DNA of 63,273 bases, the filler included, from Pelomyxa schiedti (lineage: Eukaryota; Protista; Evosea): assembly GCA_020536535.1 (NCBI GenBank). It is 6 parts of 6 records of this genome, joined end to end, with 100 filler letters (N's around TTAATTAATTAA, not from the genome) between each part and the next. Parts side by side here need not be neighbours in the genome. Positions count along the whole stretch, not along the records: positions 31,481 to 53,442 come from JAHLWZ010001068.1; 5 more parts are not named here. One strand, written 5' to 3'. Made by a program: the position numbers and the translations under genes. A model generated the notes under the pieces. It was given only the letters and a program-made list of their open reading frames with translations, did no database searches and was not told where the DNA came from. Below, piece by piece: positions 1 to 63,273 of this stretch; within the stretch, counting starts at the first letter, position 1, and every line of letters begins with the position of its first letter.

Positions 1-192
1 AAGTCCGACGGGACGTGCGGTGCGGCACCTCCGAGCGATTCCTGTGGTCATCTTCGTTTTTTGCTGTTGTGGTTCTGTGTTTTGTTGCGTTTGGTATCGC
101 TACCATTTTTTTTTTAACCTGCGTCTGCTTCACCAGGGAAGTAGGTGGTGGGTGATGGAGAGAACGGATCCACCATGAGAATGGGATTGCTG

Positions 193-234
193 GGTGTGGG
201 CGTGGGCGTGGGCGTGGGCGTGGGCGTGGGCGTG

Positions 235-313
<79 letters not shown>

Positions 314-348
314 GCGTGGGCGTGGGCGTGGGCGTGGGCGTGGGCGTA
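193..348. repeat. Compound hexamer microsatellite (GGCGTG)7-(GTCGTG)12-(GGCGTG)5
   Basis: Units counted directly. The low-complexity ORFs at 114-535 are translations of this repeat. Confidence 0.95.
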
Positions 349-985
349 CAACCACACCACAAAAAAAAAATTTCTTTTTTTCATCCACATGTTTGTATTG
401 CTGCCACTTTTTATTGCCAGTTGTGGTTTGTTGGGCGTTGGCTGTGTTGTTGCGGGTTCTGCCAGTTGGCAGCCGCCACAGATGAAAAAGTTGTGGGTGG
501 CAAAAATCGAGTTGTATAAATTCGGGAAAGTCTAATGATAGGTCAGTGTTGTGTCCCCGCTGGTGTTGTGGATTTCGACTACCAAGAAAAATCGGGAAAC
601 AAGCTGAGGGCAGACCGGTATTTTTTTTTTCATAGAAACAGTTTACTACCCCCGGGTACAGGGACTCCCTCGGGTGAATGTTAGAGTTGATTATTAGAGA
701 AGGAGAGAGGACGAGCCTCTCTCATCACAAAAATACGTGATCAAAGCGCATTAGTTGACGACCAGGAGCACGGTTGCTCATTAGTAAAAGGCGAATGACA
801 AAAACGTTATGCGCCTGGCCCTGCGCCGGTGACTTTCTTTTCACTTCTGTCCGCGACTTTTTATGCCCCTTCGGTCTTCCACACATTATGGGTTGTGAAC
901 AATCAATGAAATGTGGTCCAAGCAAATCCTATTACATTTCGGACTCCGTCACTCAACCCATGTGACAATAAGGAATTCTTGTTTA

Positions 986-3330
986 TTATTCACCTCTCTG
1001 GGCTCTGAGTTCTTTGAGTCTCCTCTTTGCCCTTGCCACAGCTGCAGCAACATCAGCCTTTGTGCTGTTCATAGTACCCTTGTTGTTTGAGTCTATGTGG
1101 AGTCCTTGTTGTGATTCCATCTGAGTTGGTCTGGAGAATTCCTCTTGGTCATTTACTGTCCCTTTGCTTTGTAGGATGCAGTTGTATCTGATCACAACAA
1201 TGCCGGTTGGTGTGGTCTCGAAGCCGTACCTAGAGAGCGTGGAATTGGTTGTTGAGTCTGGAATATCGGCCGCTCCGGATAGATATGCTAAGTCCTGTAG
1301 TTCTATAGAGGCCCCAATGAAGTGTTCTCGAAGCTGCTGTCTGACTGTGGGGGCCGGCATCCATGTCTGAATGTGTAATGTGTGGGACCCAGTTGCCGGA
1401 ATTAGTTTTGCATGTCCGTATCCTAATACGCGGTTGCAGTTCCATCTGTCCCGGGATTGAACCTTGTTGCATGTTAGTTTCTGGCCTGTTAGATGGGTAA
1501 AATACCTTGAAATACATGACTGGGCATGAGTTTTCGTTGGAGGGTGTTGTGAAAGATGGAGGAGATTCCGCTTCAAGTTCGAAGGGGTGGTTAAAATGGG
1601 CAATGGAGCGTGGGGTAAAGGAGCAGCCATTTGTACAGCTGCCAGAACCAGAACAGCAAATGCAGATTCCGTCGGTTGGAGGTCCCCATACCGGATCGGT
1701 GATGTGTGTAACAGATGATAGATCTTTCCTACTCCCCCGTTAATACTTCCAAGAATCCAAGAATTAAGATTGGGTACAAAGGTTGTTTGGGTATCCATCC
1801 CTCAGGGATGTGAATGAAAAATTCTATGAAAGTATCTACTGGGGATTAAAGGATTTAAGTTTGTCGGGGTTATGATACTGTTGTCTGGGAAATTGATCGA
1901 TTCCATGACTTCACCAAATATATAGGCCCGAAACAGACTTGGGTCAGTGGGTGGCGGCACAAAGTTATGAAATTGATATGTCTGTTGTGTCTGCAAAGCG
2001 GCACGATTTTGCTGAAGTACAGACCGGCGAGTTATAGAGTCTACTTGAGCAGCAGAGGATTTAGAGGGTTCATGCTTTGTTGGATTGCTAGTAGGGGAGG
2101 AGATTGCCCATTCAAATTCCTGCTAAAGGTCAGAAGAGAAGTAGGAAGAGCAAAGTAAGTTACCTGACCATCTTCAGTGGTAAACTTGTAGTAGGGGTGC
2201 AAGGTGTTATTCAAATCTGGTCTCAACTCTAATCTACCCGTCTGGGGAAAAAAGCGCACTTCACATAATATATGCTCAGAGCCTGTCCATGTCTGCGGTG
2301 GGGTTTGGCTCGGTGCTTTGTGGTCACCACTCCGGATTGCTGCCATAATATACATTACAATGCTACCTTTGTAAATATTTAACAGTGGAGAAACTCCATT
2401 TTGCACAGTTCCCTAAACGCAAAGTTAGGTAAAAGTCAAAGGTAAGTTTCAAAGATGCCAACTAGAGAAACTGGATGGCCCTCACTTGAGGAGGGAAGAG
2501 TTTCGGGAGGATGCGATCCTGAAGCAAGGGTCTGAATAAGTTTTTGTTCTAGCGGGGAAAATTTGGCAGATGTGGAAGTTGTTGGAGGGGGGAACATCTT
2601 GCAACTAAGATTAGATGAAAAAAGCAGGAAGAAAGATACCTGTAACAGGTCAAAGAAGTTGTCCTTGTGGACATAGCAAAATAGAGTACTTCCTTTTAGT
2701 TTTCCACGGCCAGAAGCAGCTTGTTTTGCCTCTAGTTTCTGGAATTCCGCGTACTGAGTACGCTGATGTGGGGTGAATTTGTCCAGATCCTTAAATACAA
2801 CTTAGTTTGATGTATTGGAAGGTTTTTCTTTTATTGTTTTTTAACACAGTTGTATTTTGTAACATACAAAATACACACAGCTTCAGACTGAATTGTGTGG
2901 AATCGTTCCACCTCTGACGGGCTCAAGATTTTCTTCTGCCACTTAAATACTGTTGTCACTGTCTTGGCAGCTGTATAAAATGGAGGAATTTAAGGAATAA
3001 ACCCTGGGGCCCGGAAATTGACACACTGATTTGGTCAGTTGCTCGTGACGTCGCCTGTGTCCCACCCGTGTCCGGGGTGCCAGGCTGGGTCCCCCCGCTG
3101 AGCCTCCTCAGCGTTACTCTGAGCCTCACGGACTCAACTTGGCCCCCGCCTCCGGCGTTGCCGCCGCCCCCGTCGTCGTTACCCAATCCCGCCAACGTAG
3201 TCCAATCCGCTGGCCTGTTGTTGGTTGTGCCCGTCGTCGCCGCGTCGTCGTCCGTCCCATCATCGCGCCGTTGTTGCCGCAGCGGCGCCAGCCAATAGAC
3301 GCCAGCACCACCGCTCGCCTTTTTGCTCAT
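986..3330 (-). CDS. MKS1: Meckel syndrome type 1 protein (B9/C2 ciliary transition-zone protein), multi-exon
   Basis: Exons in MKS1 order: GVYW..VESVRLRVTLRRL (2956-3330 ORF), WQKKILSPSEVE (about 2944), MYIMAA..EHILCEV..LELRPD, FRAYIFGEV, then the B9 C-terminus SRDRWNCNRVLGYGHAKL..GSHTLHIQTWMP..LREHFIGASIELQDLAY..LSRYGFETTPTG. Confidence 0.9.
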
Positions 3331-3586
3331 TCAGAAAAATCAAATCGAATAAGAAGTTTCCCCCACTTGTTTTGGAATGAACATGGACGGACCCATACGA
3401 TGGTCTTCAGCAAGACACACGTCTCGGTAATGAATAAAAAAAGAGCCCCAAAAAGAATTACTGATTTCCGCCAACACCGAGACCCGCAACTACAACAAAG
3501 ACCCCATTCACAGCGTCGGAATCCCCCAAACCAAAGTTTGTTTGTTGTTCGACGCCCACTACCACGCCCCGATCGCAGGCAGTTGA

Positions 3587-4816
3587 ATGGGCAACCAACT
3601 CCCCGAAGTCACTGTGGCCCTGCGTGCCCGCGACCAGTTCCTCGCCCTCGCCACGTCCACCCACCCGCGGTGCGGCGCCCGCAGCCCCCCTCGAGCCCTC
3701 GCCCAGCCGCTGCTCCGCCTCCTGTGGGACCTCTGCGTGGTGGCGACCGAGAGGCGCCTCGTGGCCGCCGTGGGCGCGTCGCGGGACCCCCCGCGCCACC
3801 TCGTGCACCGCGCCGGCGTGTCGCCCCTGCTCCTCAGCGTCACCCCCCGCGGCGTCGTGCACGCCCTCGAGGAGGACTTCGCCGCCAGGCGGGCGGACGC
3901 GGACCACTACGCCGAGATGAATGTGCGCTCCAAGGCGGATTATGGGTTTGTGCTGAAGCGCAGGGATGTGGTGTCACGGGGCTGCGTGGATGTGATGAGG
4001 CTGGAATACATCAGGGACCCTGTGTGGTCGTGGTACGGGACTTACTACTGCAACAGGAAGTGGTGGTGCGGTCTGAGTTCGGAGAGAGACTGCATGTTCC
4101 TTCAGAGTATCGCCGTGGGTCTGGAAGCTCCGAAACGGGAAGGCGGAGCTCCACCGGCACCACAGAGCGTGAGATTCGGAGTGACAGTGACGCCAGAGAA
4201 CGTGGATTACTTGTGGATGGGCAAGTCAGACGCGGATGAACTGTTGTTGGTGATTCGTCCAGGGATAGTAGAATACGGGACACATGAAAAGAGGATCCTT
4301 GTTGTGGATGCGCCACAGACATTTACCAGTGGAATACTCACCCTTGTGTGCTCTGTGGCCAGGGATTTGCCAGCAGGGCGTGTTCGTGAGGGATTCATCT
4401 TGAATGCAAAAACTGGGGAGCTGCTTTGTGTTCTTCAAGTGTGGATACAGTCTCCCCGTGGTTCCTCCAATCAAATATTTGTTGTGGAGATGAATCCCAG
4501 TGGCACAGTGAAACAACTTGGTGGTTGTAAGGGCTGTGAATTGTCGCGTGTGAGTGACTCACTCTTCTGCATTTCATTCGATAAGATGCAGTATGCCCTG
4601 TGGGATTGCAATGACACAGACCAACCGTTGAGGGTTGTGCTGACTGCAGCGTTTGTAATTGGTTTGGACTGTGGTTTCCTGTTGCGAGTCACTGACAAGG
4701 GCACAAACAAGGAAATGTGTGTGGTGGATGCTCTTTCTGGTTTTGTTGTACTGACTCTGGATTTCAACCCTGACTGGACCGTGTTCAAGAAGCAACACCT
4801 CGTTTCTGTTTATTAG
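3587..4816 (+). CDS. Intronless lineage-specific 'RCG / RVSDSLF' family protein (family X, divergent copy 1)
   Basis: 409-aa ORF. Shares ARDQFLALA..HPRCGARS..LLW, VSPLLL, ILVVDA, RVSDSLFC and VVDALSGFVVLTL with the ORFs at 49423, 52344, 54109, 56779 and 58270. Confidence 0.85.
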   Translation: MGNQLPEVTVALRARDQFLALATSTHPRCGARSPPRALAQPLLRLLWDLCVVATERRLVAAVGASRDPPRHLVHRAGVSPLLLSVTPRGVVHALEEDFAARRADADHYAEMNVRSKADYGFVLKRRDVVSRGCVDVMRLEYIRDPVWSWYGTYYCNRKWWCGLSSERDCMFLQSIAVGLEAPKREGGAPPAPQSVRFGVTVTPENVDYLWMGKSDADELLLVIRPGIVEYGTHEKRILVVDAPQTFTSGILTLVCSVARDLPAGRVREGFILNAKTGELLCVLQVWIQSPRGSSNQIFVVEMNPSGTVKQLGGCKGCELSRVSDSLFCISFDKMQYALWDCNDTDQPLRVVLTAAFVIGLDCGFLLRVTDKGTNKEMCVVDALSGFVVLTLDFNPDWTVFKKQHLVSVY

Positions 4817-4919
4817 CTCAAACGTGTGGCATCACCTTCTGTTGACCAAAGTTTTTGCACTGTCAGTGCAAATAAACAGTTTGGCTCAAAAAATGGAACT
4901 TAAAGAAAGGCAGACACAG

Positions 4920-5114
4920 GTTTGTCGAACCTACCTGCGTATTATTTCTGCCACTACCATTGACAAGGCAATGCTGGCAATGTGTGATCTTGGTTCGTGC
5001 TGTGTCAATGGTGATGGTGTTGAGAATGTAACTGATGGCTTTTCCAAGGACATCCGTGCAGCCCTCAGCCACACCGATGCAACTGCCAAGCTCAGAATGC
5101 AGAACAGTCATTAA
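4920..5114 (+). pseudogene. Collapsed relic of a SEL1-repeat gene
   Basis: YLRIISAT, AMCDLGSCCVNGDGVE and SKDIRAA match the N-terminal region, one repeat and the C-terminal cap of the adjacent SEL1 gene. The intervening repeats are missing. Confidence 0.6.
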
Positions 5115-5385
5115 AAAGCAACACTAAGTGTGGCTGAATAAAAAAACACCAGACCGCGAGACTGAGCGTTCCGGTCTGTTGATTATTTTATTCATAATCT
5201 TTTTCGCTGAACTCAATCAAGAACGACATGCAAAACACTTCGTGCGGTAGTCGCCGTCCCAAACAATCAAACACACAAACAAACTAAAACAAGTTCGCTT
5301 TCAGTTGCCAACTTGTTAACTTCAACAACCAGTGACATCAGTTTCCACTTCGTTGAGAAGTGTGACCTGCACAAGACGAAACGAG

Positions 5386-7430
5386 ATGATGATGGATGCA
5401 CTTTTTGAGTTGCAAGTGGGGAACATCGACTCCGCCCTTTCTCTTGTTGCCAACGCATTCTCCCTTTTTGCAAGTGACACGATCAACAGTTTCAATCATG
5501 GTGTGCGTCTGCTCGTTACCATTTTATTTCTCATTTCTTTTGCTTTCCAACCCAACACAAAATAAAAGGTGAATCATCATCGCCACTGTCATCACATGAA
5601 GGTCAGTGTGAATACCTCCCTGCTCTGGTGTTCCTTGTTTGTCTCCGCTGCGTCATCAATGACCACGTGTCACTTCATCACCACATTCCACCGTGCCTGT
5701 CTACGGCTTTCTCCAGCGCCATCTCCTCCCCGACGGAGGTGATGAGTGCACACTGCATGCGTGTCTTGAATCGCATCAGCGCAACAGAAGTAATTGCGGA
5801 ATGGGCTGGCCTTGCGTCGACCGCCTCCTCGAGAGGCAATGTTGATCATCAACAACGATCGCCACACACAAACTCGGAACAGTCGTGGTCGTGCATGTAT
5901 TTTGTTGCCCTGTGGAGGTTGTATTGCTGCTCATCATCAACAGAAAACCGCGAAGGTTCATCTTCAGCAGCACACATTTTTGTTGAAATGAGCGACAAGA
6001 TGCCACAACCAGAATCACCATGTGCTGATGTACACGGCAGCAAATCCATGATCACTTGCTCTGTGGGGCAGATTCACTGGTGTGTTTCCTCTGTCACATC
6101 TCTGGGCCTCTGCTATGACTTCGGTGTTGGTGGTGTTGAGAAGGACATTCACAAGGCAGTGACACTGTACCAGAGGGCTGCTGATGCTGGCAGTGCTCGG
6201 GCAATGGGAAACCTTGGTTGGTGTTATGAACATGGCGAAGGTGTTCGCAAGGATATTCACATGGCGGTGACACTGTACCAGAGGGCTGCTGATACTGGCG
6301 ATGCCCACGCAGTGTACCACCTTGGTCGGTGTTATGACAGTGGTGGTGTTGAGAAGGACACTCACAAGGCAGCGGCACTGTACCAGAGGGCTGCTGATGC
6401 TGGTCATGCCACCGCGATGTTCAACCTTGGTTCGTGTTGTTACAGTGGTGATGGGATTGACAAGTACGTCAGCAGGGCCATTACACTGTGGCAGAGGGCC
6501 GCTGATGCTGGAAATTCCGATGCAATGTGCAACCTTGGTTGGTGTTATAAAAACGGTGATGGTGTTGACAAGGATGCTCACAAGGCAGTGACACTGTACC
6601 AGAGGGCTGCTGACACTGGCAGTGCCCATGGAACGTTCGCCCTTGGTTTGTGTTATTACAAAGGCACTGGCATTGAGAAGGACATCCACAAGGCAGTGAC
6701 ACTGTTCCAGAGGGCTGCTGATTCCGGGAGTGCCCAGGCACAGTGCAACCTTGGTTGGTGTTATTACAATGGTGATGGTGTTGAAAAGGACATCCACCAG
6801 GCAGTGGCACTGTACCAGAGGGCTGCTGATGCTGGAAATTCACAGGCAATGTTCAACCTTGGTTCGTGTTATGACTATGGGCATGGTGTTGAAAAGGACA
6901 TCCACAAGGCAGTGGCACTGTACCAGAGGGCCGCTGATGCCGGTTGTGCCAAGGCAGTGAACAGGCTTGGCGAGTGTTATAAAAACGGTAGTGGTGTTGA
7001 CAAGGATGCTCACAAGGCAGTGACACTGTGGCAGAGGGCTGCTGATGCTGGTCATGCCACCGCAATGTGCTACCTTGCTGAGTGCTATGACAATGGTGAT
7101 GGTGTTGAGAAGGACATTCACAAGGCGGTGACACTGTGGCAGAGGGCTGCTGATGCCGGCGATGCCTCCGCAATTTTCAACCTTGGTGTGTGCTATCAGC
7201 ATGGCGATGGTGTTGAAAAGGACACTCACAAGGCGGCGACACTGTGGCAGAGGGCCGCTGATGCCGGCAGTGACCAGGCAATGTACGCCCTCGCGCAGTG
7301 TCACCAACGAGGCATTGGTGGTTCAGCCAAGGACATACGTGAGGCAATGAGACTGTGGCTGGCTGCTGCTGACCTTGGTAACCTGGATGCAATGGACCAA
7401 CTTAGGAGGCTAAACAACAACAACACCTGA
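5386..7430 (+). CDS. SEL1-like repeat protein with 12 tandem repeats of about 36 aa (108 bp)
   Basis: Repeats of LGxCYxxGxGVEKDxHKAVTL(Y/W)QRAADAG from about 6100 to 7400. 5' exon structure is uncertain: an ATG at 5386 (MMMDALFELQ) is followed by a probable intron. Confidence 0.9.
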
Positions 7431-7623
7431 AGAAACTAGCGACTCACTGGGGGGAAAAAATAAAATTCATTGGGGTTTTTAGAGGAACAATCAGACTTTT
7501 GAACAATAAACATATTTTTTAGTTAGTTAGTTGGGTTGGGTATAAGGAGGCAGACAGTATGACATGGTGGAATTCAAATGGAGAATGAAGACGATTACGT
7601 GATAGTCAACTGAGATGATGGTG

Positions 7624-8865
7624 CTAGGAATATGTCGAGATTCGGTTGTACTGATGGGTGTTGATATGGGAAGTAAGGAGGAAACGAGGGGGACAGTTCC
7701 AACTGTGACTGTTGCGGCTGGGGCTGTGTGGAGGTTGTGATTAGGTCAAGGGAATCCATTTCCCCAAGGGCTGGTGAGGCTGTGAGGGGAATGGGGTCTA
7801 TCGAAGGGCACCTGGATAGAAATCCCGATTGAGGGATTTCAATTACCGGCTGTGGGCCCAGAGCTTCCAGAGGATTGGAGATGCCGGGAGTCGGGTTTGC
7901 GGGTTGCTGTTGGCTTGGTGGTGGTGGCTGTTGTTGTTCACAGAGTGCCGCATCAAAATTAGGCAGTCCTGGGAAAAACAGAGTGACACCAATGCCACCT
8001 CGCTGCTTGAACTCACCTAGCTAGAAAAGGATTAAAAGGAGTTTGAGGCTGGGTTAGGTACCTTGGAGTCGTGCAAGTACTCAACTAATGGGGTTGCCTC
8101 CTTCAAATCTAATGCTGCGGCATAGCAGTTGAAATCGAGGTGTGAAGCCACTGGAATTGAGCACGCCGCATTATGCTTATTTCGGTGCTTCTTCTTTACT
8201 GGCAAGGACAAGTTGCACTCGGGGCAGTTATCTGGACTGCTGCATGGGGTGGAACTCTGGGAGGGAGAATTGGCTTTTGAATGCTTTATTTGTTTTTGTA
8301 TGCCACTAGAAGGTTGAGTGCAAGACTGTGGGGACTCCGGTGTTAACGGTACTTGACTGAGAAACACTCCCCTATGTCCTATAGTAACTTCTGCATTTGG
8401 ATCCTTCTGAGGTTGAGAAGCAATGCAAAGTTCAAATGACACACCTCCATTATCATTCTCTTCTTTGCAAGCACTACAGCAAGCTCTTCTGACCTTATTT
8501 GCCTCATTTCGTCAGAAATATCGGGTTTGCTCAGTGCACTTTCAAGCTCGTGTATTGCATTGTTTAGGCTTTGTATCTTTGCTCGGAATTACTAACTTTC
8601 GTTCTCTGATGTGATGTTAACATGCCTTCCTGTGAGGCCACCTCTTGATTCCATGCTTGCGGCAGAACTTTTTGAGCATAGTAGCACATATTCCAAGCTC
8701 GTTTGCTACCGTTTGAATTGGCAAATGAAAATACCTAACAGTCAAAGTGTCGGACAAACGCATACTAGTATATTAAATGCTATAGCATAGCGACAGAAAG
8801 CTATATTTAAATATTTTGAAAACGTACTGTGACAATTCTTCCCTCTTTAACTCGTTGTGCGGCAT
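7624..8865 (-). CDS. RWP-RK domain transcription factor
   Basis: Spliced translation MPHNELKREELSQ|YFHLPIQTVANELGICATMLKKFCRKHGIKRWPHRK|IQSLNNAIHELE, followed by an S/P/Q-rich C-terminus. 3' end approximate. Confidence 0.9.
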
Positions 8866-9077
8866 TCGTGACACCACTCCCCGGTTGTGCGCGTGGTTCG
8901 TTCGTCGAAGTTGGAGTTGGTTTTTTTTTTTTTTTGGCAAGCGATGTGACTGTTGGTTTACGGTGTCGTTGTTTGTTGTTTTTTTTATTTGCCGTTCTAT
9001 TGGATGGTCCAAACGCGCTACCCATCACTGAAATTTTTAATTATCTTTGTTCGCTTTTGTTCTTTTGATGGGTATTG

Positions 9078-9243
9078 GTGATGATTACCTAATCAAATCT
9101 TGGCTCAAAGATAGGCACACACCACCATCGGAGGCAGGTAGAGGAATTGCCTCAGGACAGAGTAGTGATCACCAAAGTTGGTAGTTCCCGAGATGGAACC
9201 CAGAGGGGTGATCTATCTTTCTTTGAAAGGTAACTCCGAAATT
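9078..9243 (+). ncRNA. Candidate structured ncRNA with a C-box and a D-like box (unassigned family)
   Basis: GTGATGA at 9078-9084. Nested complementary pairs TTACCT/AGGTAA, TCAAA/TTTGA, AAAGATAG/CTATCTTT, GAGGCA/TGCCTC, GATCACC/GGTGATC and GTTCC/GGAAC. CCGA at 9236-9239. No ORF; lies between divergent genes. Confidence 0.5.
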
Positions 9244-9365
9244 AAAATGGAAACGAACATTTGCGAAGTAAAAAAAAACAAACAAACGTTTTTGCGGCGG
9301 TACGCACACGCAAGCAGCAGCACCGTTTTGCGGCGTATTTTTACGGTAGTTGTGTAGTAGTTGGA

Positions 9366-10417
9366 ATGGCGGAACCTGATAAATTCAACATCATCTTGTT
9401 GGGAGGTAGTTTTTTTTTTTTTTTTCTGCGACGTCTTTTCCTAATTGCATTAAAAAGAGGTCAACGTGGGAAAAACCTCCATTTTGGAACGTTTTGCTGT
9501 ATGATTTTCCTTTTCCTTTCTCGGTACTTAATGTAAACAATATTAGTTGGACCAATACAATGCGGTTCACCAAATTGCGGAACAGCAGGTGCGTTTTCTT
9601 GTGGGCCGTTAGTTGTGCTTATTTCTTTTTCAGTTTATCAAAGACTACCCTGAATACAATGCCTCTGTGGCGTTGGTATACTTTGTATTTTTTTCCCGCC
9701 TCTTCTTACATCTTCTTTCCTTTGCAGCTCGATACTGCCGGCCAAGAGCGATTCCACACTATTACAAGTATTTACCCCCTCTCCCGTATTAACACACATA
9801 CGTTGAATAACGAAAATGAAAACCGTAGGCACATACTATAAGGATGCACATTCAGCAATCATTGTTTATGACGTAAACAATCCTGACACATTAGAAGCAA
9901 TTCCTGCAATTATTAGGGAGCTGGAATGGTAAACTTCACATTTTTCTTTTCAGGATCTAACTTGGAAAGTTTTCGACAAGGAATACCCATGGTGTTGGTT
10001 GGGAACAAATCCGACTTGGAAAATGATTGTGACGCCACCAAAGTCACCGTTGTCTTCCCACGCCCGTAGTTTTATCACTAACTTCACATAGGACTATGAA
10101 GCCAAATACTCTCTCAAACACATGTATGTTGTTCAGCTCCACAACACACTCCACTTCAGGCTTTAATTGATTGTAGGTTTTGTAGCTGCAGAAAGGGTGA
10201 AGGTGTAAAGGAAATCTTTGATTTTATCGTCAAGGAAACACATGACCAGTAAGAAAATCTTCAACACTTCCTTTCAGTAACAAATACAACAAGGATGACC
10301 GCCAAACCCAAAGTTGATGCCGGACCAAAAATTGTAAAGGCCGATGACAGCCCCTCCGGCGGCAAAAAACCAAAAAAACCTAAAGATCCAAAGAAGCATG
10401 GGTGCACACTTCTGTAA
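9366..10417 (+). CDS. Atypical Rab-like small GTPase with a CaaX tail (CTLL), multi-exon
   Basis: G1 GEVNVGKTS, G3 LDTAGQERFHTIT, YYKDAHSAIIVYDV, G4 VGNKSD, G5 CSCRKG, polybasic tail KKPKKPKDPKKHGCTLL*. Confidence 0.9.
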
Positions 10418-11103
10418 CCAAACAAATAGGAAAAAAAAATAACTGTGTTTTTGCGGTCTTGTACAAGACAGTCTTATTTTGTTTGACAACAGTGATTCGC
10501 CAAATAGGGTCTCGGAAACAGGAACTGAATTTGGACGCAGAGAACGCAGCATATATTACGACTTCTTTCCGCTCTTTGAGATACCGCCTTGCTTACCAAG
10601 GGGTCCTCGTTGTTTGGCTGCAGCTTGCCTTTGTTGTTGTCAGTTTATAATAAACGGATTGGAACAGGGAAGCAAACATTTTTTTCAGTTCGGCAGCCTC
10701 GGCACTATAACCAAATTAGCTACTTATCAATACAATAGAAAAAGAGATGGGAAACGCACCGCTGACGGTCGCGGAGGGCCTGGTCAGTCTCGTCAACATC
10801 GCCTTTGTCTTTCTTTGGTGCTTTGAGTGGTTTCTTCTTCCCTCCTACGAGACCAACCGGTACGTTAAGTTGCAAAGCATAGCGACCAACAAACAAAAAA
10901 CAAAAAACAGTATTTTATCGTTGTGGGAATGGGAGGTGGGGTGTTACGCACCGTCCTTGCCCATCTCGATTGATTTTTTTTTTTTTTTGTAAATTTCAAT
11001 TTGTGGAATCACAACATCAAGATGAAGAAAATGGTACCTCTGGGCAAGGAAGGAGACAGCGGTCCTTACTGCCCTACTTGTTTTTTGTGAGAGAGCAGAA
11101 TTG

Positions 11104-11450
11104 ACAAAAATGTTGTTCACAGACTTATGCCCAATGACAACAAACAATACACTGGGAAGATAGGCGGTTCCAACTCTGCTAGTTGCAAGCCCTAAGGCAG
11201 AACCTGAACTGCTTAGGTTTTGTTAACTAGCACCGCAGTGCCCGTCCAGCCACATGAAATCTCAACCCTACTGTGTGAAAAATTCATTGTGGGAGCCCAT
11301 TACAATCACTGAACACATTAACCGAATGAGTTGAGTCTGTGACTAGCTTGGAGAAAAAAATGAACAAAAAATGTTATTCACGGCGGAGGCCCAATGACAA
11401 CAACCCATACAGTGGGTACTATGGCGGATTCCAGTATCTAGGCTAGTCAT
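11104..11450. repeat. Pair of diverged direct repeats of about 85 bp (about 11104-11190 and 11364-11450)
   Basis: Shared ACAAAAA(A)TGTTRTTCAC..GCCCAATGACAACAA..ATACA.TGGG..GGCGG. The 15-mer GCCCAATGACAACAA is identical at 11129 and 11389. Confidence 0.75.
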
Positions 11451-11652
11451 GAATCCTCAGGATGTACCCTCACTCCTTCGGTGATTAAAACTAGCTCCAC
11501 GTTCGATCTCGTCCCATCCGCCCTGCTTCCAACCCGGGGGCAGCCGAAAGCCCATTGTGGGATCTGAATCACACCCCCAATCACCTTCAAAGAACCGAAC
11601 CAAGTTTGGCAAACCATTTCGGCGCGTCATCAAAAACCGAAAAAAAAAAAAC

Positions 11653-13398
11653 ATGCTAGCGGTGCTCCCCGATGTCGCGCTCGAAGTTATCGCGTCGTTT
11701 CTTCCTTCGAAATCACTGTGCGCGCTTCGGCTTTGCTGCCGCACGTTCGCGCGATCTCGCGGCGTCGGCCTCGCGTTCGGCTCCCGCGCGAGCGCAAAGT
11801 CGGCGATGACAAAGTCGCACGTCGCGACGCTGTGCGTTTCGCTGACGAACGGGCTCCCGTTCTCCGACGCGTTTCTCGCCGAGGCGATCGCGATCGCCGA
11901 CAAGACCAAGAATTTGGCCGGGATCAAGCGGCTTATCGTGAACAAGCCTCAGTATCTCAAGACCGTCGGCTCGAACTCTGAGTGCGTGGCTGGCCAGCTC
12001 AAGGCGGGCTGTACTGATATTGTTGTGAGGATTCTGCAGCGCGGGGAGCCTCCTGTGGGTGTTCTGAGGGCTTCTGTGAAGGCCGCTGTGAAGTACTCCA
12101 ACGTGGAGGTTCTGGGGTGCATACTGTCTATGAGCAACGCGTACGAGGTTGTTCATGGCCTGCCTCTTAGTTCGTTTGTAGAGGGGAACAAGGAATGCAC
12201 CAGAATGCTGTGGAATGCCGGGAAGGCTCACGCTTGCAATTGGGACCCTGTGGAACTGTGGCGTGTGATGTGTTCTCCCAAGAGCGGGAATTCGCGGGTG
12301 TACCCTTCTGGCCTTTCTGTGATTGAGCCTCATGTGACTGCTGTGTTCCCTGATAGCGTGGTGTCAAAGAATTCACTGGAGGCCGCTGTGGCTTTGCACT
12401 TGCCCGGTTTTGTTAGGAAGGTATTGGATCACACTCCATCACTCGGGAAGAACTTTGTGGACTTTATCAAGTGGAGGGTGGATTTTGACAACTCACTGGA
12501 CGACGTGGCCATTGCTGGCTTCTGCTCTGGGGCCAAATTTCCCAAGTGTGACATAACATCCATCATAGGCAAAATGATGGAAACCTGCTCTTCCCGTGAG
12601 TTTTATCAGAGCTGTGCATCATGTGCTGCAACATATAGTATTCCTTGGATACTCCGTATTTTGGATAGGATACCAAGCCCACCAACTCCAAAGGAACTTA
12701 TTCTCGCCGATTTACTTACACCATCTCACATCAACGAGTTGGTTGCTGAAGACATCAATGAAATAGTTGCATGTGCACTATGTGCTCTAAAGGATACAGA
12801 GACCGGCTGGATGGTTGGGATGGAAACCATTATTAGATCAGATGCCCAGTCCATATCTGATTGGATAGGTGAAGCCCCTGGCACTATTGACCAGATATTC
12901 TCCACAAGAAGGAGTGGAATGTTGAACGGCAAAGTAGTACTGCTTCTACTCCAAGTCATTCCCACCTGGAGAGCTACTATGGCCGCCAACACACTCAGGG
13001 ATATACTCCTGTGGGTCAATGATGGGGACCCAAACTTCCCTGAAATATGTTCTGCTGTTCTTCAGCCTGCTACAAAAGTAAGTGCTCTGGAGTTTGTCAA
13101 GCTGAGGCCAAAGCGGCTGGCTGAGTTGCTCACCAACTGCAAGTTCTCACTCACTGACCACAACAACCCCTTCACTGTGAAGTGCTATTACAAGGAATCT
13201 GAAAGCACGTGGCACAACAAGTCCACAAAGGTAACCGTAACACCACTCACATTCACAGAGAGCAACAGGGCCCTCTGTGAGCTACTACGTGGGGCTGGTG
13301 CTAAGCAACTTGGTGGTGTCTGGGAGGGCATTATGTTCTGTGACCAGAAGCACCTGGCTTCACTTCTGGGAACCAAGCAAGACTTTAAGTTCTTCTAA
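11653..13398 (+). CDS. Intronless F-box protein with a helical (possibly degenerate ankyrin-like) body
   Basis: The first ATG follows a poly-A run. MLAVLPDVALEVIASFLPSKSLCALRLCCRTF fits the F-box consensus. Single long ORF. Confidence 0.75.
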   Translation: MLAVLPDVALEVIASFLPSKSLCALRLCCRTFARSRGVGLAFGSRASAKSAMTKSHVATLCVSLTNGLPFSDAFLAEAIAIADKTKNLAGIKRLIVNKPQYLKTVGSNSECVAGQLKAGCTDIVVRILQRGEPPVGVLRASVKAAVKYSNVEVLGCILSMSNAYEVVHGLPLSSFVEGNKECTRMLWNAGKAHACNWDPVELWRVMCSPKSGNSRVYPSGLSVIEPHVTAVFPDSVVSKNSLEAAVALHLPGFVRKVLDHTPSLGKNFVDFIKWRVDFDNSLDDVAIAGFCSGAKFPKCDITSIIGKMMETCSSREFYQSCASCAATYSIPWILRILDRIPSPPTPKELILADLLTPSHINELVAEDINEIVACALCALKDTETGWMVGMETIIRSDAQSISDWIGEAPGTIDQIFSTRRSGMLNGKVVLLLLQVIPTWRATMAANTLRDILLWVNDGDPNFPEICSAVLQPATKVSALEFVKLRPKRLAELLTNCKFSLTDHNNPFTVKCYYKESESTWHNKSTKVTVTPLTFTESNRALCELLRGAGAKQLGGVWEGIMFCDQKHLASLLGTKQDFKFF

Positions 13399-13558
13399 TC
13401 ACAACTGCAACGTAAGCCGAAAAAAAGCACCTAAAGTCACTTGCTACATTAAGAAACAAAAAAAAGGTCGAATTAGCAGAACGCCAGGTGTAGGTGATGA
13501 GCATTGGGTTATTGTTTCTGTTTTATTTGTGACTGGCTTGGTTTTCTTTGTGAACCGC

Positions 13559-16500
13559 TCAGGATTGTGGTGGTGCTGCAGTGCTTTTTTTTGACTCGTA
13601 GAACCTCTTAAGATTGCCAAATGTTGCTTGAACTCCTTCCAGAGGCACTGGCCCATACTTCTTCGCCGGGACTTCCATTCGGAAGAACACCTGAGGGCTG
13701 ATGTGGAGCATCCCATTCTCTTCAGAAGGGTCGGCCCAGAGCAAGTCCTTCAACAGCGGGGTTGCGGCTGGATACTTGTGAGTTGCAAGCGAAAGGAAAG
13801 GATGAGAACAACTCACTAGTTTCATGGTGCCGCTCTGACTGCCGTATGGCCTCCAGTGTCACATTAGCCCCAATGCCACCATGGCTCACAAACCAGCCTT
13901 TCATCTCTGGGTCATGGAAAGTAATCAAAGTGGCCAAGGGAAGGTTCTTGAAGAGTTCAACACATTCTTGCCATAACCTCATGCCATTACTGCCATACAC
14001 CTCCTTCAAACACTGATAATGATTGTTTTGGCCATAAGAACTGATCTTGGGACATTCATGATTGCCACGGTTGAGGTAAACACTTTGTGGATATCTCGTA
14101 ACGAGCAGGCACAAGGCAGCCAAGACATCAAGACCAAAGGCACCCCTGTCAATATAGTCACCTGTCACAGGTGTAAGAAAAATAGTAAGAATTGTAACAG
14201 TACCATTGAAAATCCATAAATTGGAATCAGATGGTTCTCCTCCAATAGCAATGGCTCTGAAAAAAAAAAAGAAATGGGAAAAAAGGCCAGAGGGGCAACT
14301 AGAGGGAACATACCGTTTCAGGCAGTCCCAGTTTCCACGCAAATCCCCAACAATGTTTATCGATGAAACATTCTTTGTGACCACAACTTCGTTCAGCAAG
14401 GATCTATTCTTGAGGACATCGGTGGCCTCTGTGATAAATTTCTTGTGGCTGGTGTAGAGATAAGCGATGAGAGTGCTATCGCGGGTGGTAGAAAACAAGA
14501 GCTCCCAGCTTCCCATGAGGTCACTTTGAACTGTCAGTGATTTGTGTCAGAAGAAAAGTTTAAAGGAGGAAAATGTGGGAGGTTGTCACACATGGGAAGT
14601 AAATCGGGTTGGGTGGAGGGTAGAACCTTTCGGGAGCAACTTATCACAAACTGGTTAGGAAATCATCATTGAGAAGTGGGCTTACTTGAGGAGTGCGGGG
14701 TATCTGGTACGCTGGCAGAAACTCGCGCAGGTCTCGCGGTTTGTGGAACTTAAAGAGAAATGTTACACCAGAGAAAGAAAAGAATCTGTTGCACCTTGTT
14801 GTGCGGTACAAGTCGCAGGTGACCCATATTGATCAGGTCCGCGAAAAGGAGCTATTTATGTCAATTACGTTAAAACCATAAAGAAGTGGGCAAACAAACC
14901 TTGTGTGAGCTCTTGTAAATTTTTTGAAGCTTCTTCCCTTGACCGCTTTTTTCCAGCAACTAAAGGAGAAACATAAGAAACGAAGATTAACCACAGGGGT
15001 GCACCTTTGCCCTCCGTATCTTCACATGCAGCAAGTAGTTCTCGTCGTTGGGGAGGGTCTGGTACACTGGCAAAAACTTGTGCTTGTCTTTGTTCACAAC
15101 TCGTTGTGGGTACTTCGATAGAAGGTGTGACTTCCATCTGTAGTGCGGCATCTCCTTGCCCTATAAATAAAGTGTTATACTAAATAACGATACAAACGAT
15201 CACACTTTTTTCTTCTGTTGGACAAGCACGAGTTTGTGGCTCAGATGATCCATCCATCAAAGGTGGGCATATGAGTTGAGCTGAAGCACTCACTTTTTGG
15301 GACTCTGCCAGTGACAGTTGGGCAACTGGGAACTGTTGTTAGGTATGATAAACAAAGGTTGAATCTTCACCAGAAATTGAAAGTGATTCTGAAGGTTGGT
15401 TATCTGTGTTAATATTAACGCGGCAAAGGAACTTAATGAGAACTTGTACTACCGGCAGTTGAAAGTGCACACACAAGGTCTCTAACCGGCTCTTGATGGG
15501 TAATTTGTTGAGGGCTCTATGCGGTAATGTAAATTAGAGTACTGAGTAAAGTTAAAGTATTTTTACTGGTGCATCACTCATTTTGTCAGTTGCTACAACC
15601 AGTTTGGGTGCACTTAAACCAGTCACGTGAATCTTTCAATAATTAGAATACAATAGAAGACGGAGTGGAGACTAGAGGCCCTACCTGTGCTTCTTCAATA
15701 TGTACATCAGAAACTCGTAGAGGAGGTTCCGCAACAAGCAGTGTGGGTGTAGGTGGTGGCGGCGGCGGCGGTGCGAATGGAGGGTATGTTACCACGGTAT
15801 CCAGGCTGTGGGTGTAAAGCCCAGGTTCCAAACAGAATATCTTCTTAACACCCGCTCTACCCCACCACGACAAACGGGGAGGTACCAGCCCTGGCTGATG
15901 TCGCACAAACCAGTGCCCACTATATTTTTTAGCCCTAACCCTATATGTATTATTGGCATAATAATAATAATAAAAAAAAAGCAACACATACATAAAACCA
16001 GTGCCGGCAAAGTGGGCCTTGACATCTGAAACAGTGGCACTATGAGGTACCTTGAAAACGGGCCTGGTGTTGGGCTCGAGTGGGAAATCACACGCAGTCG
16101 AACCGTCACCTCGGTTTCTCAGAAACAGAGGTGCAAAGGGAACGAAGTGGATCCAGAGTCCCTCAAATTCAAGGCCGTTCTCCAGCGCAGCGTGGGCGTC
16201 GGCTTCGGCGTGGAAGGTGAAGTAGAAGTACCCCCGAACCAGAGTCACATTAGATCTGCACCGAAAAAAACATCAGCCAATCACACACGCCTACAACGGC
16301 AGCCAAGCACAACCGCCACACAAGAGCACAAGAGCACGATGGGTTGAGTGCAGCAAGGGGGGCCACGCACACGACGGGGGGTTGCATCCTCGCCCACACG
16401 ACGGCAGGCACGGCGTCGGGGGGCAGCCCGAACCCACAGAGGGTAAGGGGTGGCAGGGGCACGCGGTGGGGCCCGTCGTCGGGCCACCCTGCGGCACAGG

Positions 16501-16585
16501 CGGCACGGCCAGGGCGGGGGTCGGGGGCCCGGGCTGGGGGGACAGCAGGCGGCGCACCGGGATGATCCCTGCTGGTTGGTTGCAT
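13559..16585 (-). CDS. RRM-like N-terminus fused to a PPP-family (PP5/PP7-like) phosphatase domain, probably catalytically impaired
   Basis: RNP2-like TLCGFGLP and RNP1-like RGYFYFTF..AHAAL. A run of GT-AG exons crosses 15640-14520. PPP motifs GDLRG, NGDYIDRG, LNRGNHE, SHGGI and DLLWADP. Continuity as one gene is inferred from splice sites. Confidence 0.7.
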
Positions 16586-17097
16586 TGTGGGATTGAGTTG
16601 TAGAACGTTGGGTTGTTGTGGTGGGGGACGACGGCACGGGTTCTAAATTGGCCCCCTGCTTCTTTCTAGATCAGATTAGATGGTTGGTGAGAGCCGAGAG
16701 ACCGAGGAAATAGACTCAAAGATCCCCTTAATACCAACCACACGGCCATTTTTGGTGATAGTGTGCAGTGCAGGCTTTACCAATGTGTTATCTATGATTC
16801 TGTCAATTGCAAATCTGAATCATTTTCTGGTTTTTTAATTTCCTTTCTTTTAATTTCCTCTTTGTTTTTCCCATTTTATAATAAAAAGTAGCACGTAGGT
16901 GCCGTGCCGTGCCGGATTTACGACCAAAAATTAACACCGCACGCACTATGAACGACACACTGCAAGGTAATTAGTCTTCTCTGTTGTTTGATTTTCCCTG
17001 TGTAGCGTGCTATACTCCACAACTTATAAAAAAACAGCGCAAACAACGTATACCATGCACGTTGGTGCTGGTTGTCAACTCTAATTACAAACAAGAC

Positions 17098-17929
17098 CAA
17101 CAACAACGCAAATTGGGGCAAAGCAATTGCATTGCCAGCGAGGAGTTCTTCTTGGGAGGGATTGGGTAGTGTGGTGCGAGGTTTTTTTTCGAAGCCCACC
17201 CACTTTGCACCCCGATTTCGGCCATGGGGCTCTTCTGCACCACTCTCAAGCCGAATCACCACTACATCAAGGTATTTATTCCTTTTCGTTATTATGACCA
17301 CTAACATATTAAAAAAGAGTTGCACTCTCTGAGACAAAAACGAGATATGTCTCTGTCATCCACGAAGAAATATTGAGAGAAGATGATGTGATTGATGTTG
17401 ACAACAACAACAGTCAATCAATCAACAAACCGCGGCCGGCAACATGAAAGAATTCATCATCCTGATGTGACCATCATGACAGTGCCATCAAGTGTTCACT
17501 TCACTCTCGTGTATGATGACATCAAAGAGGTTGGTTCAGTTTTCGAAAATTCCACTCCAATCTAACTTCCCTCAGAGTGTGGTGGCAACAACAACAACGC
17601 AAATTGGGGCAAAGCAATTGCATTGCCAGCGAGGAGTTCTTCTTGGGAGGGATTGGGTAGTGTGGTGCGAGGTTTTTTTTCGAAGCCCACCCACTTTGCA
17701 CCCCGATTTNNNNNNNNNNNNNNNNNNNNNNNNNNNNNNNNNNNNNNNNNNNNNNNNNNNNNNNNNNNNNNNNNNNNNNNNNNNNNNNNNNNNNNNNNNN
17801 NNNNNNNNNTCTCTGAGACAAAAACGAGATATGTCTCTGTCATCCACGAAGAAATATTGAGAGAAGATGATGTGATTGATGTTGACAACAACAACAGTCA
17901 ATCAATCAACAAACCGCGGCCGGCAACAT
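17098..17929. repeat. Direct duplication of about 350 bp, second copy interrupted by the 100-N gap (17710-17809)
   Basis: 17098-17219 recurs at about 17590-17709, and 17326-17446 recurs at 17810-17930. Confidence 0.85.
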
Positions 17930-18185
17930 GGTGGGAGGTGAGTGCGTGGCACACGGTTGGGTGATGAACACAATTGCTCTCTCTCATTCTTGTGCCTACT
18001 CGTGGATGAATAGTAGTTGAGACAGGAAAAAAAAAACCGAAGTGAAGTGTGAAGTTCCCAGGAAGAAACGGCACAAACGAAAAAAAAAAAAAATTGCAAT
18101 GGAAGTTCCTGCACGGCTACCCTTTTTAATGGCACTCTACGCAACAACCCATAAGTAAACACAAACAAACCAAACCAACACACAA

Positions 18186-19186
18186 ATGACCACAGCTACA
18201 GTGACGGCTAGTGCAACGGCATCGGCACCCTCAACAACGTCTAGTACCCCGATGCCCACGTTCAAGTGCTTGGTAGTTGGCGACGGCGGAACCGGCAAAA
18301 CAAGTACCTCTGATTGATGTTGTATATTGTTAATTGTTATAATTTGTTGTACTAGTTAATTTAACGCAATTGTGCAGCATTCGTTAAGAGGCACCTGAGT
18401 GGAGAGTTTGAGAAGAAATATATTCGTGAGTTTCCACCTTTTGTCTAGTTAGTTTCGTTTGTTAAACTAATTTCTATTTCTAGCCACTCTGGGGGTTGAG
18501 GTTCACCCATTGGTTTTTGCAACAAACTGCGGACCTATTCGCTTCAATGTTTGGGACACAGCGGGCCAGGAAAAGGTATTAATTGGCTTCTTCTATATCA
18601 AAACTAATCATTTCTTCTATTCTGTTACAGTTTGGTGGACTTCGTGATGGATACTACATTCAGGGCAACTGCGCCATTGTGATGTTCGATGTTACCAATA
18701 GGAACACCTACAAAAATGTACCCAACTGGCACAAAGACTTGGTCCGAGTTTGTACGGCCTCGCTAACTAATATTACACATCACTCAACTATTGTAGGTGA
18801 AAACATCCCTATGGTCCTCTGTGGAAATAAAGTGGACGTGAAAGATAGGAAAGTAAGACCCAAGCAAATCAACTTCCATCGAAAGAAGAACCTGCAATAC
18901 TACGATGTCAGTGCCAAATCCAACTACCACTTTGAGAAGCCTTTCTTATGGCTGGCCCGCAGACTCACTGGGTTTGTACAATCCCTTTTTAATATATTAA
19001 GTAAATATTATTCTGACCCGCTTACCAAATACAAACAGGAATCCAAACCTGCAGTTTGTTGAGGAGACGGCACTGAAACCAGTAGAGGTTCAATTGGATA
19101 TAGAGACAATAAGGGAATACAAGAGGCAACTCCAACAGATCAACGTCATACCCCTTCCTGACCCTGGTGAGGACGAGGATTTATAA
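18186..19186 (+). CDS. RAN: GTP-binding nuclear protein Ran, 6 exons
   Basis: [14 protein letters not shown]|[16 protein letters not shown]|[18 protein letters not shown]|[41 protein letters not shown], with acidic tail PDPGEDEDL*. Confidence 0.98.
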
Positions 19187-19370
19187 CTCCACACCCAACT
19201 GTCAACTAAATGAATCCACAATCTCAGCTGTAGAAAGTAAAAAAAAAACAAACAAGCTTTCTTTACAAACACACAGCCTCAACACCTTCCTTTGTTACTC
19301 CTGATGAAAAAGTGGCTTCAAATAGTTTCCAGATGGTGTCAAGTCGCCGTGAATCATTTTTCTTTCGAAA

Positions 19371-20476
19371 ATGTTCTTCCACGTGAGCGACAACACGCCA
19401 CCGGCGACACCGCCATTTACAAAAAACAAAAAAACCGAGACGACAACTAACCTTTCTTATCGTGTTTGTCAACCAACGGCGTGGTTTTTTTTTTTTTGTT
19501 CGACATGTTGTGTGCATTTCCCCTCTTGTTTCTTTTCTCTCTCCTCGTTTTTGTTACACAGATGAAGTTGAGGTTGTTGTTGCGGCTTGAGCCGAGGCAC
19601 TTTGGACGGGACATGCAGGCGCGTATTACACAAAGACTGTACCAGGAGGTGGAGGGCAAGTGTGTGGGCAGGTATGGGTACATTGTGGCTGTAACCTCCA
19701 TTGAAAAGATTGGTCTGGGCAAGGTAAGCCTTTTTTTTTTTCCCCCCTGCTTTCTAGAGTGATTCGGGATTGTAAAATAACGTTACGGGGCTGGGGTTCT
19801 AGATTCAGGATGGATCGGGATGCTGTGTGTTCCCCGTAGAATACAAAGCAATTGTGTTTAGACCTATCCACAATGAGATTATGCTATCAGTCGTTTCTCA
19901 AGTGGCTGACGTATGCGGCATACATAATATTATGCCTTTTTTTAAAAAAAAAGCAAATAGCATGGTGTCTGGGCTGATGCTGGACCATTACAACTTTTTG
20001 TTTCCAGAATGGTGCAATACTTTTCAAAATTCCACTACTTACTTACACAGCAAATGCCCACGGATCTTCGGTATGACAAAAATTGTAGCCCTCCTGCATG
20101 GGTTGCAGATGAAATGCCCATCAAATTATGTGATAATTCCGAGATGAGAGTAAAAATAACCGGTTCCAATATGCGAGCATCAGATATAGTATGTCCTTCC
20201 CTTTCACCGCGTTTTGTATTTACTGTAAACCTCTAGTCCTGCGTTGGCTCAATTAATGAGGATTTCCTTGGTCCGCTCGACGAAGAAAGGCCGGCAACAC
20301 CTCCAGTAGACGAAGCAGACTCCTCCATCACGACCAGTGGTGCCCAGGACGCAGCGGTAGACCCCCTGCAGTCTTCCCGCGCTGCTGCACCCCCACAATC
20401 TTCCTCCATGGACATGGATGTAACTGATTTGACCAGCACCAGTACCTCCTCAATCAATGGCGGTTCCGGCTACTAA
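19371..20476 (+). CDS. RPB7: RNA polymerase II subunit Rpb7 with a C-terminal low-complexity extension
   Basis: MFFH|MKLRLLLRLEPRHFG..EVEGKCVGRYGYIVAVT..FPVEYKAIVFRP..AGPLQLFVS..VGSINEDFLG, then about 65 extra residues. Confidence 0.93.
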
Positions 20477-20598
20477 TAAACACACACCACAAAACAAACA
20501 CGCCTCACTATGCAGACTATAAAAAAAACAGTGATTTATTTGCTTTTGGGTTGAACAAAAACCAACAACCAAAGCTCTCATAAGTGCCATGGGCCCGG

Positions 20599-23500
20599 CT
20601 AGAACACACCAGACATGCTAGCCAGAGCCGACCCAGTAGACAACAACGTAGTGGCCGACGAATAAGCCGGGGCAGACATCACAATCCCATGGCAGCAATA
20701 CACCCTGAGCTCCCTGTCACTGCACGTGACCACAGCCAACTCATCCCCGGACGCCGGGATCAACGATGACCCAGACGAAGAGGACGAAGAGGAAGACGAT
20801 GATCCAGAGGAGCCGATCGAGAACGGCGACAGGGAGGAGGACGACGATGAGCCGGAGCCGGAGCCGGAGCCGCCGACGGGGGTGGGCAGGGCGCCGATGG
20901 ACGAGGCCGAGTCCAGGGCCGTCGTGGCGGTGCTGGAGACGAGCTTGGAGACGGCGCGGAGGTGCGGGTGCTGGTGCTGCGGGTGCGGGTGGGGCGGGGC
21001 CGCCAGGATGACCGAGCTCAGGGCCCACACCGCGCCGTCCTCGACCACGCGCACGCACAGCCGGAGCTGCGTCTGCGTGAGGTCCCACACGCGCAGGGTC
21101 CCGTCGGTGCTGCCGGTCACCAGCAGCCCGTCGCCCTGCGACGACGACGAGGACGGGGCCGAGTCGCTGCCGATGAGCTGCATGCAGGTGACGGCGGAGG
21201 CGTGGCCCACCAGCAGCGCGATGAGCTCGAGCTCGTAGTTGGTCTGCAGGATGACGCTCATGTTGCTGGACTTGTCGGGCTTGATCGAGTCGGGCGGGAG
21301 CTTGGACTTGGACGTTGGCGTCTTGTGGATGTTGATTCGGAATAGCCTGTGGTGTGTGTTCCGTGAATTAGTGGCGAGGAATTGGTGGGGAATTTGTTTT
21401 TTTGTTTTTTGTTTTTTGAATGCGGAACGGAATTAGTGGGGAATTGGGTTGGCGGTTTGTTTGTTCGTTTGTTTGTTTTGTTTGTTGGGTTGTAATACTA
21501 GTGATGCGGAATTGTATTGAGTATTTATTGTTTGTGTCAGTGTTACCTGATGGAACCGTCTTCGTAGCCGGCTACTATTTCACCAATGGAGTTTCTCAGG
21601 GCTACACAGTTCACTTTGATTACATCCATGATTCCAGAGGCCGGTATTGGATCTGTGCCCTCTAGGGTACTTATTTTCATCACTCTTGCGCGGGCGGCTT
21701 CTTGTATTGATTCCAGGGGGTAGACTGAGGAATGAGCCAGCATAGTTCCGCTCAAGTCCCACAGTCTCAAACCGTCTGAGCCTCCACTAACAACTATATT
21801 TCTTAATGTGGATGCAGTGCATGACCACACACTAATTTCGGTTAATACATCGTATTGCAATGTAAAATCATGTTACTCACCAGCCAACGTGACCGTTAAA
21901 ATCTAGATGTGTAAAGTTGTAACTCGAATCTATACTGAACAGTGACAGAGACCCTGCTGGAGTCTCACTGTAGTTCATTTGTTAATTTGGAGCCTAACAG
22001 TTTTTTGGGGTTACGATACTCACCGTTCACCTCCTCCTATGAGAAGTTTATTTCCAACAACATGTAAACAACGAGGTACAAATTCAATGCGAGTTTCTGA
22101 CAGAAGCACTGCTTTTTTCTTTCTTTGCCAAATCTGTAACAAAGTAAGCAAGAAAAAAAAGAAAAAAACCGGTAGGAAGAGTCTTTCATACTTTGATGTG
22201 ACGGTCATAGCATATGCTCACGAAATTCTTTCCAAGTTGAGCAAGGCCAGTTACCGCCCCTTTGTGTAATTCATAAATACGCCCACCTGAGCCCATTTTG
22301 CGGCCAGTGTTGGTTTTAATCTTCTCTATATTGCCGTCCTATGATTTATCAGGTAGCAGATGTCATTGATGATATGCTCATTACCTTACGTCCTAGAATG
22401 ATGGTTTCTTTATCCACAGCATATACTGAGGTTATTATGCCCTTCGGGGTATATGAAAAGCACCTATCTTTCAAATCCACGTAACTCTGTGCGGTAGTGC
22501 ATATAGTTTGGGCTGCTGTGTATTTTCTTTTTAACAATTCGTGAGAAATCCATCAGGGTGGAAGGGAATTTACGGAGTTGAAAAGACATTCAATAGCTCA
22601 GCTCTGGCAAAGTTTGCCCTTGCTTCAGAAAATAGTGGCAGAGAGGCTTTACGTGTTGCTAATTGAAGCTGAGACATCCCCAGCTGGAAGAAGTGATTAT
22701 CTGGAAGAGTAAGTCGACATAATAGTATTTACTACACACGAGAGGTTGGATTGGCAGCAATAACGTGGTAGAACCTATCAATACTCCACTCCAGGAATTG
22801 AGAAGCTACTGATGATGTTTGCTTCGAGGCATTTAAGGCTAGGAGGTGACCCTCGGCAACTATTGCATTCAGTCAGTGTTTGAGTGATGAAATTGGGAAC
22901 AACTTGAGAAAAGATCCATGTGGGTAATCTTTGGGAGAGGAAATCAGTAAATTTGTGTGATAAAAGGAGAGTTACTTTAAGAGGGATGGATAATAAGTCA
23001 TGCTCATAAAGTGAGAATCCTTGTTCCTTCTTTTCAAAAAATTTTGTCACTGCTACAGGACTGAATTCCAGACCCATCATCTCTTTCAGTCTAAGGTATA
23101 CCCCCTAAGCAAATTAACGCAGCACAAATGTGATACCATACCATTTGGTCAACTATTTCCATGCTTTTCATCCAGGAGGCATCGTATCCAGAGTATTGTG
23201 AGACCATCCTAGGGTGAATTTCATTCTGCCAGGCATCGAGCATTGCTCTTTGCTGCTTTTGCGCATCGGGGCCCCGCACTGCATCGCTAGAGGATGTTAA
23301 GATTCGTTGGATCTGATAGGTAAAATGAAGGCAAACCGACTAAATGCAATTCTGTTAAAAATGGTGTTGAGGTAATCAACAATAAGTCTACAAAACGGAG
23401 TCTGGGACAACTTTCGCTCTTCTGCCATCAGTTCTCTTAATTTCTTGCGCAAGTTTGCCTAAACTTTTCTTAATCGACTTACTAGGTGTAACAACTCTTA

Positions 23501-25914
23501 CCTTAATTGCACGGGAAGCAATTTCGGTGGTAAGGACCGCTTTAACAGATTCTTGCTTAGAAAGTTTCCATACTTCTCCCAGGTGCCGAGCATTAATCCC
23601 TATCAGCGATTGAGCGAAAGTGCCAAGGGAAGTTTTTGCATAGTTACCAGAGGCATGCATTTTTGGAACAAATGAGAGTGACAGTGGGTCGCTAGGCTTT
23701 ATAGAGGCATTCTCCGCATCCAGAGATTTAGCAAAATCAGGAATTACCTGTGAAAATAAGACAGAAAACATTTTTTCCATGATACAGTCTGGTGGAGCTC
23801 ATCAGAAATATCAATAATATCTTGGTTGCTCGCTTCTTCATTTTCATCAGACTTCCCAAATCTTGAAAAAGCATCTGATGATAGAGGTTTCTTGTAGGTC
23901 CGAACAAGTTCAGGCCGAAGTAAACGGTGAAGGTAGCACCCTGGTACTCTGTTGGTACCTTAAGAAAAGAATAGGGACCATTAGATGCTGTATACCCCGG
24001 TACAGTCTTCTCTGGAGGGAAAAGACGAGCCATATCAAGAACCTGGGAGGGAGGTCATTAAATAAACACGACTTAAGTCATACATAGTATCCATTGTCTG
24101 TCCCTTTATGTATTTCTACATCTGTGGGCCCGTATAAGTCTTGAAGTGGTCTCAAAGGTTTGTTACTGTATAATGATAAAACCAAGTTCTGACAAGTTTG
24201 TTATTTCCACACGTTTTGGGGTTCAGTTTCCCACATTTGTGCTTTTTCAGATTCAGTGTCTTACATATTTCTTCCATTGCTTTGTAGGCAACGGGGTCGT
24301 TATTTTTAACTATCTCCCCGCCGTCTGATGATCCATAAACCAGAGTTCTACAAAAATGTGGGTTGTAAAGTCATCAGAAGAGGATGTGTTTTCTTAATCC
24401 AAACTCACGATGAAGATATAGGGATTACAGAACAGGCTGTTAGGCGGTAGCCCAGATAATCTACCTTTTTGTTTCTTTAGTTCTAGTGAAAATATGGGAT
24501 TGCTACTAACAGTGGCCATTAGTGGCACCCGAATTTTGGAATCAGAAGCCTCAAAGAATCGCACACAACTCTGAGAACGATTAGATTCCTGTGAAATGTC
24601 CCACTATACCTTGAGTTCATGGCCAGCAGCTTTAGCAGCAAGGTCATCATCACCATTAAAAATGCCTTTATCATCGCGTGCGAATTTGAACAGGATTCCA
24701 TTAATTTTAAATTTCTTGTACGTTGTTAGTAATGTGAGGTGACTGAAGAGAGTTTCACCTCACCACCAGCATAGCCACCAACATCTGTTGGTAAAATAGA
24801 CTTCTCCTTCAAACTGAGAAACTTCTCCCCTGCACTTGTATTAACATAAGTAACCATAACTTTGCCCTTTACCAATAATAATTTTGCCATAAGACTGCGC
24901 TGCATATACGAAATCGACACTTACATCACGGATTGCAGTCCATGCACGAACTAGTGCTTCATGGTGAGTCAAAGTGTGAGAATGCCTTTCCCGTTTGCAT
25001 TGTTCAAGTTGATTCAGTGCATCCTATTTAATATGTAAAAGCCTGGAGCTAAACAACTAAGTTTCTTACTTGAAATCGCTTGTTCCATATTGTATGCGGC
25101 GCTATTGAAAAGTGAACAAAACAGATAAGAAGTGAATGCCAACAAACCTGTTGTCATTTCTTCAGTGGGTGACGGTGTAACTGAAACGGTAGGTGTAATT
25201 TTTACTGTATTAGCTGCTGTAGGTTCGGGCTTAGCCACCTTTGCGTCAATTGGGGACGGCGCAGGCTCGACCTTTGTTGTAACCTCATTAGCAGGTACTA
25301 CAGGGGAATTGGCTTTTGCAGGGGAGCTCGAAGTTGCAATATCGTCATCATATATTCCGGAGTCTGCCCCTCTTGGTGATAGTCCCCTGGGGCTTAAAAA
25401 GGAGTTTCCTGTACTGCTCCTTGATGGAATATTTGCATCATACATGCACCCAGCTCCCAATCCACTTGGAACCGCAGAGTTCGAATCCACATCGTACATT
25501 ATTCCACCACTACTAGAGACTCCAGTAGTCACAGAAGTAACAGGGGGAGTGGTAGTATCGCTCTGAGGAATGACCAAGTCATCATACACGCCGATACATG
25601 CACCACTACTGGCCGAGGGACTGCCAGGGAATGCAGTGGGGCTCTCAACCCTATGCAACATTGATGAAGTCACAGTTGCAGGCACATCGTCGTCATAAGG
25701 GCATGTGGCCCCACCATTGTTGTTAGTAGTGACAGTAATACTAGGTGTTGGAATTGGTGTGTCTGGGTCATATTGTCCTGCTGTTTTATGTTATAGTGAA
25801 TACAGGCAGAACAAAGGAATAACCGAAACTAACAAAACGAAATCGTATTAATGCCTTTGAAAATAAAATCCGAAAAACTAAAGGGAAAAAAAAAAGGGAG
25901 GGGACTGTACCCAT
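20599..25914 (-). CDS. Clu (clustered-mitochondria-like) domain protein with C-terminal WD40 repeats
   Basis: DFVYAAQSYGKIII, GGYAGGE, ILFKFARD..AAKAAGHELK, VDYLGYRL, YGPTDVEIHKGTD, ARLFPPE and GINARHLG; then WD40 motifs GGSDGLRLWDL, GYEDGSIR|LF and GHASAVTCM..TGSTDGTLRVWDL. Probable 4-nt first coding exon ATGG at 25914-25911. Confidence 0.8.
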
Positions 25915-25981
25915 TATTTTGCGTTTTCACGGCCAACGATACGTCGTCGATCCTTCAGAGTTATACGAAATCAAGGAGAAA

Positions 25982-28900
25982 CTATTCTTGGAAGACAAAA
26001 GTTTCGATGATCAAGTTTAGAGAAGGGAGTGTGTGCCTATCATTTCTGGCCTGGGTTCTATTTACTATCTCGGTGGTGGGTACTTAGTTACTTACAGTGA
26101 GTTGTGGGGTGTTGGTGCTGGCGTTGTTGGTGTGAGTAGTGATGGTGGTTGTTTGCTGGCGAGAAGTAGGTTCAGTTTGGGTACATGGAGTCTCTCCTGT
26201 TTGTTGGTAGTGCTGGTTGTGAGCCTGCTGTGTGGTTTCCTGTTGGTTGAGGGTGATGTTATTGTGATAGTGATTTCTGTTGGTGTTGCGGAGATAGACT
26301 TGGGGAGAGGGGTGGTGGTGGTGCTATTTGATACAATCGCGGCGAATGCGGCGATGTCAGTGCATAGTTCTGTGTTGATTTTTGTGGGGTTGGCATTGAG
26401 GGGTGAATCATGGTTACTGATTAGGCCATAATCGGTAATGAATGCACGCCCCACAACCATTGCGATGGTGTGGCTGTCATAGACAGGTGGGGCTGCTATT
26501 ACCGGCACATGCGGTGTGTGTTGTGTGGAATCGGGGGTTGTTGTTTTTGAGTCCGGTGTGCATTGCTGTGGTAACGGGGGTGATTGTTGCTGTTGTTGAA
26601 TGAGAGCGGAGATATAGGGTGAGAAGGCAGATATAACTTTCGGTAAGTGCGGAATCCACACGGTAAGGTTGGAGGTCGACGGTGTTGTGGCAGTAGTTGT
26701 GTATGAAACCCATATGTTACTGAGATGATGTGGTGATGAGATGTCTTTTGTGGGTTCCCAGTTAGGGAACTTCCACACTGCAGGTGTGTTTGGTTTTGGT
26801 GAGTCGTACTCCAAATACTGTGTGTTGACTTGCACGCCAGAATGGAATCTCTCCTTTTGGCCATCTACATTCTTGTTAGTTGTGTCTGGAGGAAAGTGGC
26901 ATTTACGCACTGCATCCAGGAATTAAGGCCAAGAACTCATCCGTTTCATCTCCTTGCTTAATCTCTACAACACTAGTTGCCTTTAGGTATCTGGGAGAGA
27001 TGTGAATACTCAATAAAGGTGCTGTTGGACAAACCTTACAATCTGAGAAGTAACTTTCCGTAGCCCTGGTATTAGAAACGGTCTACAGTTTGCACCGATC
27101 CAAGAAAAAACCATTCCCTCCTTCGCATTATGCAGGACAAAACACGCTCTGGGGTCAAATGAGCTCATAGAGAAGTCATCAACGTGTTTTCCGACCAGAA
27201 GGGCTTTGTGTAAGCTAGCATACTGGGGCACAATCCTACCACGAAATTAGACATCAGCAAAGGTAGGTAGGATACCTGTATAGTCTGCAAATACCCTTCG
27301 CTGAGTCCAGGTGAAGAATGGAATTCCAAAGTAACAATCTGTCACAAAACCCTCCATGAGGACTGACAATGACCCGCTTCTCCCTGACGAATTCGTGTGC
27401 AGTCCGGAAGTCCTGATCCAACTTCCATATAGCATAGCTCATTAACATGGATGCAGACCGAGATGCTCCAGCCTGCAGAAATTATTCTTCATCTAAGGAA
27501 AAGGCGAATCAGGAGATATACATGACAATGTATTAAAGCTTTTCCGTTTTGCTTCTCTACGTTTTCTATCCATTCGATAACCTTGGAAGTGTTACAAGGA
27601 ATAAAATATGGGAACACTCACATCCAAGAAAAGGGGGTGTATGTCTTCATTGCAACTATCATGCAACGCAAGAGTCCAATAATTGAACAACCCCGGAAAG
27701 TGGTTATCACAGCTGGATGCGGCGCAGTTCATGATGTGCGTGATGCCTAAACTTTCAAGTTGACCTTGATTGCTGGTGGGAATGGCTCCAGATAAGAAGA
27801 TTCGAGGTAGAATCGGACATATCTGAATTATCAAGTAAGTATTCCGAAGGAAAGCTCAAGGCTTACTGTTTCAAGACATTTCCTATATGTTGTTCCAGAG
27901 ATGTAACCTTCGATTGCCTCATCATCTTCATCTACTGCCCATTGTGAGGATGCCACGGAGACTCTGAGAGTTCCGGCACAGCTTCCTTCTTCTAGAATGC
28001 ACGTAGTGCTACTCTCGCTGATACTTGATCTGGGAGTTGCCTCTACCTCTGGCCCGTCATACTCCAAGTCGTCGAAGTAAAGCCACTCCATATCATCTTC
28101 CTCAGTAGCATGGCTCGACCCTGAGGTAGTGGGAGCTTTTGTGATATTTGAATCAGGTTTTGTGAGAATTTCCGGTAGGGTAGGCCTGGTTCGGCCCCTA
28201 GGTGCTTGTGGTGGTTCGTCAACTCCACTTCCAAATCCTCCACCATCAACTACAACAATCCCGCCACCTGCGTCTCCCCTTGGACCTCTTGGTGCGCATA
28301 GAGGTTGGCTGTAGGGTAGACTCTGAGCTATCTTCAGGTTTAGAAGAGGGATTGTAGGTCCTTTGGGGGATGTTGTAGGTAGCTTCAATGAAGGGAGGTT
28401 TGAGTTGAGACCACCAAGGGAAAGCTTAGGAAGGGGAGGCTTTCTGAGCGTAATGGTAGGATTTGATGGAGGCTGCACAGAAATGGAATCTTTCGTAGGT
28501 GGCACAGAAACTGTAGAACATTTTGCATCAGTGCTTGGTTCCTGTTGTGCGATAGAGGGAATTTGAAGGGTTGGTAGTTTTACTTTTGGAAGTTTTACAC
28601 TGGCGTTGGCGGTAAGAAGGTTTCTTGGAGATAATGGAGGATTACTCGGCGAAGCTGAACGAGGTAATAGACTAAGTGAACTTGTGTTGCCAGGCGAGGA
28701 TGGTCGAAGCCCAGAATATAAATTTAAGGCAGGCATGGAATTCACTGGAGGAACATTTGTGTTGGTTTCAGAAGTTGAACTGACAGAAATCAGAGGAATG
28801 ACAAGTTTCGGCACAAAGAAAGGCTTTTGTTGCGGTTGTACTTGCGATTGTGGCTGCGGAAGTGATTGGGGCGGCTGTGCCTGTGGCGCATCTCCCGTTT

Positions 28901-30687
28901 CCAAATTAAGAGAAATACTTGGGATGGGTGGCCTTTTTGGAAGGGGAATGGAGTTTATTGTAATGGTGGGTGCTGCGTGCTTTGGGCTAAGTGGTGCGGG
29001 TTGGGTAACAGCATTCGAGTCTTCTTCTTTTGCGGTCTTAGGTATTTGCAATGGAGGAATCCCACACTTCTTCACAGGGTTGGAAGATGCAGATTTCGGT
29101 TGCAGACTGATTGTGGGAGTGGGAGTGGAAATTGCTGGAACCGAAGGTGGAGATGTTGAACTGTGTCTTCTTGTGACTGCTGGTTGCGGATTGGGAAGTG
29201 GAGTCTTTTTCTTCTGAACAATGACGCGCCACACTCCCTCATTCTCATTGGCAATGGTCTTTTTATCCCGTACTGAAATTAAGGCAATATGCTCACCACT
29301 GGGATGCCGAGTTACAGTATTTCTGGGTGGCAAGCTTAACTTGTACGCCAAAGTTGAGATGGTTGTTGGTACTGGTGGAAATTTGGGAGGACTATCTAAC
29401 ACAATAGGAATTGCACCAGCTTTGACCAATTTTCTAAGTAGAAGCAGTGCAGGACAGTTGCGGCCATCGCATTTCCTAATTCCTGAACGGTCACATGGAA
29501 CATGTCCATTATTTGCACCTATAGTACAACAGCATTCGTCCTCTCCTCCACCAAGTAAGTGTTCCAACTGGAAAGCACGAGCTGTACAAACGGAACGTGT
29601 ATTAGCCGAAGCATTTGTACCGTTCCACAAGTAAATATGCACCGTTGTGTTATGCGGGGTGTTCAATTGATGATGCAATTGAGTGGCAGAAGTTGGTTGG
29701 TGGTGGCGGTGAGGTATGTGCGCGAAGGAGTGCCGGAGACTCCTGGCTGTGAGTGTAGTGTAAGCTGATTCAAGAAGGGATTGAAGATGAAGTGCTGTTG
29801 GTTGCACTGTGGGGGAGTTCTTATTTCGGGAGTTAATGAGCGTTTGAGAGTTTTCGTTTGGTTCCAGGGAAGAACTAATGTAAACAGCGATGTAGGACTC
29901 GTCTTGGCGAAATACAGGGAAAGAGTGAAGGAATGTCGAAGTGATCCGCACAGGAAGTAGTGGCGAGATACCAGATAAAGAAGAGGCATTTCCTTGCGGA
30001 GAGAATTTCCATAAGTAAACATAGTTATGCTTTGTAGTACTGCCCACGAGTAAGTCGTCCACGGTACGTTCTAAGTCGGAAATAAAATCAGTATCTCAAA
30101 TACAAGATAGCGTTTTGAGGATAAGTACCATCGGCCAGGCAGTTTCTGACAATGGACTCCAAGTCAATCCCAGCCTGCACATCTTCCTCAATCTTATTAG
30201 TATCCAACCCGCCGTTATCACTCTCAACAACACCAACACCGCCACCAGGAATAAAAATTCCCCTCAAAGCAGCAGTTGCACCGCTGCAGCTTGGCGTAGT
30301 ACCCGTGGCATTAGTGCCCGGACACCCGATCCCTCCGCTGTCATCATTATCGCCGCGGCCCGTGTCCCCCCCGGCCCGCCGCCCCTGCGGTTGCGGCTGC
30401 GGTTGCGGCTGCGGCTGAGGCTGCGGGTGGATGCCGGGGGACGGGAACGAGAGCAGAGACGGCGACGTGGGGGGCGAGGGCGAGGGCGAAGGGGACAGCG
30501 AGGGCGGCGACCGAGGCGGCGGCTGTGGGTTCGCCATGTTGGTGTTGTTGGAGCTGTAGGCGTAGTCAGCGGGCACCCCGGGGTTGGGGTCGTGGTCCGC
30601 TGGGGGATTCAGTTGAGTGCCGGGTTCGTGCAATACGTCATTGTGGGACCCCTCCATTGGATTGGGTGTAACGAGTACTGCTGCCAT
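25982..30687 (-). CDS. Dual-specificity (MAPK-type) phosphatase with gelsolin-like domains and a long Pro/Ser-rich linker
   Basis: RIFLSG..LGITHIMNC..LHD..LIHCH|AGASRSAS (CX5R)..R..VSPHGGF. A gelsolin-like FDPRACFVLH..VFSWIG follows it, and a second gelsolin-like DESYIAVY..HIYLWNG lies N-terminal. Confidence 0.85.
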
Positions 30688-30882
30688 TGCGTTGCTGTGT
30701 CGTGTTGTTGTACAAACAAAAAAGAAAAAAGCAACCAACTCGTTTTAGGGGAATGGTGGCCTTGTAAGATTGTCCGAAAAGAACCTTATTCAACAGTTTT
30801 CCTCATTGACGATAAAGATTCACTTTCACCCCACCGTGAGTGAACAGGAGAATTTCCTGTAGCTGTTTCTCTTTCTCTGGTA

Positions 30883-31380
30883 CTACTCCCCTTCCTTTTT
30901 CTTTTTGGGAGTGGGAACACACTTTCGGGCCCATAATCTGGTCTCGTTGTAGGGTTCAACCAGGGGAGGTGGTAGCTCCGTGATGAGTCGTACCATCTTC
31001 TCCAGTGTGATGCCGTGGTTCCTCATCGCATACTCGATGTGGATGGGTGACGTCAGCAGTGCACGCCTCAGCTTGCCATTCAGAATATTATCTGCTGTGA
31101 TACTCGGAAACACTCGCAGCAGCATCTTCCACACTGGGAAGGGCATGGTCCAACAATCAGGTAGCTATATTTGTTGTGGAATGAGATTGCAGAGGGGATG
31201 GGTTTTGAAACAAAAACCTCAGTATAAGTCACATGAAAGTAGTTGATAAACCACTCCGTCAGAGTAAAACACGACATTAATGAGATGCTCTTTGCTGCCA
31301 TGTTCCTCAGTTACATTTGCCTCATAACACAAGCGTTTGATTACTTTTGTGCAACGGAAATCTCCAGGAAATGATCCAAG
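30883..31380 (-). CDS. 3' fragment (contig end) of a lineage-specific helical-repeat family Y protein, possibly frameshifted
   Basis: TEWFINYFHV..WKMLLRVFPSITAD..TSPIHIEYAMRNHG resembles CAQWLLYYFDV..WQIILARYPTIDVA..MSPHVAMYTRHKYG of the 60883-63181 gene. The homologous segments appear to switch frame near 31300. Confidence 0.55.
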
Positions 31381-31480
31381 NNNNNNNNNNNNNNNNNNNN
31401 NNNNNNNNNNNNNNNNNNNNNNNNTTAATTAATTAANNNNNNNNNNNNNNNNNNNNNNNNNNNNNNNNNNNNNNNNNNNN
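31381..31480. other. Artificial contig linker (N45-TTAATTAATTAA-N)
   Basis: All-frame stop spacer embedded in Ns. Confidence 0.97.
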
Positions 31481-31899
31481 TATGTTTCAAAGAAAAATTG
31501 GTATTAATATTAAAGGTATTGTTCCAACAGCTCTTAGCTTTAGATCATAGTTCCTATGGGATCCTTTTTTGTTGGTTTTGTTCCACTCTCTTTGTATCAT
31601 AACTAGGAAATGGTCCTCCACTTCTGAATTGAAGCAGCCTGGTCCAACTTTCAGTCTTGAGATGTGTGAGTTATTTGTTTGATTGTTTGTTAATCTCACA
31701 TGTTTTTTAGATGGACAGCACCTTCTGGTGTTTGCCTGGTCATCTGGCCATCCAGCTGCTCATGTTCAGTTCCCACAGCGGCGCCCTGGCGCCTTAAAAT
31801 TCCTGGCCGTCCCGCCGCGGCTCCGGCATGCACCCCCACGTGTACCACCACCGTCTGTTCCTCCTGCGAAATTCTCGTGTGACTGCGACAGCACCTTCT

Positions 31900-32260
31900 G
31901 GTGTTGTTGAAAGCTATGCCAAGAACCATGCCTCTCTGTGTGTAGTAGTTACCTATAATTTTAAGCAAAAAGGTGTGTTGCATTTTATGGCAGTTTGAAG
32001 CCAAATGAAGGCCAAGAGTCATTGAGACACTGAGAGAATGCCAAAGCGGTGGTCTTATATCATTTCAATGCAATGTTCATTGAAGCCTTTATTGGGGGGA
32101 GTTCCCAAAGACTGGCCAGACACAGTTCCGTAAAGAACTCTGGTTTTTTTTGCCGGCCACACTTATGGGATTGAATATTTTGCAGATCTTCCACAGCCTG
32201 TGTGTCCAGTAGTTTCCAGCTCTGAGTGAAGTGCCCAAGTGAGTCAGGGTTGCCAACCTT
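31900..32260 (+). pseudogene. Decayed paralogue of the 34215-34703 ORF
   Basis: GAAGGCCAAGAGTCATTGAGACA..GCCAAAG..GTGGTCTTA.ATCATT.CAATGCAA.GTTCATTG recurs at about 34480-34560. This copy has in-frame stops (EGQESLRH*ENAKAVVLYHFNAMFI). Confidence 0.65.
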
Positions 32261-32469
32261 GCAGATTTATTTGACACAGACGGAAATAACGACGGCAACG
32301 CGGAAACACTGATAGCTCCCCACCCTGGCCTCCTGTGGGTGCCAAATGCCACTGAGGCACAATTGAATTTGAACAATAAATATACAGTAAAAAGTGCAAT
32401 TGTATTTCAACAAGGACAACTGGTACCATATGGATTTCTTTGGTCCAATGTGGCAGTCGCTGCAGCTAT

Positions 32470-33670
32470 TAGCAGCTTTGCCTATCACTGCACGCAAGGA
32501 TTTCCCACTTCGTGACATAAGTTAGTCCTTCACCTCCCTTGGTATTGACAAGCATGATATGTTCCCCCAAATGTTGTAATGAATGAACTGTGATCACTTG
32601 TTGGGGTTTCATGCAAGCGTTTAAGTCGGCCCAGCCTGTCTGTGGAATATGAGATCCCCACTCCAAGTGTGATTTGTTGGTACCTTCAGTTTAGTCATCA
32701 TTGTAGACATGTCAGAATACTATTCAAAGAGCACGAAGAGTTTATTGGGAAGTACTTGGAGATGGAGACGGAACAGCCACTCTAACTAACTCTGTTGGGG
32801 TTCCCAAATTCCGTAAAGATGTTATTGAGTGCCACCCCGGGACTCCTTTGAGTATGGTCTTACCAAGCCCCAGAATATTGGCAAATACTTGATTTATGTT
32901 TTAAATATTGGCATACATCTCACATAATCCCTTCATTGACTCGAAGCCTTGTATCAGAAGGCTCGACATCAATTTTTTCCTGTTGCTCATGAGAAAAGCC
33001 CATTATGAAATTGGGAGAACCTGCTATAGCATTCATCACTAAGCCTTCCGCAAATGTGGAAAGGATAACAGGAGGCCTTGTGATTTCTGAAAGAAATAAA
33101 TGACTCTGTTCAGACTTTTAAGTTTCAAACAGAGGAAGCTGAACAACTAGAACTAATACTTTCCAAAAGCAACTCCAAAGTCGTGGGACTATGGTCTTCC
33201 AATATTCGAACTCTAAACATCTTTCCAGCAGCACAATTAGTGTCAGGTATGGATCTGTCACTGCCTTGGGCCAACTGTTGCTCCAGTTTCCTCCTGTATT
33301 ATGTGTTGTCAGTGATGCTACGATGTATATGTTTCTAACCTGTCTAGTTCTCTTGACTTATCCAGCTGCAGACACTCAAAAATCTTTTCACCCCGGACTT
33401 GCCTCTATACACGGCTCCAAGAAGATCGTTTTTATCATAGTGAATTTCAGATCTAGCATAAACAAATGTATTGCCTCGGGGTGCCAGTGCCACTTGCCAC
33501 ATTTGCTGTTTGATGTGGTTAAGGAAGAGCGGCAGTAAGATAAGGTTGACTGGCGAAACAAACTGTTCTCAACTGCTCTCTGAACAGAGCGGGGTGAGTG
33601 GTGGGTGGTGATGGTACCACATCCTCCATGTGACAGGACATCCTTCTCCTCAACCTCAACCACGCCGGTG
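32470..33670 (-). pseudogene. Possible highly decayed protein-kinase (TKL-like) remnant
   Basis: Only fragments in different frames with many stops: VEEKDVLSHGGCGTI, IHYDKNDLLGAVYRGK and ANILGLGKT..SLRNLGT. No intact HRD or DFG. Confidence 0.25.
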
Positions 33671-34089
33671 TTAAACAAAAACAACACGCCGAGGGAGATC
33701 CCGAGCCAGCTCGCTCCAGAGCTTATGGATCGTAAAATACGCTGATGGCATATTTGTTGGTTTGGTGCTTGTGATGTCAACGTTGTTGTCGCTCGACGCA
33801 CCCTTCGTAGTTCGTTCCTTGTTTTTGGAGTTGCCCAGATTTTTACGAAATCGGCTGCTCAGTCCCAGATTTTGGCTCGCTCCATTTGGAGTACTGCACT
33901 GCAGTTCCGCTTCTGACCTCCATTAGGTTCCATACATGGAGTTGCCAATGATCCACGTGCTTTACAAAATGAATAAACTATTTGTAAACTTACAAATGGT
34001 GAATCTCACTCATACACAGCTTCTGATTTTATCTTTCTCCAATGATAAGGTGCAGAGATTTATGTATTCATCATACAATACAGCAGGTG

Positions 34090-34160
34090 ATATTATATTA
34101 TAATTATTATAATATCTATCTATTATTATAATATTAATTATTAATATTATATTATTATTA
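34090..34160. repeat. Almost pure AT low-complexity tract (TTA/TAT/ATA)
   Basis: About 70 bp with only two C residues. Confidence 0.85.
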
Positions 34161-34214
34161 GAACAGCCAGAAGCCTAAATAATCACTGAAGCAGACATTT
34201 CCGGCACTGGCAGC

Positions 34215-34703
34215 GTGCATACTACAACAGGATTAGCGCGCCATTGGAACCTTGTGTTGGGAGCTGGTTACCACTGGCGCCACAGCTACGGATGCTGCCG
34301 TCCAGGTGCCCACAGCATCCCCAGCCACCACCCCAACGCCAACGCGCCAGCCATAGCTCCCCGGCAGCCTCTGGCCGACCGTGGCCTGCGCTGGCGTTAT
34401 TATGATGACTGCAAAAAATTTTCCCCCACTTTTTTCCAGCAAAAACCGTGTGGGACCTGGGCTGCTTTTTATGCCAATAAAGGCCAAGAGTCATTGAGAC
34501 ATTGTTTGAAAGCCAAAGATGTGGTCTTACATCATTGCAATGCAACGTTCATTGCAACCATTATTGGGCTTTTAAGCGAACTACAAGCAAAACATTTTCG
34601 TTTTGACCCTGCTGTTTTTCCCCCCACAAAACTTATGGGTAGTTTTGACCTTTGTAGCTGTTCTCTCAGCTGCCCCTTTGGGTTTGTGGGGGATACTTGT
34701 TGA
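34215..34703 (+). CDS. Short hypothetical protein or gene relic (paralogue of 31900-32260)
   Basis: 162-codon ORF with a GTG start. Nucleotide similarity to the upstream relic. No recognisable domain. Confidence 0.35.
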   Translation: MHTTTGLARHWNLVLGAGYHWRHSYGCCRPGAHSIPSHHPNANAPAIAPRQPLADRGLRWRYYDDCKKFSPTFFQQKPCGTWAAFYANKGQESLRHCLKAKDVVLHHCNATFIATIIGLLSELQAKHFRFDPAVFPPTKLMGSFDLCSCSLSCPFGFVGDTC

Positions 34704-34772
34704 TACAGACAAAGTACACGACTGTCATTATGATGATTGTGTGTGGTGGCTAGTGTGCCTATGGATGACGGA

Positions 34773-37700
34773 TCACAGCAGGTTCTTGGATCCAACCCGG
34801 CGGAGCTGTGGTGATGCTGTGGAAGCTGCACTTTTGACTGATGACCGGTTGATATCGTCAGTCAGCATCTTGAGGCTTGCAACAAGCTTGTTCAAGGCCT
34901 CAAAATCGGGGTGTTTCTTGATGGTGCTTTGAAGCATTTCCTGTGGGTTTTGTTATTTGGGCTGTTGATTTATTATTATTATTATTATTTTTACCTGGCA
35001 GAGGAGATAATACTCGGAAACTCGTTTCAGGGGGCTTGACAGGTGTATTTTGAGCACTATTTTGCTCAATTCTTCTGTTTCCTGTGCCGGTATTGAGTGA
35101 GATGGTTTAATGGTGCCTGAAAGTTACACACCGCAAGCCACTTGGAGTATTGGGGGTTTCCAATGTGTGCAGTTTCAAGTGTCCGCATCTGATCGGAGTG
35201 ATGTGATACATACTCAGAGTACAATGCAGATAGTTTAACAAGCTGTATAAGTTGAATTGGGTATGAAAAATCAAGTTAATACAGACTCTTGATTCAAAAA
35301 GATCGGTGATGGTGCCCTTTCCCTCCCAGTCCTTCTGCCGTTCCTGGATTTCCACAAGAAATCTGTACAATTGTTGAGGGCAGAGTGCGGAAAAGAAGTA
35401 CATACTGCTCATGCTCTGCTATGAGGGTTTCAAAGTTTAGTGTGACATTCTGGAGACCCTGTTCTTGCATCAGTGGACATGTATCTATTTTCAGAGATTC
35501 ACGCAGTGGAACAATGAAAGTCTTGCACAAAGTTAAAATTACGTGGAAGAGAAGGTGCAATTATAACCTTGAAGGTACTGGTAAGGATGGACACATATTG
35601 TGATTCAGTATCAATCAGCCGCTGTACCAGGGCGGCTCTCTTTTTCTCATTATCAGCCTCAAGTGCTTCCCAATACTTCTTGGAACCTTCCACATTCCCG
35701 GAAACCTTTTTTGGGTTAATTAAAAAGTAAACTGGCACTCGGAGCCTTACAGTGTTGTTGAACAAACTCTGCATAAGATTATTCTGTATCTCTTCTAGGA
35801 TTTTTCGAATTTCCTTGACCCAGACTTGTCTCTCTTCAGGTGTTTGAGCAACAAATTTCATAGTTCCTTCACTGCAAAGGAGTTTGAATTCATCTGAAGT
35901 TGACGACGATAAGGCCGTGGAAACAGGAGGGGAAGCTGTTGATGACGGCAGTAGCATTGGGGAAGATGTGGGACCGTCATCTGTTTGCAGAGAGGCTGCA
36001 GCAAGAAGGAATTTGCGTTGGAAGGTGTATTTGTTGCGTTTGAGATCTGGTTTTGTGATGAGAATCATGTCTGAGAAAAGCCAAACTCGGCTTTTTGTTC
36101 TGTTTACAGAAAGAACTCCTTCTTTGATGAACCTGATCGAAATTAGTTGGAAAGGGAGTTTTATGAGATGCTTGCACCTTCTTTTGGAGTTGGATGTCAG
36201 CCCACCTTCAAAGTTGGCCAATTTAGACTCTATTTCGTTTAACTCATTCATGTTGTCAGAGTCATGTTTGCGTTGGTTTATGTAGTCTGCCAGATCTCGC
36301 ATGAATTCTAAAGCATCTTGTAATGGCTGACAAGCAAAGAGTGTGCGGTTAGACTGGAGTAAAATGGTGGGAAGCTTACTTGGTTATCTGGGTGTTCTTT
36401 GGGGGTTGATTTGAGCATATCCGTCAGTAGCAGGACATCTGATAAGGTAAGATTTTTGTAATCGGTTCTTTTGGTAAGAGAATATTACATCTTGGCACTC
36501 TTTGGACGGGCCTGTGAATGATAAGTAACTGTTTAGATGGGTGGGGTGTATGCTAACGTGATCAACAAGCCTTCAACATTGAGGTTGTTCAATGCCGGGG
36601 TATATTCCAGCCTCTGTTTCATAAAATCGGGTGTCAAATTGGCTTTTCTCTCCTTCTATTGAAGACTGTGTACCTCCAAATATTGCCTAAAGGTTGGCGA
36701 CTTCTCTTTACATTGTGTCAGTGTGCTACAAGCGGTCTCGTGGTTGTTAACGTAGTATTTGTACAGTTTAATGAATGTGGTCTATGATGGTATGTATTTC
36801 CTGGGTTACATTTTTCGAAAAAAGGAAGTTATAGTGATACTCACATTGCTAAGAAAAACACTTCCAAGTACAGAAGAGTCCTGCCAGTTACTCAAGCAGT
36901 CCGAAATTGCCTGATGCAACCTGATGATAATAATTGTAAGTAAGCAAGTTGATACAACACATGTTTAGAGTTCATACTTAACATGACAGTTCTTTATGAC
37001 TTCAGTATTGGCAAACAGATGAAACACATCTTCTTTTACAAGTCCCTTCAGATCCGTCTTCATTGGGACAACGAAACTCTGGAAGTGAGTCAGAAAATTA
37101 AACACGGAAGTGAGACAGTTTGAGCAATTTTCACCTCCACGATGCCCACAAGAGACTTCAAGTAAGATGTTTCTGTCAAAAGCATCTCATTTGCAATTTG
37201 ATGCCGGCGCTTCAACATTGCAGGAAGTTTTTCAGAAACTTCTGGTGGTACTTTTGTTTTCCAGCTGTCATCTAATATGACAGGCGGTGGTGGTATAGGT
37301 GGTGGCTGAATATCTGTTGCTGCCAATGGAGATTTGATGTGCGTGCTTGAACGGGAAAGTCCATCCTTAACTCCAAGCAACGACATACGTTGCCGCGGGG
37401 AATTTGTACCTGCTGATGAGGCCCAGCCACTTGGTTTTCCTAATTTAGTATCAGTTGGTAAGTTCCCTTTTAAAAGCTGAGCATACGTTGTTGAAAAGCG
37501 GACTCGGTATTCTTTGAACTACTTTCCACAGGGGGTGGCTCAATCTCGCCGGGAGCCTCAATACTATCGGGAGGGGGAGTTATATCATCTGCTGGAAGTT
37601 CTATTTCCAAAGAAGAAGGTGACGGTGTTGGGTCCACAGGTGCATTCTTGGGGGAAAGAGACTCTGCCGCAGACTTGAGGTCTTCACGAGGAGGAAGAGC

Positions 37701-38281
37701 AGGAGGAACTGACTGGTCCCCTTCAAGTGGGGGTGATGGAGACTGCGAACTAGATGTAGAACGTGTCCGAACAAGTGTTTGCGTAGTAGTAGTATTAGTG
37801 AGTGAAGAACTAGAACTAGAGTCCTGTCCAGGAGGAGGAGGAAGTGTCATTGTTGGTGCAACATTTGGGGATCCGCAAGGCGAAGAACCGTGGGAAGACG
37901 ATGACGAGTGGTGCGATGAGTGGTGTGAAGAGTGTCCGCCCTTGGACGAGTGATGTGAGGAAGAGTGGTGCGTGGAAGAGTGGCTCCGCGGCGATGCCGC
38001 TTCGCCCGATTCTTTCCGCCTCTCCTTGTCGTGTTGCGGTGATGCCGTGTCCCTCTTTCTTTCTCCCCCAGGGCTTCCACCTCCTCCCGTCGTCGTAGTC
38101 GCTCCCGAGGGCGCCGCCTCCACCACTTCTCCTGTAGCTTAAGAACCACAACAACAAGTGAATAAGGGGAAAAAAAAAACCGCTGGAGTGCGCAATCTGT
38201 CGTTCGTATCGTACGTCGTTTGTGTCGCTGTTTTTGTGTCGTTGATTCGCACGAAATACCTCCTTCCTGTTGTTGCGACAT
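34773..38281 (-). CDS. Rho GEF with DH-PH-DH architecture and an S/H/P-rich N-terminus
   Basis: DH1: RRHQIANEMLLTETSYLKSL..PVQRVPR..LADYINQRK. PH: FIKEG..VWLFSDMILITK..ERQVWVKEI. DH2: KRAALVQRLIDTESQYVSIL..PLKRVSEY..HPDFEAL. Start MSQQQEG|GEVVE. Confidence 0.9.
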
Positions 38282-38682
38282 CTCTTCAAAGGGTGTTCAC
38301 CACCGCAGAAAAAAATGCTGTTTAATTTCAGCCCAAACCGCGAAGATCGATGATCAGAAAATTATTTCCCTGACGATGTGTCAATGTGTCAACCGAGACT
38401 TCTAAGTCCTCAGAACCATCAAGTCGTCTCCCACACATTCGTCTTCTCCGAATCTAATCGTTGTAGAGCATCTGAGCCTAAAGTGGACGGGGGCAAAACG
38501 TGGACCACTTTTTGAGGCAGACCGATTTGCAAGCAGGTGCTATACTTTGTTGCGAAAAAAATCAATGTTCACAGATGGACGGAAATAAATACACGAGATT
38601 GGGACCTTATTGACTTAGTCAGAGTGGGTAGACTATTAAAACACGGGAGAAAGAAGGTGAGATCTTCTGAATAGCACAGCTC

Positions 38683-41600
38683 CTAGCATTCAGCGCTCTT
38701 TAGGGGTTGTGTGAGGTCGCGATTTCTGGAGGAAAATGGATTGGGGATCTTGGGCACGTATGACACAATCACGGCCTCAATGTTGCAGAACGGCTTTTCT
38801 CCAAAGAGGTGCCAGAAGCCGGCCAGGAAGAAGGTCGTGAGAATGAACCCCAGCCAGTCCTGTGTGTAATCCAGGTCATTGTACACGTATGGCAGCAGCG
38901 CACTGTATGTTATAACGACCGCGAAGAGCGGGTGGAACTATGATGTTGTTGAGATTACTGGGTTTTCAGGTGGTTGGGTGTTTTGAGAAACGGGAAGCAC
39001 ACCAGATATACACAATAGACCAATCGGCTTGGCACGGCCCATATCTGATTTTGTTGTAAGTAAGGAAAAGACACGCATTTGTATTCTGTTATTAATACGC
39101 ACCCAGGAAGACATGATTCGGCACAGTACGCCGGTGTTATCCAGCCAGAAGAGGTAAGTCCATGTGGCAAGAGACAGCGGCCACGCTATTCTAGTTACAG
39201 ACCAATATCTGGACAAATACTTAAAATGGCCCCAAATAAGCTAGCACTTACATTCCATCATCCCAGTTCGACCAGTACGTCCAGCAGCCAGGGACGCTGC
39301 AAGTATTCATCAGTCTAGCGTTACTTCATTTGAAATACATACCCAGAATTATAAAGCGGGTATGTACACAAGACGACAGCTATCATGGCACCTCCAGAGA
39401 ATAGAAATGCGGCCATCCGCGCTAAGTTATTGACCTTTCTTTTAATAGCCTCCCGGCATGCTTGAGTTTCAGACATGAAAACTGCAAGAGAAACGCCAAT
39501 TGCGTATCCTCCCATTCTCATCCACGGTGCCTGCAGGGTTTCTCGATTAATTTGACGAACGGTAACTCTTTAACACAGCCATACTCCATGTGCGTGATCC
39601 AACTCATCAATCCAGGAAACATCAACTTTACACACTGGATACCAATGTGTCACTGAAAGCGCGAGGTTGCACGCGAAACTATGAGTCGTTTCAATGAGTG
39701 CAAAAAATGAGCTTTTATTGCGATCCATACCAAGTAGCAACAATGGCTCCAGTTGCAATCATTCCGCATATTGGTTTCCAAAAATAAATTACCGTCAGAG
39801 GTGTGCCAATGAAAATGAACAGCTGAAGTGTGTTGAGTGCAAGTTAGGCTGGACGAACTCAATTACCTGCATGTCGACTGCTAGAAACCATGTATGCATC
39901 CAGCAAGATTCAACAAGCGGCTGCAACTGAGTTAAAATAAAGGTGATTAAAGTGTGAGTGTCACTCACCCCCGGAACAAAGTTATTAATATAAAGCAAGT
40001 TCGTCCACCACCTATTTACATTTAAGGAACAACGAAACAGAAAAGGAGTCATACCACTGTGTGCAACCGTCTTGCTCCAACTCGTACCACAATGCATAAG
40101 GTCCCTAATGTAAGATGAGCACTATGATAAAATACTAAAATACTGCACACCTTGATAAGAATGGGAGTGAGGAAGTGCATACTGAAAATCCCAAGAGCAT
40201 ATATTGGAGTCAATCGGAAATATCTTTTTATCGATCAGAAAGATGACAAAGGAAGAAAGGCTTTATTTCACCTGTGGACAAAGTGGAGAAGCCACTCTCT
40301 GGCATCCATTCGGCCATCTTTCAGTTTCTTATACAAAGACCAGCACATAAGCATTCCTCCCATGAAAAAGAATGTCTCCATGCAAGGATCAGCACTCATA
40401 AAAATATTTGTTGTGAATCTGGGTATCCACTTTTCATTGTGAGGCCAATAAAAAAAAGAGCGTGTTTGTTACCTTCTTTACCATCCAGTAGATATTGGAA
40501 GGAATACTTGCTTCCAGATGGAAGCACAACCAATGAAACTAACTCTGTGTCATATTCACTGTTTCAATGGAGTGGAAAATACCAGCATAACCCAAGACAT
40601 GGAAATAGTTCGGAAACAGTTGAACCAGGAGAAATAACCAGGTTCATCCCAGGCCATAAGGGTTTCTGTATTTGAAATCAAACCAAAGGAAGTGAACCAT
40701 TGCTCCTTTTTGCTTTTTCTACTTCCCCCTCTATGTGGAGATTAGATCTTCACCACTTTGGGGAAAAAAAAACTAATACTTTGCAGGAGCTTTTTGGTCT
40801 GTGGGGGAGGAACTTTCTTTATAGACTTCGTAGGCAGTACTATGGAGGAATTCTAAGCAGTTACGGCAAAGTAAAATATACTAACCATAAAAATGCAAGT
40901 GCACCTAATAGAGACCACGTGGCAACAACTGCTATTGCACCTGGAGAATCCTCTAGTTTGGTCATATCCTCAGTACAACGTGTGGTGAAGTCGTCGATAA
41001 TTAAGTGAAGGTTTGGTATAACCAATTCTCTACCGAAATATCGCTGTTAGCTTTTGCTGAGGTAACATCATTTTAATGTAATTAATAGTTTTTTTTTAAA
41101 TACGGCCTCATGATAATATGTCTTTCGGTTTTTCACCGCTACTCACATTGCATGCAGGTACTTGTCGACATTGTCAGTGAGGTCCTCCGACGTACATTCT
41201 ATTGGTGTACATATCCCCAATTTTCTGAGTGTAGTTTGTTACGGGCGTCGTTTCGATTTTGGTTTTTGGTGAATGATGGACTGTTACATACAGGGGAAGG
41301 TAAGTTGAGATGTTGATTGGGATTCCCTGGACTACCTCTGTCAATGCGGATATCCATTCTTCGGCCTTGCCGATTGGGAGTATGTCTCCAGTTGGTGTGA
41401 TGTTACTCGCCAACATCTTCAGAGTTGTGCTATTTATCTAGGGGAACAACATCAATCTATGCACTTGGGAATGCAGAGAATACACACAAGGAGTGCGACT
41501 GAGCAATAGTGCGTTGAGTTGAGAGCCTCGCAGTTGCTATAGCTGCCCGGGAACCCAGAGGACATAATCATCATGAGGGAGTTTGGGTAAGTCCCATTGA

Positions 41601-41694
41601 GCAGATCGTCCATGGCCTTGTTGCACGCCCTGCTGCTGGCCTCGGCGTAACCCACAATCCACAAACACAGGCAAACTACTGACGCCCACAACAT
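38683..41694 (-). CDS. NRF-6 / O-acyltransferase-like membrane protein (NRF domain plus acyltransferase-3), multi-exon
   Basis: Signal peptide MLWASVVCLCLWIVG, GSYSNC..HYC, ETFFFMGG, RYFRLTPIY, WTNLLYINNF, CWMHTWFLAVDMQ and FHP..FGEKPFCNIE. Confidence 0.88.
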
Positions 41695-41917
41695 CTGATG
41701 CCTTTGTTGCTTGCTTTTTTTTTGTGTTGTGTGTGTTTGGTTTTCGCGAACCAAAGTTGCTTGCTGCGCTTTTTGCGATCTTTCATTTTAGCAAAACGAC
41801 CTTCTTGAAAATCCATTGATGTGTTTCCGCGACAGTTCTGGAAAACCTGCTTTTCGAAGAATAGATATCTATTGTACCATTGATTTGAAGCTCATAGAGA
41901 AAGAAAAAATACCTTTG

Positions 41918-44900
41918 TTAGTGATGCGTACTAGTAGTAGTGTCACTACCACCGTCGGTTTGTTCTGGTGGTTGTAGGACTCTGGGGCCATAGAGGAACC
42001 TCAATAGGCGTAGGAAATACTGTCTGAATGACTCCAGGTCAGTGGGGGAACAGTAGGATGAGTCGTGAGGAATTCCGGTTGAGAAGAATAGCTGAAGTGG
42101 CACAATGGGTGAAACTGTGTGTGCCGGTGCCGGTGTGTGTTGAGAATTTTGCTCCGGCTGTGATTTTGTGTGTGATTCCTGTGCCGGCGATGCTGTGGAT
42201 GATGGGGATTGTGTTCCGGGTGTAATTGTTGGTATTGTGTGGGGTGTAGTTAGGGATTCTATCTGTTGTATGGCATATTCCTTCCAGTCCTCAAATGGCA
42301 CCGGTATGCTCAGGTCCTCACAGCCCGCGACGTTGGTGCAGATTATGTTAACTATTTGTTGGAACGGGGCATAGTGCTGATGTACTGTGCAATCCACTTC
42401 TTGCGGGTCTTCTGTTGGCAAGAAATTCATGACCTGCAGTGCCCTCTGTACAATGGTACTGGCAAGGAAGTCAACAGGTATGAGGTTGAAATAGGAATTC
42501 GCTTTTGGGGCGCAACCAAGCTCTACTATACCCTTAATCAACAGTGTTAACCAATCAGTGTTATTGCAGGCCCCGGTCTCTGTACTCCATGAAACAAGTC
42601 CGGGTGAACAGGTTACAACGTGTAGACCTCTCTTGTGCGCTGCAGTGGCCATTGCATGAGCAACGGCTTTAGATTGGACATAACCAATGGTGGCCGCAAA
42701 GCTCCTGTATTTTGGTGAATCATAAGAATTATATTACACTCCCAACCTTAAATTCTCAATTTTCTCATCCATTTCATCTGCGGCACTTGTGGATACATGC
42801 ACAAAGCAACGGAGGTATTTAGTGGTTCCCGCAAGCTGAAGCATGGCTAAAGTTCCTAGTACATTTACTTCCCGCAGTAGGCTATAGGGTTCGATATGGT
42901 TGACTCTAGCACCTGCATGAATGATGAGTATGACCTTCTCAGTAATGCTGGTTAAGTCATCGGGAGAGATCCCCAAAGTGGGACCCAGATTTCCTCTAAT
43001 AACTTTGACTCGGCGTTGGATCAAATCACATATAGGACAATCCTTGCAAGTACATGCATTGACATCCACACAGTCACATTCACGTGAAAGGTGATACTGT
43101 GAGAGTGAGGCTTTAATCCTCTTATATCCGTCTTCTTTGCTGCTGCATCGAATAAGGCAGTAAATATCCATTTCGGTGCTTTGAAGTATATAAAAGAGAG
43201 TGTGGGCACCAAGAAACCCAGTGCCACCTGTTAAAAGTACTGCAGAGCCTGAGGGAAAATCCTGTTCATTCTCACCTTTGGGAGTATAGATGGGTAATTC
43301 ATTTAAAGCCTGTTGCAAGTCTTGTTGCATGAGCGTGAGGTTGTTGATAGGTAGGGACGGCGCCGAGTCGCCCACAGAAGACGAGTGGCTGGTGTCAGAG
43401 TCCATGGAGTACAGTGCTTGAATCGGGATAGTGGTGTGGTACTTTTCCTTCAGTTTGTTGATGATACGGAGAGCAGACATTGAGTCACCACCATGCTGAA
43501 TGAAAGCAGCTGGTATTAATTGAGAAGGCTTAATTTGGAAAACAAAAAAACCTCTGGCAGTCTTGAGATCCATGGGTTCTTCATTATTCTCGCAATTATT
43601 GTGTTTAGCCATGTTGACAGCCACAGATTCTCCCGCAGCTACTGCATTATTAACGGGCTCTCTATACTTTGCCTCTAAGGCACTCCGATTTATTCTGGAA
43701 GATGTCATATAACAGCAAACAGAACCTTACTTTGAATTTACTGTATTCAGCCCTTTCAAAATTTAGTGGGGTAGTCAAATTATTGGAATTATAACCATTT
43801 TCAGCAGTCCACACTGTATCATCAAGAACGATATTAAGTGGAATTTCAAATGGAGATAACCCACTTCTTTTCCCTACTTCAACTAAATCTTGTAAAACCT
43901 AAACGCAAATTAACTGGGAAAGTCGAGGAGGAAAATAAGATTACAATCGTTTTCGCTGCTGCAGATGCACAAAGAGCACCCAAACATTGTGTGGAGTCTT
44001 TCAAAGCAATTCGAAGGCTCTCTTCCCGTGGAATTACAACAGCAGTCTAAAATACTCTTAATTGTTTAGGAGGGGCTTGTGAAACAAACCGGGGTAGTTT
44101 GATGATACTTTGTTATATCAGCACAGGTGATGAAAATCTGTTTTACGTATGTGCTATTAGCAAGTGCACTTTCGACTTTGGCTGGTGATACAAACTCTCC
44201 CTGTAAACCATTATATGTTGGAGTTCATTTCAGATCAGAAGTTACCTGAGTCAGCTTAAATAAGGACTTCTTTCTGTCAATAATTTTGATTTGTGCTTGG
44301 CCAATAAGTGATACAATGTCGCTTGTATGGTACCATCCCTCTGAATCAAAGGCAGCCTCAGTGGCTTCTGGATTACCGACATAACCAGATGTCAAGCGGG
44401 GTGTCTTGATGAGTAGTTCACCACGAGGAAAAGGCACATCGGTGCTGCGGTATCCAAGCTCAGGACAGTCCAGGAGCTGAAGGAATCGTTAACAGAAGAA
44501 GGAATAGTGTAAATAACATACTTTCCATTTTACATCTGGATGAAATGACCCATCGTCAAAGCAAATTGATCCCGCTTCACTGCAGGCATAACCTTCATAC
44601 ACTAGGAAGCGTTAATTCACAAAGCGAGGCTCTATTAAGCAACCAAGTGCGTGGGGAAAACATTCCCTCAGGAATTCCTTCAAAGCTGGAGGGATAGGTG
44701 CCCCTCCAAGAACAAGACACCTAAATCTCTTCCCCACAACTTGTCGCAGTTGCTCCAGTATCTGTAAGGATTAGACTCCCACCAGAAATCAAATGAGAAA
44801 CCTTTTCCGATTGAAGGGCAAGGAACTGGGGTTTTGGCGAAGCACAGGTGGCCATAATCTCCCGCTTAGCCGCATAGAGAGCTTCTTTGTACTCAATGAA

Positions 44901-46387
44901 CAGAGGCTCCCAAACACGTGGAACAGTGGAAAGGTAAGATGGAGATAACACTGGTGCGTCATCAAAGACAGATGTAAGGGAGGGGCTAATTCCAATGCGG
45001 CCCCCATTTGTAAGGCACAGATAGATATTTTGAATATCTCCAATAAACATTTGTGACCCTGTATAGGTGGTCAATGGAAAAAAAGGAACACTAGGAGAAA
45101 TACCACAGAAGCTGACAAGGGGATCGTAGCCAAGGAATCCTTGAATTGAGTGTACAAGGTATTCTCTAACAGGGATACCCTTAGGCTCTCCCGTGCTTCC
45201 ACTGCTGTGAATAATGGCAACAGCATGTGGAGATTCCCATTCCACTCCAGTAATCAACCTTTCGAGCATTGAGTTGGCGTGAGCGTCACTGAAATCTCCC
45301 GGGATGAGGAACAGTGATTCAATGTTCAATGTAAGAAAAGATAACTGTCGTGATACAGATAACCGACTCAGAATGGTACAATGCTCATCATCTGCCACAA
45401 TTACGCGAATTTCACACGCCTGAATTATGGAAGAGACTTCTTCTTCACTCCAGGCTGGGAGAAAATAAGTAGACGCAGAAGGAATAAGAAAGGCGATGCA
45501 TACAACTATGCAGTGGTACATAAGTTGTACCACTCAGAAGAGTGGCAATCATTAATACCACACACTCTGCCCTAGAAGATGCCCATACACCTACAGTTTG
45601 GTGGTTCCCTCCAGTTGAAGGATTTGGGGGAAAACCCCTCACAGCTTCTGCTATCTTTGAACCGAGAATAATGGCAGCTGCCCTTACTTGTCTATATGAT
45701 TTCCAGACATAGGGCCTTGTATCATCAGCTGTTCCATTGCTTGGTACGCGCCAACCAAGGCACGGCCGATTGATAAACAAGTCCATAGCACAGCACAACA
45801 TAGACATGAGTGTCTTCTGAGCCACTACCATCCCCACAGCCGTTACCGTAGCATATCTCTCCTCTGACATGTAATGCGTTGGCTAGACATCAATACCAGT
45901 AAGATAAGTGCGATTCAATACCACTCACTCACACTGCCAAAAAAAAAAAAAGCTAACGAAAAACAGAAAAACCGAAACAAACGTAACGTTTCTTTAGAAA
46001 AAGGCAACCACGTTTTAAACGAGAACGAAAAAAGCTCATTCAGCATACCAAGTGATGGACTGCTGATGATTCGTCGACAGGCACGACCAACGGGGGGCCG
46101 CACAGCGGGCACAAGTCGAACCGACCCACGACGTCCCCGCTCCCCCCCATCATCGCACAATCGCACTCGGTGCAGTGGAACCTGGTGCCACCCGGCTCCA
46201 CTTTGGCCCCGCAGTTCCGACACACCACGGTCCGCATCACAATCCGCGGGTGTTGTTCTTGTTGTTGTTCCTGTGGTTCAGGTTGCGATTGAGGCTGTCG
46301 GTCGCCCCTGCTGCTCCCATTATCGTCGGTGGGCGACGCGGGGCTGGTGGAGGGGGCGTCGGTGGCATCCGACGTTGTAGCAGACAT
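41918..46387 (-). CDS. ZZ zinc finger fused to an NRPS-like adenylation-thiolation-reductase (carboxylic acid reductase-like) enzyme, multi-exon
   Basis: ZZ: CRNC..RFHCTEC..FDLCPLC..H(L|PT)H. A: WKSYRQV, HSSGSTGEPKG, GGAP, EGYACSEAG, KLLDCPELGYRSTDVPFPRGELLIKT, GWYHTSD, IDRKKSLFKLTQ|GEFVSP. T: FIQHGGDSMSA. R: LLTGGTGFLG, HAGARVNH..PYSLLREVNVLGT, GYVQSK. Confidence 0.92.
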
Positions 46388-46765
46388 TGTTTGGTTACTG
46401 GAAAAGAGTGATCACAGGCACACTTGCTGAAGTAAAGCCTGGACGGCCCAAGGACACAAGAGTGGGCCACTTATTTCAAGCTACTCCTCCAAGGGGAGAA
46501 GCGCCTCAATCTGTCAGGGCTATTTATAGTGAAGCTACTTTGTCAACCCCAGTCGGAAACTTTTCCGACTCTCGCTGAAAGCGGTGTGGGACAAGTAGGT
46601 CTGCATTTAAACCCTGCAGGTTAGGGTAAATCATTAAATTAAAAAACTTCGAAGTTAAAGAAGAAGGTAAACGAGCGAACGAACGACAAGCACAAAAAAA
46701 AATTTTTTTTCCTAACCAAATGACACACAGAGCGATAACGATTACAAACAACTTGTGCGTCCGAA

Positions 46766-48199
46766 ATGCAACAACAACAAGTAGCCGCGCACCGAATGGG
46801 AATTAAGGAACAGATGGAGCTGATACGAGCCTCTCCAAGCCACAAGAAGTTGTACTTTGACCAACTCGTCACGCCAGTGGCCCTGCTCACCCCAAATCCG
46901 GCCCTCACAGTCCACTCTCAGCCGCCATTGGAGAATAATCGCGAGGGGCCTGGACATGTTAGCCTGGAGTACAAACTCAACGAGGGTGTTGTTTTATACT
47001 CTGTGCATAAGTCACGGGTCAGGGAGTACTACTGCAGCGAGGACTGTGACAGGCACTCGTTCCTGGCGCTGAGACTCAGTGGCGAACAAGTGCTGATTTC
47101 TTCCCGGGGGGAGAATAAGACCCTCAGCAGCCTTGGGAAGTTGCTGAAACACAAGGACGGCACCCCTATTTCGGGGAGAACCAGCTTCTTTGTGAATGAG
47201 TCGAGGAAGCTGGGGTTGAGAGAGAACGGCANNNNNNNNNNNNNNNNNNNNNNNNNNNNNNNNNNNNNNNNNNNNNNNNNNNNNNNNNNNNNNNNNNNNN
47301 NNNNNNNNNNNNNNNNNNNNNNNNNNNNNNNGAGAATAAGACCCTCAGCAGCCTTGGGAAGTTGCTGAAACACAAGGACGGCACCCCTATTTCGGGGAGA
47401 ACCAGCTTCTTTGTGAATGAGTCGAGGAAGCTGGGGTTGAGAGAGAACGGCAGACAACCCACGTGCACTGAAGGTGAACTCATAATGAGGATTTTTGTGT
47501 GGGCTCCTGGCCGCCGGAATCCTATCAGGACTGCCTACTGCTTTGGTATGCATCGTTACTTTTGTTTCTCACGGACTTACACCCACGAAAGAAACCGATC
47601 CCGTGTTCCCTGCGCACTGGAAGGCCGATGACCAGTTGCGCGATGTGCAGCCCTCAATTCAGCATATAAATTGCCCTCCAAGTACTGAGTCTGAGGAAGT
47701 TGCACACGCACCGTCCCCAAAGCGTTCGTGCTCAGCAACAACTATTGCTAATTCTCATTCTGCTCGTGGATATGTTCCTGCAGCTTCGTCAGGGGTTCTC
47801 AAGAGAGAGGCGCAGCACAACAGTGTAAGGGCACTCACCAGGACCACAATAAAAACTCCAGCAGCTACAGAGGAATTTCGTGGGACATCCACAACAATTG
47901 CTTCCAAAACGACACACCTCCCACAGAAAAGGCCTCACCAACGGCAACAACCTCCTTCTCTTTATGCACGGCCAACTGAAGACTCTGTAACGAACCAGGG
48001 TGAAGTGAGGCTTGTTGTATCTCATTGTGGTCGCTCCACGGTGCCATCAGCTCAGTGCAGACCAATTAAAACAGAGCCGCCGAGGATTGTGACAATCGAC
48101 CTGAAAGACGGCAACATTGTCCACCCACACGCCACCCAGGTCATTATTATCAACATTCCAGCCTCATCAACACTCACACAACTCTATGTAAAATCTTAA
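46766..48199 (+). CDS. Hypothetical protein (globular N-terminal domain plus T/S/P-rich tail), split by an assembly gap
   Basis: Collapsing the duplicated ~120 bp around the 47232-47331 gap gives a continuous frame. A probable intron at about 47546-47591 joins it to the 47495-48199 ORF. Confidence 0.65.
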
Positions 48200-48270
48200 C
48201 TCCAATTTATTAATTTTATTTTCTTGGTGTTGACAAATTTGCCTTTCCTCTCGAGGTTTTATAATTGTAT

Positions 48271-49372
48271 TTAAAAACGAAAGCACCTCACCACACTTTT
48301 CTGAGTGACAGCTTTCCCCAATACACTCTCAAGAGTCTTCCTCTTGTTCATCCCGGGCTGAATCACTGAGTTTTCATAATAATGTGTTGGGGAAAAAAAA
48401 ATACGTTGTGAAGGCCACCCGCAGACACCACCACGAAGTAGTTGCATGATCAGAGTACTCTCGTGGAATTCACCTCCTGGGGCAAAGTGAGCCTCTGAGT
48501 AGGTATCAAACAGCACAATAGCATCATCGAATGCCTTTCTGGCAAGACTGTTAGACTCTTTGGATAATCTTGAATTGGGTTAAAGAGATAACCGGAGATT
48601 GTAAAAAAGATACCCAAGGATCTCATAATAAAACACACTGAAGTTTACTGCAAGGGCAAGGCGAGTAGGGTGACAAGCAGGAAGCTCTGCACTTGCAATG
48701 TCAGAGGCAATTCGGTACGCCGTCATCGCATTGTCTGTTGCCGCTTTACAACTTTCAGCACATCGGAGTTCGGCAAGGTACCGGCAGTAATCTCCTTTCC
48801 TTCAGCAATTAGGTTAGGGGAGTGGTTGACGTGCAGAATTCTTCCAAAGATTTACATTGTGAAGAAGTGAACCTTTTCTTCCGGACTGACACTGCTGGGG
48901 ATCAGAGTTCCGTCCAAAATTCCAACGACTTCGTGGCACAGGGAATATATTTCACCCTCAATCTTCTGCCGGTATCCTCTGACCCATCTCAGACCACTCG
49001 TTCCTCTTTGCTTTTCCTTTTTTTTAGTTTTTTTTGTTAGGTTAGTTTGGTTTTCATTCGGGAAAACCTTTTCTTCCACTGACGACGCACAACGCCATGC
49101 AACGCGCCTTGCACCTATCAAGTTTTTATAGCCATCAATGAACAGTTGTCTCCCAGGTGGTCCATGTATCAACACAGTCCCCTCACTTCGTTCCAAAAGC
49201 ATTTTCATGAAAGTGACCACATCTGTGTTTCGCAAAATGACAACAACACCCTTGTCGAATGGGTTTGGAACGAAGACACAAAGAAAAAACCCTCGTAACG
49301 TTCGGCTTCCTGGGCCGTATTGGCCATAAACAACAGCATCTCAGCGTCGTAATGCTCATTATGGTGGGACAT
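48271..49372 (-). CDS. Divergent 14-3-3 protein, multi-exon
   Basis: [16 protein letters not shown]|[86 protein letters not shown]. Confidence 0.93.
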
Positions 49373-49422
49373 TTCAACCGCCTTCTATGAAACAAATTGC
49401 GTGATGAGCATCAATTCCGTAA

Positions 49423-50769
49423 ATGGCCACTTTCAGCACCACACTCAACGACTCGGTACTGAACTTGACAGCAGTTGCCTGCTTCACCACCACGACGCGG
49501 GGCCAGATGGGCGCCCTGGCCGCTGCGGCCACGGTCGCGCGGTGCGGGGCGGGGAGCCCCATGGTGGCCGTCATGGGCCGCGGCCACGCCGCCTGGCTCG
49601 TCCGCTCCCTGTGGTCCGGCCTCGTCCGCCCCACCCTCCGCACCTTCGTCCTGCAGGTCTCCGGCACCTCGGCGCAGCCCAGCCCGCGCCCGCGCCCGCA
49701 GCGCCCGCGGGCCGCCCCCCCCGCCAGCGCCATCGTCTCCGTGTCCCTCTCCCCGCTGCTCCTCGGGGCCGGCCCCTCCGCGCCCTCGCTGCGCAGGCCC
49801 GACCCGCGGGCCGCCGCGTGGGTGGACTCCGGCCGCGTGGTGACGCGCACCCCATGGAGCGCGGGCGGGGCCGTCCTGCGCCTCTCCCCGGCGGCGGCGT
49901 GCGAGGGGGAGCGGGAGCCTGTGGTTGCGCCAGTGGGCAGGATACCGTGGGACACCCGTTTCAGGTTGGTGGCTGGGCCCAAGTGGGTGATGTACTTGAC
50001 GTTCAAGCAACCGGGCGATCCTGTCATGCTCAACGTCGTTCGGCTGAGCGGCCTTGCCAAGGGGTCTGGGACCCCCGGGTGCGTAGGCGGGTCTGTGTCT
50101 GTGGACATGCCGCAGCTTGTGGGAGCCGGCACAATCCACATGTTTTATGACCACTGTGCAGTTGACGGTGAGGTCATCATCACCATCTCCAGAGATAGCA
50201 ACACTGTGATTCTGGTTGTCGACGCGGAGCGAACCTATAACAGCAGGAGCCTGGCTTTGCTGAGCACAACCGCGTGCGGGTTCCCGGCCTGCTATGTGTT
50301 CTCGTCACTTGTTGTGATGAGGAGCTGGGGCAGGAGTCCTCCTGGTCGTTGTGGGTCACGCACATTCATTGTGAACACTCTGTTCTTGGGGACAGTTTAT
50401 GATGTGTATTGTGTTCAGGAAGGCACTGCAACTTCCACGCCAATCAGTAACCATGTGGTTGATGTGTTCCGTGTCTCTGACTCTCTGTTCTGTCTGTCAT
50501 TTGCCACAAACTACAAGCAAGAGTTGTTCAGTCTGTATGATGCCGACGACCCAACCCACCCACTTGACTTAATTCCCTCCATTGAAATGCACTTCAAGTC
50601 AAACAAAGTGCAGAAAGTCATGGCGCAGTCTGGGTTCATATTTGGTGTGTCAGGTAATGTAATTGATGTGATTGAGGCGAAAACTGGGTCTCTGTGCCTC
50701 ACCATCAGTTTCCCTGATTTCATCTCCATCAACCTTGCAAAACCACCCTTTTCCTGTTTTAGTTCCTAA
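49423..50769 (+). CDS. Family X intronless protein (copy 2)
   Basis: 448-aa ORF with TTRGQMGALAAAATVARCGAGS..GRGHAAWLVRSLWS, LSPLLL, SRTFIV, RVSDSLFC and GFIFGV..VIEAKTG..TISF. Confidence 0.9.
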   Translation: MATFSTTLNDSVLNLTAVACFTTTTRGQMGALAAAATVARCGAGSPMVAVMGRGHAAWLVRSLWSGLVRPTLRTFVLQVSGTSAQPSPRPRPQRPRAAPPASAIVSVSLSPLLLGAGPSAPSLRRPDPRAAAWVDSGRVVTRTPWSAGGAVLRLSPAAACEGEREPVVAPVGRIPWDTRFRLVAGPKWVMYLTFKQPGDPVMLNVVRLSGLAKGSGTPGCVGGSVSVDMPQLVGAGTIHMFYDHCAVDGEVIITISRDSNTVILVVDAERTYNSRSLALLSTTACGFPACYVFSSLVVMRSWGRSPPGRCGSRTFIVNTLFLGTVYDVYCVQEGTATSTPISNHVVDVFRVSDSLFCLSFATNYKQELFSLYDADDPTHPLDLIPSIEMHFKSNKVQKVMAQSGFIFGVSGNVIDVIEAKTGSLCLTISFPDFISINLAKPPFSCFSS

Positions 50770-50997
50770 CATTGTTCAAGAGAAATAAATAATATCCTGC
50801 TGAACGAGAGTTTTGCCCCTTGCACAACACCGAAATAACACTGACGAAAGCCGGAGTTGAGAAAACCGGCAAAAACCGGTGTAAAAGTGCTCAGGACTGA
50901 GGACAGGGGGCAGGAGATTTCAGAGAAGCAAGAATGGGTTGTCGTACTTGTTTTGTTTTTTGTCCACACAGAATGATGTCTGGGGTGTTCTGGCTGA

Positions 50998-52344
50998 TCA
51001 AGATGAGAATGGTGTTGCAATGAGGTCGACAGATTTTGCTTTCAAACCAGTGAAGCTTATGGTGACGCACAGAAACCCAGTTAAGGGCTCAATCACATCA
51101 ATCAAGTTGCCAAACACACCAAAAATAAAGCCAGAATTTGCCATGAGCTTCTTCGCTTTGATTCCCTTGTGTGATTTGGTGTTGGTGTGATGTGTGTCAC
51201 TGGTTGACTGAGCAACATCAAGTGGCTGGATTGGATTGTCACGGTGAAACAGATTGATCTGTGGGTGTTTTTTGCAGAATGACACACAGAACCAGGTATC
51301 TGACACACGGAACACACCAACCACGGTTTTAAGCATGACAGGCGTTGGAATTGCGGTGCCTTCCTGCACATGGAATGCTTGAAAAAGAGAATTCCATAAC
51401 AGAGTCTGCACAATGAAAGTGCGTGATCCAAAAGCTGGAGAACAGTGATCCCAGTTCCTCATCACAACCAGAGAAACAAATGAGCGCCCAAGTGCAAATT
51501 CACACGTGGTTGTGCTCAACACAACCAGGCTCTTGCTGTTGTGTGTCTTCTCCACATCGACAACCAGGATCACAGTCCTGTTTTCCTTGGAATGAGTGAC
51601 AATGACCTCACTGTCTACCGACTGGTCGGGATACACCCCAACCATACCCTTGCCAGCAAGTTGTGGAACCTCCACAACAACAGAGCCGGGTCCGAGGCAC
51701 TCGTCCTCACCGCAATCCAGCACAGAGAACCCACCATTCAGCGGCGTCACAGTCAAAGTCACCATGCGGTCGCAGCCTTTTGTCCAGGGCCGTTCCCCCC
51801 TGCCAGGCCCAGCAACCGTGGCCCACCTTGCCCCAATCACGTAGCAATCCCAGGGGCTCACCGCCACAGGCACCGCGGTGCTGGGATCCGCAGGCAGGCC
51901 CTGCACAACAAGCACTGCGCCGCCGCCCATGGCGCGTGTCGCCCAACCTGTGACGGTGCTGGGGCCCACCCTCGTCGCCCCGCGCGGGGTGTCGGGTCCG
52001 AGACCCGGCGCGGAGGCTACTCCGAGGAGCAAAGGGGACACGACGACGGAGAGAGACAGGGCCACGTGGCTGACGAGGCCCTTGTCGACGAGCAGAGTGC
52101 CCCGCACCTCCAGGGCCAAGGCGCGGAGGGTGGGGCGGACGAGGTCGGACCACAGGGAGCGGACGAGCCAGGCGGCGTGGCCGCGGCCCATGACGGCAAC
52201 CATGGGGCTCCCCGCCCCGCACCGCGCGACCGTGGCCGCAGCGGCCAGGGCGCCGAGCTGGTCGCGCGTGGTGGTGGTGCAGGCAAATGATATGCCGATT
52301 TCTTCGTCGCTGTATGTAGTCGCGGTGCTTGTGAATGTTGCCAT
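50998..52344 (-). CDS. Family X intronless protein (copy 3), convergent with copy 2
   Basis: 448-aa ORF with the same motif order. N-terminal cassette nearly identical to copy 2. Confidence 0.9.
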   Translation of the reverse strand: MATFTSTATTYSDEEIGISFACTTTTRDQLGALAAAATVARCGAGSPMVAVMGRGHAAWLVRSLWSDLVRPTLRALALEVRGTLLVDKGLVSHVALSLSVVVSPLLLGVASAPGLGPDTPRGATRVGPSTVTGWATRAMGGGAVLVVQGLPADPSTAVPVAVSPWDCYVIGARWATVAGPGRGERPWTKGCDRMVTLTVTPLNGGFSVLDCGEDECLGPGSVVVEVPQLAGKGMVGVYPDQSVDSEVIVTHSKENRTVILVVDVEKTHNSKSLVVLSTTTCEFALGRSFVSLVVMRNWDHCSPAFGSRTFIVQTLLWNSLFQAFHVQEGTAIPTPVMLKTVVGVFRVSDTWFCVSFCKKHPQINLFHRDNPIQPLDVAQSTSDTHHTNTKSHKGIKAKKLMANSGFIFGVFGNLIDVIEPLTGFLCVTISFTGLKAKSVDLIATPFSS

Positions 52345-52501
52345 TTATCTCAGTCACTTAGCTTTTAGGAGAATCGGAGGTTGAGGGATTCCATTGGTAA
52401 ATTGAGTCTCATGATACACCAATCGATGTTGTTGTGGCTTTTCTCCAAGCTCCTCTTGGGCATTGACGCTGCTGATCTAAAAAATCGATAAAAAAAATCA
52501 G

Positions 52502-53442
52502 GTGTGGCAAACGGGCTTAGATTTTCTATCCAAATATTTAGCTCACCTCGCCACAGCTGGCACACAACACGAAACGGTAGTACTTGGGGATAACTGTCTG
52601 AGTGGGATCTGTGCCGGGCTGGAAATGGTTACGTCTCTTGGGCTTGGCGACTACGGCCGTGTCTACCACTCCTGCCTGGATCTCCTCTCGTCGTCGTCGT
52701 CTAGACGTGTCACCGCCACGACCACCATCCTCGAGGATGATGGCACCGTGGGAGGCGTTGCTGTAAGCGCACCACAACCGCCACAACAACCCACAAGTGG
52801 ATCTGGGCGGCACCACCGCCGGCGGTTCGATTTGAATGGCCTCCTGGCGTCAACAATTGACCCACTCAACACATATGTTGATGGTGATGGTGATGGTGAT
52901 GGTGATGGTGATGGTGGCAACGACGGGGGGGTGCACTGTGACTGCGGCGAACTTGGTGGAGGGGGAGGGAAGTGGAGGGCACTGGCACTGTTGGTGCTGA
53001 GGAGTGTTTACAGCTGGAAGCCATCGCTGTTCAAGGAGTACAGGCCCCACCTCGTGTTCCCACCTGAGGGTTTGAGGATCGCCGCGAAGAGTTGTTCCAT
53101 GGAATCTCTGCGGATTCTAAAAGAAGTGCTGGATACGGCTTGTTTGAACAAGCCCAGGCCTGATGCGGATACTGCTGCTATGTCACAAGAAGAAAAACGG
53201 AAGTACGAGGAGGAAAAGGCCATGTGGTGTGCTGGAACGTTCCTCAGAAATGTGTGTTTGTTCCACGGCATCGGAACACCTGAGAACAAGAGGGGTGCAT
53301 TACTCCTGGATTTGGAGTGTGAGCCTTATGGGTTCGGACCGTCCCTTTTTGACATTGGATGGTTCTATGAAGGAGGGCAAAGCGGGGTTGAGAGGGACTT
53401 GGCCAAGGCCTTCCAGTACTATCTGTCTGCTGCTGAGAGGGG
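52502..53442 (+). CDS. SEL1-like repeat protein, 3'-truncated by contig end
   Basis: LFHGIGTPENKRGA and LFDIGWFYEGGQSGVERDLAKAFQYYLSAAERG, plus a (GD)n tract. Start uncertain. Confidence 0.75.
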
Positions 53443-53542
53443 NNNNNNNNNNNNNNNNNNNNNNNNNNNNNNNNNNNNNNNNNNNNTTAATTAATTAANN
53501 NNNNNNNNNNNNNNNNNNNNNNNNNNNNNNNNNNNNNNNNNN
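53443..53542. other. Artificial contig linker
   Basis: N-TTAATTAATTAA-N spacer. Confidence 0.97.
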
Positions 53543-54108
53543 AGGAAAAAAAGAAAGTGTCAACAGATACAATCGTAACTGTTCACGGTGGCGCACTTTG
53601 TGTTTTAATCGCAGTGTAGCCCCTGTTTGTGGTGGAATCATCTGAGTACGTGCTGGCTGATATCAACCAGATGTCTGCAGACTGTGGTGTCTTGCCTTTC
53701 TTGCTGCTTTCACAGTGCACAGATCTGTTCACTGAAAAAAAAAAGAGGGACGAGGAGCGTTTTTTTTCTGAGTTGGGTCACGTGGAAAGTCCTCTTCGAA
53801 ACACGCAGATCCTGTCTGGAAGGATGTTCACAAAGTTTTATAGTTAGGTATAGTAAGTAACCTTGTGAAGAGCATAAACCAAATTTTTCTTGGTTTCGTC
53901 ATGCCCATTTTGCGTTGCACATGAAGTCGTGCACGAGCTCACGCTCGTATTTCAGGACTGCGGCCATGCGGCCAGATACGAGGTGCCTCACGACGACTGA
54001 TGGCATCTCGTTCGTGTCGACGACGCGGTGAACGTCGGCATGGTGTGATCTGGCGTTGCCATCTCTTGCTGATCAAAATCCCCCTCGGTTGTTTTTTTCA
54101 GGGAAGTG

Positions 54109-55365
54109 ATGGCGGTGTGGAAGTTGACGATCGGCACCGAGTGTAGAGCTTTGACGCCGCTTTGCGAACTGACGACGCGCACCCAACTTGGTGCGATTGC
54201 CGCGGCGACGGTCGAGCGGTGCGGCGCCGGCAGCGCGATGCAGCGAGTTATGGGACGCGGTCACGCCGCCACGTTCGTCCGCGTGCTGTGGTCCGACTGG
54301 GTCCGTCCCACAATCACACTTTTCGTGCTGGACCTGTCTGGGGAGTACCGCAGCAAAACCGGCTCGACCGACTTCACGCTGTGGTTCGCCGTCTCGCCTC
54401 TGTTGATGAGCCTCTCACACGGCCCAGTGGCCACAAAACAAAGGCAGCTCAGAACACTGTACAACAAGGTGTACACACCCAGAGCCTCCACTTGTGCCAG
54501 CACTGCCACTACCACTTCCCGCGGCGCATTGGGAAACACGTCATGCACCTACAACACCAAGTGGGTGGCATTTGTTCGTTCTTACCACAACAGCACAGCA
54601 GCAGCAGCAGCGGCGGCGGATGGCACTCGCCCAATAACTTCTGCCACTCTGTGTGTTGCGCCAATGAAGGGGGGTGTGATTATTGGATGTGATGGCGCCG
54701 GGTGTGATTTGGAGCGCCTTGTTGTTGTGGACATTCCAGTGATCGATACTGATTGTGTTGCGATGTTCCTTCACGTTGACCAGTCTGTATGCTGCGAGCT
54801 GATTATTTCCCAAATAACGGGGAGTGCACTTGTGGTGCTGGTTGTTGACATGGAACAGACGTGCAACGCCAAGAGGCTGGCCCTCCTGGGCACGAGAAGG
54901 TGTGATTTCCACCTTTCCTACATGTATTTCTCTCTTGTTGTGTTGAGGAACTGGGACCAGAAGTCTCCTGCTTATGGATCTCGCACTTTTATTGTGAAGA
55001 GCGGCAGTGAAATCTTCCACTTTGCAGAGGGACCAGTTTCCCACCTGGTACCAACAGTCATCAACTGCTACAATTGTACTGATGAGTTGTTTCGCGTGTC
55101 TGACTCCCTGTTTGGAGTATCCAGTTCTAGTTCCTTCAAGTTCTATCACCGTGACAATGTGGCACAACAAGTTCAACACGCTCCATCAGGCCAATTGCAA
55201 TCAAATCAGTACCATGGCACAGGACGGGCAGGGTTCATTTTCAAAGTGTTTACTGACATGATAGAGGTTGTTGAACCACTATCAGGGTTGGTTGTGCTCA
55301 CAGTCAACTTTCCTGAGCTCCAAGTTCTTGACCTCGACAGACCACCCTTCTCCTGCTTCTTTTGA
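54109..55365 (+). CDS. Family X intronless protein (copy 4)
   Basis: TTRTQLGAIAAATVERCGAGS..MGRGHAATFVRVLWSDWVRPT, VSPLLM, LRNWD..GSRTFIV, RVSDSLF and PPFSCFF*. Confidence 0.9.
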   Translation: MAVWKLTIGTECRALTPLCELTTRTQLGAIAAATVERCGAGSAMQRVMGRGHAATFVRVLWSDWVRPTITLFVLDLSGEYRSKTGSTDFTLWFAVSPLLMSLSHGPVATKQRQLRTLYNKVYTPRASTCASTATTTSRGALGNTSCTYNTKWVAFVRSYHNSTAAAAAAADGTRPITSATLCVAPMKGGVIIGCDGAGCDLERLVVVDIPVIDTDCVAMFLHVDQSVCCELIISQITGSALVVLVVDMEQTCNAKRLALLGTRRCDFHLSYMYFSLVVLRNWDQKSPAYGSRTFIVKSGSEIFHFAEGPVSHLVPTVINCYNCTDELFRVSDSLFGVSSSSSFKFYHRDNVAQQVQHAPSGQLQSNQYHGTGRAGFIFKVFTDMIEVVEPLSGLVVLTVNFPELQVLDLDRPPFSCFF

Positions 55366-55441
55366 CTGTCTTCCTCGACAGACCACCCTCTTCTGACTGT
55401 TTTATTCAGCAAGAAAAAAAGAAAGAACTAAATTTTGTGGG

Positions 55442-56779
55442 TCACAAGAAGAATGAGTGAGGTGAAATCCAAAGTGACTTCAAACCAGTGAAACTGATTG
55501 TGAGCACAACACGACATGATGTTGGCTCAATGACCTCCACACTGCTGCTCGTGGACACCTTGAATACGAATCCTGCCTCTACTCTCAACAGCAATGTGTC
55601 GGCATCACTGATGTGTGACTCGCAGTGGGGGGTCAGTGGCGGTGCCACATTATCTCGGTGATACACATTGAACTTTCCTCCCTGGTTGTTGTCGGAGTAG
55701 AATGACACACAAAACAGTGAGTCGGACAGGCGATCCACATCACCCACGTTGTCATTATCTAAGTTGAGGCACTTGGAAGTGGCTGTTGATTCACCCACCA
55801 CGAACACTTCATGGAGTGCACGATTTAAGACTCTCAGGGCCTTCACAATGAAAGTGCGCGACCCATAACCCCCTCCAGGATAACGCCGATCCCAGTTCCG
55901 CAACACAGACAGCTGTAAGAATGAATAACCGCTCGGCAATTCCAAAGTAGTTGTGCTCAGCAGAACCAGCCTCCCGCTGTTGTACGTCTGCTCCACGTCA
56001 ACAACATAAATAGTGGCCCTGCTGCTCCCATTGCTGTGTGTCACAACGACCTCGCTGTCAACAGATCTGTCAGGAGACACATGCATCAAGCTGCTACCAA
56101 TCAGAGCCACAAACGGCAAGTCAACAACAACAGATCTGCCGACTGCCGACTCCACGCCACCACAACAACCACCTCCTTCTCCATCAACATCACAACCACC
56201 AGGGACCCCCTGCAACGACGCAACAGCCAACGTGGCCGCGCTGTTCCTCGAATTGTGGGGGGTGTATGTTGCCATGGCCGCATATTTGGCGTTGAACGCG
56301 AACTCCTGCACGGCCCGATGTATGTACTTCATGACTGCGGCCCCGCGGCCAGATCCGTGGTGCCTGACGACGACTGATGGGCCGAGATCGGCCAGAATCT
56401 CCTTGTCCACGACGCGGTGGCTGTCGACCCACGTGCCTGGTGTCAACATGAAAGGGGCGAGTGCCGGCCCGCTGGCGACGCTCAGGAGGAGCGGGGAGAC
56501 ACTGAACGTCAGCGCGGTGGTCTCGGAGGTGCCGCGGACCGACCCAGTGACTTTGAGAACGAACAGGCGGATTGTGGGACGGACCCAGTCGGACCACAGC
56601 AGGCGGGCGAACGTGGTGGCGTGGCTGCGTCCCATAATTTGCTGCAGTGCACTGCCCCCGCCGCAGCGCGGTATCGTGGCACCCACTGCGAGGGCGACAA
56701 GTTGGCCGCGTGTGGTGACGGTGGCGGTTGATGTCACGCCGACAGCGATGTTTGTGGTGTCCCACGTTGTTGTTGCCAT
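55442..56779 (-). CDS. Family X intronless protein (copy 5)
   Basis: The ORF track starts at 56839, but the ATG of MATTTWD (56779) aligns with the copy 6 start. Same motifs. Confidence 0.9.
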   Translation of the reverse strand: MATTTWDTTNIAVGVTSTATVTTRGQLVALAVGATIPRCGGGSALQQIMGRSHATTFARLLWSDWVRPTIRLFVLKVTGSVRGTSETTALTFSVSPLLLSVASGPALAPFMLTPGTWVDSHRVVDKEILADLGPSVVVRHHGSGRGAAVMKYIHRAVQEFAFNAKYAAMATYTPHNSRNSAATLAVASLQGVPGGCDVDGEGGGCCGGVESAVGRSVVVDLPFVALIGSSLMHVSPDRSVDSEVVVTHSNGSSRATIYVVDVEQTYNSGRLVLLSTTTLELPSGYSFLQLSVLRNWDRRYPGGGYGSRTFIVKALRVLNRALHEVFVVGESTATSKCLNLDNDNVGDVDRLSDSLFCVSFYSDNNQGGKFNVYHRDNVAPPLTPHCESHISDADTLLLRVEAGFVFKVSTSSSVEVIEPTSCRVVLTISFTGLKSLWISPHSFFL

Positions 56780-56902
56780 TGCGTTTCTCTTGATGGTGGC
56801 TGATAAGCCCAAGTACTTGGTTATCCCTTTGTTAAACAAGCACCATCAAGTAAAATAAACCTGTTACCCTGATTTGAGTGAATTGTGAAGACTGTTGGTT
56901 TG

Positions 56903-58270
56903 TCACAAGAAGAACGAGTGAGGTGAAATCCGAAGTGACTTCAAACCAGGGAAACTGATTGCGAGCACAACATGACCCGATGTTGGCTCAATGACCTCCA
57001 CACTGCTGCTCGTGGACACCTTGAAGACGAATCCTGCCTCTGCCCTCACTTGCAATGTGTCAACATCCTTGAGGTGTGACTCGCTTCTGGGCGTGATTCC
57101 CCACTGGCAGTTTGGCTTTAGGGGCAGTGCCACGTTGTCACGGTGATACACTTTTAACTTACCTCCCTGGTTGTCGGAGTAGAGTGACACACAAAACAGT
57201 GAGTCGGACAGGCGATCCACATCACCCACGTTGTCATTGTGTAGGTTGAGGCACCTGGAAGTGGCTGTTGATTCCTCCACCTGGAATACTTCATTCCCTT
57301 CTCCCCTCCTCAGGGTCTTCACAATGAAAGTGCGTGACCCATAACCCCCTCCAGGAGAGCACAGATCCCAGTTCCGCAGCACAATCAGGTCTCTGAATGA
57401 ATGACCACTCGGTAATTTCCAAGTCGTTGTGCTCAGCAGAACCAGCCTCCCGCTGTTGTACGTCTGCTCCACGTCAACAACATAAATACTGGCTCTTCTG
57501 CTCCCATTGCTGTGTGTCACAACGACCTCGCTGTCAACAGATCTGTCAGGAGACACATGCATCAAGCTGCGACTCATCTGAGCTACAAACGGCAAGTCCA
57601 CAACAACAGATCTTCCGAATGCCGACTCCACGCCGCCACAACAACCACCTCCTCCTCCATCATCACCATCACAACCACCAGGGACCCCCTGCAACGACGC
57701 AACAGCCAACGTGGCCGCTGCACTTTTCCTCGACGATTCGTGGGGGGTGTATGTTGTCATGGCCGCCCATTTGGCGTTGAACGCGAACTCCTGCACGGGA
57801 GGCATGCACTTCATGACTGCGGCCCTGCGGCCAGATCCGTGGTGCCTGACGACGACTGACGGGCCGAGATCGGCCAGAATCTCCTTGTCGACGACGCGGT
57901 GGCGGTCGACCCACGTGCCTGGTGTCAACATCACCATGAAAGGCGCGAGTGCCGGCCCGCTGGCGACGCTCAGGAGGAGCGGGGAGACACTGAACGTCAG
58001 CGCGGTGGTCTCGGAGGCGCCGCGGACTAACCCGTTGACGTCGAGAACGAACAGCCTGATTGTGGGACGGACCCAGTCGGACCACAGCAGGCGGGCGAAC
58101 GTGGCGGCGTGGCCGCGTCCCATAATTTGCTGCAGTGCACTGCCCCCGCCGCAGCGCGGTATCGTGGCCCCCGCGGCGATGGCGCCAAGTTGGCCGCGCG
58201 TGGTGACGGTGGCGGTTGACGTCACGCCGACAGCGATGCTTGTGGTGTTCCACGTTGTTGTTGTTGCCAT
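56903..58270 (-). CDS. Family X intronless protein (copy 6), recent tandem duplicate of copy 5
   Basis: 455-aa ORF alignable to copy 5 at nucleotide level along its whole length. Confidence 0.9.
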   Translation of the reverse strand: MATTTTWNTTSIAVGVTSTATVTTRGQLGAIAAGATIPRCGGGSALQQIMGRGHAATFARLLWSDWVRPTIRLFVLDVNGLVRGASETTALTFSVSPLLLSVASGPALAPFMVMLTPGTWVDRHRVVDKEILADLGPSVVVRHHGSGRRAAVMKCMPPVQEFAFNAKWAAMTTYTPHESSRKSAAATLAVASLQGVPGGCDGDDGGGGGCCGGVESAFGRSVVVDLPFVAQMSRSLMHVSPDRSVDSEVVVTHSNGSRRASIYVVDVEQTYNSGRLVLLSTTTWKLPSGHSFRDLIVLRNWDLCSPGGGYGSRTFIVKTLRRGEGNEVFQVEESTATSRCLNLHNDNVGDVDRLSDSLFCVSLYSDNQGGKLKVYHRDNVALPLKPNCQWGITPRSESHLKDVDTLQVRAEAGFVFKVSTSSSVEVIEPTSGHVVLAISFPGLKSLRISPHSFFL

Positions 58271-58441
58271 TGCGTTTCTCTTGATGATTCCCCTGTTTCA
58301 TAGAATTCGAAAAAAAGTCTTCATTGAATTATCAAGATTTTTTTTTTTAATTGGTTCACTGGTGAGTTACAATAATCTAAAGGATGATGCCTGAATCCAT
58401 CATCCCCTTGTTCCAAAGAATGGAATGGAAAGATTGGTTGG

Positions 58442-58481
58442 TCACAAGAAGAACGAGCAAGGTGCAGTCCAGATTGATGTC
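58442..58481 (-). CDS. 3' tip of a probable seventh family X copy, cut by contig end
   Basis: GTCACAAGAAGAACGAG matches the stop region (SFFL*) of copy 6 at 56902. Confidence 0.6.
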
Positions 58482-58581
58482 NNNNNNNNNNNNNNNNNNN
58501 NNNNNNNNNNNNNNNNNNNNNNNNNTTAATTAATTAANNNNNNNNNNNNNNNNNNNNNNNNNNNNNNNNNNNNNNNNNNNN
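58482..58581. other. Artificial contig linker
   Basis: N-TTAATTAATTAA-N spacer. Confidence 0.97.
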
Positions 58582-58858
58582 ATGGAACTGGACTCGTGAC
58601 AACCGCTACTTCATGTGTGTGGAACAGGCTCAATTGGCCTTTGGTGGCGGGTGTGTTATTCTACTTATTCCCTACTACGAACATTCATTAACACAAAATC
58701 CCAAAAGAGGTGGAAAGGGTTTTGGGCTCCAGATTGACGAGGAGTTGCATTTCGGGTTCACCACAAACTGCGACACATTTGAAAATGAACCCCTTGATGG
58801 AACAGGCAATGAGCAATTTGAGTGCATGTCCCTTGAGGTCATTGCCTTCACCGACTGA
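58582..58858 (+). CDS. C-terminus of a TLDc-domain (OXR1/NCOA7-like) protein, 5'-truncated
   Basis: WTRDNRYFM..LAFGG|GGGKGFGLQIDEELHFGFTTNCDTFENEPL..FECMSLEVIAF*. Confidence 0.88.
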
Positions 58859-59124
58859 CCAGTGCTTTTCATACCGTTCTCAATCCCTAATTTTGTTATT
58901 GTTGAATATGGAAGCCAAAGTGAGTTGAAGTTGTGTTTGAAAGCAATTCACTCAAACTATGTTACTGGCAACATTCACTATGGAAAAAGCGGCCAGGTCC
59001 CATGTCCACAACCCCCAAAAAACAAATCAAGCTAATTCAAGACCCTGTAAGGGACACTAGGCGAAACGGCTTTTGCCAAAAGTAAAAACCTCATGCTCTT
59101 TGTCAGAAATGTTTTTATTATACA

Positions 59125-59609
59125 TTAGCAACATCCACCATCGTTAGTATCAGTGCGAGGTTCTCCTATTCTGATGGGTTCGTCGTCGTCAGCACCTTTA
59201 CCCCCTGTGTCAGCTTGTGGCGTGAGGTCTATGCGTATGTTTGGTTAAAATCATTTGATGATTGGGTAGTGACACACTTCTTGCAATGTAGTCAAAGAGC
59301 TCTCTGACATTCTTGTTCATTTTGGCAGATGTAGAGAAATGCTTTGCACCAACCGTGGAAGCGTATCTTGTAGAGTTAAAACATAAGTATGGAAAGAGCC
59401 TGCACACGTCTCAGCTTCATCAAGTGATACAACCCGGTTTCTTTCGATGTCACTTTTGTTACCGGCAATAACAATTAAAATTGGGGGGACACCAGGTCGG
59501 GTATTTGCCATTTTGCGCAGTTCCTGGACCCAGTTATGTACCCTGTCAAATGAATCCCTGTCCGTGATATCATATACAAGAATTGCACAACTAGCATCTA
59601 CGAACTATC
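59125..59609 (-). CDS. RAB21: Rab21-like GTPase, 5'-truncated
   Basis: AILVYDITDRDSFDRVHNWVQELRKM..IAGNKSDIERNRVVS..YASTVGAKHFSTSAKMNK, ending GGCC*. Confidence 0.82.
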
Positions 59610-59709
59610 NNNNNNNNNNNNNNNNNNNNNNNNNNNNNNNNNNNNNNNNNNNNTTAATTAATTAANNNNNNNNNNNNNNNNNNNNNNNNNNNNNNNNNNN
59701 NNNNNNNNN
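59610..59709. other. Artificial contig linker
   Basis: N-TTAATTAATTAA-N spacer. Confidence 0.97.
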
Positions 59710-60782
59710 TGCAACCGTTGTGGCCTTTGGAAGTGTCTGTTCTCAGCCACGCTGCGGCGATGAAAACCAAAGCAAAGGGTCAGCCACTGAGTGTGCAACA
59801 ATGGATGGTGGAATTCCTGACAGATGTGATTTCTTCATCATCTTCTGCAACAGTGGAACCTGGTTTGTTCCCTATTATTCGGCTGCTTCTCATTTTCACC
59901 TGTTGTAGGTACTGATGGAGGGAATAAAACAGCCAGCTTGGCACACTTTTTACTTGGAGTTGTACTCTCAAAGGGTCATGGAGAATGGACGTTCACTGCT
60001 GAAACCAAAAGCATGGAGCACATCAAGATTGCAGCTGAGGGCGGCGACCAGAGGGCACAGTTCTGGTTGTGGCGTTACTGTGGTAGAGAGAAATACAGGG
60101 AGTACCTCCACAGGTCAGCTTCACACGGATACTGCCCCGCTTTGTTTATTCTGGCACAACAGTGCCTGAGAGATGTGCCAGTCAACACTTCCGAGGGTCT
60201 CAGGTTGCTGCGAATTGGAGCAGTGGAAAAAGGGGACCCATCAAGCCAGCTTGAGCTTGGTTGTCTTTTACTCGAACAAGGGAACTCTGGAGAGGCCTTC
60301 AGGTTGTTAAAGCTTGCCTCTGACCAAGGCCTGCCTGAAGGACAGAATGCTCTGGCAGTCTGTTATTCCCAGAGAACTCCTTTCGCAAGCGGTTGTTGTG
60401 GGGAGAGAAATGATCAGGAGGCACTGCGCTTGTGGAAGCTATCTGCTGACCAGGGTCTTGCTGCATCACAGTTCATGCTTGGTCACTGTTACATGTCTGG
60501 GGACATTGTGCCACAGGACTACGAATCTGCTGCCATGTACCTCTCATTGGCTGCCAAGGCAGGTATCCCCCAGGCCCAGTATTTTCTGGCCACGCTGTAT
60601 GTGGAGGGAAGAGGAGTGGAGGAAGATGCAGCAAAGGGAGTTATGTTGCTGCAGAAGGCATCAGAAGGAGGGCTGATATCAGCCCACATGAGACTAGGGA
60701 CCATGTACACGAAGGGCACCAGTGCCACACCACAGAACTTCACCCTGGCTCTTAAGCATTTTCAGGCTGCAGTGGAACAAGG
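59710..60782 (+). CDS. SEL1-like repeat protein, internal fragment
   Basis: SADQGLAASQFMLGHCYMSGDIVPQDY and AQYFLATLYVEGRGVEEDA. Truncated at both ends. Confidence 0.85.
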
Positions 60783-60882
60783 NNNNNNNNNNNNNNNNNN
60801 NNNNNNNNNNNNNNNNNNNNNNNNNNTTAATTAATTAANNNNNNNNNNNNNNNNNNNNNNNNNNNNNNNNNNNNNNNNNNNN
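60783..60882. other. Artificial contig linker
   Basis: N-TTAATTAATTAA-N spacer. Confidence 0.97.
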
Positions 60883-63181
60883 CCCGGGTGGCTGGCCGAC
60901 GCCCGCCCGCGGTGCCAGTGCGGCGACCCCATCGACGCCCACGGCGCCCACGGCGACCCCTGGGCCCGCCACCTCGACCTGTTCCGCGCCGCAGAGGCGA
61001 TGTTCCCCATCGTCGCGCTCGCGTGCTGCAGGGCGACGGCGTCGTCGGAAGACGGCGAGGGGGACGGCGGGCGCCGCCACGCGGGGACGTACCTCACGAT
61101 TGCAACTGCGGCCCGGGCCCCGGCCCCGTCGTGCATCGCGTGGATCCTGAACAGGAAGTACCGGAGCAGGCACGGCGGGGCGGCGGCGCCGAATCTACCG
61201 GCGAAGGCCGGTTCAGGGAGCAACAAGGGCTCGAGGGAGAAGCACGCAGAAACGGAGTGCGAGAGACTGAGGGCCGTGAAGGAGGCGAGCGCGGTGCTTC
61301 TTGGGCTGTGCCTTGGTGGGCACGTGGAGGCGGCTGGCGCGATGTTGGGTTGCGGCGGCGGCGGCGGCGATTATGGGACAGGTGGTACCGGTGATGGTGC
61401 TGCTGCTGGGTCACTTCCGGCATTGTGGGATGGGCGCGAGGTGGTGCGGTGGAAGAATGCTTTCCGATGTGGTGATGGTGTAATTAGTGATAGGACAAAT
61501 ACACTGGAGTACAGGGTGAGGGAGTATGTGAAGGCATCGTGTGGGATGCACACGTTTGTGGGGTCGGTCTGTGCGGCTGGAAATTTGAGGGCAGTTAGGT
61601 GGGTATTTGAGAGTGTGATGCGAATTCCTGTGAGGAATGCAGCGAAAGAAGCACTGTGGATCTTGTACTCGCCAATGATGTCGGCCCTGCGAAGCGGCAA
61701 TATGGAAGTATTCAAGTGGATGATTGAGGAATTCAACTTGGAGAACCTGCCTCAGAGGGTTGCATCCGACCTGTTTGGGTGGTGCGAAAGAGGTTTTGGT
61801 CCTGGGAATTGCCAATGGTTTGCTGAGAAGTTCTCTATAAGTCTCAGCAAGGACAAAGTGATAGGAACACTGCTGCAGAATCAGCACTTCACTTCCGTGG
61901 AAGATCTTGTATGGCTTGAAAGTGATGCCATAGAGTTACAGTTGCCTAGTTGCATTCTGAGATCCATTTCGAATCCCGTTGCTGCCAAGTGGGCACTCAA
62001 AACTTCTACTGTTGATCCAACTGAGAGTGATTATAATCGACTCTGCCAAAACATGGGAGATGTGGAATTCCTTCAGTGGATCATCACCGAGAAGAGCTTC
62101 ACCCCAACCCCAGCCACATTTTCCTCTGCCTGTTCTACCTCAAACAAAAGAGGGTCTTCCCTTGCAAGGTGGTTGTCAACCAGGGTCACTCTCCAGCCAC
62201 TGGACATCCAAAACGCGCTTGTAGCAGCGATCCGGTTCAACAACACTGAAGTTGCCGAGTGGCTGGAAGCTACATTCCACGTCATGGATACAGTGAATCT
62301 TACACCAGAGAACGCTGGAGACACTTTGGTGGAGATATGTGAGGGATTCGATTCTTTTGCTGAAAGCACAGCCGGGCTGAAATGGTTTGTTCAACACCTA
62401 TCAAAGCCTTCCACAATAACCGAGACCTCAATTCACGCAGCTCTGTCAGCACTCCAGCAACATTCCTATTACCGTGGGCCCTCTTCTGTGTTGGTCCTGC
62501 TGGACACTTTCCCGGCATGTCAACTGCATACAGACAAAGAGTTGTTTGAGAATATTGTGAGTTACTTCCTGCAACATGACCTGAAGTGTCTTCAGCACCT
62601 CTTCCAATGTGTTGGTTCCTCATCGGCATCATTATGGGCACCACTTGTGGCAAAGGCCCTTACCTCAAGCACGGTACCACTATCATCCAGCAAACTTGTC
62701 AAGTGGGTTGTTTGCAAGTTCAACCTACGGTACAAAAACATCAAAGTCGGTGATAACTGCCTCTTGTTCAAGCTCCTCTCCCGGAATAAGAACAGGTGTG
62801 CACAGTGGCTCCTTTATTACTTCGACGTCCCTTTGATGGATGTATGTAAACCCCCTTTTTTTTGGTACCAAGCATCAACAAAGCCTCTGACACCCCACTC
62901 AACAGATTATCCAAATGACAAAAAGGTGGTGTCATACAACGGCCTTCCACATTGACCTCACCGGGTGGCAGATCATTCTGGCTAGGTACCCAACCATTGA
63001 TGTGGCCAGGATTCGCAAGCACTTTATGACACTAGTGACAATGTCACCACACGTTGCTATGTACACCAGGCACAAGTACGGCACCCCAACAGAGGCTAAG
63101 TGCAGAATTGTTCTCGCTGGCAGATACAGTTCAACACTTCCACGTGAAGTTAAGCTGTGGCTTGGCCTGACTGATGATTGA
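60883..63181 (+). CDS. Family Y lineage-specific protein with degenerate ankyrin-like helical repeats, 5'-truncated
   Basis: Repeated GLCLGGHVEAA, VCAAGNLRAVRWV, ALRSGNMEVFKWM, GDVEFLQWI and NNTEVAEWL. One intron at about 62842-62906 joins it to the 62915-63181 ORF. Confidence 0.8.
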
Positions 63182-63273
63182 AATGAAACACTCACTCAAT
63201 CGGAACACTAAAACCAATTATTAAGTGCCTCGCAGTTGCAAACTCCAACGTCAGGGCCATCGGCTCCAAAACG

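Follow-up and report, generated by a model that had tools for sequence, protein, structure and literature searches.

A transcribed Pelomyxa schiedti gene probably encoding a ZZ-finger carboxylic-acid-reductase-like enzyme with relatives in amoebae and bdelloid rotifers

Introduction

Carboxylic acid reductases (CARs) are valued biocatalysts; to our knowledge, descriptions so far cover bacterial and fungal enzymes, and every characterised member begins directly with the adenylation domain. A locus in 63,273 nt of Pelomyxa schiedti DNA (the window, meaning the whole stretch that was analysed) raised the question of whether a eukaryotic gene joins a ZZ zinc finger in frame to an adenylation (A), carrier (T), and reductase (R) enzyme of the CAR type, as a reading made from the sequence alone had proposed, and whether such an architecture is a single case or the mark of an enzyme family. 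Our analysis indicates that the locus is probably a transcribed 12-exon gene for a 1290-residue protein composed of a ZZ finger, an ACSL/CAR-type A domain, a phosphopantetheine carrier, and an SDR-type thioester reductase, and that it is a fast-evolving paralogue of P0009 within a family of such proteins (ZZ-CARs). P0009 is the P. schiedti protein named "ATP/NADPH-dependent carboxylic acid reductase" at NCBI (contig JAHLWZ010000929.1, assembly GCA_020536535.1).

Gene organization and transcription

The gene is located on the minus strand at 46387-41918, where the exon model comprises 12 coding exons totalling 3873 nt with no internal stop. All 11 coding introns are of the GT-AG type, with sizes of 36-166 nt; 7.4 introns per gene have been reported for P. 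schiedti (PMC8887013). The encoded domain order is a ZZ-type Cys/His finger, an ACSL/CAR-like A domain, a carrier, and a thioester reductase. Every motif string quoted in the sequence-only reading was found on this strand, and the first intron that it proposed has canonical borders. The features are listed below, with (-) denoting the minus strand.

Exon 1, 46049..46387 (-): 339 nt, phase 0, GC 0.63; low-complexity N-terminus, then CRNC...CTEC...12-residue insert...RFDLCPLC...HHL
Finger core CRNC...CTEC...CPLC, 46222-46100 (-): followed by HHL and PTH across the splice
Intron 1, 45883..46048 (-): predicted, 166 nt, phase 0, GTATGC...TCTAG; divides the finger between HHL and PTH
Exon 2, 45504..45882 (-): last finger His (PTHY), linker, and A-domain start NRPCLGWR; tblastn match to P0009
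Intron 2, 45455-45503 (-): spliced in RNA contigs
Exon 3, 44802..45454 (-): A-domain core; Pfam AMP-binding 1.9e-12
P-loop HSSGSTGEPKG, about 45206-45177 (-): in exon 3
Exon 4, 44644..44761 (-): A domain, LVLGGAPIPPALKEFL; predicted introns of 40 and 42 nt on either side
Exon 5, 44522..44601 (-): A5 motif EGYACSEAGS
YACSE, 44590-44576 (-): A5
K followed by LLDCPELGYRSTDVPFPRGELLIKT, across the exon 5/6 junction (-): motif quoted in the sequence-only reading
Exon 6, 44246..44476 (-): LLDCPELGY...PRGELLIKT, A7 WYHTSD, and A8 IDRKKSLFKLTQ; NCBIfam carboxyl_red 1.2e-24
HTSD, 44332-44318 (-): A7
Intron 6, 44201-44245 (-): spliced in RNA contigs
Exon 7, 44090..44200 (-): GEFVSP..., C-terminal subdomain of A
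Intron 7, 44047-44089 (-): spliced in RNA contigs
Exon 8, 43945..44046 (-): from the exon model
Exon 9, 43796..43898 (-): ends in PFEIPLNIVLDDTVWTAEN-G; donor at 43795 used in RNA
Intron at the exon 9/10 boundary, 43753-43795 (-): 43 nt, upstream of the micro-exon; donor and acceptor confirmed by RNA contigs
Exon 10, 43731..43752 (-): 22-nt micro-exon, (G)LNTVNS(K); codon of the A10 catalytic Lys split AA/A
Intron 10, 43695..43730 (-): predicted, 36 nt, GTAAGG...TTCCAG, phase 2 within the Lys codon
Exon 11, 42747..43694 (-): A10 tail (K)INRSALEAKY, carrier, and first two thirds of the reductase; Pfam PP-binding 5.5e-5, NAD_binding_4 7.8e-36; TIGR01746 1.6e-31
GGDS, 43492-43481 (-): carrier serine
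TGGTGFLG, 43231-43208 (-): reductase NADPH motif
Cys-rich insert ECDCVDVNACTCKDCPIC, 43081-43028 (-): inside the reductase part of exon 11
Intron 11, 42705-42746 (-): spliced in RNA contigs
Exon 12, 41918..42704 (-): rest of the reductase, low-complexity stretch, conserved C-terminal LQLFFSTGIP...FLRLLRFL, stop TAA at 41920-41918; NAD_binding_4 3.7e-7
YVQSK, 42682-42668 (-): catalytic YxxxK of the reductase
3′ UTR intron, 41847..41912 (-): 66 nt, beginning 6 nt past the stop codon; an RNA contig departs from the genome at 41911 and its loose end resembles 41846-41817

The GC content of exon 1 compares with 0.32-0.50 in the other exons of the gene. Neighbouring ORFs also show GC-rich 5′ exons.

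RNA contigs show splicing of four coding introns (introns 2, 6, 7, and 11) and of the 3′ UTR intron, and they run unbroken across 44857-45454 in exon 3; this coverage is of low depth, with each junction in one contig only, and extends to neither exon 1 nor intron 1. The A10 lysine appears only once the micro-exon is recognised and the 36-nt intron is removed, which yields ENGLNTVNSKINR, collinear with ENGLLTSSNKINR in P0009. An intron at the same position within the A10 Lys codon is annotated in the gene of P0009 (L001 8632-8670).

Adenylation, carrier, and reductase domains

Pfam searches with the exon ORFs identified AMP-binding, PP-binding, and NAD_binding_4 (best E-value 7.8e-36). The best NCBIfam families were carboxyl_red (NF041592) for the A-domain exons and Thioester-redct for the R exons, which matched TIGR01746 at 1.6e-31 and 2e-18; TIGR03443 matched the T-R exons only. 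The A-domain motifs HSSGSTGEPKG, EGYACSEAGS, GWYHTSD, IDRKKSLFKLTQGEF, and ENGLNTVNSKINR are all present, and in the alignment every relative shares the carrier GGDS. The equivalog cut-off of NF041592 (1300 bits) was not reached by the exons, which scored 28.6, 86.1, and 71.9 bits apart from one another (the full-length relative P0154 scored 496), and the gene is described as CAR-like and not as an equivalog of the bacterial enzyme.

Departures from the usual A motifs had been read as a hint of an altered substrate, a suggestion that the family alignment does not sustain. The three motif changes are conservative (T>S, G>A/T>S, and G>S), and they accompany changes at 10 of the 77 family-invariant positions, distributed across both A and R, compared with 0-6 in any relative; most of these are likewise conservative (T>S, G>A, G>S, L>M, D>N). 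Judged from this alignment, the deviant motifs are part of a general acceleration and give no specific evidence for a new substrate. By analogy with the bacterial CAR paradigm, the A domain would use ATP to convert a carboxylic acid, probably fatty-acid-like, into an acyl-adenylate and would then load the acyl group onto the thiol of the phosphopantetheine carried by the GGDS serine, after which the R domain would reduce the thioester to an aldehyde with NADPH.

The ZZ finger and its junction with the adenylation domain

The eight zinc ligands occur in ZZ order (CRNC, CTEC, CPLC, and H-LPT-H spanning the exon 1/2 splice), and the five Cys columns invariant in the family are all kept. Comparison of the exon 1 finger with the profile of its relatives' fingers by hhalign gave 95.8% (E-value 6.6e-9). 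Pfam ZZ (PF00569) was reached by six of eight relatives' fingers (best 2.9e-10), and the family profile matched the solved ZZ domains of Nbr1, CBP, p300, HERC2, and p62 with E-values of 5e-13 to 2e-8, the ZZ of KCMF1 also being among the solved relatives matched. Searched alone, exon 1 matched neither Pfam ZZ (E ≤ 0.1) nor any solved ZZ (E ≤ 10), because of the 12-residue insert and because the last His is encoded in exon 2. An AlphaFold2 model of the exon 1 finger was mediocre (pLDDT 65); in Foldseek searches with it, the ZZ domains of p300 and p62 were among the leading matches (rmsd 1.2-4.2 Å, 46 columns) at non-significant E-values of at least 0.85. No other finger of the family deviates as far as that of the window gene: it has an R within the first CxxC and, behind the insert, R-F-D at the place after the second CxxC where the family consensus is N-Y-D.

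The in-frame fusion of a ZZ-type finger to CAR-like A-T-R machinery, with the carrier serine and SDR motifs intact, is borne out by the agreement of motifs, domains, and exon model. Support for the ZZ/A splice itself is indirect, because RNA covers neither exon 1 nor intron 1, and comes from the splice signals, the indel pattern between alleles, the kept frame, and the collinear relatives. A variant DNA contig carries only 3-nt indels within exon 1 and has 1-nt and 15-nt indels within the proposed intron 1, while exon 2 opens with the final finger His (PTHY, as against PEHW in P0009). The finger is most likely a zinc-stabilised protein-contact module outside catalysis, involved in partner docking, oligomerisation, or regulation. 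It occupies the place where bacterial CARs have a helical N-terminal extension.

Family membership and phylogeny

The architecture, which the sequence-only reading did not recognise, turned out to be precomputed already in databases as ZZ + AMP-binding + PP-binding + NAD_binding_4 for public proteins of P. schiedti, Rotaria magnacalcarata, and Logan assemblies (P0009, P0151, P0145, and P0154). A ZZ-like motif was found in 19 proteins compared, Protostelium and Rotaria included, and the alignment showed a ZZ-like N-terminus in nearly all non-bacterial relatives, among them Protostelium nocturnum. That reading had named an architecture common in databases as grounds for abandoning its proposal; the fusion is indeed present there, but the family is small and a literature search found no paper on ZZ-CAR enzymes. 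As the same fusion exists in databases for other amoebae and for bdelloid rotifers, the window gene belongs to an uncharacterised enzyme family and is no one-off. On the evidence of the sequences compared, ZZ-CARs form a small family confined to eukaryotes, with members in Amoebozoa, bdelloid rotifers, and environmental eukaryotes, and an N-terminal ZZ is the rule among them.

In the phylogenetic tree, the window gene is sister to P0009 (100/100), and the bacterial CARs form a separate clade (100/100). The likeness to actinobacterial CARs noted earlier holds at the family level only, with about 30% identity; the nearest relative is the Pelomyxa paralogue. The terminal branch of the window gene (1.42) is 3.6 times that of P0009 (0.39).

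Alternative explanations

Could the finger exon belong to another gene, or has a faulty assembly attached it to the reductase gene? Logan DNA contigs break at a poly(T) tract in intron 1 (45939-45947), the contig that bears exon 1 is a variant (4 substitutions, 22 indel letters), the RNA contigs stop short of the ZZ/A junction, and exon 1 stands apart in GC content. Exon 2, however, lies on the main contig and starts with the last His and linker of the finger, so that an upstream CxxC exon is needed; an in-frame stop lies immediately before it, so it could not start a protein with the finger tail alone; all relatives carry the finger at the same position and spacing before NRPCLG; and 5′ exons of neighbouring ORFs are GC-rich as well. 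A misjoin is very improbable. Less far-fetched, though still unlikely, is that the window copy is a paralogue that is degenerating or yields no product and is on its way to becoming a transcribed pseudogene; its mis-spliced or frameshifted messages would end early, and its enzyme would be unmade or inactive. The 36-nt intron is retained in both RNA contigs covering that site, which places a TAA (43729-43727) in frame, and contig 3 of RNA run X3 is missing one base at 42652 in the reductase exon; the excess of altered invariant positions, the long terminal branch, the finger insert, and the failed Pfam ZZ search point the same way. Unspliced intermediates are nevertheless common in single-cell RNA libraries, each junction comes from a single contig of low depth, and the 1-nt deletion is not shared by the two DNA runs. 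Moreover, the 1290 codons remain open across 12 exons with canonical splice sites throughout, the invariant-site changes are mostly conservative, the P-loop, A5, A7, A8, A10 Lys, GGDS, TGxTGFLG, and YxxxK are all there, and the frame of exon 1 is kept in the variant allele.

Two further proposals assign the finger a more specific role. It might read a free protein N-terminus in the manner of p62 or p300, aiming acyl-to-aldehyde reduction at particular proteins or placing the enzyme under the control of an N-degron-like ligand. Judged by profile, the family finger is a genuine ZZ, its conservation at the N-terminus across Amoebozoa and rotifers means that it is under selection, and the ligand-binding ZZs of Nbr1, p62, HERC2, and KCMF1 are among its solved relatives. 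In the ZZ domains of p62 and p300, an acidic pair, D-x-D, after the second CxxC cages the amino group of the ligand, whereas the family has N-Y-D there; the R-F-D of the window finger, its insert, and the R in its first CxxC make it the finger of the family least likely to bind N-termini as p62 does. We consider such a reader quite doubtful. Somewhat more speculative still is the idea that ZZ-CARs are eukaryote-specific carrier-protein-dependent reductases in which the finger links aldehyde production to another protein, for example through a specific N-terminus or an enzyme acting downstream. In the window copy, regulated retention of the 36-nt intron would then decide whether a truncated ZZ-A protein or the full reductase is made. 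If partner-coupled ZZ-CARs do exist, a ZZ reader module would for the first time be connected with thiotemplate chemistry.

The comparison shows that Amoebozoa, bdelloid rotifers, and environmental protists, together a small eukaryotic lineage, consistently have a ZZ before A-T-R machinery. This offers enzymologists a testable question, namely the role of a protein-contact zinc finger on a thiotemplate reductase, with a natural sequence set at hand. For annotation, the lesson is that introns of 36-49 nt together with a 22-nt micro-exon can conceal a catalytic lysine.

Comparison with known systems

P0009 has the same ZZ + A + T + R order and conserved C-terminal tail as the window ZZ-CAR; the two proteins are 44% identical across the A core and 39% identical in the T-R columns. 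Its contig has the same GC content (0.44) and equally small introns (35-57 nt), and both genes have a phase-2 intron inside the A10 Lys codon. In contrast to P0009, the window ZZ-CAR has a 50-residue low-complexity leader, the 12-residue finger insert, a 7-residue insert near A4, the Cys-rich reductase insert, an extra intron that creates the micro-exon, and a branch that is far longer. The public gene model of P0009 omits the P-loop exon.

Bacterial CAR/FadD9 enzymes (Nocardia, Mycobacterium, and Streptomyces; NF041592) share with the window ZZ-CAR the A-T-R order, the ACSL-like A domain, and the motifs PRGELL, GEF, ENGLLT..K..R, GGDS, TGxTGFLG, and YxxxK. Lysines of the C-terminal subdomain conserved in CARs (PMC5396282) are also kept. 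The bacterial enzymes differ in their separate clade and in having a helical N-terminal extension and no ZZ, whereas the window ZZ-CAR has a ZZ in that place, is eukaryotic with 11 coding introns, and falls below the equivalog score. Fungal Lys2 and NRPS-like A-T-R reductases (TIGR03443) resemble it in A-T-R logic, in depending on a phosphopantetheinyl transferase, and in having a reductase of the TIGR01746 type; Lys2, however, has an A domain of the NRPS amino-acid type rather than the ACSL/CAR type and lacks a ZZ. The ZZ domains (PF00569) of p62/SQSTM1, CBP/p300, HERC2, Nbr1, and KCMF1 have the CxxC...CxxC...CxxC...H...H pattern of the window finger, which differs from them in its 12-residue insert, its intron-split HxxxH, and its lack of a significant match when searched alone. 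Known ZZ domains are found in scaffold, ubiquitin-ligase, and acetyltransferase proteins, whereas that of the window gene is carried by a metabolic enzyme.

Gene structure and exon content

Open segments from six-frame ORFs and a three-frame read were chained from 46387 to 41918 on the minus strand, with junctions placed by hand and checked by script, giving a reductase gene of 12 coding exons (3873 nt, 1290 codons) with zero internal stops and a terminal TAA at 41920-41918. All 11 coding introns are GT-AG on the minus strand, with lengths, in order, of 166, 49, 40, 42, 45, 45, 43, 46, 43, 36, and 42 nt. The coding exons are as follows.

46387-46049, minus, exon 1, finger exon
45882-45504, minus, exon 2, opening with the last His of the finger
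45454-44802, minus, exon 3
44761-44644, minus, exon 4
44601-44522, minus, exon 5
44476-44246, minus, exon 6
44200-44090, minus, exon 7
44046-43945, minus, exon 8
43898-43796, minus, exon 9
43752-43731, minus, exon 10, micro-exon
43694-42747, minus, exon 11, large carrier and reductase (T-R) exon
42704-41918, minus, exon 12

Pfam scans assigned the open segments to AMP-binding, which came in several pieces, to PP-binding, and to NAD_binding_4 (E 7.8e-36 and 3.7e-7). Searches, family scans, and folds were run exon by exon, and the joined reading was checked for frame and stops only. When the motifs were located on the sequence, the coordinates, the intron at 45883-46048, and all motifs quoted in the sequence-only reading proved correct. 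The GC content of exon 1 (46049-46387) is 0.63 vs. 0.32-0.50 in the other exons of the gene. The 5′ parts of nearby ORFs are likewise GC-rich; genes of this genome may be biased toward high GC at their 5′ ends.

Neighbouring genes

The following features were recorded around the reductase gene.

35499-38126, minus, multi-exon gene with an SOS1/NGEF-type PH domain (Pfam 1.6e-7)
46766-47368 and 47362-47631, ORFs carrying the coding-like text that borders a run of 100 N (47232-47331)
49423-50769, plus, single-exon ORF of 448 aa
50998-52344, minus, single-exon ORF of 448 aa, convergent with the preceding one
52502-53440, plus, ORF with a terminal Sel1 repeat (Pfam 9.1e-8), continuing past the edge of the piece

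The gene at 35499-38126, whose 5′ exon is Ser/His-rich and GC-rich and which contains the DH-like text TETSYLKSL, probably encodes a RhoGEF. The N run is bordered by matching coding-like text, ...LLKHKDGTPISGRTSFFVNESRKLGLRENG, and has the look of a scaffold gap whose edges were duplicated. The two convergent ORFs are 47% identical (E 2e-99), have an identical 40-residue stretch in common (GALAAAATVARCGAGSPMVAVMGRGHAAWLVRSLWS), and are very GC-rich in their N-terminal halves (windowed GC up to 0.67). Both end in ...FSS, one followed by TAA and the other by TGA. No Pfam family was found for either, and an exact look-up in the protein collection found neither on record.

RNA and variant DNA evidence for the splice junctions

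A run search located the stretch in two DNA runs and in two single-cell RNA runs, all from one study and the RNA labelled ‘protist metagenome’. The segments 45455-45503, 44201-44245, 44047-44089, 43753-43795, and 42705-42746 were spliced out in the RNA contigs; introns 1, 3, 4, 5, 8, and 10 are predicted. The RNA was contiguous across exon 3 (44857-45454), so the unusual 7-residue insertion close to motif A4 is real. Past the coding region, an RNA contig departed from the genome at 41911 and its onward letters resembled 41846-41817, which indicates a 3′ UTR intron of 66 nt (41847-41912, minus strand) six bases past the stop codon. In the exon after this intron, about 6 of 30 letters of the RNA differ from the window though the coding part is nearly identical, suggesting a second allele or copy.

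RNA contig coverage was absent over 45727-46500, the span of the ZZ/A junction, and support for this junction comes indirectly from the start of exon 2 and from a variant DNA contig. A stop codon immediately precedes exon 2 and rules out an upstream extension; the exon opens with PTHY, which aligns to PEHW, where the finger has its last His in P0009, the P. schiedti ‘ATP/NADPH-dependent carboxylic acid reductase’. Compared with the window, the variant contig (45939-46500) carries 3-nt indels at 46063 and 46077, within exon 1, and indels of 1 nt (46026) and 15 nt (45965) within the proposed intron 1. This pattern is as expected for coding vs. non-coding DNA, respectively. The best DNA run contained 45939-46500 only as this variant, with 4 substitutions and 22 indel letters, and the variant parts from the main contig where intron 1 has a poly(T/A) tract, which points either to an unstable assembly at this place or to the existence of two haplotypes or copies.

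Splicing around the A10 lysine

The catalytic lysine of motif A10 belongs to a stretch, T.S.K..R, that is common to all relatives. At the exon 9/10 junction, one 70-nt intron (43726-43795) after ...TAENG would be in frame but would give TSSRINR, with loss of the invariant lysine. It was ruled out by the RNA acceptor at 43753, 27 nt earlier, by the reading ENGLNTVNSKINR obtained with a 22-nt micro-exon and a 36-nt intron, which is exactly collinear with the relatives, and by the presence in the other P. schiedti gene of an intron at the matching place in the Lys codon. From the acceptor at 43753, an unbroken reading meets an in-frame TAA at 43729-43727. A second, predicted intron of 36 nt (43730-43695, GTAAGG...TTCCAG) leaves the 22-nt micro-exon, and the resulting ENGLNTVNSKINRSALEAKYREPV is residue-for-residue collinear with ENGLLTSSNKINRLAIERKYRDRV of P0009, whose gene on contig JAHLWZ010000929.1 (L001) has an annotated 39-nt intron (8632-8670) at the identical position, a phase-2 intron that splits the Lys codon. 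Because the micro-exon is collinear and the intron position is common to both genes, the A10 lysine is encoded by the window gene.

The 36-nt intron was retained in both RNA contigs over that spot, giving the in-frame TAA, and one RNA contig was without a base at 42652 that was present in both DNA runs. These two events would fit a non-productive paralogue, but each came from a single low-depth contig in an amplified single-cell library; unspliced or erroneous molecules are the explanation preferred here, and such a paralogue is considered improbable. A variant code with TAA as sense, which would account both for the in-frame stop of the RNA and for an intron right past the stop, was also rejected, given that the two neighbouring paralogous ORFs terminate after the same ...FSS with different stop codons and that neither TAA nor TAG occurs among the 1290 codons of the reductase gene.

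The ZZ finger and its occurrence in relatives

Compared by hhalign with a profile of the relatives’ fingers, the finger of exon 1 matched at 95.8% (E 6.6e-9), with 12 additional residues inserted behind its second CxxC. Of eight fingers from relatives, six reached Pfam ZZ, and the profile matched the solved ZZ domains of Nbr1, CBP, p300, HERC2, p62, BIG, and KCMF1. Exon 1 alone gave no ZZ match against Pfam or solved structures, and the Foldseek matches of its finger model (pLDDT 65), including the p300 and p62 ZZ domains, were all non-significant. The finger presumably serves in protein contact.

No close orthologue emerged when the T-R exon was used for an exhaustive HMMER protein search; the best matches, at 32% identity, were PKS-NRPS hybrids. 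At rank 9 stood P0009 (1119 residues; NCBI annotation ‘ATP/NADPH-dependent carboxylic acid reductase [Pelomyxa schiedti]’), in which Pfam recognizes ZZ (2.6e-8), AMP-binding, PP-binding, and NAD_binding_4. The public P0009 model jumps from ...ILAIIYT to RKFELEH... (L001, about 7000-7100), so that the P-loop is absent; the deposited model seems to miss an exon, because the skipped DNA would encode ...TASSGSTGVPKGTIITD... in a different frame.

A word search with P0009 retrieved three proteins with precomputed ZZ + A + T + R, namely P0151 and P0145, both from Logan assemblies, and P0154 from Rotaria magnacalcarata, which UniRef names ‘long-chain-fatty-acid--CoA ligase’. It also retrieved P0112 (Protostelium nocturnum), P0152 (an N-truncated transcript of Physarum polycephalum), and several ENA, JGI, and Logan proteins; bacterial CARs, in their hundreds, ranked below these relatives. 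In the alignment, C..C...R[FY].C..C...D[LI]C..C...H..H precedes the A-domain start NRPCLG in all complete non-bacterial relatives except one (P0168). At least a dozen 90%-identity clusters in public databases contain the ZZ-CAR fusion, their members coming from Pelomyxa, Protostelium, Rotaria, and other eukaryotes. The architecture had gone unrecognized in the sequence-only reading; because of these database entries, it does not count as a novel sequence architecture, and the window gene adds a further member, a rather aberrant one.

Phylogeny and divergence

A careful maximum-likelihood tree of 32 rows was built on the alignment columns that the large T-R exon covers, with A-T-R modules from PKS-NRPS hybrids as the root. 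The window copy grouped with P0009 at 100/100, and bacterial CARs formed one clade (100/100), with the ZZ-bearing proteins outside it; the backbone and root were unresolved. A phylogenetic test for horizontal transfer had been proposed, and in this tree, with a Pelomyxa protein as sister and the bacteria in their own clade, recent transfer from actinobacteria is unsupported. The P. schiedti contig with P0009 has a GC content of 0.44 and introns of about 35-57 nt, and the window is alike, which fits a probable origin in Pelomyxa or a close relative. For P. schiedti, 7.4 introns per gene are reported (PMC8887013), and its consortium was studied by single-cell transcriptomics in 2023 (PMC10579272).

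The end branch of the window copy measured 1.42 vs. 0.39 for P0009. Once two alignment artefacts had been removed, 10 of 77 positions invariant in 13 relatives were changed in the window copy, compared with 0-6 when each relative was left out in turn. These changes were mostly conservative and spread across the A, T, and R domains.

Predicted function and comparison with characterised reductases

All sequence features of the CAR cycle are present (P-loop, A5, A7, A8, the A10 Lys, GGDS, TGxTGFLG, and YxxxK), and CARs keep C-terminal-subdomain lysines needed in both half-reactions (PMC5396282). The best NCBIfam families were carboxyl_red for the A-domain exons and Thioester-redct for the R exons. 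The enzyme would adenylate a carboxylic acid at the expense of ATP, pass the acyl group to a phosphopantetheine arm, and release an aldehyde with NADPH. The substrate may be fatty-acid-like, since the A domain resembles ACSL/CAR. A Cys-rich insert, ECDCVDVNACTCKDCPIC (43028-43081, minus strand), separates the NADPH-binding part of the reductase domain from the HAGARVNH strand; none of the aligned relatives has this insert, which might bind metal.

The equivalog cut-off of the bacterial family was missed even by the full-length relative P0154, and on sequence criteria the ZZ-bearing proteins are classed as a CAR-like family, not as bacterial CAR. A literature search combining ZZ with CAR or thioester reductase, and CAR in Amoebozoa, found no paper in which a ZZ-bearing CAR was described or tested. 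Relative to characterised CARs, the ZZ-CAR is an undescribed variant. In the alignment, bacterial CARs have a helical extension where the non-bacterial relatives carry the finger.
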